Below, in pieces: positions 1 to 64,000 of a stretch of DNA of 64,000 bases. Source of the stretch: Candidatus Bathyarchaeia archaeon (GTDB lineage: Archaea; Thermoproteota; Bathyarchaeia; 40CM-2-53-6). The notes under the pieces were generated by a model that was not told the origin of the DNA, made no database searches, and saw only the letters and a program-made list of their open reading frames with translations. The position numbers and the translations under genes were made by a program. How positions within the stretch are numbered: position 1 is the stretch's first letter; each line of letters begins with the position of its first letter. The stretch spans positions 15,618 to 79,617 of the forward strand of contig DASYWW010000012.1 in NCBI GenBank assembly GCA_035935655.1, given 5' to 3'.

Positions 1-237
1 ACAGTCGACAACGCCATTAGGGACAACCGCTTTTTCGGGCTAGTAATTCAGGACAGCAATAATACGGCTGTCAACAATCGAATCTCGGGGGGAAACGTCG
101 GCGTCGGAGTTGTAGCAGATTTTGCGAACAGCATTGGCACCCTAAGAGACAATACCATCACACTAACATCTGTTGCACCCACACAGGAAATTTCTTGTTG
201 CGGAGTTACAGCAAGAATCCTAATTATTGACAGCTAA
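1..237 (+). CDS. 3' fragment of a parallel beta-helix repeat protein (partial; start lies upstream of the window)
   Basis: Frame 1 is open from base 1 to TAA at 235-237. Translation TVDNAIRDNRFFGLVIQDSNNTAVNNRISGGNVGVGVVADFANSIGTLRDNTITL shows periodic N/D-x-I/V repeats typical of pectate-lyase-like beta-helix surface proteins. Absent from the ORF track because it has no start in the window. Confidence 0.4.
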   Translation, partial: TVDNAIRDNRFFGLVIQDSNNTAVNNRISGGNVGVGVVADFANSIGTLRDNTITLTSVAPTQEISCCGVTARILIIDS

Positions 238-563
238 CACAATTACGGCCTCAGGATAATCGGGTTTACCAAAGTGGGTTACTAAGGATCCGGGCTGATT
301 TTTGGCAATTACTCTCTCCAAACTGAGGGAAAAACTGCCTCCTCTCGGTCTTTGAATCAACCCGAGCTTTGGTGTTTCTCAATAGACGCACCTGTTCACT
401 TGGTTTGATTGTCAGGTTGGCGTCAATGTGTTTCTAGAGGAGTTCTGGGAACGGATCCACAGAGAAGACGGTTGGAAGGTAGCACCTAATGAATGGGTTT
501 CGCGTGACAAGAACGCTTATCTTTCCAAATAACGCATAGCAGGTTAGAACGAACATGAGCCAG

Positions 564-590
564 GAAAACCTGGCACATCAGGTTTCTTTT
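564..590 (+). terminator. Hairpin GAAAACCTG-gcacat-CAGGTTTC followed by TTTT; shares the AAACCTG/CAGGTTT core of the islet hairpin elements
   Basis: Perfect 8-bp inverted repeat with a 6-nt loop and a T4 tract, read directly from the sequence. Lies downstream of the partial beta-helix CDS. Confidence 0.3.
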
Positions 591-687
591 GAAGAGCCAC
601 CCGAACGTTCGGCCAGAAAATTCGGTTCCCGTTACTCTAGTTACCTGTCTGTGAATAGTCCGATAATCGGGTTACGCTACCGCCTAC

Positions 688-797
688 ACTTATGAGTAAG
701 AAGTGACTATGTTTCCGTTGAGATTGCTATGCAACGAAATGCATCTCGAAGTGACTATGGTTCCGTCGGAAATGCTATGCAACGAAATGCAACTTCG
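688..797 (+). repeat. Tandem 48-bp repeat, two units (702-749 and 750-797) plus a 14-nt leader ACTTATGAGTAAGA
   Basis: The units AGTGACTATGTTTCCGTTGAGATTGCTATGCAACGAAATGCATCTCGA and AGTGACTATGGTTCCGTCGGAAATGCTATGCAACGAAATGCAACTTCG are about 85% identical. A third copy with its leader occurs at 4748-4808. Each unit contains a GTTCC-n3-GGAAC palindrome. Confidence 0.8.
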
Positions 798-908
798 TCT
801 TCACCTAGGTTCTATCCAGGCGATAATCCTCGATCATCCGCCGACGACGAGCGATGAGTGTATAACTTATTATACTTGATATTATAAGTATTACCCGTTG
901 GATGGTCT

Positions 909-1184
909 ATGGGATCTAATGTCGTGATAAAGGACGTCGACGAAGCCGCCTACCGTAACTTGAAGGGGGAAGCGGTCAAGGCGGGATTGAAGATAGGAGA
1001 CGCGGCCTCGCAGGCGTTCAGGCTCTGGGTCCAAGAACGATCATTGGGCAGAGTCAAAGACTATGAGAAGATCCGAAAGGCATCAAAGGAAATAGACCAT
1101 CTCAGGGAAGAGATTGGCCGGGTGCCTGGGTTTGATAGTACGAAGGTTATCCGCGAGTGGAGAGATCGCCGAAGACCCTCATAG
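909..1184 (+). CDS. vapB: VapB-like antitoxin (small DNA-binding protein) of TA pair 1
   Basis: 91-aa ORF overlapping the downstream PIN gene by 28 nt. The N-terminus VVIKDVDEAAYRNLKGEAVKAGLKIGDAASQAFRLWV resembles RHH/antitoxin folds. Operon context with VapC. Confidence 0.5.
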   Translation: MGSNVVIKDVDEAAYRNLKGEAVKAGLKIGDAASQAFRLWVQERSLGRVKDYEKIRKASKEIDHLREEIGRVPGFDSTKVIREWRDRRRPS

Positions 1185-1612
1185 TCGACGCGTCCACCGC
1201 GACGGAATGGTTCGTAGAGGAGACTGACTCAGAAAAAGCGGACCTTCTGAAGAAGGCGCATGAGACTGGAAGACTGCAGATAGCCGCCCCAGACCTTCTA
1301 GTGTATGAAGTCTCGAACGCGCTCGTCTACCATCCCAGATTGACCACGGAGGATCTCGCCCAAAGCATTGTTAGACTCTTAGAACTTGACCTGGACCTCA
1401 TCCCGCCGAGAGCAGAATTCGCGGTCGAGACGGCTAAGATCGCCAGAAAGTACGCCGTGTCCGCATACGATGCGAGCTACATTGCCCTGGCGGATATCGT
1501 GGGCACTAACTGCGTCACCGCAGACGAGAAGCTCTACAGGAAACTGCACGGAAAGAAACCGCTCTTCCTCCTCAGCGGGCTGGGCCGCGAATGGAACTTG
1601 CCCAGGGAGTAG
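1157..1612 (+). CDS. vapC: PIN-domain ribonuclease VapC (toxin of pair 1)
   Basis: LIVDASTATEWF...D...YDASYIALA...VTAD acidic quartet pattern of PIN domains; about 150 aa; translationally coupled to the upstream small gene. Confidence 0.8.
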   Translation: MERSPKTLIVDASTATEWFVEETDSEKADLLKKAHETGRLQIAAPDLLVYEVSNALVYHPRLTTEDLAQSIVRLLELDLDLIPPRAEFAVETAKIARKYAVSAYDASYIALADIVGTNCVTADEKLYRKLHGKKPLFLLSGLGREWNLPRE

Positions 1613-1869
1613 GAGTCTTAGAGAAAGACAGGAGTTTCCGGAAAGAAGGCTCCCGTAGTGAGAGCTACCATGTTCGTGATTGGATTCGGAGTTAGTGGGG
1701 GTATCCCGCTAGAACCAATTACTTGTCTCTGCGAGCTACAAAGTTAAAAGGTTGCAAAGGCCTAACCCGTCGGCTTCACTCTTGCCCGCATTCACGGAGG
1801 TCATTCGGCCTTCCCGCTTATGCCGTGGCCTAAATCCTAATATGGGTGATTTGTCACTTGGGTACTTGA

Positions 1870-2136
1870 GTGACGTTGGCTCAGATCAAGATCGTAGCGG
1901 CGGATGATACTATTGACAAGTTCAAGCGGATAGTTTTGGCCAAGCATGGGAAGCTTGAGCTCAGTGCGGAGGGTGAGGAAGCCTTGAGTCTCTACATTAG
2001 GAAGTACGAAGGTCTCCTCGGAAGCATGGTTCCCCCCGACAAGGACCCGCTGAAAGGGATCTGTGGAATCGGAAAGTCCAGCACACGTCATAACGTGCTC
2101 AAGGACCTTGAGCGTCTAGAAGCAGGCGAACTTTGA
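1870..2136 (+). CDS. Putative antitoxin of TA pair 2
   Basis: 88-aa ORF whose stop overlaps the start of the following PIN gene (ATGA-type overlap at 2133-2136). No strong family motif. Confidence 0.45.
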   Translation: MTLAQIKIVAADDTIDKFKRIVLAKHGKLELSAEGEEALSLYIRKYEGLLGSMVPPDKDPLKGICGIGKSSTRHNVLKDLERLEAGEL

Positions 2137-2549
2137 TTTTCATAGATACAACCTTCTGGGTTGGAGACGCTGACACGAACGACGATTTCCACAGCTCGGC
2201 CCACACTGTCATCGAAGCGCTACGAACTGGAAGGACCCCGAGTGGACTGACGACAGACTTCGTCCTAGACGAGACGGTCACTATCTTGGGGAAGAGGAAA
2301 GGTTTCGGAGCAGACAAGGCTGCGAATGTCGCGAAGAGAATAATGACTTCACCAAGGGTCTTCACGGTATATGTCAACGAATCGATGATGAATGAATCGC
2401 TAAAACTCTTCCCAGAGCACAGAGGAAAGCTGAGTTTGACTGATGTGGCGTCCTTGATCGTGATGCGAAAGTACGACGTTAGAAGAATATTCTCTCACGA
2501 TCACGATTTCAACGGCCTGAAAGGTATCGAAAGAAGCGACTCTCTGTAA
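2133..2549 (+). CDS. vapC: PIN-domain ribonuclease VapC (toxin of pair 2)
   Basis: MIFIDTTFWVGDADTNDD...FVLDETVTIL...HDHDFNGL: PIN acidic residues in canonical spacing; 138 aa. Confidence 0.8.
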   Translation: MIFIDTTFWVGDADTNDDFHSSAHTVIEALRTGRTPSGLTTDFVLDETVTILGKRKGFGADKAANVAKRIMTSPRVFTVYVNESMMNESLKLFPEHRGKLSLTDVASLIVMRKYDVRRIFSHDHDFNGLKGIERSDSL

Positions 2550-2596
2550 TCCCTCAGTATGCCTGTCACAACACAAAGACCTAGCCCAATGTAAGG

Positions 2597-2644
2597 TTCA
2601 CGGGCAAACCTGTTGCCAAACGACAGGTTTGTAATACGACTACC
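2597..2644 (+). repeat. Cassette-associated hairpin element, copy A: TTCACGGGCAAACCTGT-n9-ACAGGTTTGTAATACGACTACC
   Basis: 9-bp inverted repeat CAAACCTGT (2605-2613) / ACAGGTTTG (2623-2631), 48 nt after the vapC-2 stop. Conserved flanks GGCAAACCTGT and GGTTTGTA are shared with copies B and C. Confidence 0.75.
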
Positions 2645-3045
2645 ACAGATGGTACGACCCATCAATCGGACGATTCATCAGCCAGGACCCTCTTACCAGC
2701 GATCCTTCGAATCCTCAGAGCCTCAATCCCTATACATATGCCGGTGACTCGCCCACTTCTGCTACTGACCCTAAAGGTCTCGCGACGGCAGGAATCTCCT
2801 CGAGTGTCTCTATAGGATCCTGTCCGTCCTTTTGGAGTAATCCTTAGGGGTCATTCTCATGCCAGCTCAGCCGTACTCCGACGCCAGTAGGAGATGTTAT
2901 CGCTGGCTACGACCTAGCCGTCTGGGGTCTCGCCGAATGCGAGCAGGAATGCGGCTACAGGTTTTACGAACTCGTCCGGGGACCTAGCTCCGGGGAATGA
3001 ATGCTTGTTTGGCTCTACACCCAATAACAGTATGGGGCCTAGAAG

Positions 3046-3255
3046 TTGGTTGTTACTATGGGCGACGATCAAGTGAAGACTGTTGTCGAGAAGCTTGAAG
3101 GTCTTAGATTGGAGCTTCTCAAGATTCGGTCAATGTTATTGACAGACGAGAATCCTTCACCTGAAGAAAGAGAAGAGATTGTCAAGGCTCGGGAAGAGAT
3201 TCGGAAAGGCGAGTCGTTGAGCCTCAAAGCTCTGCTTCAAGAGTTCGGAGAATAG
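3046..3255 (+). CDS. UPF0175-like putative antitoxin
   Basis: 69 aa; the C-terminal REEIRKGESLSLKALLQEFGE resembles the GxISLgkAAEllG tail of UPF0175/COG2886 antitoxin-like proteins. Upstream partner of the DUF2283 gene. Confidence 0.35.
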   Translation: MVVTMGDDQVKTVVEKLEGLRLELLKIRSMLLTDENPSPEEREEIVKAREEIRKGESLSLKALLQEFGE

Positions 3256-3346
3256 GCCCCGCCCCGTCGGGTCAGAAGCACATAATAACTTCCTACTTCA
3301 CATCTCATCCAAAGAAGATCAAGGGAGATGTCGTATCGCGAGCATA

Positions 3347-3532
3347 GTGCTGAAACCTGAGAAGCTCGATGTTGAGTATGACAAAGAGAACGACGTGCTC
3401 TATGTCTCCACTGGTAAGCCGCGAGAAGCGGATGATAGCGTCGAGCCACAGGAAGGAGTTGTCATCCGGACCAGAAAGGGGCAGCTCGTTGGGATCACGA
3501 TCATCGGACTGCACAGCCATCTATCCTCCTGA
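3347..3532 (+). CDS. DUF2283-family small protein (TA-associated)
   Basis: LDVEYDKENDVLYVSTGK...VIRTRKGQLVGITIIG matches the DUF2283 signature (YDxExDxLYI ... GxxVGIEI). Confidence 0.65.
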   Translation: MLKPEKLDVEYDKENDVLYVSTGKPREADDSVEPQEGVVIRTRKGQLVGITIIGLHSHLSS

Positions 3533-3693
3533 TGAAAATCCTACCGCTCGCTGATCTTCAGTAGAGTCTCCTAGGACCAGTTAGACGCACTTTCTGAAAT
3601 TTATCACCAAAAAATATCTTTATTTTCTTCTCTATGATCAGTGATTACACGATAAGACAGGGAGACGTAAACAGCAATAGAGAACCCACAGAT

Positions 3694-3739
3694 TTACGGG
3701 CAAACCTGTAAGTTAGGCGAGAGGTTTGTATTGACTACC
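3694..3739 (+). repeat. Cassette-associated hairpin element, copy B: TTTACGGGCAAACCTGT-n11-AGAGGTTTGTATTGACTACC
   Basis: Same conserved arms as copy A with one mismatch in the right arm; 162 nt after the DUF2283 stop. Confidence 0.7.
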
Positions 3740-3841
3740 GGTGCCACTATGATTCCGGCAACGGGACGGTTCGTTTGCAGTACTCCACTCAGCTCTAAGA
3801 GTCCATAATGGTTAAGTGCATGTATGCACATGCATAGGTGC

Positions 3842-4081
3842 ATGGGCACTAAGACAATATCGCTGGAGGATTCCGCCTACACGAGGTTGAAGGCAGCGAA
3901 GAGACCTGGGGAGAGTTTTTCCGATGCGGTAAATAGGGTGCTGGGCGCAAAAGAGCCCTCCTTCCTGGATTTTCGAGGTCTGCTTCACAGTAGTTCTGCT
4001 GACCGCCTTGCTCAAACGATCGCGCGTATGAAACAAGAGGACATAAGAGCGCAAAGGACGCGAGTCGCCCACAAGTCGTGA
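3842..4081 (+). CDS. vapB: VapB antitoxin (DUF217/VAPB_antitox-like) of TA pair 3
   Basis: From the ATG at 3842, MGTKTISLEDSAYTRLKAAKRPGESFSDAVNRVLG matches the archaeal VapB antitoxin family signature (TISLxDExYxRLKxxKxxxESFSDvI). The track ORF begins at 3824, but the upstream residues look spurious. Confidence 0.7.
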   Translation: MGTKTISLEDSAYTRLKAAKRPGESFSDAVNRVLGAKEPSFLDFRGLLHSSSADRLAQTIARMKQEDIRAQRTRVAHKS

Positions 4082-4085
4082 CCGC

Positions 4086-4487
4086 TTGGGCATCACCATA
4101 GACTCCAATTTCATAATACACCTTCTCCGCTCCGATCCCGCCGCTTTGGCCAAAGCAAAACAGATTGACGATAGTGGCCAGGCAAAGTTTCTAAGCACTC
4201 CTGTTCTTTACGAGATCTCTGCAGGTCTCATTTTCACTGGCTCCAGGACCGAGGCGAGTGCTTTTCGAGCGCTAGCGTCAAGGTTCGGCAGCCTGCCCTT
4301 CGATGAAGCCGCGGCTGTTAGGGCGGCTGAGATCAGAGCTGAACTATTGCGCTTAGGAAGAGCGAAGAGCCATGTGGACATAATGATCGCAGGAATCGCA
4401 CTCGAAGGCTCTCATGCGCTAGTCACTAGGGATCGTGATTTCGAGGAGATCGCCGAAACTTTAGGTCTAAATGTAGAGACTTATTGA
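4086..4487 (+). CDS. vapC: PIN-domain ribonuclease VapC (toxin of pair 3)
   Basis: TTG start at 4086; ITIDSNFIIHLL...D...YEISAG...VDIMIAGIALEGSHALVTRDRDFEEI: PIN residues; 133 aa; directly follows vapB. Confidence 0.8.
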   Translation: MGITIDSNFIIHLLRSDPAALAKAKQIDDSGQAKFLSTPVLYEISAGLIFTGSRTEASAFRALASRFGSLPFDEAAAVRAAEIRAELLRLGRAKSHVDIMIAGIALEGSHALVTRDRDFEEIAETLGLNVETY

Positions 4488-4548
4488 AAGCTCCACGTAT
4501 TCTCCCAGTCTGGCGCGGGTCGAGACAGCATAGGTTGAAACCTACATG

Positions 4549-4592
4549 TTTACAGGCAAACCTGTTAGCGAAACGACAGGTTTGTACTCTCC
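4549..4592 (+). repeat. Cassette-associated hairpin element, copy C: TTTACAGGCAAACCTGT-n10-ACAGGTTTGTACTCTCC
   Basis: Perfect 9-bp inverted repeat CAAACCTGT/ACAGGTTTG, 62 nt after the vapC-3 stop. Confidence 0.75.
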
Positions 4593-4747
4593 ATTCCGGT
4601 TGAGACACTTTACGCGACGATCTCGATTTCTTTGGCAGATGCTACCTGTTTGGCACCAAACTGGAAGGGCGAGAATTGACTAGGGAATTTCCGGAAAGAA
4701 GAAGAAGAAGAATGAAGATCAGCTTCTAATTGCGTTTACCGGCTAGA

Positions 4748-4808
4748 CTTATCAGTCAGAAGTGGCTATTGTTCCGTTGGAAACGCTATGCAACGAAATG
4801 CATCTCCA
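4748..4808 (+). repeat. Third copy of the 48-bp repeat plus leader (ACTTATCAGTCAGA-AGTGGCTATTGTTCCGTTGGAAACGCTATGCAACGAAATGCATCTCCA)
   Basis: Aligns with 688-749 at about 85% identity. Forms a direct repeat bracketing the TA islet. Confidence 0.8.
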
Positions 4809-5473
4809 CTGAAATCGGGCATAGCCCAGAGAATGCACAAGGTGCCATGATCGATGTTTGTGGAATCCACAATCTCCCCTTGGTTATCAATGGAATTCTC
4901 AGGAGAAAACAGAGGTAATTAGGTGGAAACCATCGGCGTCCTTTTTATCAGCAGCGGAAGCGATATTCGTATTGATACCTTATGGAAAGGAGCGAGACCA
5001 CGGTCTCCCAACCTCAAGGATCGCACGCAATCGAACCGCGGGACGCTTTTATTGAAGCCGTCCTCGCTAGCCGGATCCTGATAATTCTGATCCGGTAGTC
5101 CCAGCAGAATAAACTGAGCAAACTGCTTTCAGAGTCGAGCTGATTCCCAGTGGAACAAGAGGAACAACGATACCGCTTCGACTCGATTTTGCTTATGAAA
5201 ACATAGTTGGAAAAAAAGGCACACAGGACGCCACAAGAATTACTAGCGAATTCGCCCAAAATCAACCCTGATCTCGAATCCATCTCCCCACCCTAGATCT
5301 CGCCTGGAAGTCGTTCGCCGATAGTTAGAATAAATCCAGCAAACGCGTCCATCTAAGGCCGTGTTGCGCCTTGAATCGCATGTCTCGGGCGGAATCAGGG
5401 CCATGCAGGAAGTCTCCTAAGAGAAAGGGGGGTTATTAGCGATGGGGTCTCACGACGCAAGAGTGGTCGGGAG

Positions 5474-5824
5474 CTAGTCCGACCATTTCGAAGCCGAGAC
5501 TATCGGAATCAGGGTTTCCGTGTCGGTGACATCCCCGATTGCTTTGATACGATCAACTATGAACCAGTAGATGCTCTGAGCATCAGGCTCTAGAAGTTTT
5601 CTAGGAACCTCGACAACTGCCATAATGTCGTGCCTTCCCGGAATAACGTGAACCTCCTTGACCTCCGCAAGTTTGAACAGTGCGTCGGCGACCTTCGACT
5701 CTTTACCCAAGACTGCAGCCACATAGATGAAAGCACGAACATGTCTCTTCATTTCGCCCCTTGGATGATAATGAGCCTCAACCAATTTCAGATATCCCTG
5801 AAATCGCGCCTTTGGCAACTCCAT
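5474..5824 (-). CDS. Stand-alone Lrp/AsnC-type ligand-binding (RAM) domain protein; probable true start at the internal M (5752)
   Basis: HVRAFIYVAAVLGKE...VADALFKLAEVKEVHVIPGRHDIMAVVEV...IVDRIKAIGDVTDTETLI follows the RAM-domain pattern. There is no HTH N-terminal to it. Confidence 0.45.
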   Translation of the reverse strand: MELPKARFQGYLKLVEAHYHPRGEMKRHVRAFIYVAAVLGKESKVADALFKLAEVKEVHVIPGRHDIMAVVEVPRKLLEPDAQSIYWFIVDRIKAIGDVTDTETLIPIVSASKWSD

Positions 5825-5999
5825 ATAACCCCTTGGACAAAGGTCACATCAAGTCAGCGCTGAGCTAGATTCGTTAGTCGACATGCCGATAAAAGCGGGG
5901 TCGATGCAGTTACGAGCCGAGCCAGGGACCGGTATCGTAGAAATGATTAGGCTTCCTCTTAGAGACCGGTAACATAGGTTAGCCTAGCGAGAGCAAGTT

Positions 6000-7349
6000 T
6001 TGACCCTACCAGAGCAGAAATCTAGATTCTATGTCCCTAGCTCAATCAGACTGCTCCTTTCTCCGGGGGTCCGAGGACACACACTAATCTTCACCACACT
6101 CATGGCGTTCTTATTCGCAACCGCGTACGTTGGCGCGACGCTCGGCTTTGCACAAGCGTGGACGATCATCTTCATCGCGGGCGCAAGTACGACGGGAGTA
6201 TACCTGGTTCTCACCCCATTCGCTTTACTAGAAAAATTCAGAAGTCCAATTCTGTTCTCCAGAATGACCAGACGTGTCATCATACTCGTAATAGCATACG
6301 CGCCTATGATCGCCGGCATCGCGTACTGGATCCAACAGGCAGGATCTGTAGAAGCACTCCCAATATTCCCCGCGTTCATCATTATCTTCTACACGTGGAT
6401 TCTTCTTCAAGCCTACTTCATCGCCACACCTGTTTCCCAGCTCCTCGTCAAAGTAGAGAGAGGCCTAACGGGTGAAGGAAACGCGAGGAAGTTAATGAGG
6501 ACCCTCGGAATATCAACACTCTTCCTCCCCATCGCACCACTGACCTACGGAACATGGGCAATTTCAAACTGGCTAAGCGCGACCTACCGGAACGTTCAGG
6601 GCGCAACCGACAAGATAATCATCTGGACAATGATCGTGACGGTACTCCTCCTCGCAACCTACTTCTTCACCGCACTCTGGGGATGGAGGGTAATAGTACA
6701 GAAAAAACCACAAGCAGCGGTTTTCGCTGGCGGAACTTTTCTAGTTCTCTGGGGTTACCTACTATACCGAGCGACAACCATCGCGATCGGTTACATTACT
6801 CAAGACCAGCCATCAAATCCCCTTGCCGATAGCGGGTTGATGATAATATCTGTTATCGGCGCGATGCAGACGTTCGCAAGGAAGACGGCAAACCACCCCG
6901 ACAGACGTTTGAGCCGAATCCTACCCTTCTTAGTATTCGCCTTCGGCTCCGTCTACGCGGTCGCACAATTCTACTTTATCCTACGAGTACCAATAACCAG
7001 AATCGATCTCTCGATCATTGTTAACGCCACGGTATTCGCAGCTGGAATTTTCACAATGATGTTCCTTATACGAAGACATCTCGTGGCGGTAGAGTTGAAC
7101 GCTTACAAGGCCAAGATGGCCGGCCAAAACCCTAACGAGCCTTCCGGTGAGACCACGAGGCCCCATCGCTCATTATTCCGACTTCCGTGGAAGAAAGCGG
7201 CCGGAGCACCCGAACCCCAGCTGGAACAGCGGACAGATGAAACGCCTCAGAACGAATCAGTTCCCGAGCAGAATGAATCAGTTGCAGAGCCTGACGATAC
7301 AGTCGCCCAGCCAGCAGAAGAGGGTACAGACCCAGACCAGGATTACTAG
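6000..7349 (+). CDS. Polytopic membrane protein (about 10 predicted TM helices) with acidic repetitive C-terminal tail; function unknown
   Basis: Hydrophobic segments throughout; tail PQNESVPEQNESVAEPDDTVAQPAEEGTDPDQDY. Confidence 0.6.
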   Translation: MTLPEQKSRFYVPSSIRLLLSPGVRGHTLIFTTLMAFLFATAYVGATLGFAQAWTIIFIAGASTTGVYLVLTPFALLEKFRSPILFSRMTRRVIILVIAYAPMIAGIAYWIQQAGSVEALPIFPAFIIIFYTWILLQAYFIATPVSQLLVKVERGLTGEGNARKLMRTLGISTLFLPIAPLTYGTWAISNWLSATYRNVQGATDKIIIWTMIVTVLLLATYFFTALWGWRVIVQKKPQAAVFAGGTFLVLWGYLLYRATTIAIGYITQDQPSNPLADSGLMIISVIGAMQTFARKTANHPDRRLSRILPFLVFAFGSVYAVAQFYFILRVPITRIDLSIIVNATVFAAGIFTMMFLIRRHLVAVELNAYKAKMAGQNPNEPSGETTRPHRSLFRLPWKKAAGAPEPQLEQRTDETPQNESVPEQNESVAEPDDTVAQPAEEGTDPDQDY

Positions 7350-7403
7350 CTCTGGCTAAGCGATCGAAGCCTCTTTTTACCCGCGTGACTCAGTCGTTCT
7401 CGA

Positions 7404-8495
7404 ATGTCAACGGTTCAGCTAGCCCAAATCAAAGTTGACTCGAAGACTAACGCGATCCAATCCGAACTCCGGATCGGACAAATGCGGATTCCTCTCCCTA
7501 ATAGATTTCCTATCAGCCCTGAAAGAAACGCTCTCAAGCCGGCCGGTGTAAAGGATCCGTTACCTGGGGAGGTAGCTGTTCTCGCCAGGCTCGCACCGCC
7601 CAACACGATCAAGAGAATTCTAACCCAAGAGGATGCCCTGAAATCCACGGCACGATTCCTATCAAGAGAAACGAGCCCTGACGCTGCTCGCCTCCTCTAC
7701 CTCGCCTTCAAAGGTGGAGCCATGCTGAAGGACACTCAGGACCTCAAGACAATCCTGGATCTACAATATCTTGCCGGACTTGACATCATTACAGCTCAAC
7801 ATACAGTAGACATGTCTCCAGAGGATTTCGAGGGACAACTACGGTTTGCAGAAAAGTGGATGGAAGAGCGCGGCGTCGAGAAGCCGCTGATGCCGATTAT
7901 CCAAGCCACTGACAACAAGGACATCGCTGGACAACTCGTTAAGATTGTCGAGAGGCATGAGTCGGCTCAGATCGGGATTGACCTTCGAGGCGCCTTCCAC
8001 TACCACGCTCTTCGAATAATGGAGGAGTTCAAGAAGCGGAAACCCGAGGTCTGGCTGCATGCCTTCCAGGTACCACCTAAGATCCGATTGGGACGCAGCC
8101 CTATGCCTTGCAGCCAAGGAATGATCCTGCCTATGTTCAGCATAGACAGTTTCTCGAGATGGATTGTCCCGCCGCCCCCAACGCCTCTCACGAAAGAGGT
8201 CATCAATGTTTTCGATCGAAAGGGTTGGGGAGCTCTGAAAAAGAAAGACTATGAGGAGATAAGAGGAAACTCGACGAACTGCAACTGCGCCGTTTGCCAA
8301 GGGAAAGACCTAGAGCCATTCTACGAGGGCAAAGTCTTGGACGTGCTCGCAAAAGCAAAAGTCCACGACCACTTAGCCCAGAGAAAGGAGTTGGAATCCG
8401 CTAGGGCTTCCATCAAGAAGGGAGAATTCCTTTCACTCCTGAATTCGAAACAGTACCCCAAAGAATTTCTCAGACAGATCCCGAAAGAAGCATGA
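7404..8495 (+). CDS. Hypothetical protein with a TGT-family-like C-terminal zinc signature (possible tRNA-guanine-transglycosylase-fold / DpdA-like protein)
   Basis: 363 aa. C-terminal NCNCAVCQG-x20-VHDHL gives CxCx2C plus His at +23/+25, the spacing of the Zn site of queuine/archaeosine TGTs (CxCx2C-x~26-H followed by HNL). No recognisable N-terminal TGT motifs. Confidence 0.45.
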   Translation: MSTVQLAQIKVDSKTNAIQSELRIGQMRIPLPNRFPISPERNALKPAGVKDPLPGEVAVLARLAPPNTIKRILTQEDALKSTARFLSRETSPDAARLLYLAFKGGAMLKDTQDLKTILDLQYLAGLDIITAQHTVDMSPEDFEGQLRFAEKWMEERGVEKPLMPIIQATDNKDIAGQLVKIVERHESAQIGIDLRGAFHYHALRIMEEFKKRKPEVWLHAFQVPPKIRLGRSPMPCSQGMILPMFSIDSFSRWIVPPPPTPLTKEVINVFDRKGWGALKKKDYEEIRGNSTNCNCAVCQGKDLEPFYEGKVLDVLAKAKVHDHLAQRKELESARASIKKGEFLSLLNSKQYPKEFLRQIPKEA

Positions 8496-8559
8496 ATAGT
8501 TCAATCGGCGGTCTTATAGCCAAGAGGCTATCAAGGGCGCATGCGCAAGGTCGAGTAGG

Positions 8560-9030
8560 TTGATCCAAACTCCGACTTGGGTTCAAGACGTCTTCGATCG
8601 CTACCTGATCTGTGAATTCACTTCGATAGATAACGGAAAGCCCGTGACATTTCCCCTACTCTTCTTCTACGACAATAACCCACCCAAGTTCGCCGTAACA
8701 TCTAGCATACTGTTCTCGCGAAAGATCGAACATATGAAGAAAAACCCGAAGGTCTCGCTTCTCTTCTCTAACCCCGAAGGCAGTGGAATAGAGAAGCATG
8801 TAGTCCTCGTCCAAGGCGTTGCGAAATGCGATGATTCTGACCTCGACCATGGATGGGAGAGGTATCTTCCCATGTGGCGGAAGAAGGAGCCTTACATCGA
8901 CGGATTCCTTGCGGCCCGGGAGCGGTTCAGCTGGTTCTGGAAAAGAATTGTAGTCGAAATAGAACCGAAGAAGATTCTGGCATGGAAGAACGGAGACACA
9001 TCCAAACCCGCGGAGGCAATCAAGGTTTGA
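8560..9030 (+). CDS. Pyridoxamine 5'-phosphate oxidase-like FMN-binding split-barrel protein
   Basis: 156 aa; KKNPKVSLLFSNPEG...HVVLVQGVA pattern typical of the PNPOx-like/general-stress-26 family. Confidence 0.65.
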   Translation: MIQTPTWVQDVFDRYLICEFTSIDNGKPVTFPLLFFYDNNPPKFAVTSSILFSRKIEHMKKNPKVSLLFSNPEGSGIEKHVVLVQGVAKCDDSDLDHGWERYLPMWRKKEPYIDGFLAARERFSWFWKRIVVEIEPKKILAWKNGDTSKPAEAIKV

Positions 9031-9434
9031 CAACCTCAAATCTTGTTGACCTTGATAGGGTATCATCGTTCAGATACGGCGTAGTCACATGGATAGACAA
9101 AGATGGGTTCCCCTTTAGCGTCGCGACAGACTTTCTTCTGTCCGAGAATGGTGAGATTCTTCTGAAGAAACCCAGCCCTCCCGCAACAATCATGGGGGCT
9201 CGTGTTGGGGTTCTCTTCAACCACATAACCGGGATCCCAACGGGCGGCTACACTGACCGCCGCTACATGCTGGTATGGGGCACAGTGAGCGAGGATAAGG
9301 GATTCCTGAAACTGCATCCAGAAGAGGTCTCCGAGTGGGACGAGAAAATACTACCTTTCGACAAGCTGTGTGAGGCCGCTGTGCCACAAGCAAAGAGGTA
9401 CCTAGGGAGTCTTCAGCCTTCCATCGACGCCTGA
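9027..9434 (+). CDS. Second PNPOx-like split-barrel protein (start uncertain; TTG at 9027 overlaps the previous stop)
   Basis: VTWIDKDGFPFSVATDFLLSENGEILL resembles the PNPOx motif TVDxDGrPhvvPvwf. The track ORF 8853-9434 runs in a different frame over the 3' end of the previous gene, so the real start is probably near 9027-9060. Confidence 0.5.
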   Translation: MTTSNLVDLDRVSSFRYGVVTWIDKDGFPFSVATDFLLSENGEILLKKPSPPATIMGARVGVLFNHITGIPTGGYTDRRYMLVWGTVSEDKGFLKLHPEEVSEWDEKILPFDKLCEAAVPQAKRYLGSLQPSIDA

Positions 9435-10030
9435 TCCTCTTCAACAGGCTTGCTACTCTCTGCCGCTTGTGCCTTAGATTCGGCAAGGAGCATCATTAGG
9501 CTTGGGAGATCCAGTTCAGCACGGGTCCTCCAACCCAGCTTGACAAGACCTTCCTCGTCCTCTTCAAGATAACCAGATCGGAGAAACGTGTCCATTAGGG
9601 TCAGTGCTCTCCAACGCCCCGCCTTATTGCCGATGACCGTTTCCAATTCCTTCCTCTCGCTCTTCCCTTGTTTCGATACTACAAGCGCCAAAGCGGCGGC
9701 TAAGGCGGCGAGATTGTCGATTCTCCAGCCGCAAAGTCTCGCTTCCTTCGGAGTGAGAGTTCCCTTGAGACGGACGAAATATCGGGATTCTTCTTCCCCG
9801 TCGCTTGGTAGAGGTTTGTAATCGGAGAGAGACTGTGGTTCTACCTTCTTGATTTCGAGGTCCAAGTCTTTCAACCCCTCATCTAGCTGCTCTAGGACCT
9901 TCGTGTACCCTTTTCCGAGCCCCGTTTTCAACTCCCAAGACCGAGCACCTGGTACTCTCCCTCGTTTGAAGAAGAGGATGTGTGCTGCCCGCTTGACCTT
10001 TTCATGGTAGTAGGTTGGCTCGTTTTTCAC
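9413..10030 (-). CDS. scpB: ScpB-like protein (tandem winged-helix, KITE-type partner)
   Basis: IDNLAALAAALALVVSKQGKSERKELETVIGNKAGRW...GYLEEDEEGLVKLGWRTRAELDLPSL parallels the ScpB second WH motif (LSxAALETLAIIAYxQPiTRxEIExIRGV...GLIxExGR...TTxxFLxxFGLxSLxDLP). 4-bp overlap with the upstream gene. Confidence 0.5.
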   Translation of the reverse strand: MKNEPTYYHEKVKRAAHILFFKRGRVPGARSWELKTGLGKGYTKVLEQLDEGLKDLDLEIKKVEPQSLSDYKPLPSDGEEESRYFVRLKGTLTPKEARLCGWRIDNLAALAAALALVVSKQGKSERKELETVIGNKAGRWRALTLMDTFLRSGYLEEDEEGLVKLGWRTRAELDLPSLMMLLAESKAQAAESSKPVEEDQASMEG

Positions 10031-10827
10031 TTCGCCCGTATCAAAGCCTCCTTTGTTATGGGGATGGGAAAGCTGAGTGCCGATCCTTCTTGGCGGAGCT
10101 CAGGTCTTGCTTTCGGCACTAGTAGCATACTAGTCCCCTTCCGTTGCAAGTTTGCATATCCATAGCTGACAAGAAAGCTGACAAGTTGCGCTCGGGTGAT
10201 AGTGGCAGCGAAGTCGGTCCCCGTGATGAAATTCCAGTAATCCACCTTCCGATCTTCATCGGCTCTGTCCTTGAGCTCCTTCCAGAGATCCTGCATTTTT
10301 CTTGTGTAAGCCTTCTCTTCGACTATGCGCGTCCGAGCCAGTTCCCCCAAATTGGCGATACCAGGGTTGTCGAAGGGTCCGAGATGAAGCCTCTTTCTTC
10401 GCTCGAAGAAGGAGAGCATCTTATCCCAGAATTCCTTAGCTTCTTTTGTCGAAGCGAGAGTAAGTTGCTCGAGCTCTACTATCGGATGCCATGACAGGAG
10501 GAGAAACTCTGCCAATTGTTCTCTCGAAAGGGAATCAAGCTTCTGCTTCACCATAGCAGGATCGACGAAGAGAGCGCTGGACTGGAATCTGAGATTTGCG
10601 CTTTGCAATCCTACGACTCTAGCCACGCTCGTGATGGCACGCATGTCCAGTAGGTGGTCATCCAGCGTCCTCAACTGGTTCGAGTAGCGTCTAATGATAC
10701 GAAGTGCTTCGGTGATATCCAGAAGGAAGGGACTGAACCTGCGGTTCTCTATCGAGATACATGTCTGAACCAGTTCCTCCAGTTCCCGTCTGCCGGATAA
10801 TCGATGGACCTTCTCCGTCGTGGTCAT
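10027..10827 (-). CDS. scpA: ScpA-like kleisin
   Basis: 266 aa. The N-terminus RRFSPFLLDITEALRIIRR resembles FxGPLDLLLxLI. The C-terminus TDFAATITRAQLVSFLVSYGYANLQRKGTSMLLVP resembles the ScpA WHD (TFLALLELxKxGxIxL). Start and stop overlap the neighbours by 4 bp each. Confidence 0.5.
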   Translation of the reverse strand: MTTTEKVHRLSGRRELEELVQTCISIENRRFSPFLLDITEALRIIRRYSNQLRTLDDHLLDMRAITSVARVVGLQSANLRFQSSALFVDPAMVKQKLDSLSREQLAEFLLLSWHPIVELEQLTLASTKEAKEFWDKMLSFFERRKRLHLGPFDNPGIANLGELARTRIVEEKAYTRKMQDLWKELKDRADEDRKVDYWNFITGTDFAATITRAQLVSFLVSYGYANLQRKGTSMLLVPKARPELRQEGSALSFPIPITKEALIRAK

Positions 10828-12887
10828 GCGATCTCCTTAACCATTGAACTACCCTCGACGTTCTGGACTACGATGACATGGACATTGTCCTCGGGAAGGG
10901 TCACCTGTCCAGGGGTTATCGCAATGTACTGGCTTGAATCGGTGGCTCGTGATGCAGCGTGAATGAGCTTGGATACGGTTTCCCTGTTTCGCGGGTCCAT
11001 GTGAACGTCGAATTCGTCGATTGCTCGGAAAGGAGACGAGATGAACTGTTGTAGGGAAAGTAGAAATGCGATCAGTGCAACAGTCCGCTCGCCGCCACTT
11101 GGAGCTAGACCGTCCAGCGATACTGGTTCGTTTCCTTTGAATCCTGCATAGAGTTCAAGCCCTGCTTTTTCAATATCTTTGGAGGCTTTGATAACGACTC
11201 GTCCATTTGATCCAACTTCAGACAGTAGCGTGTTGTATCTTGCGGAGAGATCCTCCAGCAGCTTGTCCATGACCAGTTTCCATCGGTCAAACCGATCTCT
11301 CAGTTCGCCGAGAACTTCCGACCTGTTGTGCTCCACCACCTCGGCTTTCTTCTTTAAATCCTCGTAAAGCTCTCCATAGCTCTTGTACATCTTCTCGACT
11401 TCAGCCGAGAGATGAGCTAACGGGCGTAATCGTTCCTGAACGGAAGCGACATCTGGTGAAATCTGTTGGAGGTCTCTAGGACTCTCAAAGACTGGTCCCA
11501 GCTGAGAGGCCTGTGTTCGAAGGGGACCGATTTCATCTTCGCCAATCCGAAGTTGGACCTCGAGTTCTTGAACCTCCTGTTCCATTAATGCAAGCTTGAA
11601 GTTGCTGACCTCTTTCTTGACTCTGGACTCTATGAGAAGGTCGGTATTCTTGCTGAGTTGCGAGGTTAAGTCGGAAATGCCTGTGCGCACTTTCTCGAAG
11701 TCCTGCTCCGCGGTCTTTGCAGTGTTCGAAATTCGCTCCTGCTCGCCGCCAAGATCCGACAACACTTGGCTAAGTTGATTGCTCTCAGACGAGACGCTCA
11801 CATCGGGAGCCCTTTGCTGAAGCGAGGTCAGATAGTGCTGCTGTGTTCTGAGGAGGTCAGTGGCTTTTGAGATCCATTCTAGTGCGCCTGCTCGAAGCCC
11901 TCGACCATGTTCAAGTTTCAGATGTTCTTCCCTAAGTCCCTCAAGTTCTTCGGAGACTTTAGCGAGGTCGATAAGGACTTGTTGGTGTTGTTTATGAGAT
12001 GTTTCAAACTCCTCTCTCGTTTCATCTATCTTGGCGTGAAGGGAAGAGATTCTGTCTTTCACACGTTTTTGTGAGGATTCTCTTCTGATAATGCGTCTCC
12101 AGAGGAGTTCTCTCTGAAGGTCCTTCCACTGATCCTCGAGTTTCCTTTTCAACTCATATTTCTCGTATTCCCGCTGCCAATGCAAATACGTCTCCCTCGT
12201 GCCCTCCAGGACCGAAGACATTGTCTCCCGTTCAGTTGTGAGTTTCTGTAATCGAGAGGAAGCGTCGAGCACTTCCCGGCGATACGCTCCAAATCCTACG
12301 GCATCTTCCAAGAGAAGAAGCTTGTCAATTGGGCTCACCGAACCGAATCGTCCGACCATAAGCTGGTGCATTATCACAAGCATGTTGTCAGGGTTGAGTC
12401 CTATTCTGGAAAGTCCTTCGACCAGGTTTGTCTTACTGATTGGTTTGTTGTTTAGCAAGTAGTGGTAATCTCCAGATCTCTTGAGGACTCGGGTGAGGAG
12501 GACCTTGTCTGATCTGGCTTGTGGAAATGGTCGAGCCCCTTTCGGGGCTTCGTTGTCTAGTAGAAGTGAAATGCGGGCTTCTTGTTCATTCCAGCGTATC
12601 AGCTCGCTGAGCTTTTTGGCGCGCTCTGTGTATGCTTGGCCCAAGACGACGCTTATTGCTAGGAGTATGGATGATTTTCCTGCGCCGTTGGGTCCTATGA
12701 TCAGGTTTAGGCCTGGTCGGAGTGGAATGCTGGTGTTCTTGTAGGACATGAAGTTTGAGAGTTGGACTTCGCGGATCAATTTCCGACAAGCAGCCTTGTT
12801 GTTGGAGAGTATGGGCCTGGCTGAATTAGAAGTCTTTCTCGTCCAATCAATGTTTATATACGCGATTTGGCATTTTTCGCCTTTCAT
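10824..12887 (-). CDS. SMC-family ATPase, unusually short (687 aa) and apparently hinge-less
   Basis: N-terminal IREVQLSNFMSYKNTSIPLRPGLNLIIGPNGAGKSSILLAISVVLGQ (Walker A). C-terminal LSGGE-type signature PSGGERTVALIAFLLSLQ plus Walker B DEFDVHMD. The centre is continuous heptad-rich coiled coil with no glycine-rich hinge block and no CxxC zinc hook. Confidence 0.8.
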   Translation of the reverse strand: MKGEKCQIAYINIDWTRKTSNSARPILSNNKAACRKLIREVQLSNFMSYKNTSIPLRPGLNLIIGPNGAGKSSILLAISVVLGQAYTERAKKLSELIRWNEQEARISLLLDNEAPKGARPFPQARSDKVLLTRVLKRSGDYHYLLNNKPISKTNLVEGLSRIGLNPDNMLVIMHQLMVGRFGSVSPIDKLLLLEDAVGFGAYRREVLDASSRLQKLTTERETMSSVLEGTRETYLHWQREYEKYELKRKLEDQWKDLQRELLWRRIIRRESSQKRVKDRISSLHAKIDETREEFETSHKQHQQVLIDLAKVSEELEGLREEHLKLEHGRGLRAGALEWISKATDLLRTQQHYLTSLQQRAPDVSVSSESNQLSQVLSDLGGEQERISNTAKTAEQDFEKVRTGISDLTSQLSKNTDLLIESRVKKEVSNFKLALMEQEVQELEVQLRIGEDEIGPLRTQASQLGPVFESPRDLQQISPDVASVQERLRPLAHLSAEVEKMYKSYGELYEDLKKKAEVVEHNRSEVLGELRDRFDRWKLVMDKLLEDLSARYNTLLSEVGSNGRVVIKASKDIEKAGLELYAGFKGNEPVSLDGLAPSGGERTVALIAFLLSLQQFISSPFRAIDEFDVHMDPRNRETVSKLIHAASRATDSSQYIAITPGQVTLPEDNVHVIVVQNVEGSSMVKEIA

Positions 12888-12935
12888 TGGAGCGTGCCAG
12901 GTGCGGGATTAAGACGGCTTGGCAAAGTTCTGCAC

Positions 12936-13142
12936 ATGTCTAAAAGCGGTAACCTCATAGTCAAACTCGAGCAGCCACCGGTGCCAGCAGAGCGGACCCG
13001 AGTGGTTGACTACAAGATCAAGAAGATAGGGACTGTCAACAATATTCTCGGTCCTGTGAAGAGTCCATATGTCTCCGTAAGACCGGAAGGTGCCGGTGAG
13101 GGGTTCTCGGGCAGGGTCTTGTACCTTTTAGAGGATAATTAG
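12936..13142 (+). CDS. gar1: H/ACA ribonucleoprotein subunit Gar1
   Basis: From the internal M: MSKSGNLIVKLEQ...VVDYKIKKIGTVNNILGPVKSPYVSVRP...GRVLY matches the archaeal Gar1 pattern (SKSGNLIVK...GKVxDVFGPVxxPYxxVKP). Conserved gar1-tfb adjacency. Confidence 0.75.
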   Translation: MSKSGNLIVKLEQPPVPAERTRVVDYKIKKIGTVNNILGPVKSPYVSVRPEGAGEGFSGRVLYLLEDN

Positions 13143-13157
13143 GAGAAAAAGGGAGAA

Positions 13158-14117
13158 TTGGTTGAAGAAGTAGGCCAGACGCTAGAGCGGGGAGCAGAGA
13201 GCAGTTCGCGAAGGATACGATTGTGTCCGGAGTGTGGTGGTTCACGGCTGATGCGTGACTATGACGCTGCGGAGGTTGTCTGTATGGCCTGCGGATATGT
13301 TGTGCAAGAAAAGATTGCTGATACACGGCCTGAGTGGCGCGCGTTTGACGACGAACAGCGAGCGAAGAGAGCGCGCACTGGTGCGCCGATGACGTATACT
13401 ATTCATGATAAGGGCCTCTCGACAATTATCGACTGGCGTGATCGTCCATCGGGGACGAAGGGCGTCTCGGCCGATCAAAGGATTGAGTTGTACAAGCTGC
13501 GGAAGTGGCAGCGACGTGTCCGCGTGTCGGACGCGACGGAGCGGAACCTGGCTGTTGCGTTGTCGGAGCTGAGCAAGTTGTCCTCGGCCCTTTCCTTACC
13601 GAAGAATATTCTCGAGACAGCGTCTGTCATTTATCGTCGCGCTATCAAGAGGCGTTTGATCCGTGGTCGATCGATTCACAACGTGACCGCGGCGGCGATC
13701 TACATGTCGTGTCGTCAGTGTGGTGTTCCTCGGACTCTGGATGAGATTGCTAGCGTGTCGACGCTGAACAAGAAGGACATCGGTCGGAGCTACCGGTTCA
13801 TGCTGCGGGAGCTCGGGATGTTTGTTCCTCCGTCTGCGAACAGGAATTATGCGGCTCGGTTTTCGAACAAGCTGACTATCTCGGGGAAGGCGGAGGGTAT
13901 TGCTATTCGGATTTTGGAGATTGCACGGCAGATGAAGCTGACGAGTGGGCGTGGTCCGGCGGGTATTGCGGCGGCGTCTACGTATATTGCGACGGTGTTG
14001 ACGAATGAGCGTAAGACGCAGCGGGAGATTGCGGAGATTGCGAACGTGACAGAGGTTACGATCCGGAACCGGTACAAGGAGCTTCTTGAGAAGCTCATGA
14101 TAGAAGTCCCGATTTAG
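13158..14117 (+). CDS. tfb: Transcription initiation factor IIB (TFB)
   Basis: N-terminal Zn ribbon CPECGGSRLMRDYDAAEVVCMACGYV, then GPEWRAFDDE and two cyclin-fold repeats (ISRLxxxL, VLTNERKTQREIAEIANVTEVTIRNRYKEL). TTG start at 13158. Confidence 0.9.
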   Translation: MVEEVGQTLERGAESSSRRIRLCPECGGSRLMRDYDAAEVVCMACGYVVQEKIADTRPEWRAFDDEQRAKRARTGAPMTYTIHDKGLSTIIDWRDRPSGTKGVSADQRIELYKLRKWQRRVRVSDATERNLAVALSELSKLSSALSLPKNILETASVIYRRAIKRRLIRGRSIHNVTAAAIYMSCRQCGVPRTLDEIASVSTLNKKDIGRSYRFMLRELGMFVPPSANRNYAARFSNKLTISGKAEGIAIRILEIARQMKLTSGRGPAGIAAASTYIATVLTNERKTQREIAEIANVTEVTIRNRYKELLEKLMIEVPI

Positions 14118-14471
14118 CCGCGCGAAGGGCGCGGCGAGGGGGACTTGAGTAGGTCCCCTGGGGGGGTCGCTAAAATTCACTGTTTTTGTGGTTTCAGAAA
14201 CGTGTTTTCAAGTTTATGGGATTTCGAGGTGGCCGATTTCCACGATGCCGATTTTCACGAACTGGTTTTCAGAAGATTGATTGATTTCGGAAAATGGAGT
14301 CTAAACAAGTCGGGCTTGGATTCGTCATCAGGGGCTTATTCTGGGCTAAAAAGTGGGGGAGGTGACGTTTGAGCAGTGTAATCGCCTATCACGTAGGAGG
14401 TATATCGCCCGTAGAGTTGGTTGGGCCTGAAAGAGAAATATTCCTAGCGGAATAGGACAAGGAAGTAATTA

Positions 14472-14515
14472 ATATGACATACGTTATAGCGCGCGAGCTA
14501 GATGACGTATGTCAT
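14472..14515 (+). promoter_or_regulatory. Perfect 12-bp inverted repeat TATGACATACGT-n20-ACGTATGTCATA enclosing the predicted ATG (14509) of the rhodanese gene; the spacer contains a nested TAGCGCGCGAGCTA palindrome
   Basis: Read directly from the sequence. The right arm contains the start codon ATGTCATAC. Confidence 0.4.
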
Positions 14516-15384
14516 ACGCACACCCCGAAGTATTAGTGAGTAGCGACTGGGTGCAGGAACATCTCAACGATCCGAAAGTGAGAGTCGTCGAGGTTGACTA
14601 TGACTCGGTTGCGAACTATCAGCTGGGACACGTTCCCGGCGCGGTCCTCTTCGACTGGAAGAAGGACCTCAACCACCCCCTCGAAAGAGACATCCTATCG
14701 AGACAACAGCTAGAGCAACTATTTGCAAGATCTGGAATTACCCCAGACACCAAGATAGTCCTATACGGCGACTTCAACAACTGGTTCGCAGCCTACGCCT
14801 TCTGGGACCTACAATACTACAACGTCAAGAACGTCGTACTAATGAACGGAGGCCGGAAAAAATGGATCGACGAAGACAAACCCCTGACCAAAGACATCCC
14901 AACCTACCCAAGCGCAAACTACAAGGCCTCAGGACCCGATGAAAGCGTCAGAGTCTACTTCAAACAAGCTCTCGACCTCTACCGGAGACCCAACGTGAAA
15001 CTCGTCGACGTCAGAGGACCAAAAGAATTCACAGGCGAAGTCCTAGCACCACCAGAGTACCCGACAGAGCACGCGCAACGTGGAGGCCACATACCTGGAG
15101 CAGTCAACATTCCATGGTCCCATGCCGTCCGAGAAGACGGCACCTTCAAAAGCCCAGACGAACTGAAGAAGCTATACGAGGATAAGGGCATCGTCGCCGG
15201 CCGAGACATTGTGACCTACTGCCGCATCGGCGAAAGATCCTCGTTCACCTGGTTCGTGCTAAAGTACCTCCTCGGCTACCCCAACGTGCGAAACTACGAC
15301 GGGTCATGGACCGAGTGGGGGAACCTAGTGCGAAACCCTATCGAGAAACCAAGCCCGTCGATAGCCCAACCCGTTTCAGCATAA
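14509..15384 (+). CDS. Thiosulfate/3-mercaptopyruvate sulfurtransferase (tandem rhodanese domains)
   Basis: 291 aa, two rhodanese modules; catalytic loop YCRIGERSS (CRxGx[R/T]) in the C-terminal domain; N-terminal LVSSDWVQEHLNDPKVRVVEVD. Confidence 0.85.
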   Translation: MSYAHPEVLVSSDWVQEHLNDPKVRVVEVDYDSVANYQLGHVPGAVLFDWKKDLNHPLERDILSRQQLEQLFARSGITPDTKIVLYGDFNNWFAAYAFWDLQYYNVKNVVLMNGGRKKWIDEDKPLTKDIPTYPSANYKASGPDESVRVYFKQALDLYRRPNVKLVDVRGPKEFTGEVLAPPEYPTEHAQRGGHIPGAVNIPWSHAVREDGTFKSPDELKKLYEDKGIVAGRDIVTYCRIGERSSFTWFVLKYLLGYPNVRNYDGSWTEWGNLVRNPIEKPSPSIAQPVSA

Positions 15385-15434
15385 GGAAATGCACCAACAA
15401 CTCTCTTCCTTTCCCCCTTTTTCGTGCTTTGATG

Positions 15435-16100
15435 TCAGAGTGCTTTCCGCACGATGAAGTGGAAGAGGTTTCCTTCCTGCCGCCAGTCAACTAACTCGTG
15501 ACCGGTCTGGTCCGTCCAACGCACCATCTCCACGTAAGAGGTGGGATCATCGGTCACAAGATGAACAACATCTCCTATTGGAACTGTCGCGAGAAGCTCG
15601 TTTAGACGGACCAGAACGGCAGAACACTCCATCCCAATCTCAACCATCTCGTGGTCAGGAAAGGCCTTGAAACAACGAGCGTGAAATTCGGCAATTCTTC
15701 TCCGGAAAGTCTCTGTCGCACCCGACGCCCCTGATAGGAGGGCCTTCTCTGACTTGAGACTCGATGGTTTCAGCCTGACAATCCATCCATCAGTATATGG
15801 TGCGTCGTTGAGAAGTTTCGGTCTCTTGATGATATCACCGTTTACCGCGGAAATGAGCCCTGAAGCGGGCGATCGAATAGGACCAACGAATTTCAGACTT
15901 TCAAGGGTACCCAAGCTTCTACCTCGCTCGATTCGTGATCCCGCAGGCCGCAGGCGAGCAGAAGTGAATTTTCCCGCGATCGCGGAGAGAAGACTCGTCA
16001 CGCCGACAGTTATCTCACCGCTTCTTTCACTCGTTATCCAAGTGTTGCCTTCCAGATCGTACATGAGACCGTCGGGGAAACTGCAATGATCTATCTCCAA
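15435..16100 (-). CDS. Fusion protein: N-terminal glycine-cleavage-H-like lipoyl-carrier domain + C-terminal TusA-like domain
   Basis: N-half: GNTWITSERSGEITVGVTS...GTLESLKFVGPIRSPASGLISAVNGDI...NDAPYTDGWIVRLK has the GcvH signature including the lipoyl-lysine context ESLK. C-half: VEIGMECSAVLVRLNELLATVPIGDVVHLVTDDPTSYVEMVRWTDQTGHELVDWRQEGNLFHFIVRK parallels TusA (LDxrGLxCPxPvlktkkalxxlxxGevLeVlaTDpgaxxDipaWaxxtGHeLl...yrflIrK), but with CS in place of CP. Confidence 0.6.
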   Translation of the reverse strand: MEIDHCSFPDGLMYDLEGNTWITSERSGEITVGVTSLLSAIAGKFTSARLRPAGSRIERGRSLGTLESLKFVGPIRSPASGLISAVNGDIIKRPKLLNDAPYTDGWIVRLKPSSLKSEKALLSGASGATETFRRRIAEFHARCFKAFPDHEMVEIGMECSAVLVRLNELLATVPIGDVVHLVTDDPTSYVEMVRWTDQTGHELVDWRQEGNLFHFIVRKAL

Positions 16101-16149
16101 TTCACATCAGAACGTACGAGTTTGAAAATCGATTCAGATCCATTCTGGC

Positions 16150-16170
16150 GCAATATATAATAGAGTACAG
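16150..16170 (+). promoter_or_regulatory. TATA-box-like element (AATATATAAT) about 50 nt upstream of the EF-2 start
   Basis: AT-rich octamer in an otherwise GC-balanced intergenic region. Spacing is compatible with an archaeal TATA box at -26 plus a short leader. Confidence 0.3.
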
Positions 16171-16212
16171 TTGGGATTCGCTGATTCTCCTCAGCTAGAA
16201 AGGTAGGATTCG

Positions 16213-19200
16213 TTGCCCCGTTTCAAGAGTTCAGCGGACATTCTAAAGATCGTCTCCAACAAGGACCAGATACGCAACATAGGCATCATCGCCCACGTGG
16301 ACCACGGGAAATGTGTCGACGGTGAAAGTATGATTACCCTATCCGATGGGCGGATAGAAGAGATTGCCCAAATCTACGAGAAGCTGAGAAGAAAAGGCCC
16401 TTCAATGGCTCAAGTTGACTCGCTGAATCCCCGGACCCTCAAGATGGAAGACCGGAACGTCTCACACGTCTGGAAACTACACAGCAACAAGCTAGTCAAG
16501 GTTACCCTTAGGAACGGCTACTCTGTGGAGACGACACCAGAGCATCCATTCTTCACAATAGCAAAGGATGGAATAGTCAGGCAGAAGAGGGCAGACGGGA
16601 TTAAGAGAAATGACTTGGTGCTCGTTCCGAACACCCTACGCTCCATCCCAAGTAGAATGGAAGAAATAAAGTCCGAAATCTTGGAAGTGATGAGTTCTCA
16701 TCAGTATTACATCGTCTATCTAGAAGGAAGGTTCTCCGAAGAACTTGAGCGACTGGTTAACGACAAGGGAATGAAGCAGGTTTATTCCAGCCTCCGATCA
16801 AATTCTTCGTTCAAGGCCTTCAGAGCGGGACTCGCCCTTGGTAGAATCAGACTAGACGATCTGGTAAAAATCACAGATTCGCTCAGAATACCCAGGGACC
16901 GCGTCTATGATCACATACGCCGAATGGCATACCGGCTAAGCCGTGCCAAGCCCGGCAGGCTTTCAAACCTAATCAAACTGCCACGAACTCGGAAGCAATT
17001 CCAGGATCTGGCTTACCTTCTTGGTGTCCTTTGGGGTGATGGTTCTAACCGGGCTAGCTTCAACAACGGGTACGGGCCGCTTCTGGAGACCGTTTCCCAA
17101 ATTTTTCAGAGAGTTTTCGGGGTCAGCACAATCCTCGTGAAGGACAAGAGAAGAAACACCTATCGGCTCGATCACCACGGTGGTTTCAGCCTCATCAGAT
17201 TCCTCGAAGACACCTACCAGTACCCCACAAAGCACAAGGCCCACAATATTGTCTTTCCCAAGTTGGTCCTCAAGATGGGAAACGAACACGTCGCTGCGTT
17301 CCTCAGAGGGGAATTTGATACAGACGGTGGGGTTGAAAGGACTAGCGCCGTAATTTCCCTAACAACTGCCAGTCGAAAGTTTGCAAGACAAGTATCAATC
17401 TCTTTGCTGAGATTCTCGATCATTCCAACAATCCGCCAGAAAGGAAAATACTTCACAATAACAGTATCAGGGCACGATACTCTGAGGTTTGAGAAGACAA
17501 TCGGATTTACCATTCCAAGAAAGCGTGTGGCGCTGCATATTCTCGCTCGCAAAGCGGTGAGCAGCAGAAAGACTGGAATTGTTCCTATCGGCTGGCAGAC
17601 TCTCCGGGAAATTAGGAACCAACTGGGGATTCCCTCTTCATATTTGGAATCCAAAATCCCATTTTACTGCAGCTACGAGTCAGGCAGGCAAAACCTCACA
17701 AGGCCGATCTTCCAAAGCCTCGTTAGCGCTTTTGAAAAGTTCATTGCGTCAAGGCCTTCGAAAGATACCGCCTTCACCCTAGTGCGCGAATGGCGCAAGC
17801 TTCTCGAGGGAGAGATTCGACCTATCCCGGTAAGTGAGATAGGGACACGTACCGGTTCATTCGACGTTTACGACCTGACAGTTCCAGAGAATCACACGTT
17901 CATCGCTAACGGTATAGTCGTCCACAACACTACGATGACGGATAGTCTCTTGTCTGGTGCCGGATTGCTTTCGCCGTCTTTGGCTGGCACAGCTCTGGCC
18001 ATGGACTTTATGGAGGAGGAGCAGAAGCGCCAGATGACTATCAAGGCTGCAAACGTCAGTCTCTATTACGAGCATAACGACATGCCTTTCGTCATCAATC
18101 TCATCGATACTCCCGGTCACGTGGACTTTTCGGGCAAGGTTACTAGATCACTACGCGCTATTGATGGAGCGGTCGTTGTCGTCGACTCCGTTGAAGAAGT
18201 GATGGTTCAGACAGAGACGGTGACGCGACAAGCGCTCGAGGAGCGTGTCCGGCCCGTTCTTTACATTAACAAGATTGACCGTTTGATCAAGGAGCTGAAG
18301 CTCAATCCTGAACAGATACAGGAAAGGGTCGCACGGATAATCAAGGACTTCAACGCCCTCCTCGATCTCTACGCTGAGCCCGAGTTCCGAGAGAAGTGGA
18401 AGGTAAACTTCGCGACCAATACCGTGGCGATGGGCTCAGCCAAGGACAGATGGGGCTTCAACGCTGTTGTCGCCAAGAAGAAAGGAGTCAAGTTCTCCGA
18501 CGTAGTCGACGCTTACGTTAACGGGAAGGTGGAGGAGCTCAAGAATAGAGCCCCCATTCACGAGGCCATCCTCGGAATGGCAGTAGAGGTAATGCCTCCG
18601 CCGCACAAAGCGCAGGTCTACAGGATTCCGAAGATCTGGCATGGAGACCCAGACAGCGAGTATGGCCAGGCTATGATCAAGTGCGACGACAAGGGCCCGG
18701 TACTAATGTCCGTCACCAACATCGTTGTCGACCCGCAGGCTGGCGTGGTTGCGACTGGTCGCCTGTTCTCAGGTACGGTCACGGATGGAGAGCCTGTCTT
18801 TCTGATCAACTCGCGCACCCAGGGAAGGGTCCAGCAAGTTGCCATATACATGGGACCGCAACGGGAGATTGTCGGACATCTTAGCGCAGGTAACATTCCC
18901 GCGCTTCTTGGACTAGAGAACGTGAAGGCAGGAGAAACCCTCGCCTCTGTGAAGCAATTCGTCCCCTTCGAAGCAGTCCACTATGTCACTGAGCCAGTTG
19001 TCACCATAGCGGTGGAACCGAAGTACAACAGAGATCTTCCCAAGCTGGTTGAGATCTTGAGAAAGCTCTCGCTGGAAGATCCGAACCTTGTGACGAGCAT
19101 CAACGAGGAAACTGGCGAATACCTGATCTCTGGTATGGGCACGCTTCACCTTGAGATTGCAAATACTCTGATCACCAAGACTGGAATGGAGATTGTCACC

Positions 19201-20019
19201 TCTAAGCCCATTGTCATCTATCGAGAGGCGGTGCGGAGGGAAGCGGGTCCGGTTGAGGGTAAATCTCCGAACAAGCACAACAAGATCTACATTGAAGTCG
19301 AACCCCTCGAAGATGCTGTTTTGGATCTGATCAAGCAGGGTAAGCTCAGCGAGTATGGTGACAAAGCCGAGATGGCCAAGCTCCTTCGAGGAGTAGGATG
19401 GGAGCCTGAGGAGGCTCGTGGAGTATGGAGCATCGACGAACCCTTCAACATGATCTTGGACGTCACCAAGGGAGCGCAGTACGTGCAAGAGGTGAAGGAC
19501 ATGATATTGGCCGGATACAGGTGGGGAATCAAGGAAGGTCCAATTGCTTACGAACAGATTCGAGGGTTGAAGGTCAAGATTAGCGACGTCAGTCTTCACG
19601 AAGACCCTGTCCACAGGGGTCCGGCACAGATCATGCCGATGACTCGTCGAGCAATGTTCGTGGCCTTCCTGGAAGCCGCGCCGACATTACTGGAGCCAGT
19701 TCAGAAGATTACGACTCGCGTTCCGAATGAGCTATTGGGGGCCGTGACCAGTGTGATTACACAGAAGCGTGGAAAGATTGTGTCAGTCGACCAGAAGGGA
19801 CACTTGGTCTCCGTAGTTGGAGAGATGCCAACCGCCGAAAGCTTCGACTTGTCTGAGGTCATGAGGAGTCAGACCCAGGGACGAGCGTTCTGGGGTTTGG
19901 AGTTCGCTCGATGGTCGCCTGTTCCTACTTCTTTGTTGCAAACGGTTGTTGAGGGCATAAGAAAGCGAAAGGGACTCTCTCTCGAGCCGCCGAAAGCGTC
20001 CGACTTCATGGAAGCTTAG
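16213..20019 (+). CDS. fusA: Translation elongation factor 2 (aEF-2) precursor interrupted by a 539-aa intein in the P-loop
   Basis: Extein: IRNIGIIAHVDHGK | intein | TTMTDSLLSGAG, then the G domains (NLIDTPGHVDF, NKIDR) and domains II-V, with the diphthamide-site HRG (DPVHRGPAQI). Extein total is about 729 aa, normal for aEF-2. Confidence 0.95.
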   Translation: MPRFKSSADILKIVSNKDQIRNIGIIAHVDHGKCVDGESMITLSDGRIEEIAQIYEKLRRKGPSMAQVDSLNPRTLKMEDRNVSHVWKLHSNKLVKVTLRNGYSVETTPEHPFFTIAKDGIVRQKRADGIKRNDLVLVPNTLRSIPSRMEEIKSEILEVMSSHQYYIVYLEGRFSEELERLVNDKGMKQVYSSLRSNSSFKAFRAGLALGRIRLDDLVKITDSLRIPRDRVYDHIRRMAYRLSRAKPGRLSNLIKLPRTRKQFQDLAYLLGVLWGDGSNRASFNNGYGPLLETVSQIFQRVFGVSTILVKDKRRNTYRLDHHGGFSLIRFLEDTYQYPTKHKAHNIVFPKLVLKMGNEHVAAFLRGEFDTDGGVERTSAVISLTTASRKFARQVSISLLRFSIIPTIRQKGKYFTITVSGHDTLRFEKTIGFTIPRKRVALHILARKAVSSRKTGIVPIGWQTLREIRNQLGIPSSYLESKIPFYCSYESGRQNLTRPIFQSLVSAFEKFIASRPSKDTAFTLVREWRKLLEGEIRPIPVSEIGTRTGSFDVYDLTVPENHTFIANGIVVHNTTMTDSLLSGAGLLSPSLAGTALAMDFMEEEQKRQMTIKAANVSLYYEHNDMPFVINLIDTPGHVDFSGKVTRSLRAIDGAVVVVDSVEEVMVQTETVTRQALEERVRPVLYINKIDRLIKELKLNPEQIQERVARIIKDFNALLDLYAEPEFREKWKVNFATNTVAMGSAKDRWGFNAVVAKKKGVKFSDVVDAYVNGKVEELKNRAPIHEAILGMAVEVMPPPHKAQVYRIPKIWHGDPDSEYGQAMIKCDDKGPVLMSVTNIVVDPQAGVVATGRLFSGTVTDGEPVFLINSRTQGRVQQVAIYMGPQREIVGHLSAGNIPALLGLENVKAGETLASVKQFVPFEAVHYVTEPVVTIAVEPKYNRDLPKLVEILRKLSLEDPNLVTSINEETGEYLISGMGTLHLEIANTLITKTGMEIVTSKPIVIYREAVRREAGPVEGKSPNKHNKIYIEVEPLEDAVLDLIKQGKLSEYGDKAEMAKLLRGVGWEPEEARGVWSIDEPFNMILDVTKGAQYVQEVKDMILAGYRWGIKEGPIAYEQIRGLKVKISDVSLHEDPVHRGPAQIMPMTRRAMFVAFLEAAPTLLEPVQKITTRVPNELLGAVTSVITQKRGKIVSVDQKGHLVSVVGEMPTAESFDLSEVMRSQTQGRAFWGLEFARWSPVPTSLLQTVVEGIRKRKGLSLEPPKASDFMEA
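16312..17928 (+). mobile_element. Intein with LAGLIDADG homing-endonuclease domain inserted between GK and TT of the EF-2 G1 motif
   Basis: Starts CVDGESMITLSDG (block A), TxxH block SVETTPEHPFF, two LAGLIDADG blocks (LAYLLGVLWGDGS, AAFLRGEFDTDGGV), terminal SFDVYDLTVPENHTFIANGIVVHN followed by a +1 Thr. 1617 nt, in frame. Confidence 0.85.
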
Positions 20020-20356
20020 CGGCAAACTCCGTGTGTCTCAACATGCTCGATCTAGTCTAGCTTTTCTGTTTGCTGGGTAGACCTTGCCCTATACGAGCTG
20101 CTCACGATTATCAGTACGAATCCGACTATGAACAGCGTCGTAAAGTTCGTGTTATCAAGCATACCGTTGATCGCCAACAATGCGGGTGCAACGACAAGAG
20201 AAAACCCCGCGATAGCAGCGATCTTGCCAATCATTCTCATCGAGGATTCTTGTATCCTAGTCCACTGCGAATAGTTGAACCTAACGGAGTGCCGATACAG
20301 ATCTAGTTGGGAAACAGAGAAAACGCTTAGAAATAGTGGCCCCGTCGAGCCTAACA

Positions 20357-20479
20357 GCGGCCGTGGTCCAGAGTCAGCGCTCAACTGCGAGGTTGACGGG
20401 CAGCCTGGTCTATGACACCGGCTTCCCATTACCATGGAAAGAGCCGGGAACCCGGGTTCGAATCCCGGCGGCCGCACCA
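20357..20479 (+). tRNA. tRNA-Gly(CCC) requiring two introns: about 33 nt in the D-arm (non-canonical position) and 13 nt after position 37; CCA encoded
   Basis: Acceptor GCGGCCG/CGGCCGC. T-arm CCGGG-TTCGAAT-CCCGG. Discriminator A then CCA (20476-20479). Anticodon arm CCGGC-TTCCCA[ttaccatggaaag]A-GCCGG. A D-arm GTCA-GCCTGGTCTA-TGAC is obtained only if 20369-20401 is removed. The spliced product is 77 nt. Confidence 0.55.
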
Positions 20480-20578
20480 AACTGGTTCATTGGATGGTTC
20501 TCGGGGTAGTCTTAGCCGAGTCCGACTCTAGATGATCCGTTATTTATCAGAAACCAAGGAAAACGACCGTCGAATATC

Positions 20579-20941
20579 ATGCGCGTCTCTGGCGGGGATA
20601 GCAAAACTACAGTCCGTGAGCTGGTCGAAACGGTCGCAAGATTCGGGGACAGTAGAGATTGGAGAAAGTATGACACTCCTCGAAACTTGGCGGGCTCAAT
20701 TTGCATTGACGCAGCCGAGCTCCTAGAGCATTTCCAATGGAAAACTGACAAGCAAGCCGAAGAAATGCTGAATGACCCGGAAAGACTGGAGAAGATTTCC
20801 AACGAGTTGTCCGACGTCATAATCCACTGCCTGGGTTTCTCTGATATTCTGAGGATTGATATCTCCAACGCTGTTCAGAGAAAGCTCCAAAAAAATGCCG
20901 AGAAATATCCAGCCAGCGTGCAGGAGCGAAGATCCAGCTAA
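20579..20941 (+). CDS. MazG-like nucleotide pyrophosphohydrolase (DCTPP1/XTP3TPA-like)
   Basis: RELVETVARFGDSRDWRKYDTPRNLAGSICIDAAELLEHFQW...ELSDVIIHCLGFSDILRIDISNAVQRKLQKNAEKYP: EExxE/RNL metal-binding helix pattern of the all-alpha NTP-PPase family. Confidence 0.75.
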   Translation: MRVSGGDSKTTVRELVETVARFGDSRDWRKYDTPRNLAGSICIDAAELLEHFQWKTDKQAEEMLNDPERLEKISNELSDVIIHCLGFSDILRIDISNAVQRKLQKNAEKYPASVQERRSS

Positions 20942-20986
20942 GGAATTACGCTCCGCGAATATTTCATCAGCTTCTCCTAGTTAGTT

Positions 20987-21637
20987 CTAGGCTAGTTTGT
21001 AGGTACGACTGTCCGGTCTAATTGCTCTTCCGACCCAGTAGGATACTAGCGGCGGATACCACAAGTAGAGCCTGATCGGAACGCCCAACAATGTCCACTC
21101 CCAAAACTGCGGCGCTACCGAAATGAGTGTCAGAAGCGCGAGAATCACCATACGGTTCCGCCCGTTCCGGAAGAGTCTAACGAGTTCTGGGGCGACGATC
21201 TTTTTCTCCTCCAAACTAATAACGTGAGCGAAGGTTGCCAAGATCATCAGGATTCCTCCGAGGTCCAACGCAAAGAGTTGGGAAGAATAATTCTGGATCA
21301 TGGATACCTGATCCGAATTTAGAGCGGGAGCCACTACCTCAACACCGTTCAGCAGGTAAGGAACAATCGCAACCAGCAAGAGTAGCCCCACATTGAGGAA
21401 TGTGACCGTTCGAGTCTCGATTGGCAGGACAGACATGTACGTCGTATAGATCATCCACGCAGTGATGAGAACAAAGAACGTGTATGCGAATGCGAGTATG
21501 TGCGTGGTTATCTCTCCCGTGTTTTTCGGAGGATTCGCTATGAGTGCGATGGAACCAATTGAAAGCGAGAGCCCGAAAATCAGGTCAGCAAGAGTCTCAA
21601 TTCGTGGTCGTGGCCGGGCGCCATCGATCTGTTGCAT
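20987..21637 (-). CDS. Integral membrane protein of unknown function
   Basis: 216 aa, 5-6 hydrophobic helices. Confidence 0.45.
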   Translation of the reverse strand: MQQIDGARPRPRIETLADLIFGLSLSIGSIALIANPPKNTGEITTHILAFAYTFFVLITAWMIYTTYMSVLPIETRTVTFLNVGLLLLVAIVPYLLNGVEVVAPALNSDQVSMIQNYSSQLFALDLGGILMILATFAHVISLEEKKIVAPELVRLFRNGRNRMVILALLTLISVAPQFWEWTLLGVPIRLYLWYPPLVSYWVGRAIRPDSRTYKLA

Positions 21638-21726
21638 CTACACGCCTTGAGGAAATAGCGTGTATTTGGTCCTTTGGAGGAAACTTTTCGGATTCCCGTT
21701 CACTGATTTTAGGCCGAGAGCGTTAG

Positions 21727-22146
21727 TCATGGTCGCACAGGAATCGCCCTTTCGCGAGATTGTCCACGTCTTAGAATCAGGAAAGAGGCTGTGAGAACTA
21801 TTACGCCGACTTGAAGGATCGAGCCTGCGATGAACGTCAACCCCGCCAAGCTCAGTCCAGCCCCCGCGAGCGAGTAATGTTCTGGTTGTGGAAGAGAAAC
21901 GGCCAGAGTTGCCATTGAGAGAACAAGAGCTGGAGGGTACGCCCTCTTCCGACCTTTCGCTACTCCAATTGCGACCGCCAAGTAAAGCAACCAACCGGCG
22001 AGGATTGAGAAGAATAGCCATGAAGAGACCATAAGCGCGTATAGTTGTGCCAAGAGAACTAATCCTAGAACCACAGATGCATAGATGAGCACGTTGACTC
22101 CCCGTTTCAGTAGCCTCAGCCTTGCATCCAGTGATTCCAATCTCAA
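21727..22146 (-). CDS. Small integral membrane protein of unknown function
   Basis: 139 aa, 4 hydrophobic helices. Confidence 0.4.
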   Translation of the reverse strand: MRLESLDARLRLLKRGVNVLIYASVVLGLVLLAQLYALMVSSWLFFSILAGWLLYLAVAIGVAKGRKRAYPPALVLSMATLAVSLPQPEHYSLAGAGLSLAGLTFIAGSILQVGVIVLTASFLILRRGQSRERAIPVRP

Positions 22147-22233
22147 GCCCCCCGCGAGAGGGCCGACTAACGCTTGTTCATATCTCGTTCATCATATCCT
22201 CATGATCATTTGCATCGAGAATTTTTGTCGGAG

Positions 22234-22497
22234 TCACCCGCGGAATTCCTTACAATCACAGTGGTAGTCGAAACTTGAATACGAGCACTTAGGCGAATGG
22301 ATCAACTTAGCGTGGCCGCAGTTGGTGCAATACTGTTGGCCGCCAACTTGACCAATTGGTTCGGTTGATGGACATACCTTGTGCACCATCCGATCCTCTG
22401 TTTTGCCCTTTCCGACTTTTGTACTGATAATGGATACCTCTTCCTGAGGAATACGAATTGGCTTGTTGCACTTGGGGCAAATGTTGTTGCTCATCAC
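22234..22497 (-). CDS. Small Cys-rich (zinc-ribbon-like) protein
   Basis: CPKCNKP...CTNCGH pairs. Weak; may be shorter than called. Confidence 0.3.
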   Translation of the reverse strand: MMSNNICPKCNKPIRIPQEEVSIISTKVGKGKTEDRMVHKVCPSTEPIGQVGGQQYCTNCGHAKLIHSPKCSYSSFDYHCDCKEFRG

Positions 22498-22624
22498 TTA
22501 TCGCCGCTGTGATCGCTCAGCCTCTTATTGTCTGCATCTCGCTTGTTCAATCTGTCGGTTGACCTCGCTATTCCGTGTAAAGAAAAACAACTACAAGTGT
22601 TGAGGAAGAGAAACTAATGGGTTC

Positions 22625-23101
22625 TTACCGGTTAAGATTGAATGTGAACTGGTTGTTGCGTGTGCTGACCAAGACGATCGTGTATGCGTAGCCGTTGGTA
22701 AACGTGAACGCATTTCCCGTTAGTTGACAGCCGGAACAGCTACTGTTAATTGCCAAGTTTGCCGGGCTCACTCCACCAGGGGTTATAGTTGGCCCGGCCC
22801 AGTTGATCAGTTGGTATGAATTGCCCATAGAGTCTTTGACGTAGTAGCTCTGAAGCGTTACGCTGATCGAACCGGAATCGCCTACGTAGAGGGTTACATT
22901 GGTGTTTGACGTGAATGTTGACGAGTTCACATTGAGCGCTTCCTGACCGACTGTCGGCTTGACTAGCAAACTGCCCAGTAGCCCGGTGGACCAGGCGTAG
23001 ACCATGACCGAGGCAACGACTACAATGACAACCATCAGGAGTGCTGCAAGAATCGTGTTGATGGCGCGCTTGTTCTTACGAAGCGGCACCGACTTCTTCA
23101 T
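22625..23101 (-). CDS. Archaeal type IV pilin-like protein (class III signal peptide)
   Basis: N-terminal KNKRAINTILAALLMVVIVVVASVMVYAW resembles the KRAIS/T-hydrophobic prepilin peptidase (PibD) recognition pattern. Thr/Ser/Asn-rich beta-type remainder. Confidence 0.5.
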   Translation of the reverse strand: MKKSVPLRKNKRAINTILAALLMVVIVVVASVMVYAWSTGLLGSLLVKPTVGQEALNVNSSTFTSNTNVTLYVGDSGSISVTLQSYYVKDSMGNSYQLINWAGPTITPGGVSPANLAINSSCSGCQLTGNAFTFTNGYAYTIVLVSTRNNQFTFNLNR

Positions 23102-23331
23102 TCATTACTACCTTGTACGTCGCTCATTGGGGCCTTTCTCAGTCAAGAATCCCTAAGAGGAGTTGGCGAGATTTCTCCCAAAACCATGTCGTAACCTCCA
23201 TTCATCTCATTACGTCACAGTTCGGGACTAGGTCAGGAGAAAAAGGGACAAGCGGCACTAGATCTGATTGCCTAACGGGAAGTTTGACTTTGCCGCCGCG
23301 GACTCTTCGGAGTCTTGATTAGACTAGCGAC

Positions 23332-24894
23332 CTATCGGTTTGGTCCTATTTGTGGAAGAATCTTTCCCGGCTTTGCTTTGTATGCTGGTTTGCCGATCCC
23401 GACAGCGATCATCGTGCTCTTGTCACGAGCGTGTGGCGAGAAGAATTCCGTGACGGCATCATCATAGAAGGTGGAACCGGACGCGCCAAGTCCAACGGCA
23501 TATGAGGAGAGGTAGATTTTTCCAGCCCTTACACCAGCTTCAAACTGCGCCGCTCGATAGCCCCTGTTTCCAAGAGACTCCAGAACCGAATTCAGGTCAG
23601 TCATCAAGAAAAATACGACGCTTGCATCGCTGAAGAGCTGTTGTCCAAGACAGAGGTAGCCTGACATCGACCGGCTACTGAGAGCCTTCAGTTCTTCGAC
23701 AGCGCGGGTTCTTTGGTTGTAGTAGTAGGAGCCCGGGGGTAGTCCCTCGACAGCATTCACAATGAAATAGAAGTCTATCAATGACTCGTTATCATGCAGA
23801 AAGTCCAAAGGGATTCTGGTTCGAGAGGTCTGGATTATTGTCGAAAGACTGTCAAAAAGGATAGGTTCGCGCGAGAATTTCCTAGTGGACCCCCGGAGCA
23901 AAATCACTTCATCTAGGAGTGGAAAGAGATCTCTTTCCGATCCTCGCAATGGAAAGGAGGGAGTGGTAGTCGGACTCGTTTGTTTCGATACCCTTGGGCG
24001 ACTCCTCCAAGACTCGATCTCCGACTTGCGTCTCAGCTGAGAGGCTTCATTCGTTTCCCATATCATTGGATAGTCAACTTCCTCTCTTGAGAGAGGATTG
24101 ACCTCCAGGTCAAGACTCGGAACCGGCCTATGAGTGCTAGAAGTTTCTCTGTTAGTGCCGATTCCGATTGTTGCTAGAGCTACAGTTGCCTCCTTCTTTG
24201 CCTCTAGACCTAGAAGCCTGTCGACCTCGGAATCGATGAAGCCAAGGACAACTCTGGCTGCGAGGCGCGCAGAATTCGAGGTTGCGAGAAGGTTGGCGAT
24301 AATGACTCCTGAGTCCCAGAACCAGTGACGATAGGATCTGGCTTCGTACTTCCACGCGTTCCTCCAGGCTAAAGATGTGAATGCCAACGTGACTGATGAG
24401 GTCACGCCATCAGGACTCCCTGCCTCACTCAGCGCCGCTCGATAGTCTCCATCTCGCAGCCTTACTAGCGAGAATTGTAGAGGGTTGAAGTGATACACTC
24501 CCGCTTCTAGACCGGGGATTGGACCGGAGATTACGTAGAGTTCGATGGGATACAAAGCGCCTGTTGCGGAAGCTGCCCGCATAAAGTAGAACTCCTTGCC
24601 GAATCTCATCTTCCGTGTAAGGCCCGCAGAGAAGAAGAGAAGCTCAGAGAGGACCCCTACATCGATCTCCTTGGTTCCAAGCACTTCCCTCGCGTTCTTG
24701 ATCGCCTCGATAGAGTTCTTTTGGGGAATGGGAAAATCGCGCGGAAGGGCAATGGAAGGAAGATTCCTGTACTCTTTGAATGGCGCCGGTTTGTTGTCCC
24801 AATCCAGGTAATGACCGGAAGCGCCGATTCTAACCTCAGAGTGCTTGGTAGCCTCGTGGTACGCTAGTACTGAACTCAAGTCGTTGCCAGCCAT
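23332..24894 (-). CDS. SagB-type dehydrogenase-family protein with two tandem nitroreductase-fold domains
   Basis: N-terminal AYHEATKHS motif of the SagB/ThcOx family. Second half has RNAWKYEARSYRHWFWDSGVIIANLLATS...GFIDSEVDRLLGL and a repeated GYR/AAQFEAG nitroreductase-like core. 520 aa. Confidence 0.55.
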   Translation of the reverse strand: MAGNDLSSVLAYHEATKHSEVRIGASGHYLDWDNKPAPFKEYRNLPSIALPRDFPIPQKNSIEAIKNAREVLGTKEIDVGVLSELLFFSAGLTRKMRFGKEFYFMRAASATGALYPIELYVISGPIPGLEAGVYHFNPLQFSLVRLRDGDYRAALSEAGSPDGVTSSVTLAFTSLAWRNAWKYEARSYRHWFWDSGVIIANLLATSNSARLAARVVLGFIDSEVDRLLGLEAKKEATVALATIGIGTNRETSSTHRPVPSLDLEVNPLSREEVDYPMIWETNEASQLRRKSEIESWRSRPRVSKQTSPTTTPSFPLRGSERDLFPLLDEVILLRGSTRKFSREPILFDSLSTIIQTSRTRIPLDFLHDNESLIDFYFIVNAVEGLPPGSYYYNQRTRAVEELKALSSRSMSGYLCLGQQLFSDASVVFFLMTDLNSVLESLGNRGYRAAQFEAGVRAGKIYLSSYAVGLGASGSTFYDDAVTEFFSPHARDKSTMIAVGIGKPAYKAKPGKILPQIGPNR

Positions 24895-24914
24895 TAGAAT
24901 GACTCGCCTCGAAC

Positions 24915-25262
24915 TCAGGTTTCTCTGTAAATTACGCTAGTTCCTTTCTTTCTGTTTTCCCAGACCCTAATCTCATAGAGCTCCTTGATTGAGGGTTTGA
25001 GTCTCTTCCAGATCCATAATGATATCCGCTCCATTGTGGGATTGGGAATGATCTCATTCAGATTCTTCTTATCCAATCTCGCGACTATTTCTTGGTTGAC
25101 GATTCTCTCGATAATGCGTGTATCTAGAATAACCCCTTTCTCGTCTGGGGTCCCCTTAACGACTACTCTTAACTCGTAGTTATGTCCCTGCATCGCGTTC
25201 TCGTCCACATCGAGTGAGGCGGCCGATGAAAACTGGAATTCTCTCATCGCAAACATCTCCAT
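24915..25262 (-). CDS. 6-pyruvoyl-tetrahydropterin synthase family protein (PTPS/QueD-like)
   Basis: FQFSSAASLD...GHNYELRVVVKGTPDEKGVILDTRIIERIVNQEIVARLDKKNLNEIIPNPTMERIS follows the QueD/PTPS pattern (fsAaH...HGHny...v.Dfxxlk...lDHxxLNe...PTxEn). Confidence 0.8.
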   Translation of the reverse strand: MEMFAMREFQFSSAASLDVDENAMQGHNYELRVVVKGTPDEKGVILDTRIIERIVNQEIVARLDKKNLNEIIPNPTMERISLWIWKRLKPSIKELYEIRVWENRKKGTSVIYRET

Positions 25263-25275
25263 TTTGTGGGCCCCT

Positions 25276-26139
25276 CTAGTTCCTATAGTTCATCAAGTAT
25301 CTCAGAAAGATGTGACTCCCTGAGACTCCAATTGCCTCAAGCTCTGCCAGGGGAGAGTCGTCTATTCCGAAATGAATGCTGGTAACAAAACCGGGTCTCT
25401 TCTTTCCTTCGGAATTGAGGTCGCCCATGATCTGGGGAGAAACGGTTAGCCGAAGCTCATCGACAAGCATCGCTTTGACTGCGCCCCCAGCCAGAATGGG
25501 CCCGCCTTGAATATCGAGAAGCTCCGTCCTGAACTCTTTTCGCAGAATCCCTACCGTTTTGGTAAGGTCTACGCTAGCTTCTCCAATGGCGAATATTTTG
25601 AGGGACTGAGGAAACTTGTGGCCTTCGACCTGTAGCCGCTTTACTTGATTCTTGACCCTTTCTTCTCCTTTGCTTGTGGTAAAAATTAGAGGTTGCCACT
25701 CTTCCTTTTTCGGGTTGAACACAGGGTGTTTCAAATCTATTTCTCCTCTCCCAGTCGCGACTGCCCTGACGGGTTTACGACTTCTCTTCGTCACGAGTTC
25801 CTGTAGGTCCTTGTCTCTGGGATACCAGGTAGTGTCGGGGTTGTCTCTCAGGATTCCCGCCCCTCCTAGGACAGCATCGGCCGTGGCCCACCCGTATTGT
25901 AGGGCTCTATTATCCGTGAAACCTCCCGCGCCTATGGGATTGTTCTTTAGTTGCCGGAGGGCAATTTCGGATCCCCCACGTTGCCCAAGTTCGAGAGGAA
26001 CAGCAATTCCGTCTATCGTTGTTACAAACATAAGGTAGGTGTGTGGTCTTCCCTCCACCTTGTAGAATTCTGATAATTGATCTACCGATACATTCGGGTC
26101 TTCAAATAATTGCACTGTTCTAACCATGGTCGATGGCAA
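25276..26139 (-). CDS. RibD C-terminal-domain-type (DHFR-fold) pyrimidine reductase
   Basis: VTTIDGIAVPLELGQRGGSEIALRQL...DAVLGGAGILRDNPDTTWYP...PVRAVATGRGEIDL...LLDIQGGPILAGGAVKAMLVDELRLTVSPQIMGD matches the RibG reductase / diaminohydroxyphosphoribosylaminopyrimidine reductase pattern. About 70-aa N-terminal extension. Confidence 0.65.
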   Translation of the reverse strand: MPSTMVRTVQLFEDPNVSVDQLSEFYKVEGRPHTYLMFVTTIDGIAVPLELGQRGGSEIALRQLKNNPIGAGGFTDNRALQYGWATADAVLGGAGILRDNPDTTWYPRDKDLQELVTKRSRKPVRAVATGRGEIDLKHPVFNPKKEEWQPLIFTTSKGEERVKNQVKRLQVEGHKFPQSLKIFAIGEASVDLTKTVGILRKEFRTELLDIQGGPILAGGAVKAMLVDELRLTVSPQIMGDLNSEGKKRPGFVTSIHFGIDDSPLAELEAIGVSGSHIFLRYLMNYRN

Positions 26140-26600
26140 TGCTAACGGATGTCTTTATTGAGCTTCACGTCCCGGACTTCAATAGAACAATCGAGTTCTA
26201 CTCAAGACTCGGTTTCAAACTGCGATGGCGAAGCGAGGACTATCTCGTGATGAAGAGAAAGAGAAGCGTATTGAATTTCTACGGGGGGAGTGAGAAAGTT
26301 TACCGCCATTCCTACTTCGGGCGGTTCAGTAAGAATACAAAATGCGGTTATGGGGTCGAGATAATTATCCCAGTTGATCGAGTGGAACGCCTCTACAAGA
26401 CCGTGAGAAAGTTCGCAAAGGTCGTTCAACCACTGCAGTCGAAAAAATGGGGACGTCGCGACTTCAGAATACTCGATCCGTTCGGGTTCTATCTGCGCAT
26501 CACGGAGAGATACGAGTGGGTCGGCGAACTCGATGCGAAACAGAAGAAATTGGTCCAAGATTACAAGATGAAGCTCAGAGAGCCAGGCTCTGGGGACTAA
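26133..26600 (+). CDS. VOC/glyoxalase-bleomycin-resistance family protein
   Basis: LHVPDFNRTIEFYSRLGFKL ... DFRILDPFGFYLRITE beta-alpha-beta-beta-beta module pattern. Confidence 0.6.
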   Translation: MAMLTDVFIELHVPDFNRTIEFYSRLGFKLRWRSEDYLVMKRKRSVLNFYGGSEKVYRHSYFGRFSKNTKCGYGVEIIIPVDRVERLYKTVRKFAKVVQPLQSKKWGRRDFRILDPFGFYLRITERYEWVGELDAKQKKLVQDYKMKLREPGSGD

Positions 26601-26618
26601 AAACCAGAGTAGCCTTTC

Positions 26619-27413
26619 TCAATTTTGGCTACGAGGATGGACTAGATCGTCCCGCTGCTCTATGTCCAAAATGTGACCAAGCTTCTTCTTTTTTGTCTCT
26701 AGGTAGAACTTGTTGAACTGATTAGGCGGCATCACAACAGGTATCCTCTCAGCCACTTTGATTCCATGAAGCTGCAAATCCTTCAGCTTGTCGGGATTGT
26801 TCGTGAGAAGCTTGACCGATCTCACGTGAAGCGACATCAGCATGTGCGCCGCAATATCGTAATCTCGCTCGTCAGGCCTAAACCCCAGTTTCTTGTTCGC
26901 CTCAACAGTATCGAAACCTGCATCCTGTAATTGGTAGGCTTTGATCTTGTTAACAAAGCCGATCCCACGGCCTTCCTGCCTCAGATAGAGAACGATTCCA
27001 CGGTCCATCTTGCCTATTCGTGTAAGGGACTCCTGAAGCTGCTCTCGGCAGTCGCACCGTAGGGAGCCGATTGCATCGCCGGTGAGACATTCGGAGTGCA
27101 ATCGTACTGGGATATCTTCTTTCTCGAAGATATCGCCGTGGACAAACGCGGCGTGCTCCTTTCGGTCAAAGTTGTTCCAGAACGCGACCGCCTGGAAGTC
27201 ACCATATAAAGTAGGAAGGTTTGCGATAGCCATGACCTTGACGCAGATCTCCGGTGCCTCCCGACATGCGTGGTCTTCGCTCTCCTTCAACAACTGCTGG
27301 ACAGCTGACTTCGGGATGCCCATCAAGGCCGAAGCGAAAAACGAGAACAGTCCCTTTTGAGGATTCCTTTCAGGAGGCATCTCCTCACGTGAGACCAAGG
27401 TGAAGTAACCCAC
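26619..27413 (-). CDS. ribA: GTP cyclohydrolase II (RibA)
   Basis: RLHSECLTGDAIGSLRCDCREQL...VLYLRQEGRGIGFVNKIKAYQLQDAGFDTVEANKKLGFRPDERDY...LTNNPDK: canonical GCH II zinc-Cys and RQEGRGIG motifs. Confidence 0.85.
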   Translation of the reverse strand: MGYFTLVSREEMPPERNPQKGLFSFFASALMGIPKSAVQQLLKESEDHACREAPEICVKVMAIANLPTLYGDFQAVAFWNNFDRKEHAAFVHGDIFEKEDIPVRLHSECLTGDAIGSLRCDCREQLQESLTRIGKMDRGIVLYLRQEGRGIGFVNKIKAYQLQDAGFDTVEANKKLGFRPDERDYDIAAHMLMSLHVRSVKLLTNNPDKLKDLQLHGIKVAERIPVVMPPNQFNKFYLETKKKKLGHILDIEQRDDLVHPRSQN

Positions 27414-27489
27414 GACTCTCCGACTCTATTCGCCAATGGCTTTGCATAGTTTTTTGTTGTGACGGCATCGTTCAAATTCCGGACTCATA

Positions 27490-28179
27490 ATGGTTCGAAT
27501 CGCTGTTGATGAAAGAGAGAAGCCGTCAGGAGTTCCTGACGAGCTCCGGTCAAAGGGAGCTTCCGTTGAATACAGAGTCCTTGAGGTGGCTGACTACATA
27601 GTTGGCGAATATGCTGTTGAACGAAAATCCGCCAGGGATTTCGTCTCTTCCTTGTTTAGCGGAAGGCTATTCGACCAAGCATATAGGATAGGCGAATCAT
27701 ACAAAGACAAGATTCTGATCGTCGAGGGCAACCTAGACAATGAACTCAAGCGATCCAGGAACCCTCGTTCCCTTTGGGGCGCGCTAATTTCTGCAGTCTT
27801 GGATTTTGACATGCACTGTTTCTTCACTCACGATGCGAAAGAAACCGCAGAGTTCCTGGTCACCCTTGGGAAAGGAGGACGTTACATGGGCCATCGCGGG
27901 CCACCCCCTCTTGTCGTTCGGAAGCCTAGGTCGGAGGATATTAAGCGACTTCAAGAATCCATTGTCAGCTCTGTGCCTGGGATTGGACCTCGCACTGCTG
28001 AGCAGCTGTTATCGTATTTTGGGTCTCTAAGACGCACATTCAGTGCTTCCGTGACGGAAATGGCGGTGGGAGCTGGAATTGGGAAAGCCAAGGCCCTGAA
28101 CGTTAGAGCTCTCCTGGATGCGCCTTACAAGCCTTCAAAAGGCGTCCACTCTCAAACCCAGCTACGCGCAGAGGCGTAG
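27490..28179 (+). CDS. xpf: Short-form XPF nuclease (ERCC4 nuclease domain + HhH2, no helicase domain)
   Basis: IAVDEREKPSGV...VADYIVGEYAVERKSARDFVSS (GDY/ERK nuclease motifs) and the C-terminal GIGPRTAEQLLSYFGSLRRTF...GIGKAKA tandem HhH. 229 aa. Confidence 0.8.
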   Translation: MVRIAVDEREKPSGVPDELRSKGASVEYRVLEVADYIVGEYAVERKSARDFVSSLFSGRLFDQAYRIGESYKDKILIVEGNLDNELKRSRNPRSLWGALISAVLDFDMHCFFTHDAKETAEFLVTLGKGGRYMGHRGPPPLVVRKPRSEDIKRLQESIVSSVPGIGPRTAEQLLSYFGSLRRTFSASVTEMAVGAGIGKAKALNVRALLDAPYKPSKGVHSQTQLRAEA

Positions 28180-28184
28180 AACAC

Positions 28185-29492
28185 GTGGGACTGTTCCTCC
28201 AAAATTGCGACTGGGTGATTACTCAAAACCCTGATCGAGAGGTTCTCCGAAACTCCTCCGTCAGCATCGACGACAGTGGAACCATTCGGGACACGGGCAT
28301 AACTCAAGGGTCCAAGAACGACCAGGTTATCGACTGCAGGGGTAAAGTGCTGATTCCTGGCCTGATCAATACTCACACTCATCTCTCCATGACTCTTTTC
28401 CGAGGATACGCCGACGATCTAGAGCTCCAGCAATGGCTAGAGAAGAAGATCTGGCCACTTGAGAAACGACTCACCGGCGAAATGTGCTACAACGGCGCGC
28501 TTCTCGGCGCCATGGAAATGACGAGAACAGGAACAACATGCTTCGTGGACATGTATTTTCACATGGAAGACGTTGCCCGGGCAACAGAGGAGGCAGGACT
28601 TAGAGGAATACTCTCATACGGAATGATCGACCCACCAACCGAAGAGGGCAAAGAAAGGGAACGAAAAAACTCCTTGAAGCTGCTGCAACACATCCGAGCA
28701 TTGAAGTCCCCGCGAACATCGTTCGCCTTCGGGCCGCACGCTCCCTACACATGCGGTAAAGATACTCTTCTTTGGTGCAAAAAGGAAGCCGAGAAGGAAA
28801 ACGTGCTCATCAACATCCATATTGCCGAAACCCGAGGAGAACAAGCGAAGTTCGAACGAGACAAGAAATCGCGCGAAGTAGACTACCTCGACAAGATTGG
28901 CTTCCTAAGCGACCGGGTCTTAGCCGCCCACTCAGTATGGCTTACAAAATCGGAAGTCAAACTTTATGGAAAAAGAGGCGTTAGAGTCGCTCACTGTCCT
29001 GTCTCCAATATGAAGCTGGCAGGAGGGAGCGTCGCTCCATTGCCTGAGATGTGGGAAGCAGGAATCCCCGTCGGGCTCGGAACGGATGGGCCGGCGAGCA
29101 ATAACAGTCTCGATATGTTCGACACGATGAAAGTTTGCGCTCTGGCTCACAAAGCTCATCGGTGGGACCCAACAGTCGCTAATGCCCAGAAGGTTCTCGA
29201 TATGGCTACCATTGATGGCGCCTATGCGATTGGTAAAGAGAAGGAGATTGGAAGCATAGAGAAGGGTAAGCGGGCTGACCTGGTGCTCGTCGATCTGAGG
29301 GAGCCTAACATGATGCCGATCCACGGGAAAGAGACTGTGATCTCTGACCTTGTCTACTCAGCAAGTGGGTACAATGTCGATACAACGATAGTAGATGGGA
29401 GGGTTTTGATGCAAAACAGGAAGTATACTAGGTTGGATCCTGCGAAGATCGAACAAGGAGTTGGCACATCAGTTCGCCGACTTACTCTCTAA
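28185..29492 (+). CDS. Amidohydrolase-superfamily deaminase (MtaD/SAH-MTA deaminase-like chlorohydrolase family)
   Basis: LIPGLINTHTHLSMTLFRGYADDLELQQWL...; HxH metal site, 435 aa, subtype-III amidohydrolase pattern. Confidence 0.75.
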   Translation: MGLFLQNCDWVITQNPDREVLRNSSVSIDDSGTIRDTGITQGSKNDQVIDCRGKVLIPGLINTHTHLSMTLFRGYADDLELQQWLEKKIWPLEKRLTGEMCYNGALLGAMEMTRTGTTCFVDMYFHMEDVARATEEAGLRGILSYGMIDPPTEEGKERERKNSLKLLQHIRALKSPRTSFAFGPHAPYTCGKDTLLWCKKEAEKENVLINIHIAETRGEQAKFERDKKSREVDYLDKIGFLSDRVLAAHSVWLTKSEVKLYGKRGVRVAHCPVSNMKLAGGSVAPLPEMWEAGIPVGLGTDGPASNNSLDMFDTMKVCALAHKAHRWDPTVANAQKVLDMATIDGAYAIGKEKEIGSIEKGKRADLVLVDLREPNMMPIHGKETVISDLVYSASGYNVDTTIVDGRVLMQNRKYTRLDPAKIEQGVGTSVRRLTL

Positions 29493-30152
29493 AACGGCCT
29501 GCTCGATAATCAGGTAACCGCTTTGTCCGTCCCACCGATTGACCGTCTTGTTGACACTGACTCGTTTCTGGAAGCCGGGTGCGTCAATGACGAAAGTTTC
29601 GTACTCTCCTCCCTCACCGGTCAGGTGAATTCCATGTCTTCTCGAGACCTTCTCTAACTGCTCCCATCGCTGGTCTGTTAGTTCTTGCCCAAGCCATGAC
29701 TCGTCAAGGCCAGCAGCTCCAACTCCCGACAGAATTATCTTGAACCCGGCAGATTTCAGGTCATTGACCAGCGTTTTCGGCTCTTTCCGCCATAGTGGAA
29801 CAAAACTCTTCAACGCCAACGCATCACAGACTTGGTCGATTCGAGATTTCTGATAGTCGCTAGCAACGGCTCCGGTCACAACTCCTTCGATTCCAGTGGC
29901 GGCCTTTAGCTGGCTCAGTCCTTCACGAAGGCTCAACAATTCGTCATCAGCTACCTCAATGGTATGATGGGGGAGACCCATTGCCTCAGCCTGAAGCTTT
30001 GTCCAACGCACGTTCGGAAAGTGGAACATGAGGGAATCGACAGCCTTCGGCAGAACGGTCACAAGATCCTCGACGTCCCAGCCTTGATGCTGAGCAACCC
30101 ATGTAGCGTAGGTGCTGTCCTTGCCTCCACTGTAAAGAACGGCTACCTTCAC
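29469..30152 (-). CDS. PP-loop ATP pyrophosphatase of the MJ0570/Dph6 (diphthine-ammonia ligase) family
   Basis: MKVAVLYSGGKDSTYA (SGGKDS PP-loop), 227 aa, alpha/beta ATPBD4-type layout. Confidence 0.7.
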   Translation of the reverse strand: MKVAVLYSGGKDSTYATWVAQHQGWDVEDLVTVLPKAVDSLMFHFPNVRWTKLQAEAMGLPHHTIEVADDELLSLREGLSQLKAATGIEGVVTGAVASDYQKSRIDQVCDALALKSFVPLWRKEPKTLVNDLKSAGFKIILSGVGAAGLDESWLGQELTDQRWEQLEKVSRRHGIHLTGEGGEYETFVIDAPGFQKRVSVNKTVNRWDGQSGYLIIEQAVLESKSAN

Positions 30153-31639
30153 GCGACTTCCTCTAGCATTCTGCCCTTGTTTTCAAACTGTTTCTCGTAC
30201 AGCTTGCGTAGTCGTTGGATGGTGTCGGCTTCTTCCGGGGTTTTATCGTCTCTAAACTTCGCGATCCTTGCAAAACGCAAAGCGAACCCCGACTTGTATC
30301 GGGGACTCTTCTGAACCTCGTTGTGAGCAACTTCGACCACTATCTCGGGTTTCACGTGAACCGTCCATTTCGTCTCTCGAGTCTTCAGCTCCTGAAGCCG
30401 CTTGGTTATCATGTCGAACTCCGCGTCAGTCAGACCCTTGAACGTCTTACCAACGACTAGGTATTCACCGGTGTCCTCATCCCTAACTGCTAGATGGTAG
30501 TTGCTCAGCCAATCTACCCTTCTTCCGCTGCCCCAGTCCGCAGCGACTATGACTACGTCGAGCCTGTCGGCAAGCTTGATCTTGAACCACTTCTTGCCCC
30601 TAGCGCCTGGCGAGTAGTCGCTCGTTAGGGACTTGGCCATCAACCCTTCATGGCCTGCTTTCAAAGCGGATTGTGTGAAATTGTCCACGACTCTGAGGTC
30701 TCGGGTCACAATTCTTGGAGCAAGAGATTCTGCGGGCACTAAGCTAGAGAGGGTTTCCCATCTTTCCGTGTATGGGAGATCTATCAGAGTCCTTCCTTCT
30801 GATTGCAGAACATCGAAGAGGTAGAGTCGCAGCGGAATCTTATCGACCATCTCCTCGATCCCGTGGACTCGGCGAAAGCGACGCATCAGGTCCTGAAAGG
30901 GAACTGGCTTTCCGCCCTCGCCGAGAGCGACGACTTCTCCTTCTATCAAGAACTCTGAAGCTTTCACTTTGGTTTTGGCGTAATCTACCATTTCCGGAAT
31001 ACTGTCGGTGACATCAGTGAGTCTCCGGCTGAAAATCCTAATACGATCTTGTTGTCTGTGGATCTGGATTCTGGCGCCGTCGAACTTGTACTCGAAGGCG
31101 GTACCATCCTTGTGCTCCGCGAGAACTTGACGGATGTCCTCAGCCACCTCCGCCAGCATCGGCTTCACTGGGACGAAGAGTCTTAGTCCCACCTTCTCAA
31201 GCGCCGCCCCTCCATCCGTCATAGCTAACCTAGCGACGTCCCCGATGTCTCCATGCAGCATGTGTGCGCGCCTGACTAAATGCCGGGAGACCCCCGACGC
31301 TTCCGCGATAGCGTCTAACAAGACTCCCTCAACAACGCCGATTCGCATCTCGCCCAGTAACATTCGGGTCAGATACTCGGTCTCCAGAGGTGTCGTCCTG
31401 GCGAGAAGTGAGCCAAGAAGTGCCAATCGTTTCTCTTTGGACCCCGCTCCTTTGACCTCGGCGAGCCTTCCTAGAGTTCTAAACACTTCTGCCATCGTCA
31501 GTGGATTTGCGCTTTCCGTAAGGAGTGTTTGGCTCATGGTTTTCCCGGCTGTCGAGAGGGTCGCGTAGCTTATTTCAAGGACTCGAGGATCAGCTTCGGG
31601 GAACGGTTTTCCAGCTAAGAATAGCGTGACATAGGACAC
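30149..31639 (-). CDS. lig: ATP-dependent DNA ligase
   Basis: Adenylation motif I EYKFDGARIQIH (KxDG), then the nucleotidyltransferase and OB domains and an N-terminal DNA-binding domain. 496 aa. Confidence 0.9.
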   Translation of the reverse strand: MSYVTLFLAGKPFPEADPRVLEISYATLSTAGKTMSQTLLTESANPLTMAEVFRTLGRLAEVKGAGSKEKRLALLGSLLARTTPLETEYLTRMLLGEMRIGVVEGVLLDAIAEASGVSRHLVRRAHMLHGDIGDVARLAMTDGGAALEKVGLRLFVPVKPMLAEVAEDIRQVLAEHKDGTAFEYKFDGARIQIHRQQDRIRIFSRRLTDVTDSIPEMVDYAKTKVKASEFLIEGEVVALGEGGKPVPFQDLMRRFRRVHGIEEMVDKIPLRLYLFDVLQSEGRTLIDLPYTERWETLSSLVPAESLAPRIVTRDLRVVDNFTQSALKAGHEGLMAKSLTSDYSPGARGKKWFKIKLADRLDVVIVAADWGSGRRVDWLSNYHLAVRDEDTGEYLVVGKTFKGLTDAEFDMITKRLQELKTRETKWTVHVKPEIVVEVAHNEVQKSPRYKSGFALRFARIAKFRDDKTPEEADTIQRLRKLYEKQFENKGRMLEEVA

Positions 31640-31761
31640 GTCGTCCGGTCTGGCTTTTCTGAGAACTTCTCTGATGAGTCGTATCTTTTCGTTTCTTTTT
31701 GTTGTCTCCTCAAGAGCTCGACATAGTTGGGCGACGATTGAGAACTCGATCGGTTTTTTTT

Positions 31762-32778
31762 CTAGTTGAGCCAGTTCTCCAGACCTGCATCCGTTTTCTC
31801 GATCCCTCTAGGGAGCCGTCCTATCAGTCGCTCTACTCTTTCTTTGTTGAAAGCGCGCTCCTCCGCGAGGAACTTAACGAGTCCCTCGCGATCTGGTTGA
31901 GACCTTTTCAGCACGTATTTTTCTAGGACCCTTGGTTTCAAGAAGAGCTGTCGAACACTGTTCAGATCCTCGGTAAGCTTTGATCTGATACCTTCAGGCA
32001 TTTGCTCGATCGACCCGTATTCGAGGACTAGTCTAAGGGCCTTCTTCGGTCCTACTCCCTTCACGCCTTCGTTGAAGTCGGTTCCGACTAGGATTGCGAG
32101 ATCTACGAGTTGTTCTCGCGTTATTCGAAGGAGGGCGAGATTCTCAGAAAGCTTGATCAACTCTGGAATTAGAGGTCGTGATCGTTTCTGGGCCGGAAGC
32201 CACTCGCGTCCCGTCAAGGTCAAGTACCGCGCAAGGATAGGGGCGCCGTAGAGTAAGCAGTCGTAGTCTTTGCTTCCGACAGCCCAGACATCGCCTCTAG
32301 CTGCCATATAGCTGGCCTGGGCCTCCGCATCTTCCAAGGCCTCAAGCCACGGAATCCCCATCAAGTTTAGGAGATGCTTCGAATCGTCCAATACTGATCC
32401 CGTGATGCGACCGGTCATAACCGCCTTCGACCACGCTTTTGAATAGTCCTTTTTCGAAACGGCCTCGACATACTCAACTTCCGCCTTCTTTCGCGCTTCC
32501 CGCCGCATCTCGATCGTTCTCCTCTTCAACGGATTCGGTTTTCCATCGAACACAAAGACGGGCTTCATGTCGAACTCTGCTATCAACCGACTGGTTCTTG
32601 TGATCAGACCGATAAGATGCGAGGTTACTCGTCCTTGGGAGTCAGTGAAGAGGCTACCATCTCTCTTTCTGACCAGCGCCAAGAACTGATGGATCTCAAT
32701 GCTGGCGTCGATCGCGAAGGACGTGCCCCTGAGAGCCTTGAGGCTAGTCTGCTCTCTCTTCAAAATTGGGGTGAGCAT
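31762..32778 (-). CDS. fen: Flap endonuclease FEN-1
   Basis: From the internal M: MLTPILKREQTSLKALRGTSFAIDASIEIHQFL (N domain), I-domain EAQASYMAARGDVWAVGSKDYDCLLYGAP, H3TH region. About 339 aa. The track ORF has a 49-aa spurious N-extension. Confidence 0.85.
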   Translation of the reverse strand: MLTPILKREQTSLKALRGTSFAIDASIEIHQFLALVRKRDGSLFTDSQGRVTSHLIGLITRTSRLIAEFDMKPVFVFDGKPNPLKRRTIEMRREARKKAEVEYVEAVSKKDYSKAWSKAVMTGRITGSVLDDSKHLLNLMGIPWLEALEDAEAQASYMAARGDVWAVGSKDYDCLLYGAPILARYLTLTGREWLPAQKRSRPLIPELIKLSENLALLRITREQLVDLAILVGTDFNEGVKGVGPKKALRLVLEYGSIEQMPEGIRSKLTEDLNSVRQLFLKPRVLEKYVLKRSQPDREGLVKFLAEERAFNKERVERLIGRLPRGIEKTDAGLENWLN

Positions 32779-32956
32779 TACTCCCAATAAACTGACCTCT
32801 TCTAACCACGCTAGCCAGAGTGGGTCGGGACTTTTTAAGCAGAGGGTGATCGAAAATTCAGTTCGACAAGAAAAATGGAGAAATGAATGGATGCGAGGAG
32901 TCGGGTTTCGTCCCTGCCCGCTCAATCGCGGCCGGATTTGGTCTAGGAGTGATTAG

Positions 32957-33328
32957 CTAGTTGTTTCCGGGCGGAGTGGGCTCGGGTGGCGGAGACGGGT
33001 TGAACGGCTCGTGAGGAAATACAAACGAACCTTTCTCGTCTGACGGCTTGGTGCTGTGGCCCGATTCGTGATGACTTGTGTGGGTATTCTGCTGAGTTCC
33101 CTTTGTGGCGTGAGGGCGACTCGTCTTGGATGAAACAGATTTCTTCTGCAAGGTTGACGTCTTGTTTGTCTTTCCGGAACTGGACTTTAGTCTCTGAACT
33201 TCTCGTTTCAAGCTGTCGATCTCATTAATTGCCGCATTGAGGTCTGAGGTGAGCTCCGAGGCTAGCTTGTTGAATACCCTAGCTAACTCTTGTAGTGCTT
33301 TCTTTGTCCTTGTCGGTGAAGCTGGCAT
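32957..33328 (-). CDS. Hypothetical protein: N-terminal coiled coil, Ser/Thr/Lys-rich low-complexity C-terminus
   Basis: 123-aa ORF sitting between fen and the SWIB-like micro-ORF on the same strand. Confidence 0.35.
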   Translation of the reverse strand: MPASPTRTKKALQELARVFNKLASELTSDLNAAINEIDSLKREVQRLKSSSGKTNKTSTLQKKSVSSKTSRPHATKGTQQNTHTSHHESGHSTKPSDEKGSFVFPHEPFNPSPPPEPTPPGNN

Positions 33329-33522
33329 GACTATGCCATCTTACAATCGGCTACTGTAAACGTGCTGTAACCTGCGTCGGCACAATTCGTGCACAAGAAC
33401 GAGATCGATCGGATCCTATTCGGCGTCCATGTCCTCTTTGCTCTATCATGAAATAGGATAAGACTGAATGGGCCCAAAAAAGTGGGCTTGGGAATTATGC
33501 GGCCATGGCAAGGGACAGTCTT

Positions 33523-33700
33523 CTAGTTACTGTCTTTCTTGCCGAGGTTGTGCCGCTTTACGTATTGCCAGAGTCTCTTGGTCATCTCGGATGGGGTGAT
33601 CTTCTGTCCTTCCCTCCCACCGAGTACAGTGGCGAGATGCTCGTCTAGTTCGATCCCATAGCCACCGAAAGACCCTCTCTTGTTTGGCGTCAGGCTCACC
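33523..33700 (-). CDS. 58-aa micro-ORF with SWIB/MDM2-domain-like motif (not in the ORF track, below 60 aa)
   Basis: Hand translation of the minus strand: (GTG)SLTPNKRGSFGGYGIELDEHLATVLGGREGQKITPSEMTKRLWQYVKRHNLGKKDSN*. It parallels the SWIB consensus pLxlSpeLaavlG...sRtevvkklWeYIKenNLqdp. GGAGGTG precedes/overlaps the start. Confidence 0.35.
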
Positions 33701-34331
33701 TCCTTGGCCTAAAATCCTAAGCTCCGATGGTTACCTTCGCAAAGGGAACGATGAAATCCCCATTGTAACTGTTTCACATCACCCACTCGTTACAGATAAC
33801 ACCGAAACGTGTTCACTGTTTCCCCGTTTGCCGCTGATTCCTCTTGATGCGGGTCCCACGCGTAAGGTCCAGGGTTACAACAATTTCTTGAGCGGAGACC
33901 CTTTCAACATCTCAGTGCCTGAATCCTTGGACACTGTCGCGGTTGCCCTAGACGTAATTGCTATCGGAGCAGTACTCGTCCTCACCACCCTATCCCTCAT
34001 CCTCTCGAGAGGATTGAATGGGACGGGCCTAAGAAGGGGCTTCGCGCTAACCGCTGTAGCGGGATTTGTCCAGATTATCGGAAGCTCGACTCAGTTCGCA
34101 GTAGACCTCGGATTTACCAGTTCCCGGCTACCCACGAATATCTTCTCAGGAATCCAAGTATTATTCCTCGTCTTGCTGGCCTTAGCGGTCCAGAGCTTCT
34201 TCCCAGTCTGGTTCAAATCGTTCAAAGGCGACAACACCCCACCGAGCCAGCCACGAGAAGACCCCCACTTCTCACGCGGACCTGTTCCCCCAGCTCCCGG
34301 CCAGGACCTACAAGGGTCAAATCCCCAGTGA
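33684..34331 (+). CDS. Hypothetical membrane-associated protein
   Basis: 215-aa ORF with 2-3 hydrophobic helices and a Pro-rich C-terminus. The start overlaps the SWIB-like ORF on the other strand, so the real start is probably later. Confidence 0.3.
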   Translation: MASGSPPWPKILSSDGYLRKGNDEIPIVTVSHHPLVTDNTETCSLFPRLPLIPLDAGPTRKVQGYNNFLSGDPFNISVPESLDTVAVALDVIAIGAVLVLTTLSLILSRGLNGTGLRRGFALTAVAGFVQIIGSSTQFAVDLGFTSSRLPTNIFSGIQVLFLVLLALAVQSFFPVWFKSFKGDNTPPSQPREDPHFSRGPVPPAPGQDLQGSNPQ

Positions 34332-34408
34332 GATTCGAACCTTTCCGAAAACTTCACAGTCCGGTGCAAAGCAACCCGTTCTCAACAAAGCTTTGCTCGT
34401 TTTAGTGG

Positions 34409-35236
34409 CTACGACAGAGGCGCTTGCGGCGAAAGCACAGTTGCAACGATTCCAATAGTCAGAGCAACCGTGCCAAGAACGAAATCGATTACGTAAATCC
34501 TACTCGTCTTTGCAAACTTCAGCAAGTAGGATATGACAAAGATCCCAATGACAGCCGCGGTCACGATCGCGATAAGAACGCCCGTCGGTTCCACCGCCTG
34601 TATTGCGATATCAACTTGGGACCTACTGAAGATGAGAGTTACAAAGAAAGCTCCGAGAGAAGCAGGAATGTAGGCGAGATATGACAGCCTGAAAGCCTGC
34701 TCAGGCTTGACGCCCATCAGCAGCATTGTTGAAACGGTCATTCCAGATCTGCTCACACCGGGTAATGCTGCTATGCCCTGTGCGATACCGACGATAATGT
34801 AGTTCTTGAGTTTCATCTCCTCTAATCCGGCTATTAGCCTCAGTTTGTTCCGCGAGTATCTGATGTAGAATGCAGTCGCGATGAGCACGAGCCCGAGAAG
34901 AATCATAGGGATTCCTACGTTGTAGGGGCTGCTTGTGAGAACTTTGTCAGCTGTGTAGTACAAGGGAACGCCGACTAGCGCTGTGAAAGTTGTTGCGACG
35001 ATTAGGTATACGAGTAGCCTTCGGTCCCTAAAGAGAGACCGGATGTCTTTCCTGAAGTAAGCTATCGCGGAACCCAGCGACCCAATTTCCATGAACAGAC
35101 CGAACGCGTAAGCCACGGCCAGAGGGAGCGAGAAGAGAAAAGTTGATGCGAACAGAACTTGGGTCTTGCTACTGATAGGTAGCCACTCTGATATTCCTTG
35201 TACCAACCCCAAAAGCACAGCAAAAAGTGGATTCAC
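34409..35236 (-). CDS. uppP: Undecaprenyl-diphosphatase (UppP/BacA)
   Basis: MNPLFAVLLGLVQGISEWLPISSKTQV (GxxEWLPISS motif), 8 TM, C-terminal PGVSRSGMT. Confidence 0.85.
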   Translation of the reverse strand: MNPLFAVLLGLVQGISEWLPISSKTQVLFASTFLFSLPLAVAYAFGLFMEIGSLGSAIAYFRKDIRSLFRDRRLLVYLIVATTFTALVGVPLYYTADKVLTSSPYNVGIPMILLGLVLIATAFYIRYSRNKLRLIAGLEEMKLKNYIIVGIAQGIAALPGVSRSGMTVSTMLLMGVKPEQAFRLSYLAYIPASLGAFFVTLIFSRSQVDIAIQAVEPTGVLIAIVTAAVIGIFVISYLLKFAKTSRIYVIDFVLGTVALTIGIVATVLSPQAPLS

Positions 35237-35359
35237 CGAGGGGTCCGACCACTGGTGACTCTTGACCGAATCATACTCCTGCTCGCTTGGCCAGACAGTC
35301 TGAATTACCCCTTACGTGCTCAACGCAAACCATGCCTCATCGAGACGTTCCGACTTGGC

Positions 35360-35863
35360 CTATTTCTTGGAGAAGCTCATTGAGCAGCCATGTTCGCCAC
35401 GAAGTTTTCCTTGGAATCCGAGCTCAAGAGTTTCGGCGGCTTTCCTGTAGCTGCCAATGCATGTACTGCAAAATATTGACCTAGCCTGGGGCTTGGTCAG
35501 CCCGTACGCGTCTGCTTGGGCCAAAACAGATTCTATGCACCCGCATCGATCTAGTTTCACTGTTCTGACGCCATCGCCTGTTTCAACGTCATAGTCGCTA
35601 GCAAATGTCTCCCCCATGCTTTCAGCCAGGTTCAGGGAAAGAGCCTCTACCCTACTTCCCCGGTTCTTCGCCTTGATTTCCTCAACCTTCAGATTCGCCT
35701 TCATGTCCGTCAGCATGTTCATCGCAGGACCAACCGCATCAAAACCTGCGAGTCCAACGAACGTGCCTACCTGAAGGAGAAGGTAGTGAGCTAGCGTTTT
35801 CCTAAGCATCTCATACCGCTCATCAAGGCTCCGGGTCCGCTTCGATTGATTCAGCTTGGACAT
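35360..35863 (-). CDS. Cys-rich hypothetical protein (possibly V4R-like)
   Basis: LDRCGCIESVLAQ...CSTCIG...HGCSMSF conserved-Cys pattern. Family assignment is weak. Confidence 0.35.
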   Translation of the reverse strand: MSKLNQSKRTRSLDERYEMLRKTLAHYLLLQVGTFVGLAGFDAVGPAMNMLTDMKANLKVEEIKAKNRGSRVEALSLNLAESMGETFASDYDVETGDGVRTVKLDRCGCIESVLAQADAYGLTKPQARSIFCSTCIGSYRKAAETLELGFQGKLRGEHGCSMSFSKK

Positions 35864-36047
35864 GCTCGTAACAACGTCTGGACTCCAATCGACGGTTTTT
35901 AAGCTGTGGCAAGTCTATCGCCCAGATGGGATACGCGGGCTCAACGGTTCCTTGCGGTTCGAAACCCTGACGTGGAAGCCTCTGGCTGACAGCTTCTTGA
36001 GCGTCTAGAATTCATCCTCGAAACCTTATATTCATATTGATATAGAA

Positions 36048-37151
36048 ATGGGACGTGTCAATTTCTTGAAGAAACAGTTCCTTTTCTTATTATTGGCTCT
36101 CTTGTTCTTGAGTGGAAGCTCGTCCTTCCCGACCCGTGTGAGCGCGGCTCAGTCAGGCGTGGTCTGCATCACATCAACAGACGCAACCGGATGCCCCTCG
36201 CCACCACCCGTGTTTTCCGGATCACCGGGAACTAACCTGACAGTGGCAGTGAATATTCAAGGGTCCAATTCGACGAACGGATTCGACATTTCACTCTTGA
36301 CGGACCCCTCCGTTCTCAACCCCGTTGCCATTGGCTACGCGGCAACAGTTCTGCCCTCTCCGTTGTTCGTCGTTGTTGAATGTATCAATGGCCATGTGGT
36401 AATAGGCGCACGTTGTGGGGCTACTGACGTTCCCGGAGTCGCACGTCTGGCAATAGTGTCTCTGGGCGCCGAGACGGCACAGCCAACTACTGGCAATCTT
36501 TTCACGGTCACCTTCAACATCGTCAGCGGGACGAGCAGCACCATCGGCTACCAGACTGGCTGTACGTCTAGCAGCGTCACCGGCACAGCAACTTGCGTTA
36601 CAGTGACTCAATGTAACGGCTCCTGCAGTGCACAACCCCTTACTGTCGTCGATCCCGAGTTCGCACAGAATGCACCATTCCAAACGATCACCTTCAACCA
36701 GAATGTATCATTTCATGGTGTGACCGCGAACGCGTTCGGGTCTCTGACCGTTGACACTGTAGCCAAGACGATAACGGGCACTGTCAATGTCGTAGTCGTA
36801 AATAGCACCACTGGAGCTGTCATCTTTTCCAAGACATTTGTTATTTCGTTGAAGTTCGACAGTGCAAGCAGCATTAAGTTTGGACTTGCCCTCGGACCCT
36901 CCGGCCTGGTTCTAGGCGGGGTCTTGAACGCCAAATCTCAGACTACAATCCTAGCAGTGACAGGTAATCCAGACATCCTTCATAGAGGGAATGTAGACAT
37001 TGTAGACGCGGCAACACTTGCGCTCGCGTTTGGATCGTCACCTGGTTCTCCCAACTGGAACCCGGCAGCCGACCTGATGAAAGTCGGGCGTGTAGACATT
37101 TCAGATGCTGCGCAATTGGCAATATATTTCGACATGCCAGTGCTTTCTTAG
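36048..37151 (+). CDS. Secreted Thr/Ser/Val-rich beta protein with dockerin-like C-terminal repeats
   Basis: Signal peptide MGRVNFLKKQFLFLLLALLFLSGSSSFPTRVSAAQS. The C-terminus GNVDIVDAATLALAF...VGRVDISDAAQLAIYF resembles duplicated dockerin Ca-loop plus helix segments. Confidence 0.5.
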   Translation: MGRVNFLKKQFLFLLLALLFLSGSSSFPTRVSAAQSGVVCITSTDATGCPSPPPVFSGSPGTNLTVAVNIQGSNSTNGFDISLLTDPSVLNPVAIGYAATVLPSPLFVVVECINGHVVIGARCGATDVPGVARLAIVSLGAETAQPTTGNLFTVTFNIVSGTSSTIGYQTGCTSSSVTGTATCVTVTQCNGSCSAQPLTVVDPEFAQNAPFQTITFNQNVSFHGVTANAFGSLTVDTVAKTITGTVNVVVVNSTTGAVIFSKTFVISLKFDSASSIKFGLALGPSGLVLGGVLNAKSQTTILAVTGNPDILHRGNVDIVDAATLALAFGSSPGSPNWNPAADLMKVGRVDISDAAQLAIYFDMPVLS

Positions 37152-37367
37152 CCACTCAAACTCGATTCCCTTCAAGCTCGATGTTGATGCGAGGGCTGAG
37201 GCAGAACCACCGCCCCGTGCGACCTTAAACTCTCTTTTTGTTAAACCTACTATGAGTCGCTAACACCCATCGATGATTATGACTGGAAGCTGACTCCACC
37301 CAGAACCCCCAAGTAGCGGTTTGCAAACAAGTAATATGACCGCCCCCGCCCTTCCGGGCTAATACAA

Positions 37368-39302
37368 ATGTCAGACTTCGCCAACTCACACATCGACAAG
37401 ACTTATCGGCCGAAGGAAGAATATCTCTCCCTTCACAGAGATTCTCTACGAAACTTAGAATCATTCTGGGCCACCATTGCCAATCAACTTGTTTGGCATA
37501 AAAAATGGACCAAAGTTCTGCAATGGGATCCACCGTTCGCCCAATGGTTCGTCGAAGGAACTCTAAACGCCTCCGAAAATGCGATAGACAGGCATGTGAG
37601 ATCATCGCGTAGGAACAAGGCGGCCTATCTTTGGGAGGGCGAAAATGGAGAGCGTCGGACAATTACCTATGGCGAGCTCCATCGCGAGGTGAACAAGTTC
37701 GCCAGTGTCCTTCAGAACCTCGGTCTCCGGAAGGGCGATACCGTGGCGATCTACATGCCTTTGGTTCCAGAGTTCCCGATTACCTTGCTCGCGTGTTCCA
37801 GACTCGGCTTGCCGTTCACCGTCGTCTTCTCAGGGTTCAGCGCGAATGCACTCGCGGAACGTATCCGAGATTGCGAAGCCAAAATCGTCGTCACAGCTGA
37901 CGGAACCTATCGAAGAGGGAAAGTCTTGGAGTTGAAGACTGTCGTTGATGACGCGGTGAAGGAGTCTCCCAGCGTGAAGCACGTATTGGTCTTCCGTCGG
38001 GTTGGAAATGCAGTATCGATGAGAAATGGTCGCGACCACTGGTGGCATGATCTAATGGCGAAGGCTTCTGACTATGTTGCGCCGGTGCATGTTGAGTCGA
38101 CCCATATTCTCTACATTCTCTACACATCGGGGACGACAGGTAAGCCCAAGGGTATTGCTCACAGTACCGGGGGCTATCTAGTGTTCGCGTATGCGACCCA
38201 ACAATGGGTGTTTGATGCAAAAGATGAGGATGTTTACTGGTGCACCGCTGACATAGGATGGGTCACAGGACATACCTATGTTGTGTTCGCACCGCTAATG
38301 CACGGACTCACTTCAGTAATGTACGAAGGTGCTCTGGACTATCCGGAGCCCGATAGATGGTGGGACATCGTGGAGCGTTATGGTGTTACGATTCTCTACA
38401 CAGCACCAACAGCGATCCGCTCGCTAATGCGCCATGGAGACAATCTCCCAAGACAACACGATCTTGGCAGCTTACGGTTGCTAGGATCAGTCGGTGAACC
38501 GATCAATCCCGCAGCGTGGCAATGGTACTTTGATGTGATAGGAGCGGGGCGATGTCCTATCGTTGATACTTGGTGGCAGACAGAAACTGGTGGGATCATG
38601 ATCTCACCCAGCCCTAGACTCGGTCTGATCCCATTGAAAGCGGGCTCGGCCACACTTCCCCTACCCGGAATAGAGGCGGATGTCGTCGACGAGAAGGGCA
38701 ACAGCCTTGCCCCTGGCGAGAAGGGGTTCCTTGTCATCAGAAAACCCTGGCCAGGGATGCTCATGACACTCTACAAGGACCCAGAACGGTATCGACAGAT
38801 CTACTGGACCCGGTTCCCAGGGCTCTATTATCCCGGAGATTATGCGCTCCGCGACGGAGACGGCTACTTCTGGCTGCTGGGTAGAGCTGATGAAGTGATC
38901 AAAGTTGCAGGTCACCGTCTTGGAACAAAAGAGGTCGAAGACGCACTCGTTAGTCATCCCTTAGTGGCCGAGGCCGCTGTTGCAGGAAGACCAGACCCAG
39001 TTAAAGGCGAGGCCATTGTTGCGTTTGTCACTTTGAAGAAGATCGCCAATCCTTCCAACGCGCTCTCTGAGGAGTTGAAAAACCACGTTCGGAAAATGAT
39101 TGGGCCTATTGCAACGCCAGATGCAATCTACTTTGTCCAACTACTCCCAAAAACAAGGAGCGGGAAGATAATGCGACGCGTCATCAAAGCAGTTGCAGCT
39201 GGAGGCTTGATCGGCGATCTCTCAACACTCGAAGATGGGGCCTCGGTAGACGAGGTCAAGCAGGCGATCGAGGGGCTTCAACTGACGAGAGGGAGCGTCT
39301 AA
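37368..39302 (+). CDS. acs: Acetyl-CoA synthetase (AMP-forming)
   Basis: YTSGTTGKPKG, WWQTETGG, the PGDY...DGY hinge, C-terminal Lys motif SGKIMRR; 644 aa. Confidence 0.9.
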   Translation: MSDFANSHIDKTYRPKEEYLSLHRDSLRNLESFWATIANQLVWHKKWTKVLQWDPPFAQWFVEGTLNASENAIDRHVRSSRRNKAAYLWEGENGERRTITYGELHREVNKFASVLQNLGLRKGDTVAIYMPLVPEFPITLLACSRLGLPFTVVFSGFSANALAERIRDCEAKIVVTADGTYRRGKVLELKTVVDDAVKESPSVKHVLVFRRVGNAVSMRNGRDHWWHDLMAKASDYVAPVHVESTHILYILYTSGTTGKPKGIAHSTGGYLVFAYATQQWVFDAKDEDVYWCTADIGWVTGHTYVVFAPLMHGLTSVMYEGALDYPEPDRWWDIVERYGVTILYTAPTAIRSLMRHGDNLPRQHDLGSLRLLGSVGEPINPAAWQWYFDVIGAGRCPIVDTWWQTETGGIMISPSPRLGLIPLKAGSATLPLPGIEADVVDEKGNSLAPGEKGFLVIRKPWPGMLMTLYKDPERYRQIYWTRFPGLYYPGDYALRDGDGYFWLLGRADEVIKVAGHRLGTKEVEDALVSHPLVAEAAVAGRPDPVKGEAIVAFVTLKKIANPSNALSEELKNHVRKMIGPIATPDAIYFVQLLPKTRSGKIMRRVIKAVAAGGLIGDLSTLEDGASVDEVKQAIEGLQLTRGSV

Positions 39303-39343
39303 GGCCTTTCAGAAAACGACTCAATCGAGCGGATCGAGTCGCC

Positions 39344-39985
39344 CTATAGGATGAAACTGAAGAGCACAAACATTGTCCATAGAGGTAGAGCTATTCCAAG
39401 TGCAATGAGAGTGTTTTTCCGAAATATCTTGGAGCCGTCTAGCGGAGGGACTGGTAGCATGTTGAAAGATCCAAGTCCTATGTTTAGTAGAAACCCGAAA
39501 CTCCCGATGGTTTTGAGGAAACCTGCTGGACCTGAGAAAACCAAGAGTAGGAACCCGATCGCGAATGCGAGGTTGATGAGCGGCCCCGCCGCGGAAATTA
39601 TCATATTATCTTCCTCCGGGTCAGCAGGTCCGCTACTAGTAGCGTAACCGTAGAACGCGGCTGCTGAGGGGGAAATGTATACTGCGCCGGGAGCGCCGAA
39701 GACCAGTCCCCCTCCCGAGATTGTTACGATCGACAGGGTGAGAACGAGTCCCCAGACCCAGAGACGGAAATGGGCGACATACCCCCGCCGTATTGCGACG
39801 TACTTGTGTCCCATTTCGTGAAGGATAAATCCAGTCGCCGTGGCGAGAAAACCGGCTGCAACAATAGCGAGACTTCCGGTTCCTATTAGGAGACCAATGA
39901 GGCTCTGATATGTGATGGCAACCGAGAGCACGATCCAAGCGACTATGATGGAAAGGATTTCTCCAGAACTGAATTGAGACGACAC
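39344..39985 (-). CDS. Site-2-protease-family (M50) intramembrane metalloprotease, short form
   Basis: HEMGH in a TM helix and the C-terminal NMLPVPPLDGSKI (LDG motif); 213 aa. Confidence 0.7.
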   Translation of the reverse strand: MSSQFSSGEILSIIVAWIVLSVAITYQSLIGLLIGTGSLAIVAAGFLATATGFILHEMGHKYVAIRRGYVAHFRLWVWGLVLTLSIVTISGGGLVFGAPGAVYISPSAAAFYGYATSSGPADPEEDNMIISAAGPLINLAFAIGFLLLVFSGPAGFLKTIGSFGFLLNIGLGSFNMLPVPPLDGSKIFRKNTLIALGIALPLWTMFVLFSFIL

Positions 39986-40060
39986 TAGAGACCGGAGTTA
40001 GGGAAGCCCGAATCTCGATATTTCACTTTGCTTCTTGAGACGACGCTGTTGTCTGCGAGT

Positions 40061-40492
40061 TCAGGGTCCTAGGCCAAGTTGAGCCATAAGACCGAGAACA
40101 TCGAAATAGATACGGACCTCTCCGATGCGGCCGTGATCGATTCTTGCAATGATCGAGCTTGGTATCTTGAAGCTCTTACCAGTTAGGGGAATCTCTCGAG
40201 GTCCAGCATGGATGGGCCCCCTCATGGTTCCACTCTCCTCAACCTCCAAGCATACCCAGTCCTCCTGGCCAAAACTTCGAACCTTCCTAATCTGATAGTC
40301 GGGGAACATTCTGAACAGGCCTTTCCACATCTTATCCAGGGCGGGCCGCCCTTTCAGCGATCCCAGGGTCGGGTCGTAAAGTGCAACAGATTCTCCGTGG
40401 AGATCTAGAAAGTCCTCTTGGGATCGTCTGTTGATGCTGTCGACCCATGCTCTCTCAACGAGTTTCAGATTATCGGTTATCGTCGTTTGCAA
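40061..40492 (-). CDS. SnoaL/NTF2-like fold protein
   Basis: 143 aa; LVERAWVDSINRRSQEDFLDLHGESVALYDP...IARIDHGRIGEVRIYFDVLGLMAQLG follows the ester-cyclase/NTF2-like pattern. Confidence 0.6.
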   Translation of the reverse strand: MQTTITDNLKLVERAWVDSINRRSQEDFLDLHGESVALYDPTLGSLKGRPALDKMWKGLFRMFPDYQIRKVRSFGQEDWVCLEVEESGTMRGPIHAGPREIPLTGKSFKIPSSIIARIDHGRIGEVRIYFDVLGLMAQLGLGP

Positions 40493-40536
40493 AACGCGTC
40501 CAAGATCATGATGGGGGGTTATTCCCTATAACCTAG

Positions 40537-40845
40537 ATGGGGACTGAGAAGGATAGTATCAGTAAATGCCAATACAACAGCGAACTGGCCGGAGTGCGGA
40601 AAGAGAATTCTTCGCCGCCCCGTCCGATCAGGCCAGATCTCGGCGTACTCGGACGCAAATGGGCGCTACTCATCCTTGCGGATGTTGGCTTGAGACGGGT
40701 TGACCGTTTCAGCGGTCTCCTCCGTTCAAACCCTCAACTTAACCCGAGAGTCCTGAGCAGGAGACTTCGAGAGCTAGAAGAAACCGGTCTGATCGAGAGA
40801 ATAGAGAAGAATAATGCATCCAGACCTGTCGTTCGGGGGGTATGA
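40537..40845 (+). CDS. HxlR-type winged-helix transcriptional regulator
   Basis: GRKWALLILADVGLRRVDRFSGLLRSNPQLNPRVLSRRLRELEETGLIERIE matches the HxlR pattern (KWxLxIl...RFxeL...isxkvLtxxLxeLexxGli). The true start is probably internal. Confidence 0.65.
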   Translation: MGTEKDSISKCQYNSELAGVRKENSSPPRPIRPDLGVLGRKWALLILADVGLRRVDRFSGLLRSNPQLNPRVLSRRLRELEETGLIERIEKNNASRPVVRGV

Positions 40846-41053
40846 CGGAAAAAGGAATCGACATACTTCCTGCAATCTTTAGACTCATCGTGTTTGGGGC
40901 TAGGTGGCATGCCGAGAATCCTTTCCACGGAAAGCTTCCGAGAAGGCTCCCCGAGTCGTCACGGTCTCCTGGCAACAGACAGAGATCTGAATAGTTGGAG
41001 CTGAAAGGAGGCCCCCCTTTGGGGCGGCGAGACGATCTAGTAGTCTGTTTGGT

Positions 41054-41560
41054 CTACGGTACTTTCCAGACCAGGTCGAAGCCCTTTGGTGATTGAGTTG
41101 TGAACGTTGAAGATCCTGCACTCTTTACTGCCGCGTCTATGGTCACGGTCAATCGGTAGGTGCCCGATGCTCTTTGTCCCTGGTCGACTGAGATGTAGAT
41201 GGTGTGTGTCCGGTTTCCGAGAGCGACTCCGCTCAGTGTCTGCATCGGCAGCGAACTACCACCACTTGGAGTGCTGAATACGAGAGTAATGTTGATGTTC
41301 GCTTGACCCGCGCTGGCATTGACCTTGTTCTCGCTGGTGCGGAACCACCCTCCTGGCCGCGTGAAGTAATAGTATTCGTAGGCAGTCACACTGGATGTTG
41401 TATTTGAGGGATGATCAAAGGAAAGGGAACCCGTAGTCTCATTGAATGTAACCTTGGTTAAGGGCACGGTTACGTTGCCCGCGAAGGCTACCGGGGCCAA
41501 CAATACAGCCGCTACGGCGATTACTACTACAACTATTATTCCCATAATCTGTTTTTTCAT
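41054..41560 (-). CDS. Secreted hypothetical protein
   Basis: Signal peptide MKKQIMGIIVVVVIAVAAVLLAPVAFA; Thr/Ser/Asn-rich mature part. Confidence 0.45.
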   Translation of the reverse strand: MKKQIMGIIVVVVIAVAAVLLAPVAFAGNVTVPLTKVTFNETTGSLSFDHPSNTTSSVTAYEYYYFTRPGGWFRTSENKVNASAGQANINITLVFSTPSGGSSLPMQTLSGVALGNRTHTIYISVDQGQRASGTYRLTVTIDAAVKSAGSSTFTTQSPKGFDLVWKVP

Positions 41561-41750
41561 TGTGTAAAAGTGCCTCCTACACGTTCCTATCTGTGGGTTC
41601 TGGAAGCTATAGGGTTTGCTAACAAACCCGAATGGCTTGAACGAGCACCACCAGGGGATCCAAGATGGGGTAGTTCCGTCTTCGCATCGTTCTCAAACGG
41701 CTTGGCCTTTATCAGCGAGGACGACTCATTCTTAATGGGGGCAGAATTTC

Positions 41751-42566
41751 TTGGCCGAAGAGCGGCGTACTGCCAGTATCGTCAAAGATCTCGTCTTCAT
41801 AGCCACGCCCCTCTTTGCAACTGTGGTGGCGGCCGCTGTAGTGTTGTCCGGAAGAGCCGCGGGTTTCTCCACGAAAATCGGGACAGGAGGCTACGACATC
41901 GTCACCGGTGTCCTGTTATCGTCCATACTAATTTCTGGTCTCGTTTATGGGCTGAGACGTCGTCCAGAGCAACTTGTACGGGTTGTCGTCGCGTGCATTA
42001 TGCTTGCTGGCACAACGTCTGGTCTGGTCTTGTTCAAAGTTTGGTTTGAATTAACTGGTGCAGCCCCGATACTGTTCCTTAGTGCGGTTCCTCTGGGGTA
42101 CTTGGGAATTCGTTGGTCGATCAAAGCATACTATGGGTCGTTGCCCCGCAGAAAGTCGAATCTCCTCGTTATTGCGTCGGCTACACTCTTGGGAGCTCTC
42201 ATCGGCACTTCACTTTCTCCGTTGTTTACAATCACTTTTCTTGGAACACTGGCGCTAATGGACTTTCTCGCTGTGGAAACGAATGTAATGACCCGTCTGA
42301 TTGGCCCGCAAAAATATCGCGAAGTGCTCTCCTTGACAACTTTTCCGCTGGAAACATCACTAGTCGGGCTTGGCGACTTTCTTGCATACTCTATGCTCGT
42401 GGCAACATCATTCCAGCTTAGTGGACTCGTCGGGTCCATCGAAACCATAGCCTTTGTTCTGTGCGGCGCCCTGATCACCCTCCAGATTACTCGGCTAAGG
42501 TCCAAAACCGCCGGGCTCGTAATCCCCATTAGTCTCGGAATGATACCAGTGATTCTAGGCCTCTAA
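41751..42566 (+). CDS. Presenilin/signal-peptide-peptidase-like (A22 family) intramembrane aspartyl protease homolog
   Basis: TM-embedded LVGLGDFLAYSML (presenilin GLGDFIFYS motif), upstream TM Asp (LALMDFLAV), C-terminal PISLG resembling the PAL motif; 271 aa, about 8-9 TM. Confidence 0.5.
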   Translation: MAEERRTASIVKDLVFIATPLFATVVAAAVVLSGRAAGFSTKIGTGGYDIVTGVLLSSILISGLVYGLRRRPEQLVRVVVACIMLAGTTSGLVLFKVWFELTGAAPILFLSAVPLGYLGIRWSIKAYYGSLPRRKSNLLVIASATLLGALIGTSLSPLFTITFLGTLALMDFLAVETNVMTRLIGPQKYREVLSLTTFPLETSLVGLGDFLAYSMLVATSFQLSGLVGSIETIAFVLCGALITLQITRLRSKTAGLVIPISLGMIPVILGL

Positions 42567-42570
42567 CGCA

Positions 42571-42942
42571 ATGAACGACTCAAGGTCTGCCATTCTCGGG
42601 TCCTGTAGGGGGAGCAGCCGGATTCTGCGCTATATGACAAAGCCTGTTCTCGGCGCGCTCATTATTCTGCTCGTGGACACACTGGGTCTACGGATTGGTA
42701 TCGGATTCATTTCTCGAAACACCCTGATCTTGGTTTTGTTGCTCGAAGGAGGCATTGGTCTCCTTTCCGGAGTCGGCATTGCGTTGTCCTCAACTCCTTC
42801 GATATCGAGAATAGGTCACGCGACGATCGGAACGGCCCCCTGGTCGAGAGACGCGGAGAAAAACGCTGAGAGAGTCGGACTAAAGTGGATGGTAACAGCC
42901 TCACTACTAGCCCTCATAGGATTCGCCCTATCCATCGCGTGA
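42571..42942 (+). CDS. Small membrane protein
   Basis: 123 aa, 3 hydrophobic helices. Confidence 0.3.
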   Translation: MNDSRSAILGSCRGSSRILRYMTKPVLGALIILLVDTLGLRIGIGFISRNTLILVLLLEGGIGLLSGVGIALSSTPSISRIGHATIGTAPWSRDAEKNAERVGLKWMVTASLLALIGFALSIA

Positions 42943-42988
42943 TGGATAGGCGAGTCTAAGAAAACTTGGCTTCAGACTTCGGCGACAC

Positions 42989-45022
42989 TTATGGGCTTGT
43001 GGCCGGAGGTGCCGAGCCCGACCCCGGGGGCGCGATGCTTGCTGTTCGACGCCTGACTCTCAGAACGTAGACAGCAGCAACGGCTACTGCTGCCACCACG
43101 ACAGCCACGATTATGTAGACTCCATACGCATCGATGAAGCTTGTGCCATAAGTCGGGGAGTAGCCAGCGGATTGCAATAGTTGTCCGGCTTTTGTAAGAT
43201 TGTACGCATATGGTTGCAATGTCGGGTTGAAGCCCTGCGTCACCGCGGCGCCCGTCTTGTAGTTACCAATGATTGGCGTAGTGATTGCGGCGACACCAGC
43301 GCCGTTTAGCAGGCTGGTGATTATCTGATCTCTGGGCGTAGCGTAACTGATGGCTTGACGAATCCATCTTGCGGCATTGGCTGCAGCTGTTTTGTTACCC
43401 GAATACTGCTGTGCGTAAGGCGTACCGGTGCCTGTGCCGATAATCGGGTGTTGCATGTTAACCCCCATCTCTTGTACACCGAAGGCGTCGTAGGATGTTT
43501 GCTTGCTGGCCCCCCAACCGGTTAGGAAGCTCTGCTGAGTTTCCAAGTGGTACTGGCTATCCAGAAAGTCGACCTCGTGGTTTGTGAGGGCTGTGATCGC
43601 GGCGTCGCTTCCGACGATGGTTCTTACATAGTAATCTTTGACCCTAAACTGGTTCTTGGCAAGAAGAGCAGCCCTGCCCCAATCGCTGAAATCGAAATAG
43701 TTATCGTTTCGAACCAAGTGAGAAGTGCTGGTTGCCGCATTGTAGCTTACCCACTTGTATGGACCCGTGCCCACTGGCGTCGGTGTCCCGGCGGTCCCCG
43801 TATCAGGGTGGTTGAATAGGCTGTTGGTTATTTTGGAGTAGTCGGTTCCGAAAGCAGGCTGTAGGACATGTTTCGGTAGAATGGCTGTTGTCAAGATGTT
43901 CTGTACGAAGAATGCGTAAGGTGCTGGCAGAGTGAATCTTACAGATAGTGGGCCGGTGATGGTTACGTTATTCTTTCCGCCGACGATGCTCTTAACGAAT
44001 GATTCCGTCTGCGCACCAAAAGTGTCATTCTGGTAGAGATCGTAAGTGAATTTAACATCGTCGGAGGTGAACGGTTGTCCATCGTGCCAAGTCACGCCCG
44101 ACCGAAGATTCACGTCCCAGGTCTTTCCATCGGGACTCACTGACCAGCCCGGTGCTGCGGGTGTGCCGGCTGCCAGGGCGGGAATCATGGCTTGGCCCGT
44201 GTTGGGAACTGTGTCATTTCTCAATGATAGCCCACTGAATAGTTCACCGGAGATAGCGAGGTCATAGTAGGAGGTACTGAGTTCTGGGACAACTCCTTCC
44301 CCGGGGGCTTGTCCGGTTTCTGCCAAGATGAACTGTGATGTGTTCGTAGCATTTGTTAGGTGTTCTATCGGTGGCCACGCTGGAAAGTGGTATGTCTGGA
44401 ATACCTGTTGAGCGTTAGAATAGTCGCTGTCAAACGCGACTATTTCATGCGTGTAGAGCAAGGGAATCGATGGAAGCTCGTTGTAAGCTAAGACCTGCCA
44501 CTGTTTGACCAGGTTGTTGCGTGCAGTAGCGTCAAGTGTAGTTTTGATCTGATTGGTTAGGTTGTCGTTCTGAGTGTTATTCCATAGGTAGTAATTTTGA
44601 CCCGCTGGAGGAAATTGGCTGCTGTGGTAGAGCCCATAGGGATCCGGATCAATTAGTAAGTTGTAGCCGACGAACAGAATGTCGAAGCCACCTTGATCAA
44701 AAGTCTTTCCGACAATGCTTGTTGGCGGACTCAACGCCCTTGCGTATATGTTGGGACTGAAGGGAAGCTCAACCCTGGACACGTCCATTCCGAGGCATTG
44801 AAGACTGTTCTGGATTATGGCTGCCCAAGCGCGTCTGGCGGGGTTGGAAGTTGGGACTAAGAGGGTGACATGCAGTCTAGGACTGAGTCCTGTGGCGCAA
44901 CCGGCCCCTTTTACTTCTACCGTGGATAGGGGGCCGAGAACCATGAATACGGACAAAACTACGATTAGAACCGCTAGGCTCCGGACTGTTAGGTCGCGTC
45001 GCATGCCTCTAAAATGGTCCAA
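42989..45022 (-). CDS. Extracellular solute-binding protein (peptide/nickel family-5-like) with C-terminal membrane anchor
   Basis: N-terminal signal/TM, about 600-aa periplasmic-type domain, C-terminal TM YGVYIIVAVVVAAVAVAAVYVL-RVRRR plus a Pro/Ser tail. Divergent to the dppBCDF-type operon. Confidence 0.55.
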   Translation of the reverse strand: MDHFRGMRRDLTVRSLAVLIVVLSVFMVLGPLSTVEVKGAGCATGLSPRLHVTLLVPTSNPARRAWAAIIQNSLQCLGMDVSRVELPFSPNIYARALSPPTSIVGKTFDQGGFDILFVGYNLLIDPDPYGLYHSSQFPPAGQNYYLWNNTQNDNLTNQIKTTLDATARNNLVKQWQVLAYNELPSIPLLYTHEIVAFDSDYSNAQQVFQTYHFPAWPPIEHLTNATNTSQFILAETGQAPGEGVVPELSTSYYDLAISGELFSGLSLRNDTVPNTGQAMIPALAAGTPAAPGWSVSPDGKTWDVNLRSGVTWHDGQPFTSDDVKFTYDLYQNDTFGAQTESFVKSIVGGKNNVTITGPLSVRFTLPAPYAFFVQNILTTAILPKHVLQPAFGTDYSKITNSLFNHPDTGTAGTPTPVGTGPYKWVSYNAATSTSHLVRNDNYFDFSDWGRAALLAKNQFRVKDYYVRTIVGSDAAITALTNHEVDFLDSQYHLETQQSFLTGWGASKQTSYDAFGVQEMGVNMQHPIIGTGTGTPYAQQYSGNKTAAANAARWIRQAISYATPRDQIITSLLNGAGVAAITTPIIGNYKTGAAVTQGFNPTLQPYAYNLTKAGQLLQSAGYSPTYGTSFIDAYGVYIIVAVVVAAVAVAAVYVLRVRRRTASIAPPGSGSAPPATSP

Positions 45023-45220
45023 TCAAGCGTATATTGCTTATGCCGACAACAATAGTGGGTAGATTCTCCCCTTTTTCTAGAAGCTGAGCAGATTACGATA
45101 TTCCTAATAGAGAACCGACTAAGTCTAGGAGTTAGGAAGCTAAATGCGGTTGCTGGCCTCTGTAGAAGTGAAATCGTCCTGAGAATGATGCAAAGAGAGA
45201 GACCAGAGAGCAGAGCTTAG

Positions 45221-46192
45221 TTGTCCGTAATCAAATATGTCGTAAGACGAGCATTATATCTGATTCCGGTATTCTTTGGAATAACTCTTCTCGTTTTCAC
45301 CATTGAGAGATTGGCCGGGGATCCAGTCCAACTGTACACTGCCCTCAACCCTCACATTGATGAGGCGCAGAGGCAGGCACTTCGACACTTCCTTGGCCTC
45401 GACAAGCCGATATACCAACAGTATCTTCAATGGCTAACCCAGATTTTCACAGGTAACCTGGGATACTCCTACACCAGCGGTGTTGTTTCCACCCTTATCG
45501 CCCAGGAACTGTGGGCGACCCTCGAGTTACAGCTCCTAGGACTCGTTCTATCACTGGCGATAGCCATTCCAGTCGGTGTGCTTTCGGCGAGGAAAAGATA
45601 TTCTTTCCTGGACGTATCTATTACCAGCTCCTCCCTGGTAGGGACCTCGATACCGATATTCTTCCTTGGCGTTGCTTTCATCCTGATTTTCGGCTATAAC
45701 CTGCACTTGTTTCCGTCCGGAGGATTCGAGTCAACAACTCCAGACAAGTACCCGTACGGAAGCCTGCTCCTGGACCACCTTTGGCATCTCACTCTTCCTA
45801 CCGCCGTGTATACATTCGCTCTACTTGCCCCAATAGTTCTACTAGTAAGATCGAGCATGCTCGAAGTGCTGAGACAAGACTACATCTTAGCTGGGCGCGC
45901 TAGTGGACTAAGCGAGCGGACTGTTATCTACAAACACGGGCTGAGAAACGCTCTCATCCCGATCGTAACTTACGTCGGGCTGTATTTTGGAGGTCTCATA
46001 GCTGGTGCACCGGTTACGGAGACCGTCTTCAACTGGCCTGGAGTTGGGAGACAATTTGTCACGTCAACAACTCAACTCGACTTTCCTGTGATTCAGGCAA
46101 TAGTAGTGATAATCACGATCATGACGCTAATCGCCAATCTCATTACCGACATTGCATACGCATACATTGATCCAAGAATCCGGCTCGAGTGA
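45221..46192 (+). CDS. ABC transporter permease (DppB/OppB-like)
   Basis: N-terminal VIKYVVRRALYLIPVFFGITLLVF typical of OppB; EAA-like loop; 6 TM. Confidence 0.85.
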   Translation: MSVIKYVVRRALYLIPVFFGITLLVFTIERLAGDPVQLYTALNPHIDEAQRQALRHFLGLDKPIYQQYLQWLTQIFTGNLGYSYTSGVVSTLIAQELWATLELQLLGLVLSLAIAIPVGVLSARKRYSFLDVSITSSSLVGTSIPIFFLGVAFILIFGYNLHLFPSGGFESTTPDKYPYGSLLLDHLWHLTLPTAVYTFALLAPIVLLVRSSMLEVLRQDYILAGRASGLSERTVIYKHGLRNALIPIVTYVGLYFGGLIAGAPVTETVFNWPGVGRQFVTSTTQLDFPVIQAIVVIITIMTLIANLITDIAYAYIDPRIRLE

Positions 46193-46198
46193 GATCAT

Positions 46199-47143
46199 AT
46201 GACAGAACAGTCCATGATGCCCACTTCCACAGGGGAAAGGGCCCAGCGGAGTCGGGGAGTGAGCCAATGGGCTCTCGCGTGGCGACGGCTCAAAACCAAC
46301 AGAGTTGCCATTGTGGGGCTCGGAATCGTAGGCATATTCGCCGTTATGGCGGCATTTGACAGACTCGTTGCGCTGTATCCTCCTCAGTGTCTCGTTGGCC
46401 TGAGCCCAAGTTGCCCATCACCCGCATACGCTTCCAATGCTCCTCCCAGTGCCGCTCATCCTTTTGGCACCGATCTTGCAGGGTATGATGTATACAGCGA
46501 GATCGTTTATGGTACGCGGGCGGCTTTCGTTATCGGACTCGGCGCAAGCGGTCTTGTTATGTTGATCGCGATTTCAATCGGGCTAGTCGCCGGCTACTTT
46601 GGAGGATGGATCGATAATGTTCTGATGAGATTTACCGAAGTCTTCCTCGTCATCCCTTTTTTCCTGCTGTTGCTTGTCTTCCTCCAGGTAACGATCAAGC
46701 TGGCACCGACGGCCACTGGTGGAATTTGGCTGGTCGTGTTCATTATCGGAGCATTCTCGTGGCCTGGAGCCGCTAGGATAATACGCTCTGAAGTGTTGCG
46801 GGTGCGGGAGTTTGAGTACATCTCAGCTTCACGCCAGATAGGGGCCTCATCGTTCCGAATACTCCTTCGCCACCTCTTTCCAAACGTTCTTCACATCGTG
46901 ATCGTGCTCGGGACTCTACAAATTGCAGGTTCTATCCTAACGGAGGCCGCGGTGAGTTTCCTCGGATTTGGTGCTCCCAATTCCAACACGTGGGGCCAAC
47001 AAATGTACACCTCAGCAGGTTTCATAGAACAGGCATGGTGGGGAACCTTGTTCCCAGCAATATTCGTCACACTCATGGTAATGGGATTCAACCTCCTCGG
47101 CAATGGTCTGAGGGATGCCCTAGATCCTAGGCTTAGGGAATAG
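46199..47143 (+). CDS. ABC transporter permease (DppC/OppC-like)
   Basis: EAA motif region ASRQIGASSFRILLRHLFPN; 6 TM. Confidence 0.85.
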   Translation: MTEQSMMPTSTGERAQRSRGVSQWALAWRRLKTNRVAIVGLGIVGIFAVMAAFDRLVALYPPQCLVGLSPSCPSPAYASNAPPSAAHPFGTDLAGYDVYSEIVYGTRAAFVIGLGASGLVMLIAISIGLVAGYFGGWIDNVLMRFTEVFLVIPFFLLLLVFLQVTIKLAPTATGGIWLVVFIIGAFSWPGAARIIRSEVLRVREFEYISASRQIGASSFRILLRHLFPNVLHIVIVLGTLQIAGSILTEAAVSFLGFGAPNSNTWGQQMYTSAGFIEQAWWGTLFPAIFVTLMVMGFNLLGNGLRDALDPRLRE

Positions 47144-48153
47144 TGGAAACCTCCACATTGACCGACTGTATCTTACGCGTTGAGAACCTGAGGACGTATT
47201 TTTTCACCTACGCCGGGATTGTCAAAGCAGTGGACGACATAAGCCTCGACGTTAGCAAGGGAGAGACCTTGGGCGTTGTTGGTGAATCTGGTTCCGGAAA
47301 GACAGTTACCGCCCAATCGATCTTGAGAATTGTTCCATCGCCGGGAAAGATCGTGGATGGGACGATAGAGTTCGAGGGAAAGAACCTCCTAAAGTTGGGG
47401 GAAAAACAGATGCAGAAAATCCGCGGAAAGGAAATAGCGTATGTCCCTCAAGATCCCACTACAACTCTCGACCCCGTTTACAGGGTAGGGGAACAGTTGT
47501 CTGAGGTAATAATGCGGCATCATATTATTTCCAAGAGAGATGCTCTCGCTAAGGCCACCGACCTGCTCCGTAACGTCGAGATCTCGGACCCGGAAATCAG
47601 GATCAATCAGTATCCTCACGAGTTGAGTGGTGGAACTAAGCAGCGAGTAGCAATTGCAAGGGCCCTTGCCGGTGACCCTGCACTAATCCTAGCAGATGAG
47701 CCTACGACCGCGCTTGATGTAACGATCCAGGCCCAAATCCTCGACCTTCTCAAGGAACTGAAGAACCGGCTCAAAGTGGCAATGGTTCTGATCACACACG
47801 ACATGGGAATAGTCGCAGATGTATGTGACAGAGTGACCGTTCTATACGCAGGACAAGTGTGCGAGTCAGGAACCGTCGAACAAGTGTTCGAGAAGCCAAA
47901 GCATCCCTACACCCAAGCGTTACTGACATCTGTTCCAAACCTTGCCTTAAGAAAGGAAAAACTGTCCGTTATTCCAGGAAACGTTCCCAACCTGATCGAG
48001 CCTCCATCAGGATGTAGGTTCAACCCTCGCTGCGCATATGCCCAGCAAATTTGCATCGACAAAGTTCCAGAGCTAGAATCGATAGGGGAAGGAAGACTGG
48101 CTCACTGTCATAGATGGAAAGAGCTTGATCTGAAATCCCCGGTTGCGAGCTGA
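47143..48153 (+). CDS. Peptide ABC transporter ATPase (DppD/OppD-like)
   Basis: GESGSGKT, LSGGTKQR, ILADEPTTALD; C-terminal oligopeptide-ABC Cys-rich tail (CRFNPRC). Confidence 0.9.
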   Translation: METSTLTDCILRVENLRTYFFTYAGIVKAVDDISLDVSKGETLGVVGESGSGKTVTAQSILRIVPSPGKIVDGTIEFEGKNLLKLGEKQMQKIRGKEIAYVPQDPTTTLDPVYRVGEQLSEVIMRHHIISKRDALAKATDLLRNVEISDPEIRINQYPHELSGGTKQRVAIARALAGDPALILADEPTTALDVTIQAQILDLLKELKNRLKVAMVLITHDMGIVADVCDRVTVLYAGQVCESGTVEQVFEKPKHPYTQALLTSVPNLALRKEKLSVIPGNVPNLIEPPSGCRFNPRCAYAQQICIDKVPELESIGEGRLAHCHRWKELDLKSPVAS

Positions 48154-48159
48154 CCCCCC

Positions 48160-49167
48160 ATGGCCGAAACGGTACTCGAAGTTAGCGAGCTAACGAAACA
48201 TTTCCCGGTTTACGAGAGAGGAGTAATACTAAGACGGAAACTTGGAGATGTTCACGCAGTCGACCAAGTCTCCTTCGGCATCAAGAAGAATGAGACCTTT
48301 GGGCTAGTCGGAGAAAGCGGTTGCGGTAAGACCACGATTGCAAAATGCATTCTATACCTAGAGCCTCCTACATCAGGGAATATTTTCTTCAACGGAAAAA
48401 ATATCACAGACATTTTCAAGAAAGGAAGGAAAGTCCAGGTTCTCGCTCTTAGACGTCAGATGCAGTACATCTTCCAGAACCCGTACTCGTCTCTCGACCC
48501 CAGAATGACCGTAGCGGATATCATCATGGAACCGTTAGAGGTGCACAAGCATATTCCACGCAGCCATTGGCAGGACAGAATGTACGAGCTTCTGAGAATG
48601 GTAGGCTTGGAAGATTACCATGCGGAGAGATATCCGCATGAGTTCAGTGGGGGTCAGAGACAGAGAGTCTGCATAGCGCGAGCTCTGGCAGTCGACCCGC
48701 AGTTCATTGCAGCGGATGAACCTGTCGCGTCCCTCGACGTCTCGGTCCGTGCGCAGATTCTGAACCTGCTTCAAGAACTTCAGCAAAGCCTCGGGATAAC
48801 ATATCTCTACATTTCACACGATCTAAGTACTGTACGACACATCTGTCATCGAGTGGCGGTCATGTATCTCGGAAAGATAGTGGAGATAGCCGAGACAGAC
48901 GAACTATTCGAGAACCCCCTACATCCATATACCGTAGCGCTGCTATCGGCGATTCCGATACCAGACCCAAAGAAGAAGACTCACAGAATTATTCTGCCTG
49001 GGGAGGTGCCAAGCCCTGTTAATCCGCCTCCCGCATGCCGGTTTCATCCTCGCTGCCCAAGACGCATCGATATTTGCTCGAAGGTAGAGCCACCACTGTT
49101 GGAGGTTCAACCGGGACACTGGCTCGCATGCCACAACCCATGGCCTTCCCGAAGGCTCGCTTCGTAG
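48160..49167 (+). CDS. Peptide ABC transporter ATPase (DppF/OppF-like)
   Basis: GESGCGKTT, FSGGQRQR, AADEPVASLD; C-terminal CRFHPRCP. Confidence 0.9.
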   Translation: MAETVLEVSELTKHFPVYERGVILRRKLGDVHAVDQVSFGIKKNETFGLVGESGCGKTTIAKCILYLEPPTSGNIFFNGKNITDIFKKGRKVQVLALRRQMQYIFQNPYSSLDPRMTVADIIMEPLEVHKHIPRSHWQDRMYELLRMVGLEDYHAERYPHEFSGGQRQRVCIARALAVDPQFIAADEPVASLDVSVRAQILNLLQELQQSLGITYLYISHDLSTVRHICHRVAVMYLGKIVEIAETDELFENPLHPYTVALLSAIPIPDPKKKTHRIILPGEVPSPVNPPPACRFHPRCPRRIDICSKVEPPLLEVQPGHWLACHNPWPSRRLAS

Positions 49168-49597
49168 ACGCTGAAGAAACGCTTCTCACCTACTCGCAGC
49201 CATCACGCCACTTTTTCTTCTCCAGCTACGATCTAGGCCGAGCCATCAAGCGATCCCCGGATGGTCAATTTCTGACGCCCCCGCACCACGAAGCATAAGC
49301 CACGGAGCAGAATCGCCCAATTTCAGCCCTGATTTGCGATCTGAAACATCCCCTGGATCTCGACTGAAAATCGTTCGTGAACCGCTCGATAGAGCAGGCA
49401 AACTCAATAGTCATTCAAGCCCAGACTACGCCCTGACCTGCCTAACTCGCCCATTGTCCCTGCCAGACAGGAAATCTTCTGATCAAAAAGGGGGGTACTA
49501 GCGAGTACATCTCGCGACGCAAGACCCGGAGGTCCGGGAAGCCCAATCTTCCGCCCCGCTCTTCGAGGCGACAGTTTGACCCGCGCCGTTAGATTCC

Positions 49598-50374
49598 TTA
49601 GATAGTCGGGATCTTGTAGTGGAAGAAGACCCAGAAGGATAGGACTATTCCGGCCAGGGATATTCCCAGCAAGAGATAGTCAACGAGCTTGAATTTGAGT
49701 TCGAAGAGCGAGGTCCGCCCCTCTTTTCCCGGAAACCCGCGTGCCTCGAGCGCTTCAGCCAGTTCGAGACTCCTCCTTATCGCGATCAACAATAACGGAA
49801 TCAGGATCGGAATGTAATTCCGGACCCGTTTCAACAAGTTCCCTTTATCGAGCTCAAGTCCTCTTGACCGTTGGGCATCAACTACCGTCTGTGCGTCAAC
49901 TGCCATGGTAGGCACCAGCCTGACTGCGGTTGTGAAGGTGAACGATAACGCGTTCGGGTATCCAAGCCATCGTCGTGAGAGCCATCGGATGAAGCTGACC
50001 TTGTCAATCGCCAACCCAAGATCGTCTGGAGAGGTGGTCATGAAGAAGAAGCTGAAGGTCGTCATCAACAGCAGAAATCGTAAAGTAAGGGCTATGGCGT
50101 TCGCCAAAGGTCCTGTGAAGTAGTTCACGACAAAGATCAAGGCTGAAAGGAATATGCCTGCTCGGAGAGATTGGACCCATCTCTTGGTCACGCGGCCTAT
50201 GATGAGCAACGGGACTTGCACCAGCAATAGTCCTGTTAGGAGGTAGATGTTGGTGAAAAGAAGCGAGGGCACGATTATCCCTATCACCAAGAGGAATTTT
50301 GCTCTCGGGTCCAGCCTGTGAACCGGGGTCTTGAGGCTTGAGAACTTGAATCCATTAAGAACTCTGAGCGACAC
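49598..50374 (-). CDS. ecfT: ECF transporter transmembrane (T) component EcfT/CbiQ
   Basis: 5 TM plus the C-terminal [11 protein letters not shown] (ARG signature). Confidence 0.8.
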
Positions 50375-51191
50375 GAATCTTCACCTCCGACAATTTCTCC
50401 TCCAGTAGCATCTTCGCCCTGTGAACATCCACAACATCTCTTGGAAAGCCAAAACCGTCTAGCTGGCTGAACAGCTTGGCCATCTGCGGCTTCACCAGCG
50501 ATGCCTTCTCGATGAGACCGTCATCAGACAGGACCTCGTCCGCCCGGCCCTGCGCCACAATCTTTCCCTTTGCCATGAGGACTACCTTCGGGTTGGACTC
50601 TGCCACGAACTCCACATCATGAGTCACCATCACAACGGCCTTCCCTTGGGAGTTGAGCTGCAGGATGAAGTTGCGCAATCGTTCTTTCTGCTGGTAGTCC
50701 TGTCCTATCGTCGGCTCATCCAAGATCAGGTAATCTGGCTCCCACGCTAAGACTGCGGCCAAGGCCACCCTCTTCCTCTCCCCCCCGCTCAACAAGAACG
50801 GAGAAGTTTCCGAGTAATGCGTGAGATCAAGCGCCTCGAGGGTCCGGGCCACCTGCTTCGTGACCACGCCGGGCTCGAAGCCGAAGTTCTTCAGAGCAAA
50901 CCCAACCTCCTCCCTTACAGTTTCAGAGAAGAGCAGATGATCAGGATTCTGGAACACGATCCCAACTTTTCTAGACAGTTGAGCAACACTCTTCTTCGTG
51001 GTATCGTCTCCGTCGACCGTGACCCTTCCGAAAGTTGGCTTCAATAAGCCATTCAATTGCTTCGCCAACGTCGTCTTCCCCGCACCATTCTCCCCCATGA
51101 TCGCTAGAAATTCTCCACTGTCGATCTTCAGATCAACAAAGTCAAGTGCCAGTTGACCTGACGGGTACGTGAAGGAGACCTGCTCGACCAA
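50355..51191 (-). CDS. ecfA: ECF transporter ATPase EcfA
   Basis: [24 protein letters not shown]. Confidence 0.9.
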
Positions 51192-51193
51192 GA

Positions 51194-52060
51194 TCAGTTG
51201 CGAAGCCTCTTCGACAGCATCTTAACCGCTGACTCGACGTGAGTGGGAAGACGTTCAGAGACGAGTCCATCTCTCCTCAACATTGACCAGAGAAGGGTCA
51301 CCTTTGGGAGACCGATCCCCAGCCCACTCAACCGATCAAATTCGGAATCGAGAACGTCCTCGACCTTACCATCTGCCGCGATCTTCCCATGATCCATAAC
51401 CACGATTCGCTCCGCGTACCTCCCGACCAGATCCAATCGGTGCTCAACAACGATAACCGTGATCCCGTTCTCTCTCCGGAGACGGTCCACAGCAGCCATA
51501 ACCTCCTCAGCTGTGCGCGGATCGAGAAATGACGTCGGCTCGTCTAGAACGATCACGCTCGGTTTCATGGCCAAAACCCCTGCTAAGGCGACGCGCTGTT
51601 GCTGGCCTCCTGACAATTCGTAAGGCGCCAAATCCTTGAGCGCAACCGTCCCAGCTGCATCCATCGCCCAATCAACCCGATCTCGAATCTCCTCCCTCGT
51701 AAGACCCAAGTTCTCCGGTCCAAAGGCAACATCGTTCTCAACCGTCAATGCGAAAAGCTGGTTCTCAGGATTCTGGAAAACATAACCGACCTTCCGCGAA
51801 AGCTCACTAGTCGTCTCAGCCGCAACACTAACCCCATCGACCAAGAGCTCCCCAGACATCTCTCCAGGGTGAAAGTTCGGAATCAAACCGTTGAGACAAC
51901 GGCAGAGAGTAGTCTTCCCGCAACCGCTCGGACCAGTAAGGAGCAGAAACTCTCCCCGGCCGACGACGATATTGATATCGTCGAGCGCTTTCGAGGTTGA
52001 GCCAGCGTATTGGAAGCCTAGGCCCCGGGCGGCAATGATTTCTTCCTGAGTCCCAGCCAA
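51194..52060 (-). CDS. ecfA: ECF transporter ATPase EcfA'
   Basis: GPSGCGKTT, LSGGQQQR, IVLDEPTS. Confidence 0.9.
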   Translation of the reverse strand: MAGTQEEIIAARGLGFQYAGSTSKALDDINIVVGRGEFLLLTGPSGCGKTTLCRCLNGLIPNFHPGEMSGELLVDGVSVAAETTSELSRKVGYVFQNPENQLFALTVENDVAFGPENLGLTREEIRDRVDWAMDAAGTVALKDLAPYELSGGQQQRVALAGVLAMKPSVIVLDEPTSFLDPRTAEEVMAAVDRLRRENGITVIVVEHRLDLVGRYAERIVVMDHGKIAADGKVEDVLDSEFDRLSGLGIGLPKVTLLWSMLRRDGLVSERLPTHVESAVKMLSKRLRN

Positions 52061-52119
52061 GTCTCCTACTCACTCTTGAGTTACTACTCTATAATGGTAG
52101 AATCAGCGTCCGCGCTATT

Positions 52120-53151
52120 TTAGGTCTGAAGGGGACCGATAGACTCCTTGAGACGATTCAGACAAGCGATCAGGACATCTTCCACAGTTCCCGGAGCTGT
52201 TAGTCCAGCGGCAGTAGGATGACCGCCACCAACTCCCCCCAACAGCTTCCCCAAAGGAATAGCCACATCTCTCGCCAGGTGCGCGCCTGTCTTCTCGTAG
52301 AAGTCTTCTGTCGCTCGCATGTTGACCCGTACCTTCTCCTTTACTTCACCCGCAACAAACGCCACGTGGGCTCCCAGTGTCAGAAAGGCTCGTGCCGCTG
52401 AAGACTGGTACGAGCCAAGCTGAGACGTAACTACGATCCAATTCCCCAGCATACTGACACCGGACCGTTCTGCGGCTCTCAATCGGGCAACCCTCTCTGA
52501 CCGGTTCATCGGCGAACTCAGCATCCCGGAGAGACGTCGCGGATCGGCTCCAGCTTTGACTAGCTTAGCCGCGACTTCAAAAGTGGACTCTCTAGCAAGC
52601 AGGAAGTGTTTTGTTTCCACAAAAAGCGCCGCCATCAAGGCAGTTGCCTCCACCTTCTCCAGTTGCTCTTTAGACGCCTCGAACAAATGGAAGACAACCT
52701 CAGCGGCTGCAGCGGCCGACTCGTCCACGATCATTTGACGCGCCAGTTTCACAGTGTCAGGATGCGGGTGATGATGATCAACCACAACTACTCCATGTTC
52801 CATTTTCAGTAGACTGCCGGACACGGCTCCAAGTTGATCTAAAGCATTCGTGTCGACAAGGATCGCTAGATCGGCATCAGACGGAATCTTCTGATCCGGC
52901 GTCGAAATGCCCAGGTTTTCCATCAACTGCCTAGTCGGAGCACTAATCCCTTCAGGACACGCGATTGTAGTCTTGGTTCCAGGCGCAAGCCTGTGCAGAA
53001 GAGCCTGGAGAGCGAAGGCCGAGCAGACTGCGTCCGGGTCGGCGTTTTGATGGCATAGGAGAACGACGTGTTCTGATGTGCGAGCAGAGGTTGAGAGTGA
53101 GCGGAGAAGTCCTTTCCAAGTCGTCTTGGTTTTACTTGGACTCGTCGACAC
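52120..53151 (-). CDS. DHH-family phosphoesterase (DHH + DHHA1; NrnA-like)
   Basis: VVLLCHQNADPDAV (motif I), ILVDTN, VVVDHHH (DHH), C-terminal GGGHPTAAG (DHHA1). Confidence 0.8.
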   Translation of the reverse strand: MSTSPSKTKTTWKGLLRSLSTSARTSEHVVLLCHQNADPDAVCSAFALQALLHRLAPGTKTTIACPEGISAPTRQLMENLGISTPDQKIPSDADLAILVDTNALDQLGAVSGSLLKMEHGVVVVDHHHPHPDTVKLARQMIVDESAAAAAEVVFHLFEASKEQLEKVEATALMAALFVETKHFLLARESTFEVAAKLVKAGADPRRLSGMLSSPMNRSERVARLRAAERSGVSMLGNWIVVTSQLGSYQSSAARAFLTLGAHVAFVAGEVKEKVRVNMRATEDFYEKTGAHLARDVAIPLGKLLGGVGGGHPTAAGLTAPGTVEDVLIACLNRLKESIGPLQT

Positions 53152-53161
53152 GGGCCGGCTT

Positions 53162-53530
53162 TCAGCTGGCCGCAGGGCTTGCAGGTCGGAGCTTCTCCTG
53201 GAGCTTGGTCTGAAGCTCTTTCATCCTCTCTTTGGTCCGCTCTTCCTGTCTACCCAAGACGGTGATCCTCGTTCCGAGCAATTCCTTTCTCTCCTTCAAT
53301 TCCGAAAGAACCGTCTGCCTGTCAGACTTCAACAAGAGGCTGCCCACGCTCTTGTAAACAGGAGTTTGATCGGTGATCTTCTCGAGCTCAGCGAGCGCCC
53401 TATCTGTCTCGGACAGCTCAATCTCTAGCTGCTGTTTCTGTGATGTTACTGCCTGTAAGGTCTGTTGTAGTTGTTGCAATCGGGCGAGCTGTTCTTGCAG
53501 CTGTGGTGGGAGCTCAACTTCTTCGCTCAA
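53162..53530 (-). CDS. pfdB: Prefoldin beta subunit
   Basis: All-coiled-coil 122 aa; QLQEQLARLQQLQQTLQAV...VYKSVGSLLLKSDRQTVLSEL pattern of PfdB; position in the exosome superoperon. Confidence 0.75.
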   Translation of the reverse strand: MSEEVELPPQLQEQLARLQQLQQTLQAVTSQKQQLEIELSETDRALAELEKITDQTPVYKSVGSLLLKSDRQTVLSELKERKELLGTRITVLGRQEERTKERMKELQTKLQEKLRPASPAAS

Positions 53531-53538
53531 GTTTTCTA

Positions 53539-53820
53539 CGCGCCGCTTGAAGGGGGAACTCGTCGCGTCCTATAAAAGGGTGCAACAACTTCGATCGCCC
53601 TCAGGCCAGCGGCGACGAATCGAAGGAAAGAATTCGACGCGGCTCGCAATGCTACGAGATCTTGAGCCTGAATGCGCAACGTGAGAACACTGCCACGAGC
53701 ATCTAGTTGCGTCGAGGATCGGTAACCTGGAGTTTGTTTGGCTTCAGGTGCGACTGAAGATAATATTGTGTTGGCGATCTTCGGCGAGTCGAATGTAATG
53801 GATATCGTGATTTCTGATTC
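53539..53820 (-). CDS. Pcc1-like (KEOPS subunit) reading frame lacking any ATG/GTG/TTG start
   Basis: Hand translation: EITISITFDSPKIANTILSSVAPEAKQTPGYRSSTQLDARGSVLTLRIQAQDLVALRAASNSFLRFVAAGLRAIEVV matches the Pcc1 pattern (...ALRAslNSflRll...). The frame is open from the TAG at 53926-53928 to the TAG at 53536-53538 and overlaps the 3' tail of the L37Ae ORF. Confidence 0.45.
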
Positions 53821-53821
53821 T

Positions 53822-54289
53822 TCATGCGTCGTCGGTTGGCTGGTCGGCTGGTTCGACGACCGCGACTCGGCCGGGCTGGGGGTCTTCGATGGGGCCTTCT
53901 GCAGCTTTCTTTTCGGCCTCAGGAGCTACAACCTTCTTCCTTCTGGTCCTCGTCTTCTTGATCTGGGGCGCCACCGTGACTGCGACTTTGGCGCCTGCGC
54001 GGAGGCTGTCGAGCTCCGTTGAAAGCGTTGATGGACTCATCAGGCCTCTTGTGGCCCTTGCGGCGATCTCGCCAAGCTTGGTCCGGGGCGTGTATGCTCC
54101 TCCCGCGAACTTGTATCCGCATTTTCTGCAGTGCCAGACGCCAACGCTCCATCTCTTGACGGTTCTGAACATGCATCTCGGACACTCGTGCTTTCCTCTA
54201 AGGCCTGTAACTATCTCTACGTACTGTCGTCGTGTGACTGTTCCGTATCGGGCGCTGAAGCCTCCGGCGAGTCCTATCTTCTTTCCCAT
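53822..54289 (-). CDS. rpl37ae: Ribosomal protein L37Ae with a 60-aa Lys/Ala/Pro-rich C-terminal extension
   Basis: RYGTVTRRQYVEIVTGLRGKHECPRCMFRTVKRWSVGVWHCRKCGYKFAGGAYTP zinc-ribbon core (about 92 aa), then ...TVAPQIKKTRTRRKKVVAPEAEKKAAEGPIEDPQPGRVAVVEPADQPTDDA before the TGA at 53822. Confidence 0.8.
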   Translation of the reverse strand: MGKKIGLAGGFSARYGTVTRRQYVEIVTGLRGKHECPRCMFRTVKRWSVGVWHCRKCGYKFAGGAYTPRTKLGEIAARATRGLMSPSTLSTELDSLRAGAKVAVTVAPQIKKTRTRRKKVVAPEAEKKAAEGPIEDPQPGRVAVVEPADQPTDDA

Positions 54290-55107
54290 CAGCCCTTCGC
54301 CGCGGCCAATATCTTTGCCCTGTTTTCAGCAGCCTTCTGAACGGCCAAGTGTACCACTGTTTTCAGTTCTTCTTGTGTGAAGCCTGATAGGCCTCCCTTT
54401 TGCATGGCGCAAATGTTGCCGTTCTTCTCGATCGTGACTGTCAGCCTCGCGTTCATGACCTGCTCCTCCTCAAGCACCGGGTCCACAACGATCGTCTTGC
54501 CAACCTTGGCGAAGGTGACAGCTATAGGATGGTTGTTGAGAGGTAGAGGATGAAGCCCTGGCTTGTAAACGACCTCGTCACCCTTCATTTCCGCCTTCAA
54601 TAGCTTAGCGCTCGCAAGCGCGGCTAGAGCGGCCATGGAGGCTGCGTCAATGAGGTTGCCGTCGTGATCCAGAATGTAAATGTCGACGAAGACAACCTGG
54701 ACTTTCTTGCCCTTCAAGAGGACCAGCGATTTCATGTCGACGGCCTTCGACTCTCTGATTCCCCTGTCGATAACGCGTGCCAGTTCGATCGCCTGCTCGC
54801 TTGGTGGTCCTGACTCGAACAGTGGAGATGCTAGCGGACCTAGCTCGGCATTTACGGTTAGGACTCCCTCATCCGGGGTGTCAGGAAAGGGTGTTCCTGT
54901 TTCTACTTTTACACCGACTAGAACCTTTGATTTTCCGAGGTGTACTTGGGCTGATCCGTTTGCTTTCTCTATCAGACCCACTTGTATGTGCAGCGGCCTG
55001 TAGCTGTCTGCGGTTCTTTCGTCTATCCTCTTTCCGTTTGCCACAAGATCGACGACTGTCTTTTGTTCGAGTTTCGCGACGGGTGGAAGTTGGGGGGTGA
55101 ATGACAC
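54289..55107 (-). CDS. rrp42: Exosome complex subunit Rrp42 (RNase PH-like, non-catalytic)
   Basis: RIDERTADSYRPLHIQVGLIEKANGSAQVHLGKSKVLVGVKVE; PH-domain layout; follows rrp41. Confidence 0.9.
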   Translation of the reverse strand: MSFTPQLPPVAKLEQKTVVDLVANGKRIDERTADSYRPLHIQVGLIEKANGSAQVHLGKSKVLVGVKVETGTPFPDTPDEGVLTVNAELGPLASPLFESGPPSEQAIELARVIDRGIRESKAVDMKSLVLLKGKKVQVVFVDIYILDHDGNLIDAASMAALAALASAKLLKAEMKGDEVVYKPGLHPLPLNNHPIAVTFAKVGKTIVVDPVLEEEQVMNARLTVTIEKNGNICAMQKGGLSGFTQEELKTVVHLAVQKAAENRAKILAAAKG

Positions 55108-55874
55108 TAGGCTACTACCTCGGTTTCTTCTCTCTCCTCAGCAGCTTCCTTGATCACTAGATATTTCTTCTTCAGTGCCTCTTGCTGCATCCCGTGGATT
55201 GTCTTGCACGCATCAAGCGCCATCGTGAGTCCTTTTTCGAACTCGTTGGTTGTGAGGATTCCGTCCATTTGGAGGAGGGTCACTAGGTTTGCGTTGGGAA
55301 CCCATGCGACTGGTAGGTCAGCTTCACCGTACTTGTCTTCCGCATCGGACAGGTCCAGAGCCATGTGTCCCTGAATCTTGCCAACTGCGCACGCCGCGAC
55401 TAGCTCTTTCATCGGTATGCCTGCATCGGCTAATGCCAAGGACGCTGCGGTAATCCCAGCACATCGAGAGCCACCGTCGGACTGGAGGACCTCGATGAAG
55501 ACGTCGATAGTTGTCCTCGGGTAGAGATCGGTAAGAACCACGGACTCAAGTGATTCTCGGATTACCTTGGAGAGTTCCATTTCTCGTCTAGAAGGGGCCG
55601 GATTCTTTCGCTCATCGACGGAGAACGGAGCCATGCGGTATCTGCATCTCAAGACTGCGCGGTCTGGAAGGGCGATGTGTTTCGGGTGAGCTTCTCTAGG
55701 TCCGTATACTCCGACGAGAATCTTGTTTTTCCCCTGTTCGATGTATGCGGATCCGTCGGCTTTGTCCAGTAATCCTACTTCGAGTTTTATCGGTCGTAAC
55801 TGGTCTAGACGACGCCCGTCGATACGGATGCCTTTATCGTCTATCAGTTTTTCAGGCTGTTTGGGTTCTGGCAA
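55107..55874 (-). CDS. rrp41: Exosome complex exonuclease Rrp41 (RNase PH)
   Basis: [46 protein letters not shown]; phosphate-binding GxxR region. Confidence 0.9.
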
Positions 55875-56565
55875 CTTCTCCTACCACGTTTGATTTTGCG
55901 ATCATTTCTCTTATCCTGTCTGTTAGGCCTCTTGTATGGGCTTCACGTTCGACCATGTATATGGCTTCTACTGCGACCCTTTCGTTCTCAGGCGACTTGC
56001 CCCAGACCATAACCACGCCGTTTTGTCCTACGGTTATCTGGCAGCCGGTCTCTCTCTTCAGCATGCTGATCATGGAGCCTTTCCTCCCAATTAGCCGGGG
56101 TATCTTGGCAGCGGATATCTCTACCACTCTGCCTGTGGAGATTTTGCCCAGGCCCGGTCCCTTCACAGTAAGAAGAGGGTCTCTCGTTCTATCGAAGGCC
56201 AAAACTTGAGCCAAGACCATGTCTCCGACGTCGAATGACTCTGATAGATCTCTTCGCCTCGGTCCTCTCGGACCCGGCGTCTCAGAAGCGGGAAGCATTG
56301 CCTCGTACGGGGCGCGGATATCCACTGTCCACCCTGACAGCCCCACGTCGACGATTCTGCCGCCGACTAGATCTCCTACTCGGGGGAAATATCCACCCTT
56401 GAGTGGTACAACAGTGACTCTGTTGCCGTCTACTTCGAAGATTCCTATACACGCAGAATATATCCGGGTTCCTATCTTGAACGAGTTGTCGCCGAGCAAG
56501 TGCTCTCCCTCGGCGAGGAGTTCGCCAGGCGCGACTACTTGTTTTGGCTCTGCTGCGATTACCAT
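55852..56565 (-). CDS. rrp4: Exosome RNA-binding subunit Rrp4 (N-domain + S1 + KH)
   Basis: S1 ([22 protein letters not shown]) and KH ([26 protein letters not shown]) domains. Confidence 0.85.
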
Positions 56566-56578
56566 CTGATTTCTCCTT

Positions 56579-57268
56579 CTAGTTTAGGACCTTCATCTGA
56601 ATAGTTCCCTGTGTCATCTTGCTAACTCTGTCCGTGAATGAGCCATACATGCCTGCGGGCATCTCTATAACTGCTACTAGAGCCCCGTCGGCTTGCCACT
56701 CTTCACGTGTAACCGTGCCAAAGCTCTTGAAAGCGTTGTAGGCCCTAGCGGCATGCTCTGGGAATACCTTGACGGCTATTCGCATTTGTTCCATCTTGAT
56801 CGGAAGCACTGGCCTAAGGTCTTCGATGACCTGTTTCGCCTGTTCTTCTGCACTCTTGTAGGGATCAATTGAGATACGGATCTGTTCGAGAGCCTGCTCG
56901 ATCCTAAGCGGCGGGTGAGGTGCTCCGCTTCGAGGGTCGATGGCATTCCGTGAGATTATCGAGATAATCTGACGCCTCTTCTCGTCTATCAGCTGGCGGC
57001 GCTGCTCAGTTGTGAGCTGAAGCTCACCAGACTTCATGATCTCCTCCGCGACTTTGGCGGCATCAGTAGTCCCGAAATGTTTCTGCAATTTCTCTTCTGA
57101 AGCTCTCGTTCCCTTCCCGGAGTCAGAGTATACCTCTTCGATCATTAGAACTTGGGAAATAGGAATGGGCTTTCCGAGCTTGTAGTCGAGAGCGGGTTGA
57201 GGTTTTACTAGTATCTCAAAACGGTCTTGGCCCCTGGATAGGCGTGCCGTTGTGAACTTGTCACTCAT
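56579..57268 (-). CDS. sdo1: SBDS-family ribosome maturation protein (Sdo1)
   Basis: ARLSRGQDRFEILVKPQPALDYKLGKPIPISQVL... FYSH domain pattern; 229 aa. Confidence 0.9.
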   Translation of the reverse strand: MSDKFTTARLSRGQDRFEILVKPQPALDYKLGKPIPISQVLMIEEVYSDSGKGTRASEEKLQKHFGTTDAAKVAEEIMKSGELQLTTEQRRQLIDEKRRQIISIISRNAIDPRSGAPHPPLRIEQALEQIRISIDPYKSAEEQAKQVIEDLRPVLPIKMEQMRIAVKVFPEHAARAYNAFKSFGTVTREEWQADGALVAVIEMPAGMYGSFTDRVSKMTQGTIQMKVLN

Positions 57269-58014
57269 TTGCCAGCCGGTGCCTTTTTACCAGCATCCAG
57301 CTTTCGGAGGTACTTGTCTACCTCTTCAACGGGGAGTTTCTGGAATTTGCCCGTCTCCCTCGGGATAATCGCGACCCGGATTTTCTGAGGCTCGGCCTTT
57401 CCCTCCAACACTTTCGTCATACACTTCATGCCCAACAGTAACGCCTCATCCATCGTAAGGTTGTCTCGGTATTCTGCCTCAAGTATCTCGTTAGCCGCAT
57501 CTCCACCGGCCCCGATTGCCCACGCCCTGTAGGCGAAGAACGCGCCGCTGGGGTCAGTCCAAAATAATCTACTCCCCTTTTTGTCGACTCCTCCGAAGAG
57601 CATCGAAATCCCGAACGGCCGGACTCCTGCGTGCTGTGTGTAGAGCTGCTTTATTTCTCCTATGCGTCGAGTCAGTATCTCAATGTCGATCGGCTCGTCA
57701 TACATCAGTTTGTTACTTTGGGCGTATATTCTCGCTTGGTCAACGAGAATGTGAGCGTCGCAACTTAGCCCAGCTACAGCTGTACCCACGTGATCATCTA
57801 TCTGGAATATCTTCCACATGAAGGACAAATCCTGTAGCTTCGAACCCGCCCTTTCTTCGGCGGCGAGAACAACTCCCTCAGGCGATGCTATGCCCAGGAC
57901 TGTAGCACCTCGCTTCACCGTTTCGCTCGCGTATTCAACTTGGAACAGTCTCCCGTCAGGAGAGAATACGGTTATGGCCCGGTCGTAAGCTCCGGGCACG
58001 GCAAACATGGACAA
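57265..58014 (-). CDS. psmA: Proteasome alpha subunit
   Basis: YDRAITVFSPDGRLFQVEYA alpha-subunit N-terminal signature; 249 aa. Confidence 0.95.
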   Translation of the reverse strand: MSMFAVPGAYDRAITVFSPDGRLFQVEYASETVKRGATVLGIASPEGVVLAAEERAGSKLQDLSFMWKIFQIDDHVGTAVAGLSCDAHILVDQARIYAQSNKLMYDEPIDIEILTRRIGEIKQLYTQHAGVRPFGISMLFGGVDKKGSRLFWTDPSGAFFAYRAWAIGAGGDAANEILEAEYRDNLTMDEALLLGMKCMTKVLEGKAEPQKIRVAIIPRETGKFQKLPVEEVDKYLRKLDAGKKAPAGK

Positions 58015-58225
58015 ACTATTGCACCTAACTGAAATCGCGGTGACACGGGTGACTGCGTACTAAAACCTTTCTCAGTGCGATGACTTCTAAGTTGCGATAT
58101 GTTTGGGGTCGGCCCGTCGCTGAGGACATCATCCTTTTGGTCAAGCTGGGACTGGCTTCGTCATTCCCCATCCACAAGTCTATGGGCCTGAATAATAGGA
58201 TGTGGGTTCGGACACTAGAACGAAT

Positions 58226-58750
58226 CTAGCCGTGAATTTCTCCTAGCTTTTTCTGAATTTCTTCCACGAGTCCGTCGCCCTTAGGCGACTTTGTTCTGAA
58301 CGAGATCGCAATTTTGATCGGGTCTGTGTTCTCAAGGCGAATTTTTCCTTTCAGTGCCGCTTGTTTGTCAATCCGCAGGAATAGGGTGCCCGCGTTGTCA
58401 ATCCTTGAGGTCAAACTTGAGAACACCTCGGTCCTATCCAACTCGGATAGACGACTCCAAATCATTTGAAGAAAACCTTCCACGCTCTTCGCATTTCTAG
58501 TCGCAAACACTAGGGTTACGATTTCATTGCCATGATGGCCTTTGGCTCGATTCATCGATGAACTTAGGAGCGTTTCGCCAAGGTAGAGGTTTCGTATCCC
58601 CTGCGAAACCTTTTCAGAGTCTTCGGTTGCGTGGATAATCGTAGAAATCGTGACTGAATAGGCCTGCACCGGGGAATCCATTCGAGTCAACCTGTAGAAA
58701 GCGCCCTTTCGCTTTAAAATACCATTAACTTGTAATCTTGTCCCGGTCAT
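58226..58750 (-). CDS. Hypothetical protein (about 175 aa) adjacent to the exosome superoperon
   Basis: ORF with start trimmed to the internal M (MTGTRLQVNG...), because the longer call overlaps the pth2 start. No recognisable motif. Confidence 0.4.
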   Translation of the reverse strand: MTGTRLQVNGILKRKGAFYRLTRMDSPVQAYSVTISTIIHATEDSEKVSQGIRNLYLGETLLSSSMNRAKGHHGNEIVTLVFATRNAKSVEGFLQMIWSRLSELDRTEVFSSLTSRIDNAGTLFLRIDKQAALKGKIRLENTDPIKIAISFRTKSPKGDGLVEEIQKKLGEIHG

Positions 58751-59114
58751 GTCAGAAAGTTTTCGATTCAAACAAGTGCTTGTCGTTAGATTGGATCTCG
58801 ACATGGGAAGGGGAAAAGCGGCTGTGCAGTGTGCACACGCTGCGGTAACAGCGGCCGAAGAGGCCCGCACCCATCTGCACAATTGGTGGAAATCGTGGAT
58901 GGAGGAAGGACAAATGAAGGTCGCGGTAAAGGTTCCGGATCTCGAGAGTGTCTTGGAACTCGAGAGGAAAGGTAAATCGAAAGGGCTTCCGGTTCATTTG
59001 GTCAGAGATAGGGGGCTGACCCAGGTTCCCCCCGGAACAATAACATGCTTGGGAATCGGTCCAGCTCCGGCCGATGTCGTTGACTCTCTAACCGGTAATC
59101 TGGCCCTTTTTTGA
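58749..59114 (+). CDS. pth2: Peptidyl-tRNA hydrolase, archaeal type (Pth2)
   Basis: FKQVLVVRLDLDMGRGKAAVQCAHAAV...GQMKVAVKV...PVHLVRDRGLTQVPPGTITCLGIGPAP...LTGNLAL matches Pth2 over its full length. Confidence 0.85.
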   Translation: MSESFRFKQVLVVRLDLDMGRGKAAVQCAHAAVTAAEEARTHLHNWWKSWMEEGQMKVAVKVPDLESVLELERKGKSKGLPVHLVRDRGLTQVPPGTITCLGIGPAPADVVDSLTGNLALF

Positions 59115-59465
59115 GCGAAGGCTCTCTAAGAGATCGCTATGTTTCGCAGATGCAATCTCAAACCTGCGTTTAGCATCTTGAACGTAATCAACGAACTCTG
59201 AGTCTGCCGTCTCACGGAACGTTGATCCTATCTGTTGAAACAGTTTCTTCAAGATCAACCGCTCGATTACCCTTGATGCGCCACCTAGCGCCTTTTTCAG
59301 CCCAGCCGCGAATTCCTCTACCCTGTCGGGGATCTGCTCCCGATCAAGAGACTGAATTGTGGAGAGATATTGGTAGACTGCCAGCCTGGGCTCATTTCCA
59401 AGAACGGACAATCCCTCGTCAACACATTCAAGCAGTAACTGACCGAAAGACTGCGTTCTGCTCAA
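59088..59465 (-). CDS. Small hypothetical protein
   Basis: 125-aa ORF; stop/start overlap with the downstream multi-TM gene suggests co-transcription. Confidence 0.35.
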   Translation of the reverse strand: MSRTQSFGQLLLECVDEGLSVLGNEPRLAVYQYLSTIQSLDREQIPDRVEEFAAGLKKALGGASRVIERLILKKLFQQIGSTFRETADSEFVDYVQDAKRRFEIASAKHSDLLESLRSKKGQITG

Positions 59466-61297
59466 TTGGACACTCTCCCCTCGGATCCTTGACTTTCGTC
59501 TTCAAAGCTCGGCTTCTTGGTTTCAAAACCCGGGAGTCCCATTCCCTGGGAGGAGCGAACCATTCTGAAGCCATTCAAGTCGTACTTGGCCTGTGATCTG
59601 AAAAGGCCTCTGATTCCATTTAGGGATCTCTCATCGAGAGCTGTGAAGTTGATCAGCACAAGCGTAGACGCTGACTCTGACTCAGACATCTCGACCACAG
59701 ACGACAATACGCCATAGCCTTTCTCGAACCCCTGAAAGAGGATCAAATCTGTGAATACATCGAAAACCATCCCAACCAAACGGCCATGGTTCGCCTGTAG
59801 TAACTTATCGACGGCGTCAAGAAGCAGAGAGGTATCTCTTTCAGGCAGTAGAACGTGCTCTTCAGAAACCTTTGAAGGAGTTGACGTTTTCGTACTGAAA
59901 GTGAACAAGCGCAGGTTATGCTGCCCTCTGAACTGCCTAAATGTTGGACTCCCCATGGATGTGAAAATCGCTATCGGCTCGACATTAGCTTGGAATTCTC
60001 GGGCAAATTTCTGAACTGCATCTTCATAGCTACTTGTAGGGTCATACTCTAGAAGTATTCTACTCCTAGACAATGCCTGATGCTTGGTATTGAGCAGTTT
60101 TGAAAAACTATCCTGCTGGAGCGCAAGATCACGGACCCGAGCCTTAGGGTTCGCCTCGCGTATTGCCTCGAGCGTCCCCGACTGTGCCTCCTCGACATTG
60201 AGAGCCCATATGCGCGGTTTGCGGCGAGGTCCAGGAAGACTGTCAAGGGCCTTGACCTTTGATATTATGAGATTGCATTGATCCAGGCTTAGTTCCCCAA
60301 GATCGACAAGTTCTCTTTTCGTCCTGTGAAATCCGGGAGGAACGCTGAGATCAAGCCCTGCTTCGCCGGCTCCAAAATCAATGGATTGAATCATCATTTG
60401 TGGACCCCTTTGTCGAGAATGATCCGTTGTAGTTCCCTTTAGAATTGCACGGTAGAAAGGTACTTCTGACTTGATGGCATAGAAGACCAACTCTTGTCTA
60501 GTCGCTAGTCCGTCCTCCACGAACCTCTCAACAAGCCTTTTCCTGTCAGATTCTGTGTTGTATAAGACCACGGTATCTTCTTCGGCGCTTGAGCTGACTG
60601 CTTGGAAGATCATCTCACCCCCGGTGACGATTCTACTCAGGATGGTGGGCTCTCTTAGGGCAAAGGACACAAGGACGAACAATGCTCCGTCTGCTACTAT
60701 GCTGAAACTTTTGACCAAGCTTGCGTAGCCTCCCGCAAATGCTTGTTGAAAGAACGTGATGAGACCGAAACAAGCCCAGCAAATACTGATGAGCCTGATC
60801 GAGCTCGAGGCTTTCGGATCTTGTACTCGTCGAGACTGTCTGTAAAAGGAGAGAACAGGAAATGCGATAAACGAGGTCAACAGAATCGAGCTGACTACGA
60901 TGTACCAGCTGTCATAAGAAAAGAAATAGATGCGCTCTGCATTGCTTGTAAGGTCGTTGACGGTGAATGGCTGCCAGATGAGAGTGGCTGTTGCCCAGCC
61001 TATCGAGATTGAGAGGAACGCAAGCAAGGGCATCGGAAGCCTCTTCAGAAAACTCGTAAGCTCTGTGAATCCTCCCTTCCCTCTGCTTTCCTTCAGGAGG
61101 TAACTTGCAAAACCGATCGCGATGGCAGTCAGCGCTAGGAAGATGGTATCCAGGTATGGGTTGGGAGGTCTACTGAGAAGGTCTGAGCTAGTTGTATCGG
61201 AAAGAAACAGAATGAATCCAATGTTTGCGGCGATGATGAAGAAAACTGAGTCTAGAAAGTATGTTTTCTTGGCTCGGATCGTAAAGAGCAGGGCCAT
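59462..61297 (-). CDS. Multi-TM (about 7 helices) membrane protein with a large cytoplasmic RecA/KaiC-like (DUF835-like, no Walker A) C-terminal domain
   Basis: First ~230 aa hydrophobic helices. C-terminal ~350 aa globular with ...VGMVFDVFTDLILFQGFEKGYGVLSSVVEMSE... resembling P-loop-less KaiC-like domains seen fused to 7TM modules in archaea. Confidence 0.5.
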   Translation of the reverse strand: MALLFTIRAKKTYFLDSVFFIIAANIGFILFLSDTTSSDLLSRPPNPYLDTIFLALTAIAIGFASYLLKESRGKGGFTELTSFLKRLPMPLLAFLSISIGWATATLIWQPFTVNDLTSNAERIYFFSYDSWYIVVSSILLTSFIAFPVLSFYRQSRRVQDPKASSSIRLISICWACFGLITFFQQAFAGGYASLVKSFSIVADGALFVLVSFALREPTILSRIVTGGEMIFQAVSSSAEEDTVVLYNTESDRKRLVERFVEDGLATRQELVFYAIKSEVPFYRAILKGTTTDHSRQRGPQMMIQSIDFGAGEAGLDLSVPPGFHRTKRELVDLGELSLDQCNLIISKVKALDSLPGPRRKPRIWALNVEEAQSGTLEAIREANPKARVRDLALQQDSFSKLLNTKHQALSRSRILLEYDPTSSYEDAVQKFAREFQANVEPIAIFTSMGSPTFRQFRGQHNLRLFTFSTKTSTPSKVSEEHVLLPERDTSLLLDAVDKLLQANHGRLVGMVFDVFTDLILFQGFEKGYGVLSSVVEMSESESASTLVLINFTALDERSLNGIRGLFRSQAKYDLNGFRMVRSSQGMGLPGFETKKPSFEDESQGSEGRVSN

Positions 61298-61353
61298 GCA
61301 AGAGGCGCTGAGCGCGAGCAGATCTAAGATCTGATGAACGAATTTTCACCGCC

Positions 61354-61551
61354 TCACTCGTCTTTGGTAATGACTTCTTTCGGCGATTCATCTTTCCTCA
61401 TCTCGTAGACGAGCCTAACAGATTCTTGATTCTCGTTCAAACTTAGCTGAAAATGAGATGATGCAGCTACCCCAAGCAGCCTTGCTATGTCCACGGGAAT
61501 TAGCAAGTATAGGCTGTCTCTAAGCTTTACAGGCTTGACCTTCAGTGGCAC
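61354..61551 (-). CDS. AbrB/MazE-like swapped-hairpin small DNA-binding protein
   Basis: MPLKVKPVKLRDSLYLLIPVDIARLLGV resembles the SpoVT/AbrB N-domain pattern (vkv.k.G.s..v.IPkei.e.lgl); 65 aa. Confidence 0.4.
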   Translation of the reverse strand: MPLKVKPVKLRDSLYLLIPVDIARLLGVAASSHFQLSLNENQESVRLVYEMRKDESPKEVITKDE

Positions 61552-61624
61552 GAGGAGTCAACTTAGCCACCGCAAAGTGGCTGTTCGGCTTGAGAGTGGT
61601 GTAACCTTGATAGTAGTGATTAGG

Positions 61625-62635
61625 TTACAATTGCAAATCGTCTATCGATTCTTCATTGCCCGAAAGGCCAGTCCAACCGAAATGCCCCTTTAGGAGATCG
61701 GCTGCCTGCTGCGAATCGCCTGCTTCAATAACCGAGATTCTGTACAAAGCCGCCAGTTTCTTGGCTTTCTCCGTTAGCCCAGGAATCGCCACGAGGATTG
61801 TCTGGCTGGGACTCACATCAAACACTTTGGCGTAGAGCGACGCTATTGGTGTCTCTTCAATCTCCCGATCACTTGCAATTACGTCGAGAACAACAAGCTC
61901 AGAGGAGCCTTTCGAGGCAACCGCGTCAAACCTATGGAGGGCCCCAGAACGACCGGCGACCTGACCAGGCATCTCGACCTTATACTGGAAATCCTCGAGC
62001 GTGGCTCCAATAGGCTTCATCACAAGGAAGGTCCGCTTGAATTCATCCTCTGCCTCGGCGCTCATTCGATAACTGTAGACGTTGACGAACCCAGTGTCTT
62101 TGATGGTGAAAATATGTCCACAACTTCTACATCGATGAATTGGACTTGGTAAGTCCGACCTCTTTCCACACTGGGAGCATTGGAACCAAGCACCGAGCTT
62201 TTGATAATCCACCCCAGCTTCTATCAACTCCTTATTGCATTTCGGACAGTAGAGGCCGCCTTCGACTAGAAAGTTGTCTACGCTGTCGATGGTCCCGCAA
62301 GCCGTGTGCTCAAGAAGAGTCTTTCGTTCTATGTCGATAGAGTTGCAATTCGGACAGACGTAATCATTGCTGACATTTGCAGACAAACAACTCGGACAAA
62401 CCAGGATTTTTTCGTGGAATTTGCGCTTGAATATTCCCACATCCCAGAGTTTCTCAACCAGTTGCGTCGCAGCAGTTGTATCACCATCAACAACCTCCTC
62501 GACTTCTGGATATCTTGCCGTTTGGCTGAGATCAAAGCTGGGCACAAGTTCAACAATTTCCCCCTTGACAAATCTACCTAGAAGTAGCTGGACACTTTGA
62601 CCCTGGTATAGGGTAAGCCTGTCCTTGGATGTCAT
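61625..62635 (-). CDS. Four-zinc-ribbon hypothetical protein with C-terminal alpha/beta domain
   Basis: CPSC...CPNC, CPKC...CSQC, CRSC plus additional Cys/His pairs within 120 aa. C-terminal HRFDAVASKGSSELVVLDVIASD...VAIPG segment. Confidence 0.5.
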   Translation of the reverse strand: MTSKDRLTLYQGQSVQLLLGRFVKGEIVELVPSFDLSQTARYPEVEEVVDGDTTAATQLVEKLWDVGIFKRKFHEKILVCPSCLSANVSNDYVCPNCNSIDIERKTLLEHTACGTIDSVDNFLVEGGLYCPKCNKELIEAGVDYQKLGAWFQCSQCGKRSDLPSPIHRCRSCGHIFTIKDTGFVNVYSYRMSAEAEDEFKRTFLVMKPIGATLEDFQYKVEMPGQVAGRSGALHRFDAVASKGSSELVVLDVIASDREIEETPIASLYAKVFDVSPSQTILVAIPGLTEKAKKLAALYRISVIEAGDSQQAADLLKGHFGWTGLSGNEESIDDLQL

Positions 62636-62784
62636 TCCTATTGACTCTACCCCTCTAGGTGCCTCTGGCTATACGCAGGCGAGACGCGAGGTGATGGATA
62701 TTCAGGAGTTGTACCTTGTTCGAGACGCTGTACGTATCAGAACGAATATGGTTTGCGAGCTTCCTCAACCCGTTTTGAAGACTA

Positions 62785-63549
62785 TTGGCTGACTCCTCGA
62801 CGAATCCGAACGCTAGTTCTAGAACTCCTACCGGGATTCCAGGCCTCGACAAGCTGCTTACTGGAGGATTGCCTAGGAACAGAACTATTCTGCTCTCTGG
62901 AGGACCGGGGACTGGCAAGACAATACTATCCTCTCAGTACATTGTCAATGGGATCTTGGACTATGACGAACCCGGCGTAATTGTCAGCCTCGACGAAAAC
63001 AAACAGCACGTCTTCGAGGAAATGCTTGACTTCGGTTGGGATTTCCAAGACCTCGAGAATAGCAAGAAGCTAATTTTCCTCGAAGCTTCCCCGATCAGAT
63101 ATCTCCCTGCTGAGATTAAAGTTGGAAAACTGACCGTCGGCCGGAAGGAGTTCTCCATGGCGACGTTGATCGAGATGATTAAGACCAGTGTTCGAGAGAT
63201 CGGGGCCAAGAGAATCGTTGTTGACCCCGTGACGACATTGGTCTTTCAATACGAAGGAGTGGCAGCGCAACGAAACGCATTGGTTGAACTCATGGAAGCA
63301 CTAGCAGAGACCGGCGCAACATGTTTGATTACGACTGAACTTCGAAGACCTGGTTTCGAAAGGAGCCTCGACTACGAAGAATATCTCGCTCACGGCGTCA
63401 TCCTTCTCCAGCAATTGCAAGTTGGGAAGTCACTACTGCGCGTCATCCAGGTTGAGAAAATGCGCAAAACTCCCCTGGACAACCAACCAAGGCCTTACCG
63501 AATAACTGATACTGGAATCGAAGTCTTTCCACGCGAGAGTGTTCTGTAA
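62785..63549 (+). CDS. KaiC/RecA-superfamily single-domain ATPase
   Basis: GIPGLDKLLTGGLPRNRTILLSGGPGTGKTILSSQY (Walker A), IVVDPVT (Walker B region), KaiC-like C-terminal LRVIQVEKMRKTP. Confidence 0.8.
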   Translation: MADSSTNPNASSRTPTGIPGLDKLLTGGLPRNRTILLSGGPGTGKTILSSQYIVNGILDYDEPGVIVSLDENKQHVFEEMLDFGWDFQDLENSKKLIFLEASPIRYLPAEIKVGKLTVGRKEFSMATLIEMIKTSVREIGAKRIVVDPVTTLVFQYEGVAAQRNALVELMEALAETGATCLITTELRRPGFERSLDYEEYLAHGVILLQQLQVGKSLLRVIQVEKMRKTPLDNQPRPYRITDTGIEVFPRESVL

Positions 63550-63554
63550 TGAGA

Positions 63555-64000
63555 CTAAACTGATTTTTTGACCCGGGACTCTTCAAAGGGAATTATGAGA
63601 CCCATCGAGGGATCCCTATTGTATGGCGTCCAGGTGGTTATGTGCTGGGCACCTTTCATTTTCGACACTCTTATGAAACGCGCCAAGCCATCTTTCGTGT
63701 CTTCCACTTTCATCTCAATTACACCGTCGACCTTGTCTTGTATTGCGGCGATAATCGCCGGATGAAATGCCTTCCTCGAAAGCGACGTCACACAACTGGC
63801 TCGGTTACTCCTTATCTTTGCAATAAGGGTGTGCAGAAAATCGAATGAGGGCCTCACTCCGCTCCTTTGAATAAGAGTGGTCAGCGAATCCATGGCGAGC
63901 AATACATTGCCAGAGTCCCGAGCTTCCGACAAGGCCTTTGTTACGACGATACTCAGGTCCGACAACCGTTGCGGATCCTCGCTATACTGTTCCTGACTTT
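63555..64000 (-). CDS. RecA/KaiC-like domain protein, 5'-truncated by the window edge
   Basis: The frame is open from 64000 to the stop at 63555; the track M at 63965 is a TTG. ...VLLAMDSLTTLI...DGVIEMKVEDTKDGLARFIRVSKMKGAQHITTWTPY resembles the C-terminal half of KaiC-like domains. Confidence 0.4.
   Translation of the reverse strand, partial: SQEQYSEDPQRLSDLSIVVTKALSEARDSGNVLLAMDSLTTLIQRSGVRPSFDFLHTLIAKIRSNRASCVTSLSRKAFHPAIIAAIQDKVDGVIEMKVEDTKDGLARFIRVSKMKGAQHITTWTPYNRDPSMGLIIPFEESRVKKSV

What the first reader, a model, noticed from the sequence alone, without database searches (positions are those of the whole stretch)
53539..54289. L37Ae with a 60-aa basic tail overlapping a Pcc1-like frame that has no canonical start; no RpoP gene found
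In the exosome superoperon L37Ae is normally about 90 aa and is followed by rpoP and pcc1. Here the L37Ae frame runs on for 60 more residues of Lys/Ala/Pro-rich sequence. A clear Pcc1-domain frame (EITISITFDS...ALRAASNSFLRF...) is open from 53925 to 53539 but contains no ATG/GTG/TTG upstream of the domain, and it overlaps the L37Ae tail over about 100 nt. No CxxC...CxxC RpoP-like ORF is present in 53531-54013. Possible explanations are a single-nucleotide indel in the assembly, a programmed frameshift producing an L37Ae-Pcc1 fusion, or initiation of Pcc1 at a non-canonical codon (CTG at 53922, or ATC/ATA).
Basis: seen in the sequence. Interest (0 to 1): 0.55.

Follow-up and report, generated by a model that had tools for sequence, protein, structure and literature searches.

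The report
Pcc1 gene overlapping extended L37Ae tail
In a clade of soil Bathyarchaeia the ribosomal protein L37Ae has a conserved 70-residue tail, and the small tRNA-modification gene pcc1 starts inside that tail in another reading frame; in this genome the start is probably a rare CTG codon, so gene finders usually miss pcc1.

Summary
The cause is a conserved overlapping-gene arrangement, not an assembly error, and probably not a frameshift.

- **L37Ae (53822-54289, minus strand, 155 aa).** It has a real C-terminal extension that is conserved as protein in more than 200 protein clusters. The extension holds a near-invariant motif MSPSTLSTELDSLRAGAKVA, a basic patch and a variable acidic end.
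- **Frame relation.** In 105 of 106 related loci the Pcc1 domain lies in the +1 frame directly behind or overlapping the L37Ae 3' end.
- **Sister subgroups.** 29 of 30 unique sequences keep a TTG 23-25 codons upstream of the domain. The L37Ae codon that supplies it is always GTT or ATT, so pcc1 is a separately initiated cistron.
- **The window's 155-aa subgroup.** That TTG is lost, and about half the members, including the window, have no ATG/GTG/TTG. The only invariant candidate is CTG at 53922:
  - it lies 8 nt downstream of an SD-like GAAGGT;
  - a +1-frame stop sits directly upstream of it in most members;
  - the +1 frame shows stop avoidance from there to the domain.
- **GenBank precedent.** GenBank annotates one orthologue from this same CTG.
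- **Frameshifting.** I found no conserved slippery site and no conserved RNA structure.
- **rpoP.** It is absent from the whole window, and also from this position in two outgroup Bathyarchaeia.

Interest is modest: a new variant of known things, plus a systematic annotation gap.

The parts
53822..54289 (-). L37Ae (eL43) CDS, 155 aa, ATG start overlapping the Rrp42 stop by 1 nt
   Evidence: ORF list. Pfam PF01780 over residues 2-82 and NCBIfam NF003058 at 95 bits against a cut-off of 87. More than 200 homologous clusters of 141-166 aa.
54044..54286 (-). L37Ae core zinc-ribbon domain (residues 2-82; C36, C39, C54, C57)
   Evidence: Pfam match. All solved eL43 chains, 65-116 aa long, align only to residues 3-85.
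53981..54040 (-). Near-invariant tail motif MSPSTLSTELDSLRAGAKVA (residues 84-103), predicted helix
   Evidence: 16 of the 20 positions are invariant in all 23 aligned proteins. Codon-position entropy is 0.07/0.06/0.90, so conservation is at protein level only. AF2 predicts a helix at 86-101 with moderate pLDDT.
53933..53962 (-). Basic patch IKKTRTRRKK (residues 110-119) of the L37Ae tail
   Evidence: Alignment A1: R114, R116 and R117 invariant, K119 nearly invariant.
53825..53932 (-). Variable Ala/Pro/Glu-rich acidic end of the L37Ae tail (residues 120-155); dual-coding with the Pcc1 N-terminal extension from 53922 down
   Evidence: The entropy periodicity follows the L37 frame (0.57/0.38/0.99). 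No +1-frame stop occurs in codons 122-155 in 31 unique sequences, and 0 of 82 V/I codons at risk end in A.
53931..53936 (-). SD-like GAAGGT, 8 nt upstream of the CTG
   Evidence: Its form and spacing match Rrp42 (GAGGTA, 8 nt), and other operon genes carry AAGGAG, TAGGAG or GAAGGG. AGA AGG is invariant in 26 of 26 unique sequences.
53926..53928 (-). TAG stop in the Pcc1 frame that closes the frame just upstream of the CTG
   Evidence: A stop lies 1-2 codons upstream of the CTG in 28 of 42 loci of the 155-aa group.
53920..53922 (-). CTG, proposed non-canonical start codon of pcc1
   Evidence: Invariant in 26 of 26 (31 of 31) unique sequences of the subgroup. It is supplied by the third position of Pro123 CCT, and only 8 of 129 fourfold sites are invariant in the same sequences. 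GenBank protein P0121 of locus L017 starts at the homologous CTG.
53536..53922 (-). Proposed pcc1 CDS (128 aa plus stop) with a 34-residue basic N-terminal extension
   Evidence: Translation. Pfam and NCBIfam Pcc1 matches. Best solved-structure match is P. furiosus Pcc1.
53593..53811 (-). Pcc1 domain (Pfam PF09341 positions 2-74)
   Evidence: Codon-position entropy of 0.46/0.26/1.19 shows purifying selection.
53162..53530 (-). Prefoldin beta, TTG start 5 nt after the pcc1 stop
   Evidence: Pfam PF01920 and TIGR02338. Identical to HEV2118745.1.

Best explanation
This is a conserved overlapping gene pair in a soil Bathyarchaeia clade.

L37Ae (eL43) carries a real lineage-specific C-terminal extension: a helical invariant motif, a basic patch and an acidic end. 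pcc1 is a separate cistron whose translation starts inside the acidic end of the L37Ae gene, in the +1 frame. That gives Pcc1 a basic N-terminal extension.

Most subgroups start pcc1 at a conserved TTG. In the window's 155-aa subgroup that TTG has been lost. Translation most likely starts at the invariant CTG at 53922-53920, which lies 8 nt downstream of an SD-like GAAGGT, and probably at low efficiency. That would suit a low-abundance KEOPS subunit encoded behind a ribosomal protein gene.

- **Shown:** the conserved arrangement; the selected TTG in sister groups; the invariant CTG; avoidance of +1-frame stops.
- **Inferred:** that the CTG is really used, and how efficiently.
For: - **Frame relation.** 105 of 106 loci with the tail motif have Pcc1 in the +1 frame. 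Spacers are 1, 4, 7, 10, 13, 16 or 19 nt, or a 26-nt overlap.
- **Sister groups.** 29 of 30 unique sequences have TTG at -23 to -25. The L37Ae codon that supplies it is always GTT or ATT. Frame stops occur at -27 to -34 but never downstream of the TTG.
- **Window subgroup, start codon.** CTG at -34 is invariant in 26 of 26 unique sequences, while other xTG codons toggle through synonymous L37Ae changes. Its T is a fourfold site of Pro123, and only 6% of fourfold sites are invariant in these sequences.
- **Stop avoidance.**
  - +1-frame stops are common just upstream (codons 120-121) and in the L37Ae core, where ATA and GTA are used.
  - They are absent from codons 122-155.
  - None of 82 at-risk Val/Ile codons ends in A, against a background of 39% ATA and 17% GTA.
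  - Only 35% of synonymous resamples keep the frame open.
- **SD-like sequence.** GAAGGT has the same spacing as the Rrp42 SD.
- **Local RNA structure.** The overlap region is unstructured.
- **GenBank.** The L017 orthologue is annotated from the same CTG.
- **Precedent in archaea.** In Haloferax ribosome profiling, about 30% of putative alternative initiation sites used near-cognate codons, and some were internal and out of frame (PMC7261190).
Against: - CTG is not an accepted efficient start codon in archaea, and there is no direct expression evidence here.
- The invariance of CCT has p of about 0.06 on its own. It is also entangled with conservation of the L37Ae peptide PEAEKK and with codon bias.
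- The entropy pattern in the overlap follows the L37Ae frame. The Pcc1 extension therefore shows no protein-level constraint beyond staying open.
- About half the subgroup also carries other canonical codons (TTG -23, TTG -15, ATG -13, ATG -3), so the start may differ between members.
- The sister-group TTG has no obvious SD at the right distance.
Confidence: 0.55

Rival explanations
1. Programmed +1 ribosomal frameshifting. A fraction of ribosomes translating L37Ae shift +1 within the acidic tail or at the stop codon, producing an eL43-linker-Pcc1 fusion at a fixed ratio.
For: - The Pcc1 frame is +1 to L37Ae in 105 of 106 loci.
- The window and about half of its subgroup have no canonical start.
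- In that subgroup the L37Ae stop lies 1 nt from the domain start.
- The +1 frame is kept open upstream.
Against: - There is no conserved shift site. At least 13 different last sense codons occur before the stop (GCA, GCC, GCG, GCT, CCC, TCA, GAA, GAC, GAG, GAT, ATC, AAC, AAT), and none re-pairs in +1.
- AAA-G is not conserved in sister groups, whereas the TTG is.
- There is no conserved or stable RNA structure: alifold -2.1 kcal/mol, window z=+1.5.
- Eight loci place the L37Ae stop 26 nt inside the domain and have upstream ATG/TTG starts.
- The frame relation is preserved automatically once both frames are coding.
Confidence: 0.1
2. Initiation close to the domain. This would be either at a near-cognate codon (ATC 53811, ACG 53808, ATA 53805) or by termination-reinitiation of ribosomes finishing L37Ae at TGA 53824-53822, giving a Pcc1 of canonical length.
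For: - Canonical Pcc1 proteins have only about 8 residues before strand 1.
- In the 155-aa group the L37Ae stop is 1 nt from the first conserved Pcc1 codons.
- Operon genes are tightly coupled.
- A few relatives carry ATG at -3 (L013, P0129).
Against: - The codon at the first Ile/Leu position varies (ATC, ATT, CTT, CTC, CTA, ATA), so no near-cognate codon is conserved.
- The Pcc1-frame codons GA[A/T] TCN directly after the stop already show coding-type variation, which leaves no room for a start.
- Stop avoidance upstream of the L37Ae stop would be unexplained.
- Sister groups use a TTG 24 codons upstream.
Confidence: 0.2
3. Assembly indel or decaying pseudogene. On this reading pcc1 is broken in this genome, or a base is missing after the ATG at 53825.
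For: The ATG at 53825 forms an ATGA overlap with the L37Ae stop. Inserting one base after it would put it in frame with Pcc1.
Against: - That ATG is ATA or another codon in relatives that have the same frame structure.
- An independent assembly is identical.
- More than 100 loci share the arrangement.
- The Pcc1 domain shows strong purifying selection.
Confidence: 0.03

Closest known systems
Archaeal/eukaryotic ribosomal protein eL43 (L37Ae)
   Same: - C4 zinc-ribbon core.
- Matches to Pfam PF01780 and NCBIfam NF003058.
- Position after Rrp4-Rrp41-Rrp42 in the exosome superoperon.
   Different: It is 155 aa long, against 65-116 aa in every solved structure. The extra roughly 70 residues carry a clade-invariant helical motif, a basic patch and an acidic end. 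They have no Pfam match.
KEOPS subunit Pcc1 (e.g. Pyrococcus furiosus PF2011, PDB 3ENC/3ENO)
   Same: The domain aligns end to end (PF09341 positions 2-74). The best solved-structure hits are Pcc1 chains. It lies next to prefoldin beta, as in other archaea.
   Different: - The window has no canonical start codon.
- The gene overlaps the preceding ribosomal protein gene by about 100 nt.
- It is predicted to carry a 24-34 residue basic N-terminal extension.
Overlapping, translationally linked gene pairs in prokaryotic operons and rare non-AUG/GUG/UUG starts (e.g. bacterial infC AUU; near-cognate initiation sites in Haloferax ribosome profiling, PMC7261190)
   Same: An out-of-frame overlap within an operon, an SD-like element inside the upstream gene, and a weak start codon on a low-abundance product.
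   Different: The overlap is long (59-101 nt), not the usual 1-4 nt. The start codon differs between sister lineages (TTG, ATG, CTG). The infC comparison rests on my own knowledge, not on a tool result.
Stop-codon-dependent +1 programmed frameshifts (bacterial prfB, eukaryotic antizyme)
   Same: The downstream domain lies in the +1 frame directly after an in-frame stop codon in the window's subgroup.
   Different: There is no conserved shifty codon, no internal SD at the required spacing to the stop, and no stimulatory structure. Relatives have a conserved independent start. The description of the prfB and antizyme mechanisms is from my own knowledge.

Membership tests
eL43 / L37Ae ribosomal protein | Sequence match to the family profile above the curated cut-off | tested here: met
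   PF01780 scores 87.6 bits (cut-off 21.9). NF003058 scores 95.3 bits (cut-off 87). TIGR00280 scores 84.8 bits, below its cut-off of 95.8.
eL43 / L37Ae ribosomal protein | C4 zinc ribbon (CxxC...CxxC) | tested here: met
   C36-P-R-C39 ... C54-R-K-C57. C36, C39, C54 and C57 are invariant in A1.
eL43 / L37Ae ribosomal protein | Small single-domain protein of about 70-115 aa | tested here: not met
   It is 155 aa. The solved chains are 65-116 aa and cover only residues 3-85.
KEOPS Pcc1 | Pcc1 domain profile match above cut-off | tested here: met
   PF09341 scores 61.9 bits (cut-off 20.9). NF011470 scores 53.2 bits (cut-off 27). The narrower NF040853 scores 40.6 bits, below its cut-off of 140.
KEOPS Pcc1 | Pcc1 rather than paralog Pcc2 | tested here: inconclusive
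   The best PDB hits are chains named Pcc1 (8up5, 3enc). No explicit comparison with Pcc2 profiles was made.
KEOPS Pcc1 | Partner subunits Kae1, Bud32 and Cgi121 encoded in the genome | not tested
   Only a 64-kb window is available, and it was not searched for them.
Programmed +1 ribosomal frameshift | Conserved shift-prone site at the frame junction | tested here: not met
   The last sense codon and the stop context vary widely. No motif is common to all subgroups.
Programmed +1 ribosomal frameshift | Downstream ORF lacks its own initiation signal across the clade | tested here: not met
   TTG is conserved and under selection in 29 of 30 sister sequences. ATG is present in others.
Programmed +1 ribosomal frameshift | Fusion protein detected | not testable with these tools
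   This needs proteomics or Ribo-seq of uncultured Bathyarchaeia.
Archaeal exosome superoperon | Gene order Rrp4-Rrp41-Rrp42-L37Ae-(RpoP)-(Brix)-Pcc1-prefoldin beta | tested here: inconclusive
   SBDS, Rrp4, Rrp41, Rrp42, L37Ae, Pcc1, PfdB and DHH are present in order. RpoP and Brix are absent between L37Ae and Pcc1. Outgroup L030 keeps a 186-aa ORF (Brix-like by position only, not domain-scanned) and has no RpoP.

The most novel reading that the evidence does not exclude
Ribosomes translating eL43 shift +1 in the acidic tail at a low, fixed rate and make an eL43-Pcc1 fusion. This would tether a KEOPS subunit to the large ribosomal subunit, or couple its dosage to ribosome synthesis. It would be the first ribosomal-protein/tRNA-modification fusion made by recoding in Archaea.
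Probability: 0.08. Interest if true: 0.75.

Novelty: new variant of a known kind. Interest (0 to 1): 0.35.

Why it matters
1. **An annotation gap.** pcc1 is systematically missed. The Pcc1 search found only 38 protein clusters, against more than 217 for the adjacent L37Ae. None of the eight loci first inspected had pcc1 called. Comparative studies could therefore wrongly score KEOPS/Pcc1 as absent in soil Bathyarchaeia. Gene finders also over-extend prefoldin beta across the gap.
2. **A natural series of start-codon changes.** Within one clade the same overlapping gene uses TTG, then ATG or CTG. That makes it a useful test case for non-canonical initiation in uncultured archaea.
3. **An unexplained ribosomal feature.** The eL43 extension has a 20-residue motif that is more conserved than the protein core. 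It is an undescribed, clade-specific ribosome feature of unknown role.

Tried and rejected
- **One-base deletion after ATG 53825.** It would give MKESEITISITF. Rejected because the ATG is not conserved and the frame layout is shared by all relatives.
- **Frameshift at the stop codon.** Rejected as the main model because the codon that would occupy the P site is not conserved and stop avoidance extends upstream.
- **Nucleotide-level (RNA) function for the invariant tail motif.** Rejected because third codon positions vary freely.
- **Exceptional synonymous conservation around codons 118-128.** Sliding windows elsewhere in L37Ae are equally low, so this is not significant on its own.
- **Conserved RNA structure in the overlap.** None found.
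- **Apparent Pcc1-prefoldin fusion (219 codons) in L019-L021.** This was an artefact of my masking stops as X. It was not reproduced.
- **Literature.** Searches for an L37Ae extension in Bathyarchaeota, or for the superoperon context of Pcc1, found nothing relevant.
- **Exact look-up.** The window's L37Ae and the CTG-started Pcc1 are not in the protein collection.

Full report
**What is in the window**

On the minus strand the genes run in this order:

| Gene | Coordinates |
|---|---|
| Rrp4 | 55852-56565 |
| Rrp41 | 55107-55874 |
| Rrp42 | 54289-55107 |
| L37Ae | 53822-54289 |
| Pcc1-domain frame | open from 53925 to the stop at 53538-53536 |
| prefoldin beta | 53162-53530 |
| DHH/DHHA1 protein | 52120-53151 |

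- L37Ae is 155 aa, but the family profile covers only residues 2-82.
- The Pcc1 profile matches nt 53811-53593 (E=8e-17).
- The Pcc1 frame is +1 relative to L37Ae. It is closed by a TAG at 53928-53926 and contains no ATG, GTG or TTG before the domain.
- The ATG at 53825, which overlaps the L37Ae TGA, lies in the third frame.
- No RpoP-like small zinc-ribbon ORF exists anywhere in the window.

**It is not an artefact**

- A separately assembled contig (L140, Logan SRR12347814) is identical to the window over 3.5 kb, including the junction.
- The layout recurs in relatives. I collected 51 loci from GTDB species genomes and 80 from metagenomes, plus 8 through exact-protein look-ups.
- Of 106 loci whose L37Ae carries the tail motif and for which both the L37Ae stop and a Pcc1 domain could be located, 105 have the Pcc1 domain in the +1 frame. 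The domain starts 1, 4, 7, 10, 13, 16 or 19 nt after the L37Ae stop, or overlaps it by 26 nt.
- The single exception, L136, looks like a local indel.
- Outgroup Bathyarchaeia and Asgard loci have pcc1 with an ordinary ATG, in any frame, 17-970 nt downstream.
- The window ATG at 53825 is ATA or another codon in relatives. The idea of one missing base after that ATG therefore fails.

**The L37Ae tail is a real protein extension**

- More than 200 protein clusters of 141-166 aa share it.
- In an alignment of 23 diverse members, the segment MSPSTLSTELDSLRAGAKVA is almost invariant and is better conserved than the zinc-ribbon core. A K/R patch and a variable acidic end follow it.
- Among 13 gap-free loci, the codon-position entropy in the motif is 0.07/0.06/0.90. 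Selection therefore acts on the peptide, not on the RNA.
- Every solved eL43 chain is 65-116 aa and aligns only to residues 3-85.
- AlphaFold2 predicts a helix at 86-101 with moderate confidence and disorder beyond it. Mean pLDDT is 56, so this is weak evidence.
- Other Bathyarchaeia have different tails, basic or purely acidic. Tails are therefore a class-wide theme, and this motif marks one clade.

**How pcc1 is expressed in sister subgroups**

- In the subgroups with 141-150-aa L37Ae and spacers of 7-19 nt, 29 of 30 unique sequences carry TTG 23-25 codons upstream of the domain in the Pcc1 frame.
- The L37Ae codon that provides the two T's is always GTT (25 sequences) or ATT (4 sequences), never a synonymous alternative.
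- Frame stops occur at -27 to -34 in nine sequences and never downstream of the TTG.
- This is the signature of a selected start codon. pcc1 is therefore an independent cistron that begins inside the L37Ae tail, overlaps it by about 60 nt, and encodes a basic N-terminal extension. Acidic GAA/GAG/AAG codons read in +1 become AAG/AGA/AGG.
- Eight loci have the L37Ae stop 26 nt inside the Pcc1 domain together with upstream ATG/TTG codons. That is incompatible with a shift at the stop codon.

**The window's own subgroup (155-aa L37Ae, spacer 1 nt; 26-31 unique sequences)**

- The codon homologous to the sister TTG is CTG or CCG, toggling through synonymous GCT/GCC changes.
- Other canonical codons are sporadic: TTG -23 in 9 of 26, TTG -15 in 7 of 26, ATG -13 in 7 of 26 and ATG -3 in 1 of 26.
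- About half the members, including the window, have none.
- The one invariant candidate is CTG at -34, which is 53922-53920 in the window. Its T is the third position of Pro123 (CCT in 31 of 31 unique sequences).
- Only 8 of 129 fourfold-degenerate sites with a fixed amino acid are invariant in the same sequences, which is 6%.
- A Pcc1-frame stop sits one or two codons upstream of this CTG in 28 of 42 loci.

Stop avoidance in the +1 frame:

- From the CTG to the domain the +1 frame never contains a stop.
- L37Ae uses ATA and GTA freely elsewhere. +1 stops occur at 13 codon columns in residues 1-121.
- In residues 122-155, none of 82 Val/Ile codons followed by A or G ends in A. The background is 39% ATA and 17% GTA.
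- Synonymous resampling keeps the frame open in only 35% of cases.
- The Pcc1 frame therefore appears to be translated from roughly the CTG onward.

Other support for the CTG:

- Eight nucleotides upstream lies GAAGGT. It resembles in form and spacing the Rrp42 signal (GAGGTA, 8 nt) and the AAGGAG, TAGGAG and GAAGGG signals of neighbouring genes.
- GenBank annotates the L017 orthologue (P0121, 128 aa, MRPKRK...) from exactly this CTG.
- In Haloferax volcanii ribosome profiling, about 30% of putative alternative initiation sites used near-cognate codons, and some were internal and out of frame (PMC7261190). Such initiation therefore has precedent in archaea.

**Rival mechanisms**

- **+1 programmed frameshift.** It would explain the constant frame relation, but that relation is preserved automatically once both frames are coding. 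The codon before the stop varies over at least 13 different triplets (GCA, GCC, GCG, GCT, CCC, TCA, GAA, GAC, GAG, GAT, ATC, AAC, AAT). No motif is shared across subgroups. RNAalifold finds no structure (-2.1 kcal/mol), and the window sequence folds less stably than shuffles (z=+1.5). I rate this about 0.1.
- **Initiation or reinitiation next to the domain.** This is disfavoured for three reasons. No near-cognate codon is conserved at the first Ile/Leu position. The codons GA[A/T]-TCN directly after the stop already vary like coding sequence. Upstream stop avoidance would be unexplained. Canonical Pcc1 proteins do have short N-termini, so I keep this at about 0.2.
- **Pseudogene or assembly error.** The Pcc1 domain entropy of 0.46/0.26/1.19 and the many intact copies exclude this.

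**rpoP**

Its absence between L37Ae and pcc1 may not be specific to this genome. The two outgroup Bathyarchaeia examined have either a 186-aa ORF, Brix-like by position only (L030), or nothing (L039) in that position, and no rpoP. Whether rpoP lies elsewhere in this genome could not be tested.

**Comparison with known systems, and verdict**

- The components are ordinary members of eL43 and Pcc1 by profile. eL43 fails the 'small single-domain' criterion, and pcc1 lacks a canonical start.
- The arrangement works like a long out-of-frame operon overlap with a weak start codon. It does not meet the tested criteria for programmed frameshifting.
- I found no literature describing the extension or the overlap.
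- The practical consequence is an annotation gap. The Pcc1 search returned only 38 clusters, against more than 217 for L37Ae. Gene callers skipped pcc1 in all eight loci first inspected and often stretched prefoldin beta to 140 aa across it.
- Overall this is a new variant of known kinds and of modest interest. A small residual chance remains of a recoding event, which would be far more interesting.

Noticed in passing
window 20357-20476 (+): Rfam finds a 120-nt tRNA (40.9 bits), presumably intron-containing, that ARAGORN does not report.
   Followed up: no
proteins P0015 (207 aa) and P0133 (151 aa), source 'src': Two database proteins are in-frame L37Ae-Pcc1 fusions made by internal deletions. 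The joins are at ...PEAEK|IAETIL... and ...TPRTKL|AETIL... These are probably assembly or collapse artefacts at short similar stretches, but they could be real deletion variants.
   Followed up: partly
L001 3202-3624, L005 3205-3627 (and P0160, P0167, P0172): Gene callers often give prefoldin beta a 140-aa form that extends upstream over the 3' end of pcc1. The conserved TTG-started form is 122 aa.
   Followed up: partly
L019 (DASPWZ010000014.1); protein P0163: An archaeal superoperon contig is filed under a 'Candidatus Dormiibacterota bacterium' MAG. An identical-cluster prefoldin is named 'Candidatus Sulfotelmatobacter sp.'. Both are likely mis-binned Bathyarchaeia contigs.
   Followed up: no
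L136 (Ga0209268_1018042): This is the only locus of 106 where the Pcc1 frame is not +1. The L37Ae tail frame is disrupted compared with near-identical loci (L128 type), which suggests a local indel or assembly error.
   Followed up: partly
window 53703-53825 (-): A 40-aa ORF whose ATG forms an ATGA overlap with the L37Ae stop. It is in the third frame, is cut by stops in relatives and its ATG is not conserved, so it is spurious.
   Followed up: yes
window 53926-53931 (-): In the window the Pcc1 frame reads TTG-TAG, a start codon followed at once by a stop, 3 nt upstream of the proposed CTG. In L023/L061 the same TTG is followed by TGG and is used as the annotated start (P0124). This shows how single substitutions move the start in this subgroup.
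   Followed up: partly
window 52120-53151 (-): A DHH/DHHA1 protein lies directly downstream of prefoldin beta and is conserved in that position in relatives. It may be a RecJ/GAN-like (Cdc45-family) protein.
   Followed up: no
window 61625-62635 (-) and 13224-13292 (+): A 336-aa protein with three CxxC...CxxC zinc-ribbon motifs, and a TFB-like N-terminal zinc ribbon. Both were seen while searching for rpoP.
   Followed up: no

What the first reader, a model, noticed from the sequence alone, without database searches (positions are those of the whole stretch)
59088..64000. Membrane-anchored RecA/KaiC-like module: multi-TM protein with DUF835-like domain, AbrB-like protein, four-zinc-ribbon protein and two further KaiC-like ATPases
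Within 5 kb there are a 611-aa polytopic membrane protein whose cytoplasmic half is a P-loop-less RecA-like domain, a co-transcribed 125-aa protein, an AbrB/MazE-like DNA-binding protein, a 336-aa protein with at least four CxxC zinc ribbons, a bona fide single-domain KaiC-like ATPase, and a second RecA-like protein running off the window edge. This combination of a membrane sensor, an ATPase/pseudo-ATPase oscillator-like pair and small DNA-binding proteins resembles KaiC-based signalling or an uncharacterised defence/regulatory system. None of the components has an assigned function.
Basis: inference. Interest (0 to 1): 0.55.

Follow-up and report, generated by a model that had tools for sequence, protein, structure and literature searches.

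The report
Membrane-anchored pseudo-KaiC signalling gene cluster
This stretch of a soil archaeon (Bathyarchaeia) genome encodes a probable signalling module of a kind already predicted for archaea but never tested: a membrane protein carrying two dead copies of the clock ATPase KaiC, a small helical partner protein, live KaiC-like ATPases and three small probable DNA-binding proteins.

Summary
All six ORFs exist as described. The window comes from a soil Bathyarchaeia genome.

**The six proteins**
- **The 611-aa protein** has six TM helices. Behind them sit two tandem KaiC-like domains, not one, and both lack a P-loop. The first is MEDS-like and the second DUF835/DUF7504-like.
- **The 125-aa protein** is a five-helix PH0832-like protein. 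It is weakly related to NitrOD5/DUF3227.
- **The 65-aa protein** is AbrB-like.
- **The 336-aa protein** is a stand-alone TackOD1 protein. It has three zinc sites, not four.
- **The 254-aa protein** is a single-domain KaiC-family ATPase.
- **The edge gene** is a 345-aa protein with a probable wHTH domain fused to a KaiC-like domain.

A third KaiC gene (246 aa) lies just outside the window.

**Co-conservation is only partial**
- KaiC → membrane tandem pseudo-KaiC → small helical protein recurs as a tight operon in at least three unrelated genomic contexts and in about 17 metagenome loci.
- The TackOD1, AbrB, KaiC254 and wHTH-KaiC genes travel with it only in one lineage that also keeps the housekeeping flanks.
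- The helical-protein family also sits beside histidine-kinase/receiver pairs, stand-alone MEDS proteins and a GvpD-like KaiC. That pattern fits a signalling adaptor.

**Verdict**
- No defence-system match and no KaiA/KaiB were found.
- This is a member of the computationally predicted archaeal KaiC/inactivated-KaiC signalling class.
- It is of moderate interest and is not a new kind of system.

The parts
59088..59465 (-). p125: a small five-helix PH0832-like protein, the putative adaptor. Its start overlaps the stop of the upstream membrane-protein gene by 4 nt.
   Evidence: ORF. No Pfam or NCBIfam hit. AF2 pLDDT 86.3 with helices 7-20, 24-37, 42-47, 49-79 and 91-120. Foldseek best hit is 2p9x PH0832, TM 0.78-0.80, rmsd 2.1-2.9 A. 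Homologues follow the TM pseudo-KaiC gene in distant loci. Weak NitrOD5/NitrOD2 hits in family members.
59462..61297 (-). TM611: a 611-aa membrane protein with six TM helices followed by two tandem P-loop-less KaiC-like domains.
   Evidence: It has 289 family representatives at E <= 1e-3.
60653..61297 (-). TM611 residues 1-215: the six-helix membrane domain, N-in/C-in, with a short outside beta-hairpin at residues 111-128. Putative input module.
   Evidence: Hydropathy and charge bias. DSSP of the model. No Pfam family matches.
60116..60592 (-). TM611 residues 236-394: first inactivated KaiC-like domain (MEDS-like). 'YNTESDRKR' stands where Walker A would be.
   Evidence: Pfam MEDS at 58-77 bits in distant full-length homologues at the equivalent position. 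hhalign against a KaiC profile gives E = 0.015, in register at Walker A. The model shows an alpha/beta fold.
59528..60115 (-). TM611 residues 395-590: second inactivated KaiC-like domain (DUF835/DUF7504/DUF7090-like). 'EYDPTSSYED' stands at the Walker A position; the Walker B-like 'MVFD' is kept.
   Evidence: DUF7090 E = 0.079 in the window protein. DUF835, DUF7504 and DUF7090 hits in homologues. hhalign E = 0.0016, in register at Walker B. This domain occurs behind many different N-terminal modules.
61354..61551 (-). AbrB65: a 65-aa AbrB/SpoVT-like (swapped-hairpin) putative DNA-binding protein.
   Evidence: A profile of 8 orthologues hits PDB C56 7xi6 (E = 5.5e-4), C68 3o27 (E = 9.6e-3) and an AbrB/MazE/SpoVT chain (E = 0.82). 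C68 is an AbrB-like transcription factor (PMC5569661). No Pfam SpoVT_AbrB hit.
61625..62635 (-). Tack336: a stand-alone TackOD1 zinc-ribbon protein (residues 28-191) with a conserved, unassigned C-terminal domain (residues about 195-336).
   Evidence: PF18551 E = 8.3e-36, 123.7 bits against a cut-off of 32. Invariant C80/C83, C94/C97, H110/C113, C130/C133, C153/C156, C169/C172, plus the C-terminal motif GxSGxxHxFD...D273...AIP...EA. No PDB sequence match for the C-terminal domain.
62636..62784 (.). 149-nt divergent intergenic region between Tack336 (-) and KaiC254 (+). Presumed to hold both promoters.
   Evidence: Coordinates; sequence. No repeats or palindromes found. Promoter function is inferred, not shown.
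62785..63549 (+). KaiC254: a single-domain KaiC-family P-loop ATPase.
   Evidence: PF06745 E = 1.1e-65. NCBIfam KaiC-type models all score below their equivalog cut-offs. Walker A GGPGTGKT, Walker B RIVVD, 'DE' at the catalytic Glu pair.
63555..64000 (-). C-terminal 147 residues of HTH-KaiC345. The full gene is 345 aa: an N-terminal putative winged-helix domain plus a KaiC-like ATPase. It runs off the window.
   Evidence: The ORF is open to base 64000. DUF7504 and KaiC hits. The full protein on L001 2001-3038 matches PF06745 at E = 7e-26, has Walker A GDPAAGKT and 'DD' at the Glu pair, and gives a weak wHTH hit at residues 31-63.

Best explanation
**What it is.** The locus is a KaiC-family signal-transduction module.

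**The core unit**
- Its core is an operon that is conserved in other genomes.
- The first core protein is a membrane protein with a six-helix domain and only a ~20-residue outside hairpin. That suggests it senses something in or at the membrane.
- Behind the helices sit two tandem KaiC-like domains that cannot bind ATP through a P-loop.
- The second core protein is a small PH0832-like helical protein, translationally coupled to the first.
- The third is a live single-domain KaiC-like ATPase. In this lineage its orthologue is the 246-aa gene just outside the window.

**Proposed mechanism (inferred, not shown)**
- The tandem pseudo-KaiC cassette acts as a membrane-tethered scaffold or decoy.
- It binds the live KaiC-like ATPases in a signal-dependent way, directly or through the helical adaptor.
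- ATP binding and autophosphorylation of the ATPases then set whether DNA-binding outputs are held at the membrane or released.

**Likely lineage-specific output layer**
- The wHTH-KaiC fusion.
- The AbrB-like protein.
- The TackOD1 zinc-ribbon protein.

**Shown:** domain identities, folds, loss of the P-loops, gene order, and co-conservation of the core.

**Inferred:** physical interactions, the signal, phosphorylation, and the targets.
For: **The membrane protein**
- Six TM helices, cytoplasmic C-terminus.
- The top 50 Foldseek PDB hits to the model are all KaiC structures (cyanobacterial, designed, and the dodecameric KaiC-RS). The best is 7s65_B, E = 5e-7, probability 1.0.
- Distant full-length homologues (23-29% identity) carry Pfam MEDS followed by DUF835/DUF7504 at the equivalent positions.
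- MEDS and DUF835 are both listed as inactivated KaiC domains in PMC5847659.
- hhalign puts both domains in register with the KaiC Walker A and Walker B regions, at E = 0.015 and 0.0016. A TM-domain control gives 0.53.
- No P-loop anywhere in the family.

**The ATPases**
- Three KaiC-like proteins have intact Walker A and B motifs.

**Core co-conservation**
- KaiC → TM-MEDS-DUF835 → p125-like, with 9-22-nt gaps or overlapping stop/start codons, occurs in three contexts. One is radical-SAM/S25e (L030-L032). One is prenyltransferase/Alba (L038). The third is the window's own amino-acid-kinase/PTH2 context.
- About 17 complete or near-complete triads appear among 80 metagenome loci found with the p125-like protein alone.
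- Of 25 well-flanked p125-like loci, 12 have a KaiC-superfamily gene within 3 kb.

**Signalling character of the parts**
- The p125-like family also lies beside PAS-HisKA-HATPase plus REC pairs, stand-alone MEDS, wHTH-MEDS and a GvpD-like KaiC.
- The DUF835-like domain is fused to varied N-terminal modules: six or seven TM helices, HTH-MEDS, vWA, or CARDB with a TM helix.
- Predicted output parts are a TackOD1 domain (E = 8e-36), an AbrB-like protein and a putative wHTH domain.

**A five-gene unit**
- In L028 the unit KaiC254-Tack336-AbrB65-TM611-p125 persists although the upstream flank differs.
Against: - No interaction, ATPase activity or phosphorylation is shown.
- The window protein itself scores below every Pfam threshold. 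The sequence link to KaiC rests on homologues, weak hhalign scores and a model of medium confidence (pLDDT 77, pTM 0.58).
- Foldseek TM-scores are low (0.24-0.31) because the domain arrangement differs and the TM part is included.
- Solo paralogues of the membrane protein exist without KaiC or p125 next to them (L021, L025, L034, L041).
- About half of well-flanked p125-like genes have no KaiC-superfamily neighbour.
- Tack336, AbrB65, KaiC254 and HTH-KaiC345 were not found next to the distant triads.
- Distant TackOD1 homologues sit in other contexts, so their membership of one pathway is unproven.
- The wHTH assignment is weak (E = 0.006).
- The key 2017 paper that defines this class could not be read.
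Confidence: 0.55

Rival explanations
1. Only the membrane pseudo-KaiC and p125 pair, with one KaiC, is a functional unit. The TackOD1 protein, the AbrB-like protein, KaiC254 and wHTH-KaiC345 are neighbours by descent that serve other pathways, for example regulation of type IV pili or adhesion.
For: - In every locus where all seven genes occur, the housekeeping flanks (amino-acid kinase, PTH2, proteasome alpha, exosome) are also conserved. This synteny is not independent evidence.
- Distant triads lack these four genes.
- Distant TackOD1 homologues lie next to CheW (L036) or T2SSE/T2SSF pilus genes (L037), not KaiC.
- The literature places arCOG06883/TackOD1 in thaumarchaeal pilus loci and links KaiC-like ATPases to pili (PMC4858521).
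Against: - Tack336, AbrB65, TM611 and p125 are co-directional, with gaps of 73 nt and 56 nt and then a 4-nt overlap. This looks like one transcript.
- In L028 the five-gene unit survives a change of upstream flank.
- No pilus or CheW genes were detected in the 64-kb window, though only by a limited phmmer test.
Confidence: 0.25
2. An anti-virus defence or toxin-antitoxin-like island. The AbrB-like protein would be the antitoxin or regulator, and the ATPases and the zinc-ribbon protein would be the effectors.
For: - AbrB-fold proteins are common antitoxins.
- The C-terminal domain of Tack336 has an unassigned conserved acidic motif.
- In one distant locus a CHAT (caspase-like) protein follows the triad (L038, E = 8e-5, just under the Pfam threshold).
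Against: - PADLOC gives no family match beyond weak P-loop similarity (best E = 1.4e-6 to mad8, over about 50 residues).
- The locus sits in stable housekeeping synteny across relatives whose membrane-protein identity ranges from 90% down to 41%.
- No integrase, repeats or strong composition shift were seen.
- No toxin domain was identified.
Confidence: 0.04
3. A KaiC-based timer or circadian-like oscillator. The tandem pseudo-KaiC would mimic the CI-CII double ring, and p125 would play a KaiB-like role.
For: - The membrane protein's two tandem KaiC-like domains echo the double-domain layout of true KaiC, and double-domain KaiC structures are its best structural matches.
- Live KaiC paralogues are adjacent.
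Against: - Both tandem domains lack P-loops.
- All live KaiCs are single-domain and score far below the NCBIfam circadian-KaiC cut-offs (141 against 546 bits).
- No KaiA or KaiB domains were called in any of the gene tables read.
- p125 is all-helical, not thioredoxin-like.
Confidence: 0.05
4. The KaiC-like ATPases are RadA/RecA paralogues (the aRadC type) working in DNA repair, with the DNA-binding proteins as cofactors. The membrane protein would be unrelated.
For: - KaiC254 gives weak hits to DnaB_C, RadA, RadB and RecA models.
- Archaeal KaiC-like RadA paralogues have been linked to repair (own knowledge, not checked here).
Against: - The best matches by far are KaiC models (E = 1e-65, against 1e-2 or worse for RadA/RadB).
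- The ATPase gene is tightly operonic with the membrane pseudo-KaiC in several contexts.
- No repair genes are adjacent.
Confidence: 0.05

Closest known systems
Archaeal KaiC-like / inactivated-KaiC (iKaiC: MEDS, DUF835) signalling networks proposed by Makarova, Galperin and Koonin 2017, as cited and tabulated in Galperin et al. 2018 (PMC5847659)
   Same: - Single-domain KaiC-like ATPases sit next to P-loop-less KaiC-like domains (MEDS, DUF835).
- These are joined to membrane input modules, small helical adaptor-like proteins and DNA-binding or output domains.
   Different: - Both iKaiC types occur in tandem behind a six-helix membrane domain, and this pairs with a PH0832-like protein.
- I could not read the 2017 paper. 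I therefore cannot say whether this exact architecture or triad is already described there.
- Nothing in this class has been tested in Bathyarchaeia.
Cyanobacterial KaiC (double-domain clock ATPase; e.g. PDB 7s65, 3k0a)
   Same: - RecA/KaiC fold.
- Two KaiC-type domains in tandem in one chain.
- It is the best structural match to the membrane protein.
   Different: - Here both tandem domains have lost Walker A.
- The chain is membrane-anchored.
- The live ATPases are separate single-domain proteins.
- No KaiA, KaiB, SasA or CikA was seen.
TackOD1 (PF18551; arCOG06883), an output domain of TACK-group response regulators
   Same: - Strong Pfam match.
- The five CxxC plus HxxC pattern is present.
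- The stand-alone architecture is one of those listed.
- An orthologue (OLD55421) is in the paper's own table.
   Different: - It is not fused to a receiver domain.
- It lies next to KaiC-like genes rather than pilus genes.
- It carries a conserved ~140-residue C-terminal domain of unknown fold.
[quoted passage not shown]
   Same: - p125 superposes on PH0832 (TM 0.78-0.80).
- Three of 27 family members weakly hit NitrOD5, and one hits NitrOD2.
- Like those domains, the family is found with receiver/kinase genes and with KaiC-like genes (PMC5847659).
   Different: - No Pfam hit reaches threshold.
- The sequence match to PH0832 is only E = 0.38.
- No eukaryotic DEATH-fold structure appears among the top 50 Foldseek hits.
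C68 of pSSVx (PDB 3o27) and C56 (PDB 7xi6), AbrB-like swapped-hairpin transcription factors
   Same: Similar size, and a profile match over the hairpin core (E = 5.5e-4 and 9.6e-3). C68 binds specific promoter DNA (PMC5569661).
   Different: This one is chromosomal rather than from a plasmid-virus. No fold model or DNA target was obtained here, and it does not hit Pfam SpoVT_AbrB.

Membership tests
KaiC family ATPase (Pfam PF06745): KaiC254 and HTH-KaiC345 | Profile match above the Pfam gathering score | tested here: met
   KaiC254 scores 221.7 bits against 26.6. HTH-KaiC345 scores 91.4 bits. The off-window KaiC246 scores 189.9 bits.
KaiC family ATPase (Pfam PF06745): KaiC254 and HTH-KaiC345 | Walker A GxxxxGK[ST] and Walker B hhhhD | tested here: met
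   GGPGTGKT with RIVVD, GDPAAGKT with LLAMD, GQPGTGKT with LVFD. The catalytic Glu pair is altered to DE, DD and IE, whereas the distant core KaiCs keep EE.
KaiC family ATPase (Pfam PF06745): KaiC254 and HTH-KaiC345 | ATP hydrolysis and autophosphorylation | not testable with these tools
   Needs biochemistry.
Bona fide circadian KaiC / Kai oscillator | Double-domain active KaiC reaching the equivalog cut-off | tested here: not met
   circ_KaiC TIGR02655 scores 141 bits against 546. PRK09302 scores 180 against 408. The proteins are 246-345 aa with a single domain.
Bona fide circadian KaiC / Kai oscillator | KaiB (and KaiA) partner genes | tested here: not met
   No such Pfam domain was called on any gene of the locus or of its relatives. 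Only neighbourhoods were examined, not whole genomes.
Inactivated KaiC (iKaiC: MEDS PF14417, DUF835 PF05763): the 611-aa protein | Profile match to MEDS or DUF835 | tested here: inconclusive
   The window protein's best hit is DUF7090, 13.1 bits against 27. Full-length homologues reach MEDS at 58-77 bits (cut-off 29.8) and hit DUF835, DUF7504 and DUF7090 below threshold.
Inactivated KaiC (iKaiC: MEDS PF14417, DUF835 PF05763): the 611-aa protein | RecA/KaiC-like fold | tested here: met
   Foldseek against PDB: the top 50 hits are all KaiC structures, with E down to 5e-7 and probability 1.0. The model's pLDDT is 77. hhalign is in register.
Inactivated KaiC (iKaiC: MEDS PF14417, DUF835 PF05763): the 611-aa protein | Loss of the Walker A P-loop | tested here: met
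   No [AG]xxxxGK[ST] in the protein or at the equivalent position in about 150 representatives. 'YNTESDRKR' and 'EYDPTSSYED' occupy the P-loop positions.
TackOD1 (PF18551): the 336-aa protein | Profile match and the conserved five CxxC plus HxxC pattern | tested here: met
   123.7 bits against 32. All 11 Cys and the His are invariant in 21 homologues. The pattern is as described in PMC5847659.
TackOD1 (PF18551): the 336-aa protein | Acts as an output of a receiver domain (fusion to or adjacency with REC) | tested here: not met
   The protein is stand-alone and no REC gene lies in the locus. Stand-alone TackOD1 is, however, an architecture listed by the authors.
AbrB/SpoVT swapped-hairpin DNA-binding proteins: the 65-aa protein | Sequence-profile similarity to family members | tested here: inconclusive
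   No Pfam SpoVT_AbrB hit. The orthologue profile hits C56 (E = 5.5e-4), C68 (E = 9.6e-3) and an annotated AbrB/MazE/SpoVT chain (E = 0.82).
AbrB/SpoVT swapped-hairpin DNA-binding proteins: the 65-aa protein | Swapped-hairpin dimer fold and DNA binding | not tested
Archaeal 'Death domain-like' family (DUF3227/NitrOD5, NitrOD2): p125 | Profile match to PF11537 or PF18550 | tested here: inconclusive
   The window protein gives no hit. Three of 27 family members hit NitrOD5 (best E = 0.0072), and one hits NitrOD2 (E = 0.063). All are below threshold.
Archaeal 'Death domain-like' family (DUF3227/NitrOD5, NitrOD2): p125 | Death-fold helical bundle | tested here: not met
   Only PH0832 matches well. 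No DEATH, CARD or PYD structure is among the top 50 hits.
Archaeal 'Death domain-like' family (DUF3227/NitrOD5, NitrOD2): p125 | Genomic association with receiver domains and KaiC-like proteins | tested here: met
   Neighbours include KaiC/iKaiC triads, PAS-HK plus REC pairs, MEDS proteins and a GvpD-like KaiC.
Known anti-phage defence systems (PADLOC-DB v2) | Match of any component to a defence-system model | tested here: not met
   Four of the seven proteins give no hit. The three ATPases give only short P-loop matches.

The most novel reading that the evidence does not exclude
**Proposed assembly.** The two dead KaiC domains of the membrane protein assemble into a KaiC-like double-ring hexamer on the membrane. 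This ring templates, or co-assembles with, the live single-domain KaiC-like ATPase.

**Role of p125.** The PH0832-like p125 acts as the state-specific binder, functionally like KaiB.

**What this would be.** It would be a split, membrane-gated KaiC machine: a switch or hourglass whose phosphorylation state is set by a membrane signal. It would be read out by the wHTH-KaiC, AbrB-like and TackOD1 proteins.

**Wider implication.** The p125 family would then be a shared adaptor between archaeal two-component systems and KaiC systems.
Probability: 0.12. Interest if true: 0.7.

Novelty: new member of a known kind. Interest (0 to 1): 0.36.

Why it matters
**Background.** Archaea have few classical signalling systems. 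KaiC-like ATPases and their inactivated relatives have been proposed, so far only from sequence analysis, to fill that gap.

**What this locus offers.**
- It gives a compact, conserved and testable unit: a live KaiC, a membrane-anchored tandem pseudo-KaiC, and a small helical protein.
- That helical-protein family also accompanies histidine-kinase/receiver pairs.
- If these proteins bind each other, that would be direct evidence for the proposed KaiC signalling hubs.
- It would also suggest an adaptor shared between the two kinds of signalling system.

**Limits.**
- The organism is an uncultured soil Bathyarchaeon, so any test must be heterologous.
- The finding fits existing predictions and does not overturn them.

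Tried and rejected
- The defining paper (Makarova et al. 2017, mBio, PMC5717392) is not held. Statements about that class rest on how PMC5847659 and PMC4858521 cite it.
Narrower alignments worked.
Fetching the same proteins by exact look-up solved this.

**Searches that gave nothing**
- p125 against PDB by sequence gave only chance-level hits: DotB at E = 0.009-0.019 and PH0832 at E = 0.38.
- p125 against Pfam gave nothing at threshold.
- The Tack336 C-terminal domain gave no PDB or Pfam match. My guess that it is restriction-endonuclease-like, based on the GxSGxxHxFD motif, is untested and is not claimed.
- hhalign of the whole family profile against the single KaiC254 sequence was weak (E = 0.17). 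It improved with domain-wise profiles.
- A repeat and palindrome search of 59-64 kb found nothing that looks like an operator.
- No other KaiC, pilus or CheW genes were found in the window by phmmer.
- A literature search for PH0832/2P9X found nothing useful.

**Explanations rejected**
- The defence hypothesis.
- The circadian-oscillator hypothesis (and the gene tables).

**Not attempted**
- The sigma-70 promoter scanner was not used, because it does not apply to archaea.

Full report
**Source and setting**

The window comes from a soil Bathyarchaeia genome.
- The 125-aa protein is 100% identical to a protein named by NCBI as from a 'Candidatus Bathyarchaeia archaeon' MAG, on a 244-kb contig.
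- The closest genome contigs are grassland-soil 'Ca. Bathyarchaeota' MAGs, about 90% identical.
- Next to the finding lies a typical archaeal housekeeping block: Rrp42/Rrp41/Rrp4 exosome genes, SBDS, proteasome alpha, a PF01877 RNA-binding protein and PTH2.
- GC content in 58-64 kb (0.49) is slightly below the rest of the window (0.49-0.55). There is no sharp break.

**Observation**

- The last ORF stays open to base 64000.
- It is completed on an identical short contig as a 345-aa protein.
- In relatives the cluster goes one gene further, to a 246-aa KaiC, and ends at an amino-acid-kinase gene.

In window orientation the likely transcription units are:
- [Tack336 → AbrB65 → TM611 → p125] on the minus strand, with gaps of 73 nt and 56 nt and then a 4-nt overlap.
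- [KaiC254] on the plus strand, divergent from Tack336 across 149 nt.
- [KaiC246 → HTH-KaiC345] on the minus strand, convergent with KaiC254.

**The 611-aa protein (TM611)**

- Topology:
  - Hydropathy gives six TM segments between residues 14 and 212.
  - Positive charges lie on the N-terminus and on loops 68-88 and 152-164, so both ends are cytoplasmic.
- Model:
  - An AlphaFold2 model built on 30 homologues has mean pLDDT 77.4 and pTM 0.58.
  - It shows the six helices and a short outside beta-hairpin (residues 111-128).
  - Two alpha/beta domains follow, at residues 242-390 and 413-581.
- Fold match:
  - The 50 best Foldseek matches in the PDB are all KaiC structures (best 7s65_B, E = 5e-7, probability 1.0).
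  - TM-scores are low (0.24-0.31). This is expected when the membrane part is included and the two domains are packed differently.
  - This supports the fold, not the assembly.
- Sequence level, window protein: it reaches no Pfam threshold. Its best hit is DUF7090 at E = 0.079.
- Sequence level, homologues:
  - An exhaustive search finds 289 representatives.
  - Full-length relatives at 23-29% identity carry Pfam MEDS (58-77 bits) at the position of the first domain.
  - The same relatives carry DUF835/DUF7504/DUF7090 at the second.
- Literature: Galperin et al. 2018 list both MEDS and DUF835 as inactivated KaiC-like domains (PMC5847659).
- Domain-wise hhalign against a 47-sequence KaiC profile:
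  - The first domain aligns in register at Walker A (E = 0.015): 'YNTESDRKR' against 'GGPGTGKT'.
  - The second aligns at Walker B (E = 0.0016): 'MVFD' against 'IVVD'.
  - The TM domain, used as a control, gives 0.53.
- P-loop: no family member has a Walker A at these positions.

There are two such domains in tandem, an arrangement that echoes the CI-CII layout of true KaiC.

The second domain is also found behind other N-terminal modules: six or seven TM helices alone, HTH plus MEDS, vWA, and CARDB with a TM helix. That pattern is typical of a signalling cassette.

**The 125-aa protein (p125)**

- It has no Pfam or NCBIfam match.
- A model built on 18 sequences (pLDDT 86.3, pTM 0.76) is a five-helix protein.
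- Its only good structural match is PH0832 of Pyrococcus horikoshii, a structural-genomics protein of unknown function (2p9x; TM 0.78-0.80, rmsd 2.1-2.9 A over 96-97 residues).
- With a broader 27-sequence profile, PH0832 appears weakly by sequence (E = 0.38).
- Three members hit Pfam NitrOD5 (formerly DUF3227; best E = 0.0072). That makes it the family hit by the most members. One member hits NitrOD2.
- NitrOD2 and NitrOD5 are described as response-regulator output domains of an 'archaeal Death domain-like' family.
- These are converging but sub-threshold signals, so I treat membership as unproven. No eukaryotic Death-fold structure appears among the Foldseek hits.

**The other proteins**

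- **Tack336**
  - It matches TackOD1 at E = 8e-36.
  - It keeps all 11 Cys and the His of the five CxxC plus HxxC pattern.
  - An orthologue is listed in the authors' own Table S4.
  - Residues 195-336 form a second conserved domain (GxSGxxHxFD ... D273 ... AIP ... EA) with no detectable relative.
- **AbrB65**
  - A profile of eight orthologues hits the small archaeal proteins C56 (E = 5.5e-4) and C68 (E = 9.6e-3).
  - C68 is an AbrB-like swapped-hairpin transcription factor (PMC5569661).
- **KaiC254, HTH-KaiC345 and KaiC246**
  - All match Pfam KaiC with intact Walker A and B motifs.
  - The catalytic Glu pair is altered to DE, DD and IE respectively.
  - All are far below the NCBIfam cut-offs for circadian KaiC.

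**Is the combination more than juxtaposition?**

- **Within the lineage.** In 20 or so genome loci whose membrane protein is 41-90% identical, the seven-gene cluster is intact wherever the contig is long enough. So are the housekeeping flanks. This is inheritance, not independent evidence.
- **One exception: L028.** It keeps KaiC254-Tack336-AbrB65-TM611-p125 but has different genes upstream and lacks the other two KaiCs there.
- **Distant relatives (26-37% identity): the triad.**
  - A smaller unit recurs: KaiC (236-250 aa) → TM-MEDS-DUF835 (617-634 aa) → p125-like (106-112 aa).
  - Gaps are 9-22 nt, or the stop and start codons overlap.
- **Distant relatives: the contexts.**
  - One is between radical-SAM genes and ribosomal protein S25e (L030-L032).
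  - One is between a prenyltransferase and SSB/Alba genes, with a second p125-like gene inserted before the membrane gene (L038).
- **Orthology of the core KaiC.** The KaiC of these triads is 38-40% identical to the off-window KaiC246, but only 27-31% to KaiC254. The orthologue of the core ATPase therefore lies just outside the window.
- **Search from the other side.**
  - I scanned metagenomes with the p125-like protein alone.
  - About 17 of the 80 loci show the triad complete or nearly so, and eight more are cut by contig ends.
  - Of 25 loci with enough flank, 12 have a KaiC-superfamily gene within 3 kb.
  - By rough reckoning (inference), with on the order of ten such genes per archaeal genome, chance would give a few per cent.
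- **Other neighbours of p125-like genes.** The rest lie mostly beside PAS-HisKA-HATPase kinases and receiver proteins. Others lie beside stand-alone MEDS, wHTH-MEDS and a GvpD-like KaiC. The small protein's family is therefore tied to signalling genes of two kinds.
- **Counter-examples.**
  - Solo copies of the membrane protein exist (L021, L025, L034, L041).
  - Distant TackOD1 homologues sit by CheW, by type IV pilus ATPase and platform genes, or by a glycosyltransferase. None sits by KaiC.

**Mechanism**

- **What the evidence supports.**
  - There is a membrane-anchored input.
  - A tandem pseudo-ATPase cassette of the KaiC fold follows it.
  - A live KaiC ATPase and a small helical partner are inherited together with it.
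- **What I infer.**
  - The dead cassette is a scaffold or decoy that binds the live ATPase(s), directly or through p125, in response to a membrane-level cue.
  - The nucleotide or phosphorylation state of the ATPases then controls the DNA-binding proteins encoded alongside.
  - The outside loop is too small for a ligand-binding domain, so sensing within the membrane is more likely.
- **Confidence.** I give the general statement (a KaiC-family signalling module with this core) about 0.55. The specific steps are less likely.
- **Main rival (0.25).** Only the core is one pathway, and the TackOD1, AbrB, KaiC254 and wHTH-KaiC genes are lineage-specific neighbours with their own roles, perhaps in pilus control (PMC4858521).
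- **Minor rivals.** Defence (PADLOC negative), a circadian-type oscillator (no double-domain active KaiC, no KaiA/KaiB) and DNA repair are each unlikely.

**Comparison and novelty**

- The locus works like, and meets the testable features of, the KaiC/iKaiC signalling networks proposed for archaea in 2017-2018. TackOD1 is a catalogued domain.
- What I could not find in the accessible literature is threefold:
  - the six-helix-MEDS-DUF835 tandem architecture;
  - its conserved operon with a KaiC and a PH0832-like protein;
  - the double association of that small-protein family with KaiC systems and two-component systems.
- The founding paper could not be read. I therefore file this conservatively as a new member of a known, computationally predicted kind.
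- Interest is moderate. It is a clean, testable unit for an untested hypothesis, but it fits expectations and comes from an uncultured organism.

Noticed in passing
window 20357-20476 (+): Rfam finds a tRNA (40.9 bits, full model) spanning 120 nt, which suggests an intron-containing archaeal tRNA. ARAGORN reports no tRNA anywhere in the window.
   Followed up: no
window 59088-59114: The 3' ends of p125 (-) and PTH2 (+) overlap convergently by 27 nt. The same overlap is kept in relatives, e.g. L003 12211-12237.
   Followed up: partly
window 58226-58882 (-): The listed 218-aa ORF for the PF01877 RNA-binding protein starts at an upstream TTG and overlaps PTH2. Gene calls on identical or related contigs give 151-157 aa, so the real start is probably internal.
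   Followed up: no
window 61625-62050 (Tack336 residues ~195-336): Tack336 has a conserved C-terminal domain outside the TackOD1 model. Its motif is GxSGxxHxFD ... D273 ... (L)VAIP ... (I)EA, and it has no Pfam or PDB sequence relative.
   Followed up: partly
L038 8328-8915 (+): In one distant locus the triad is followed by a 195-aa protein with a CHAT (caspase-like) match (E = 8e-5, 22.7 bits against a cut-off of 24) and a His/Cys dyad-like 'HISAHG ... SACEAG'. This is intriguing next to a possible Death-like adaptor.
   Followed up: no
L049, L052, L080, L083, L095, L102 (metagenome loci): p125-like genes lie directly beside PAS-HisKA-HATPase histidine kinases and 149-aa receiver proteins. 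The small-protein family is therefore shared between two-component and KaiC-type contexts.
   Followed up: partly
L042 1-5375: One metagenome locus has two TM-MEDS-DUF835 genes in divergent orientation, one KaiC and two consecutive p125-like genes. This shows local duplication of the module. L033 also has two p125-like genes in a row.
   Followed up: no
L020 (DASPWZ010000014.1) and L030 (DATKLC010000028.1): These contigs carry the archaeal cluster, and L020 also the proteasome and exosome genes. Yet they are deposited in MAGs labelled as bacteria (Dormiibacterota, Krumholzibacteriaceae), which is probably a binning error.
   Followed up: no
window 59462-61297 versus the other genes, across loci L003-L028: Across the same set of relatives the membrane protein diverges much faster than its neighbours. 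Its phmmer score falls from 1341 to about 473. Over the same loci KaiC254 falls from 551 to 477 and Tack336 from 760 to 556, while proteasome alpha stays at 514-551. This is as expected for a sensor.
   Followed up: no
TM611 residues 468-475 (window ~59873-59896): A Ser/Thr-rich stretch 'STKTSTPS' with invariant S472, T473 and P474 sits in the second pseudo-KaiC domain. It is a candidate phosphorylation site, which is speculation.
   Followed up: no
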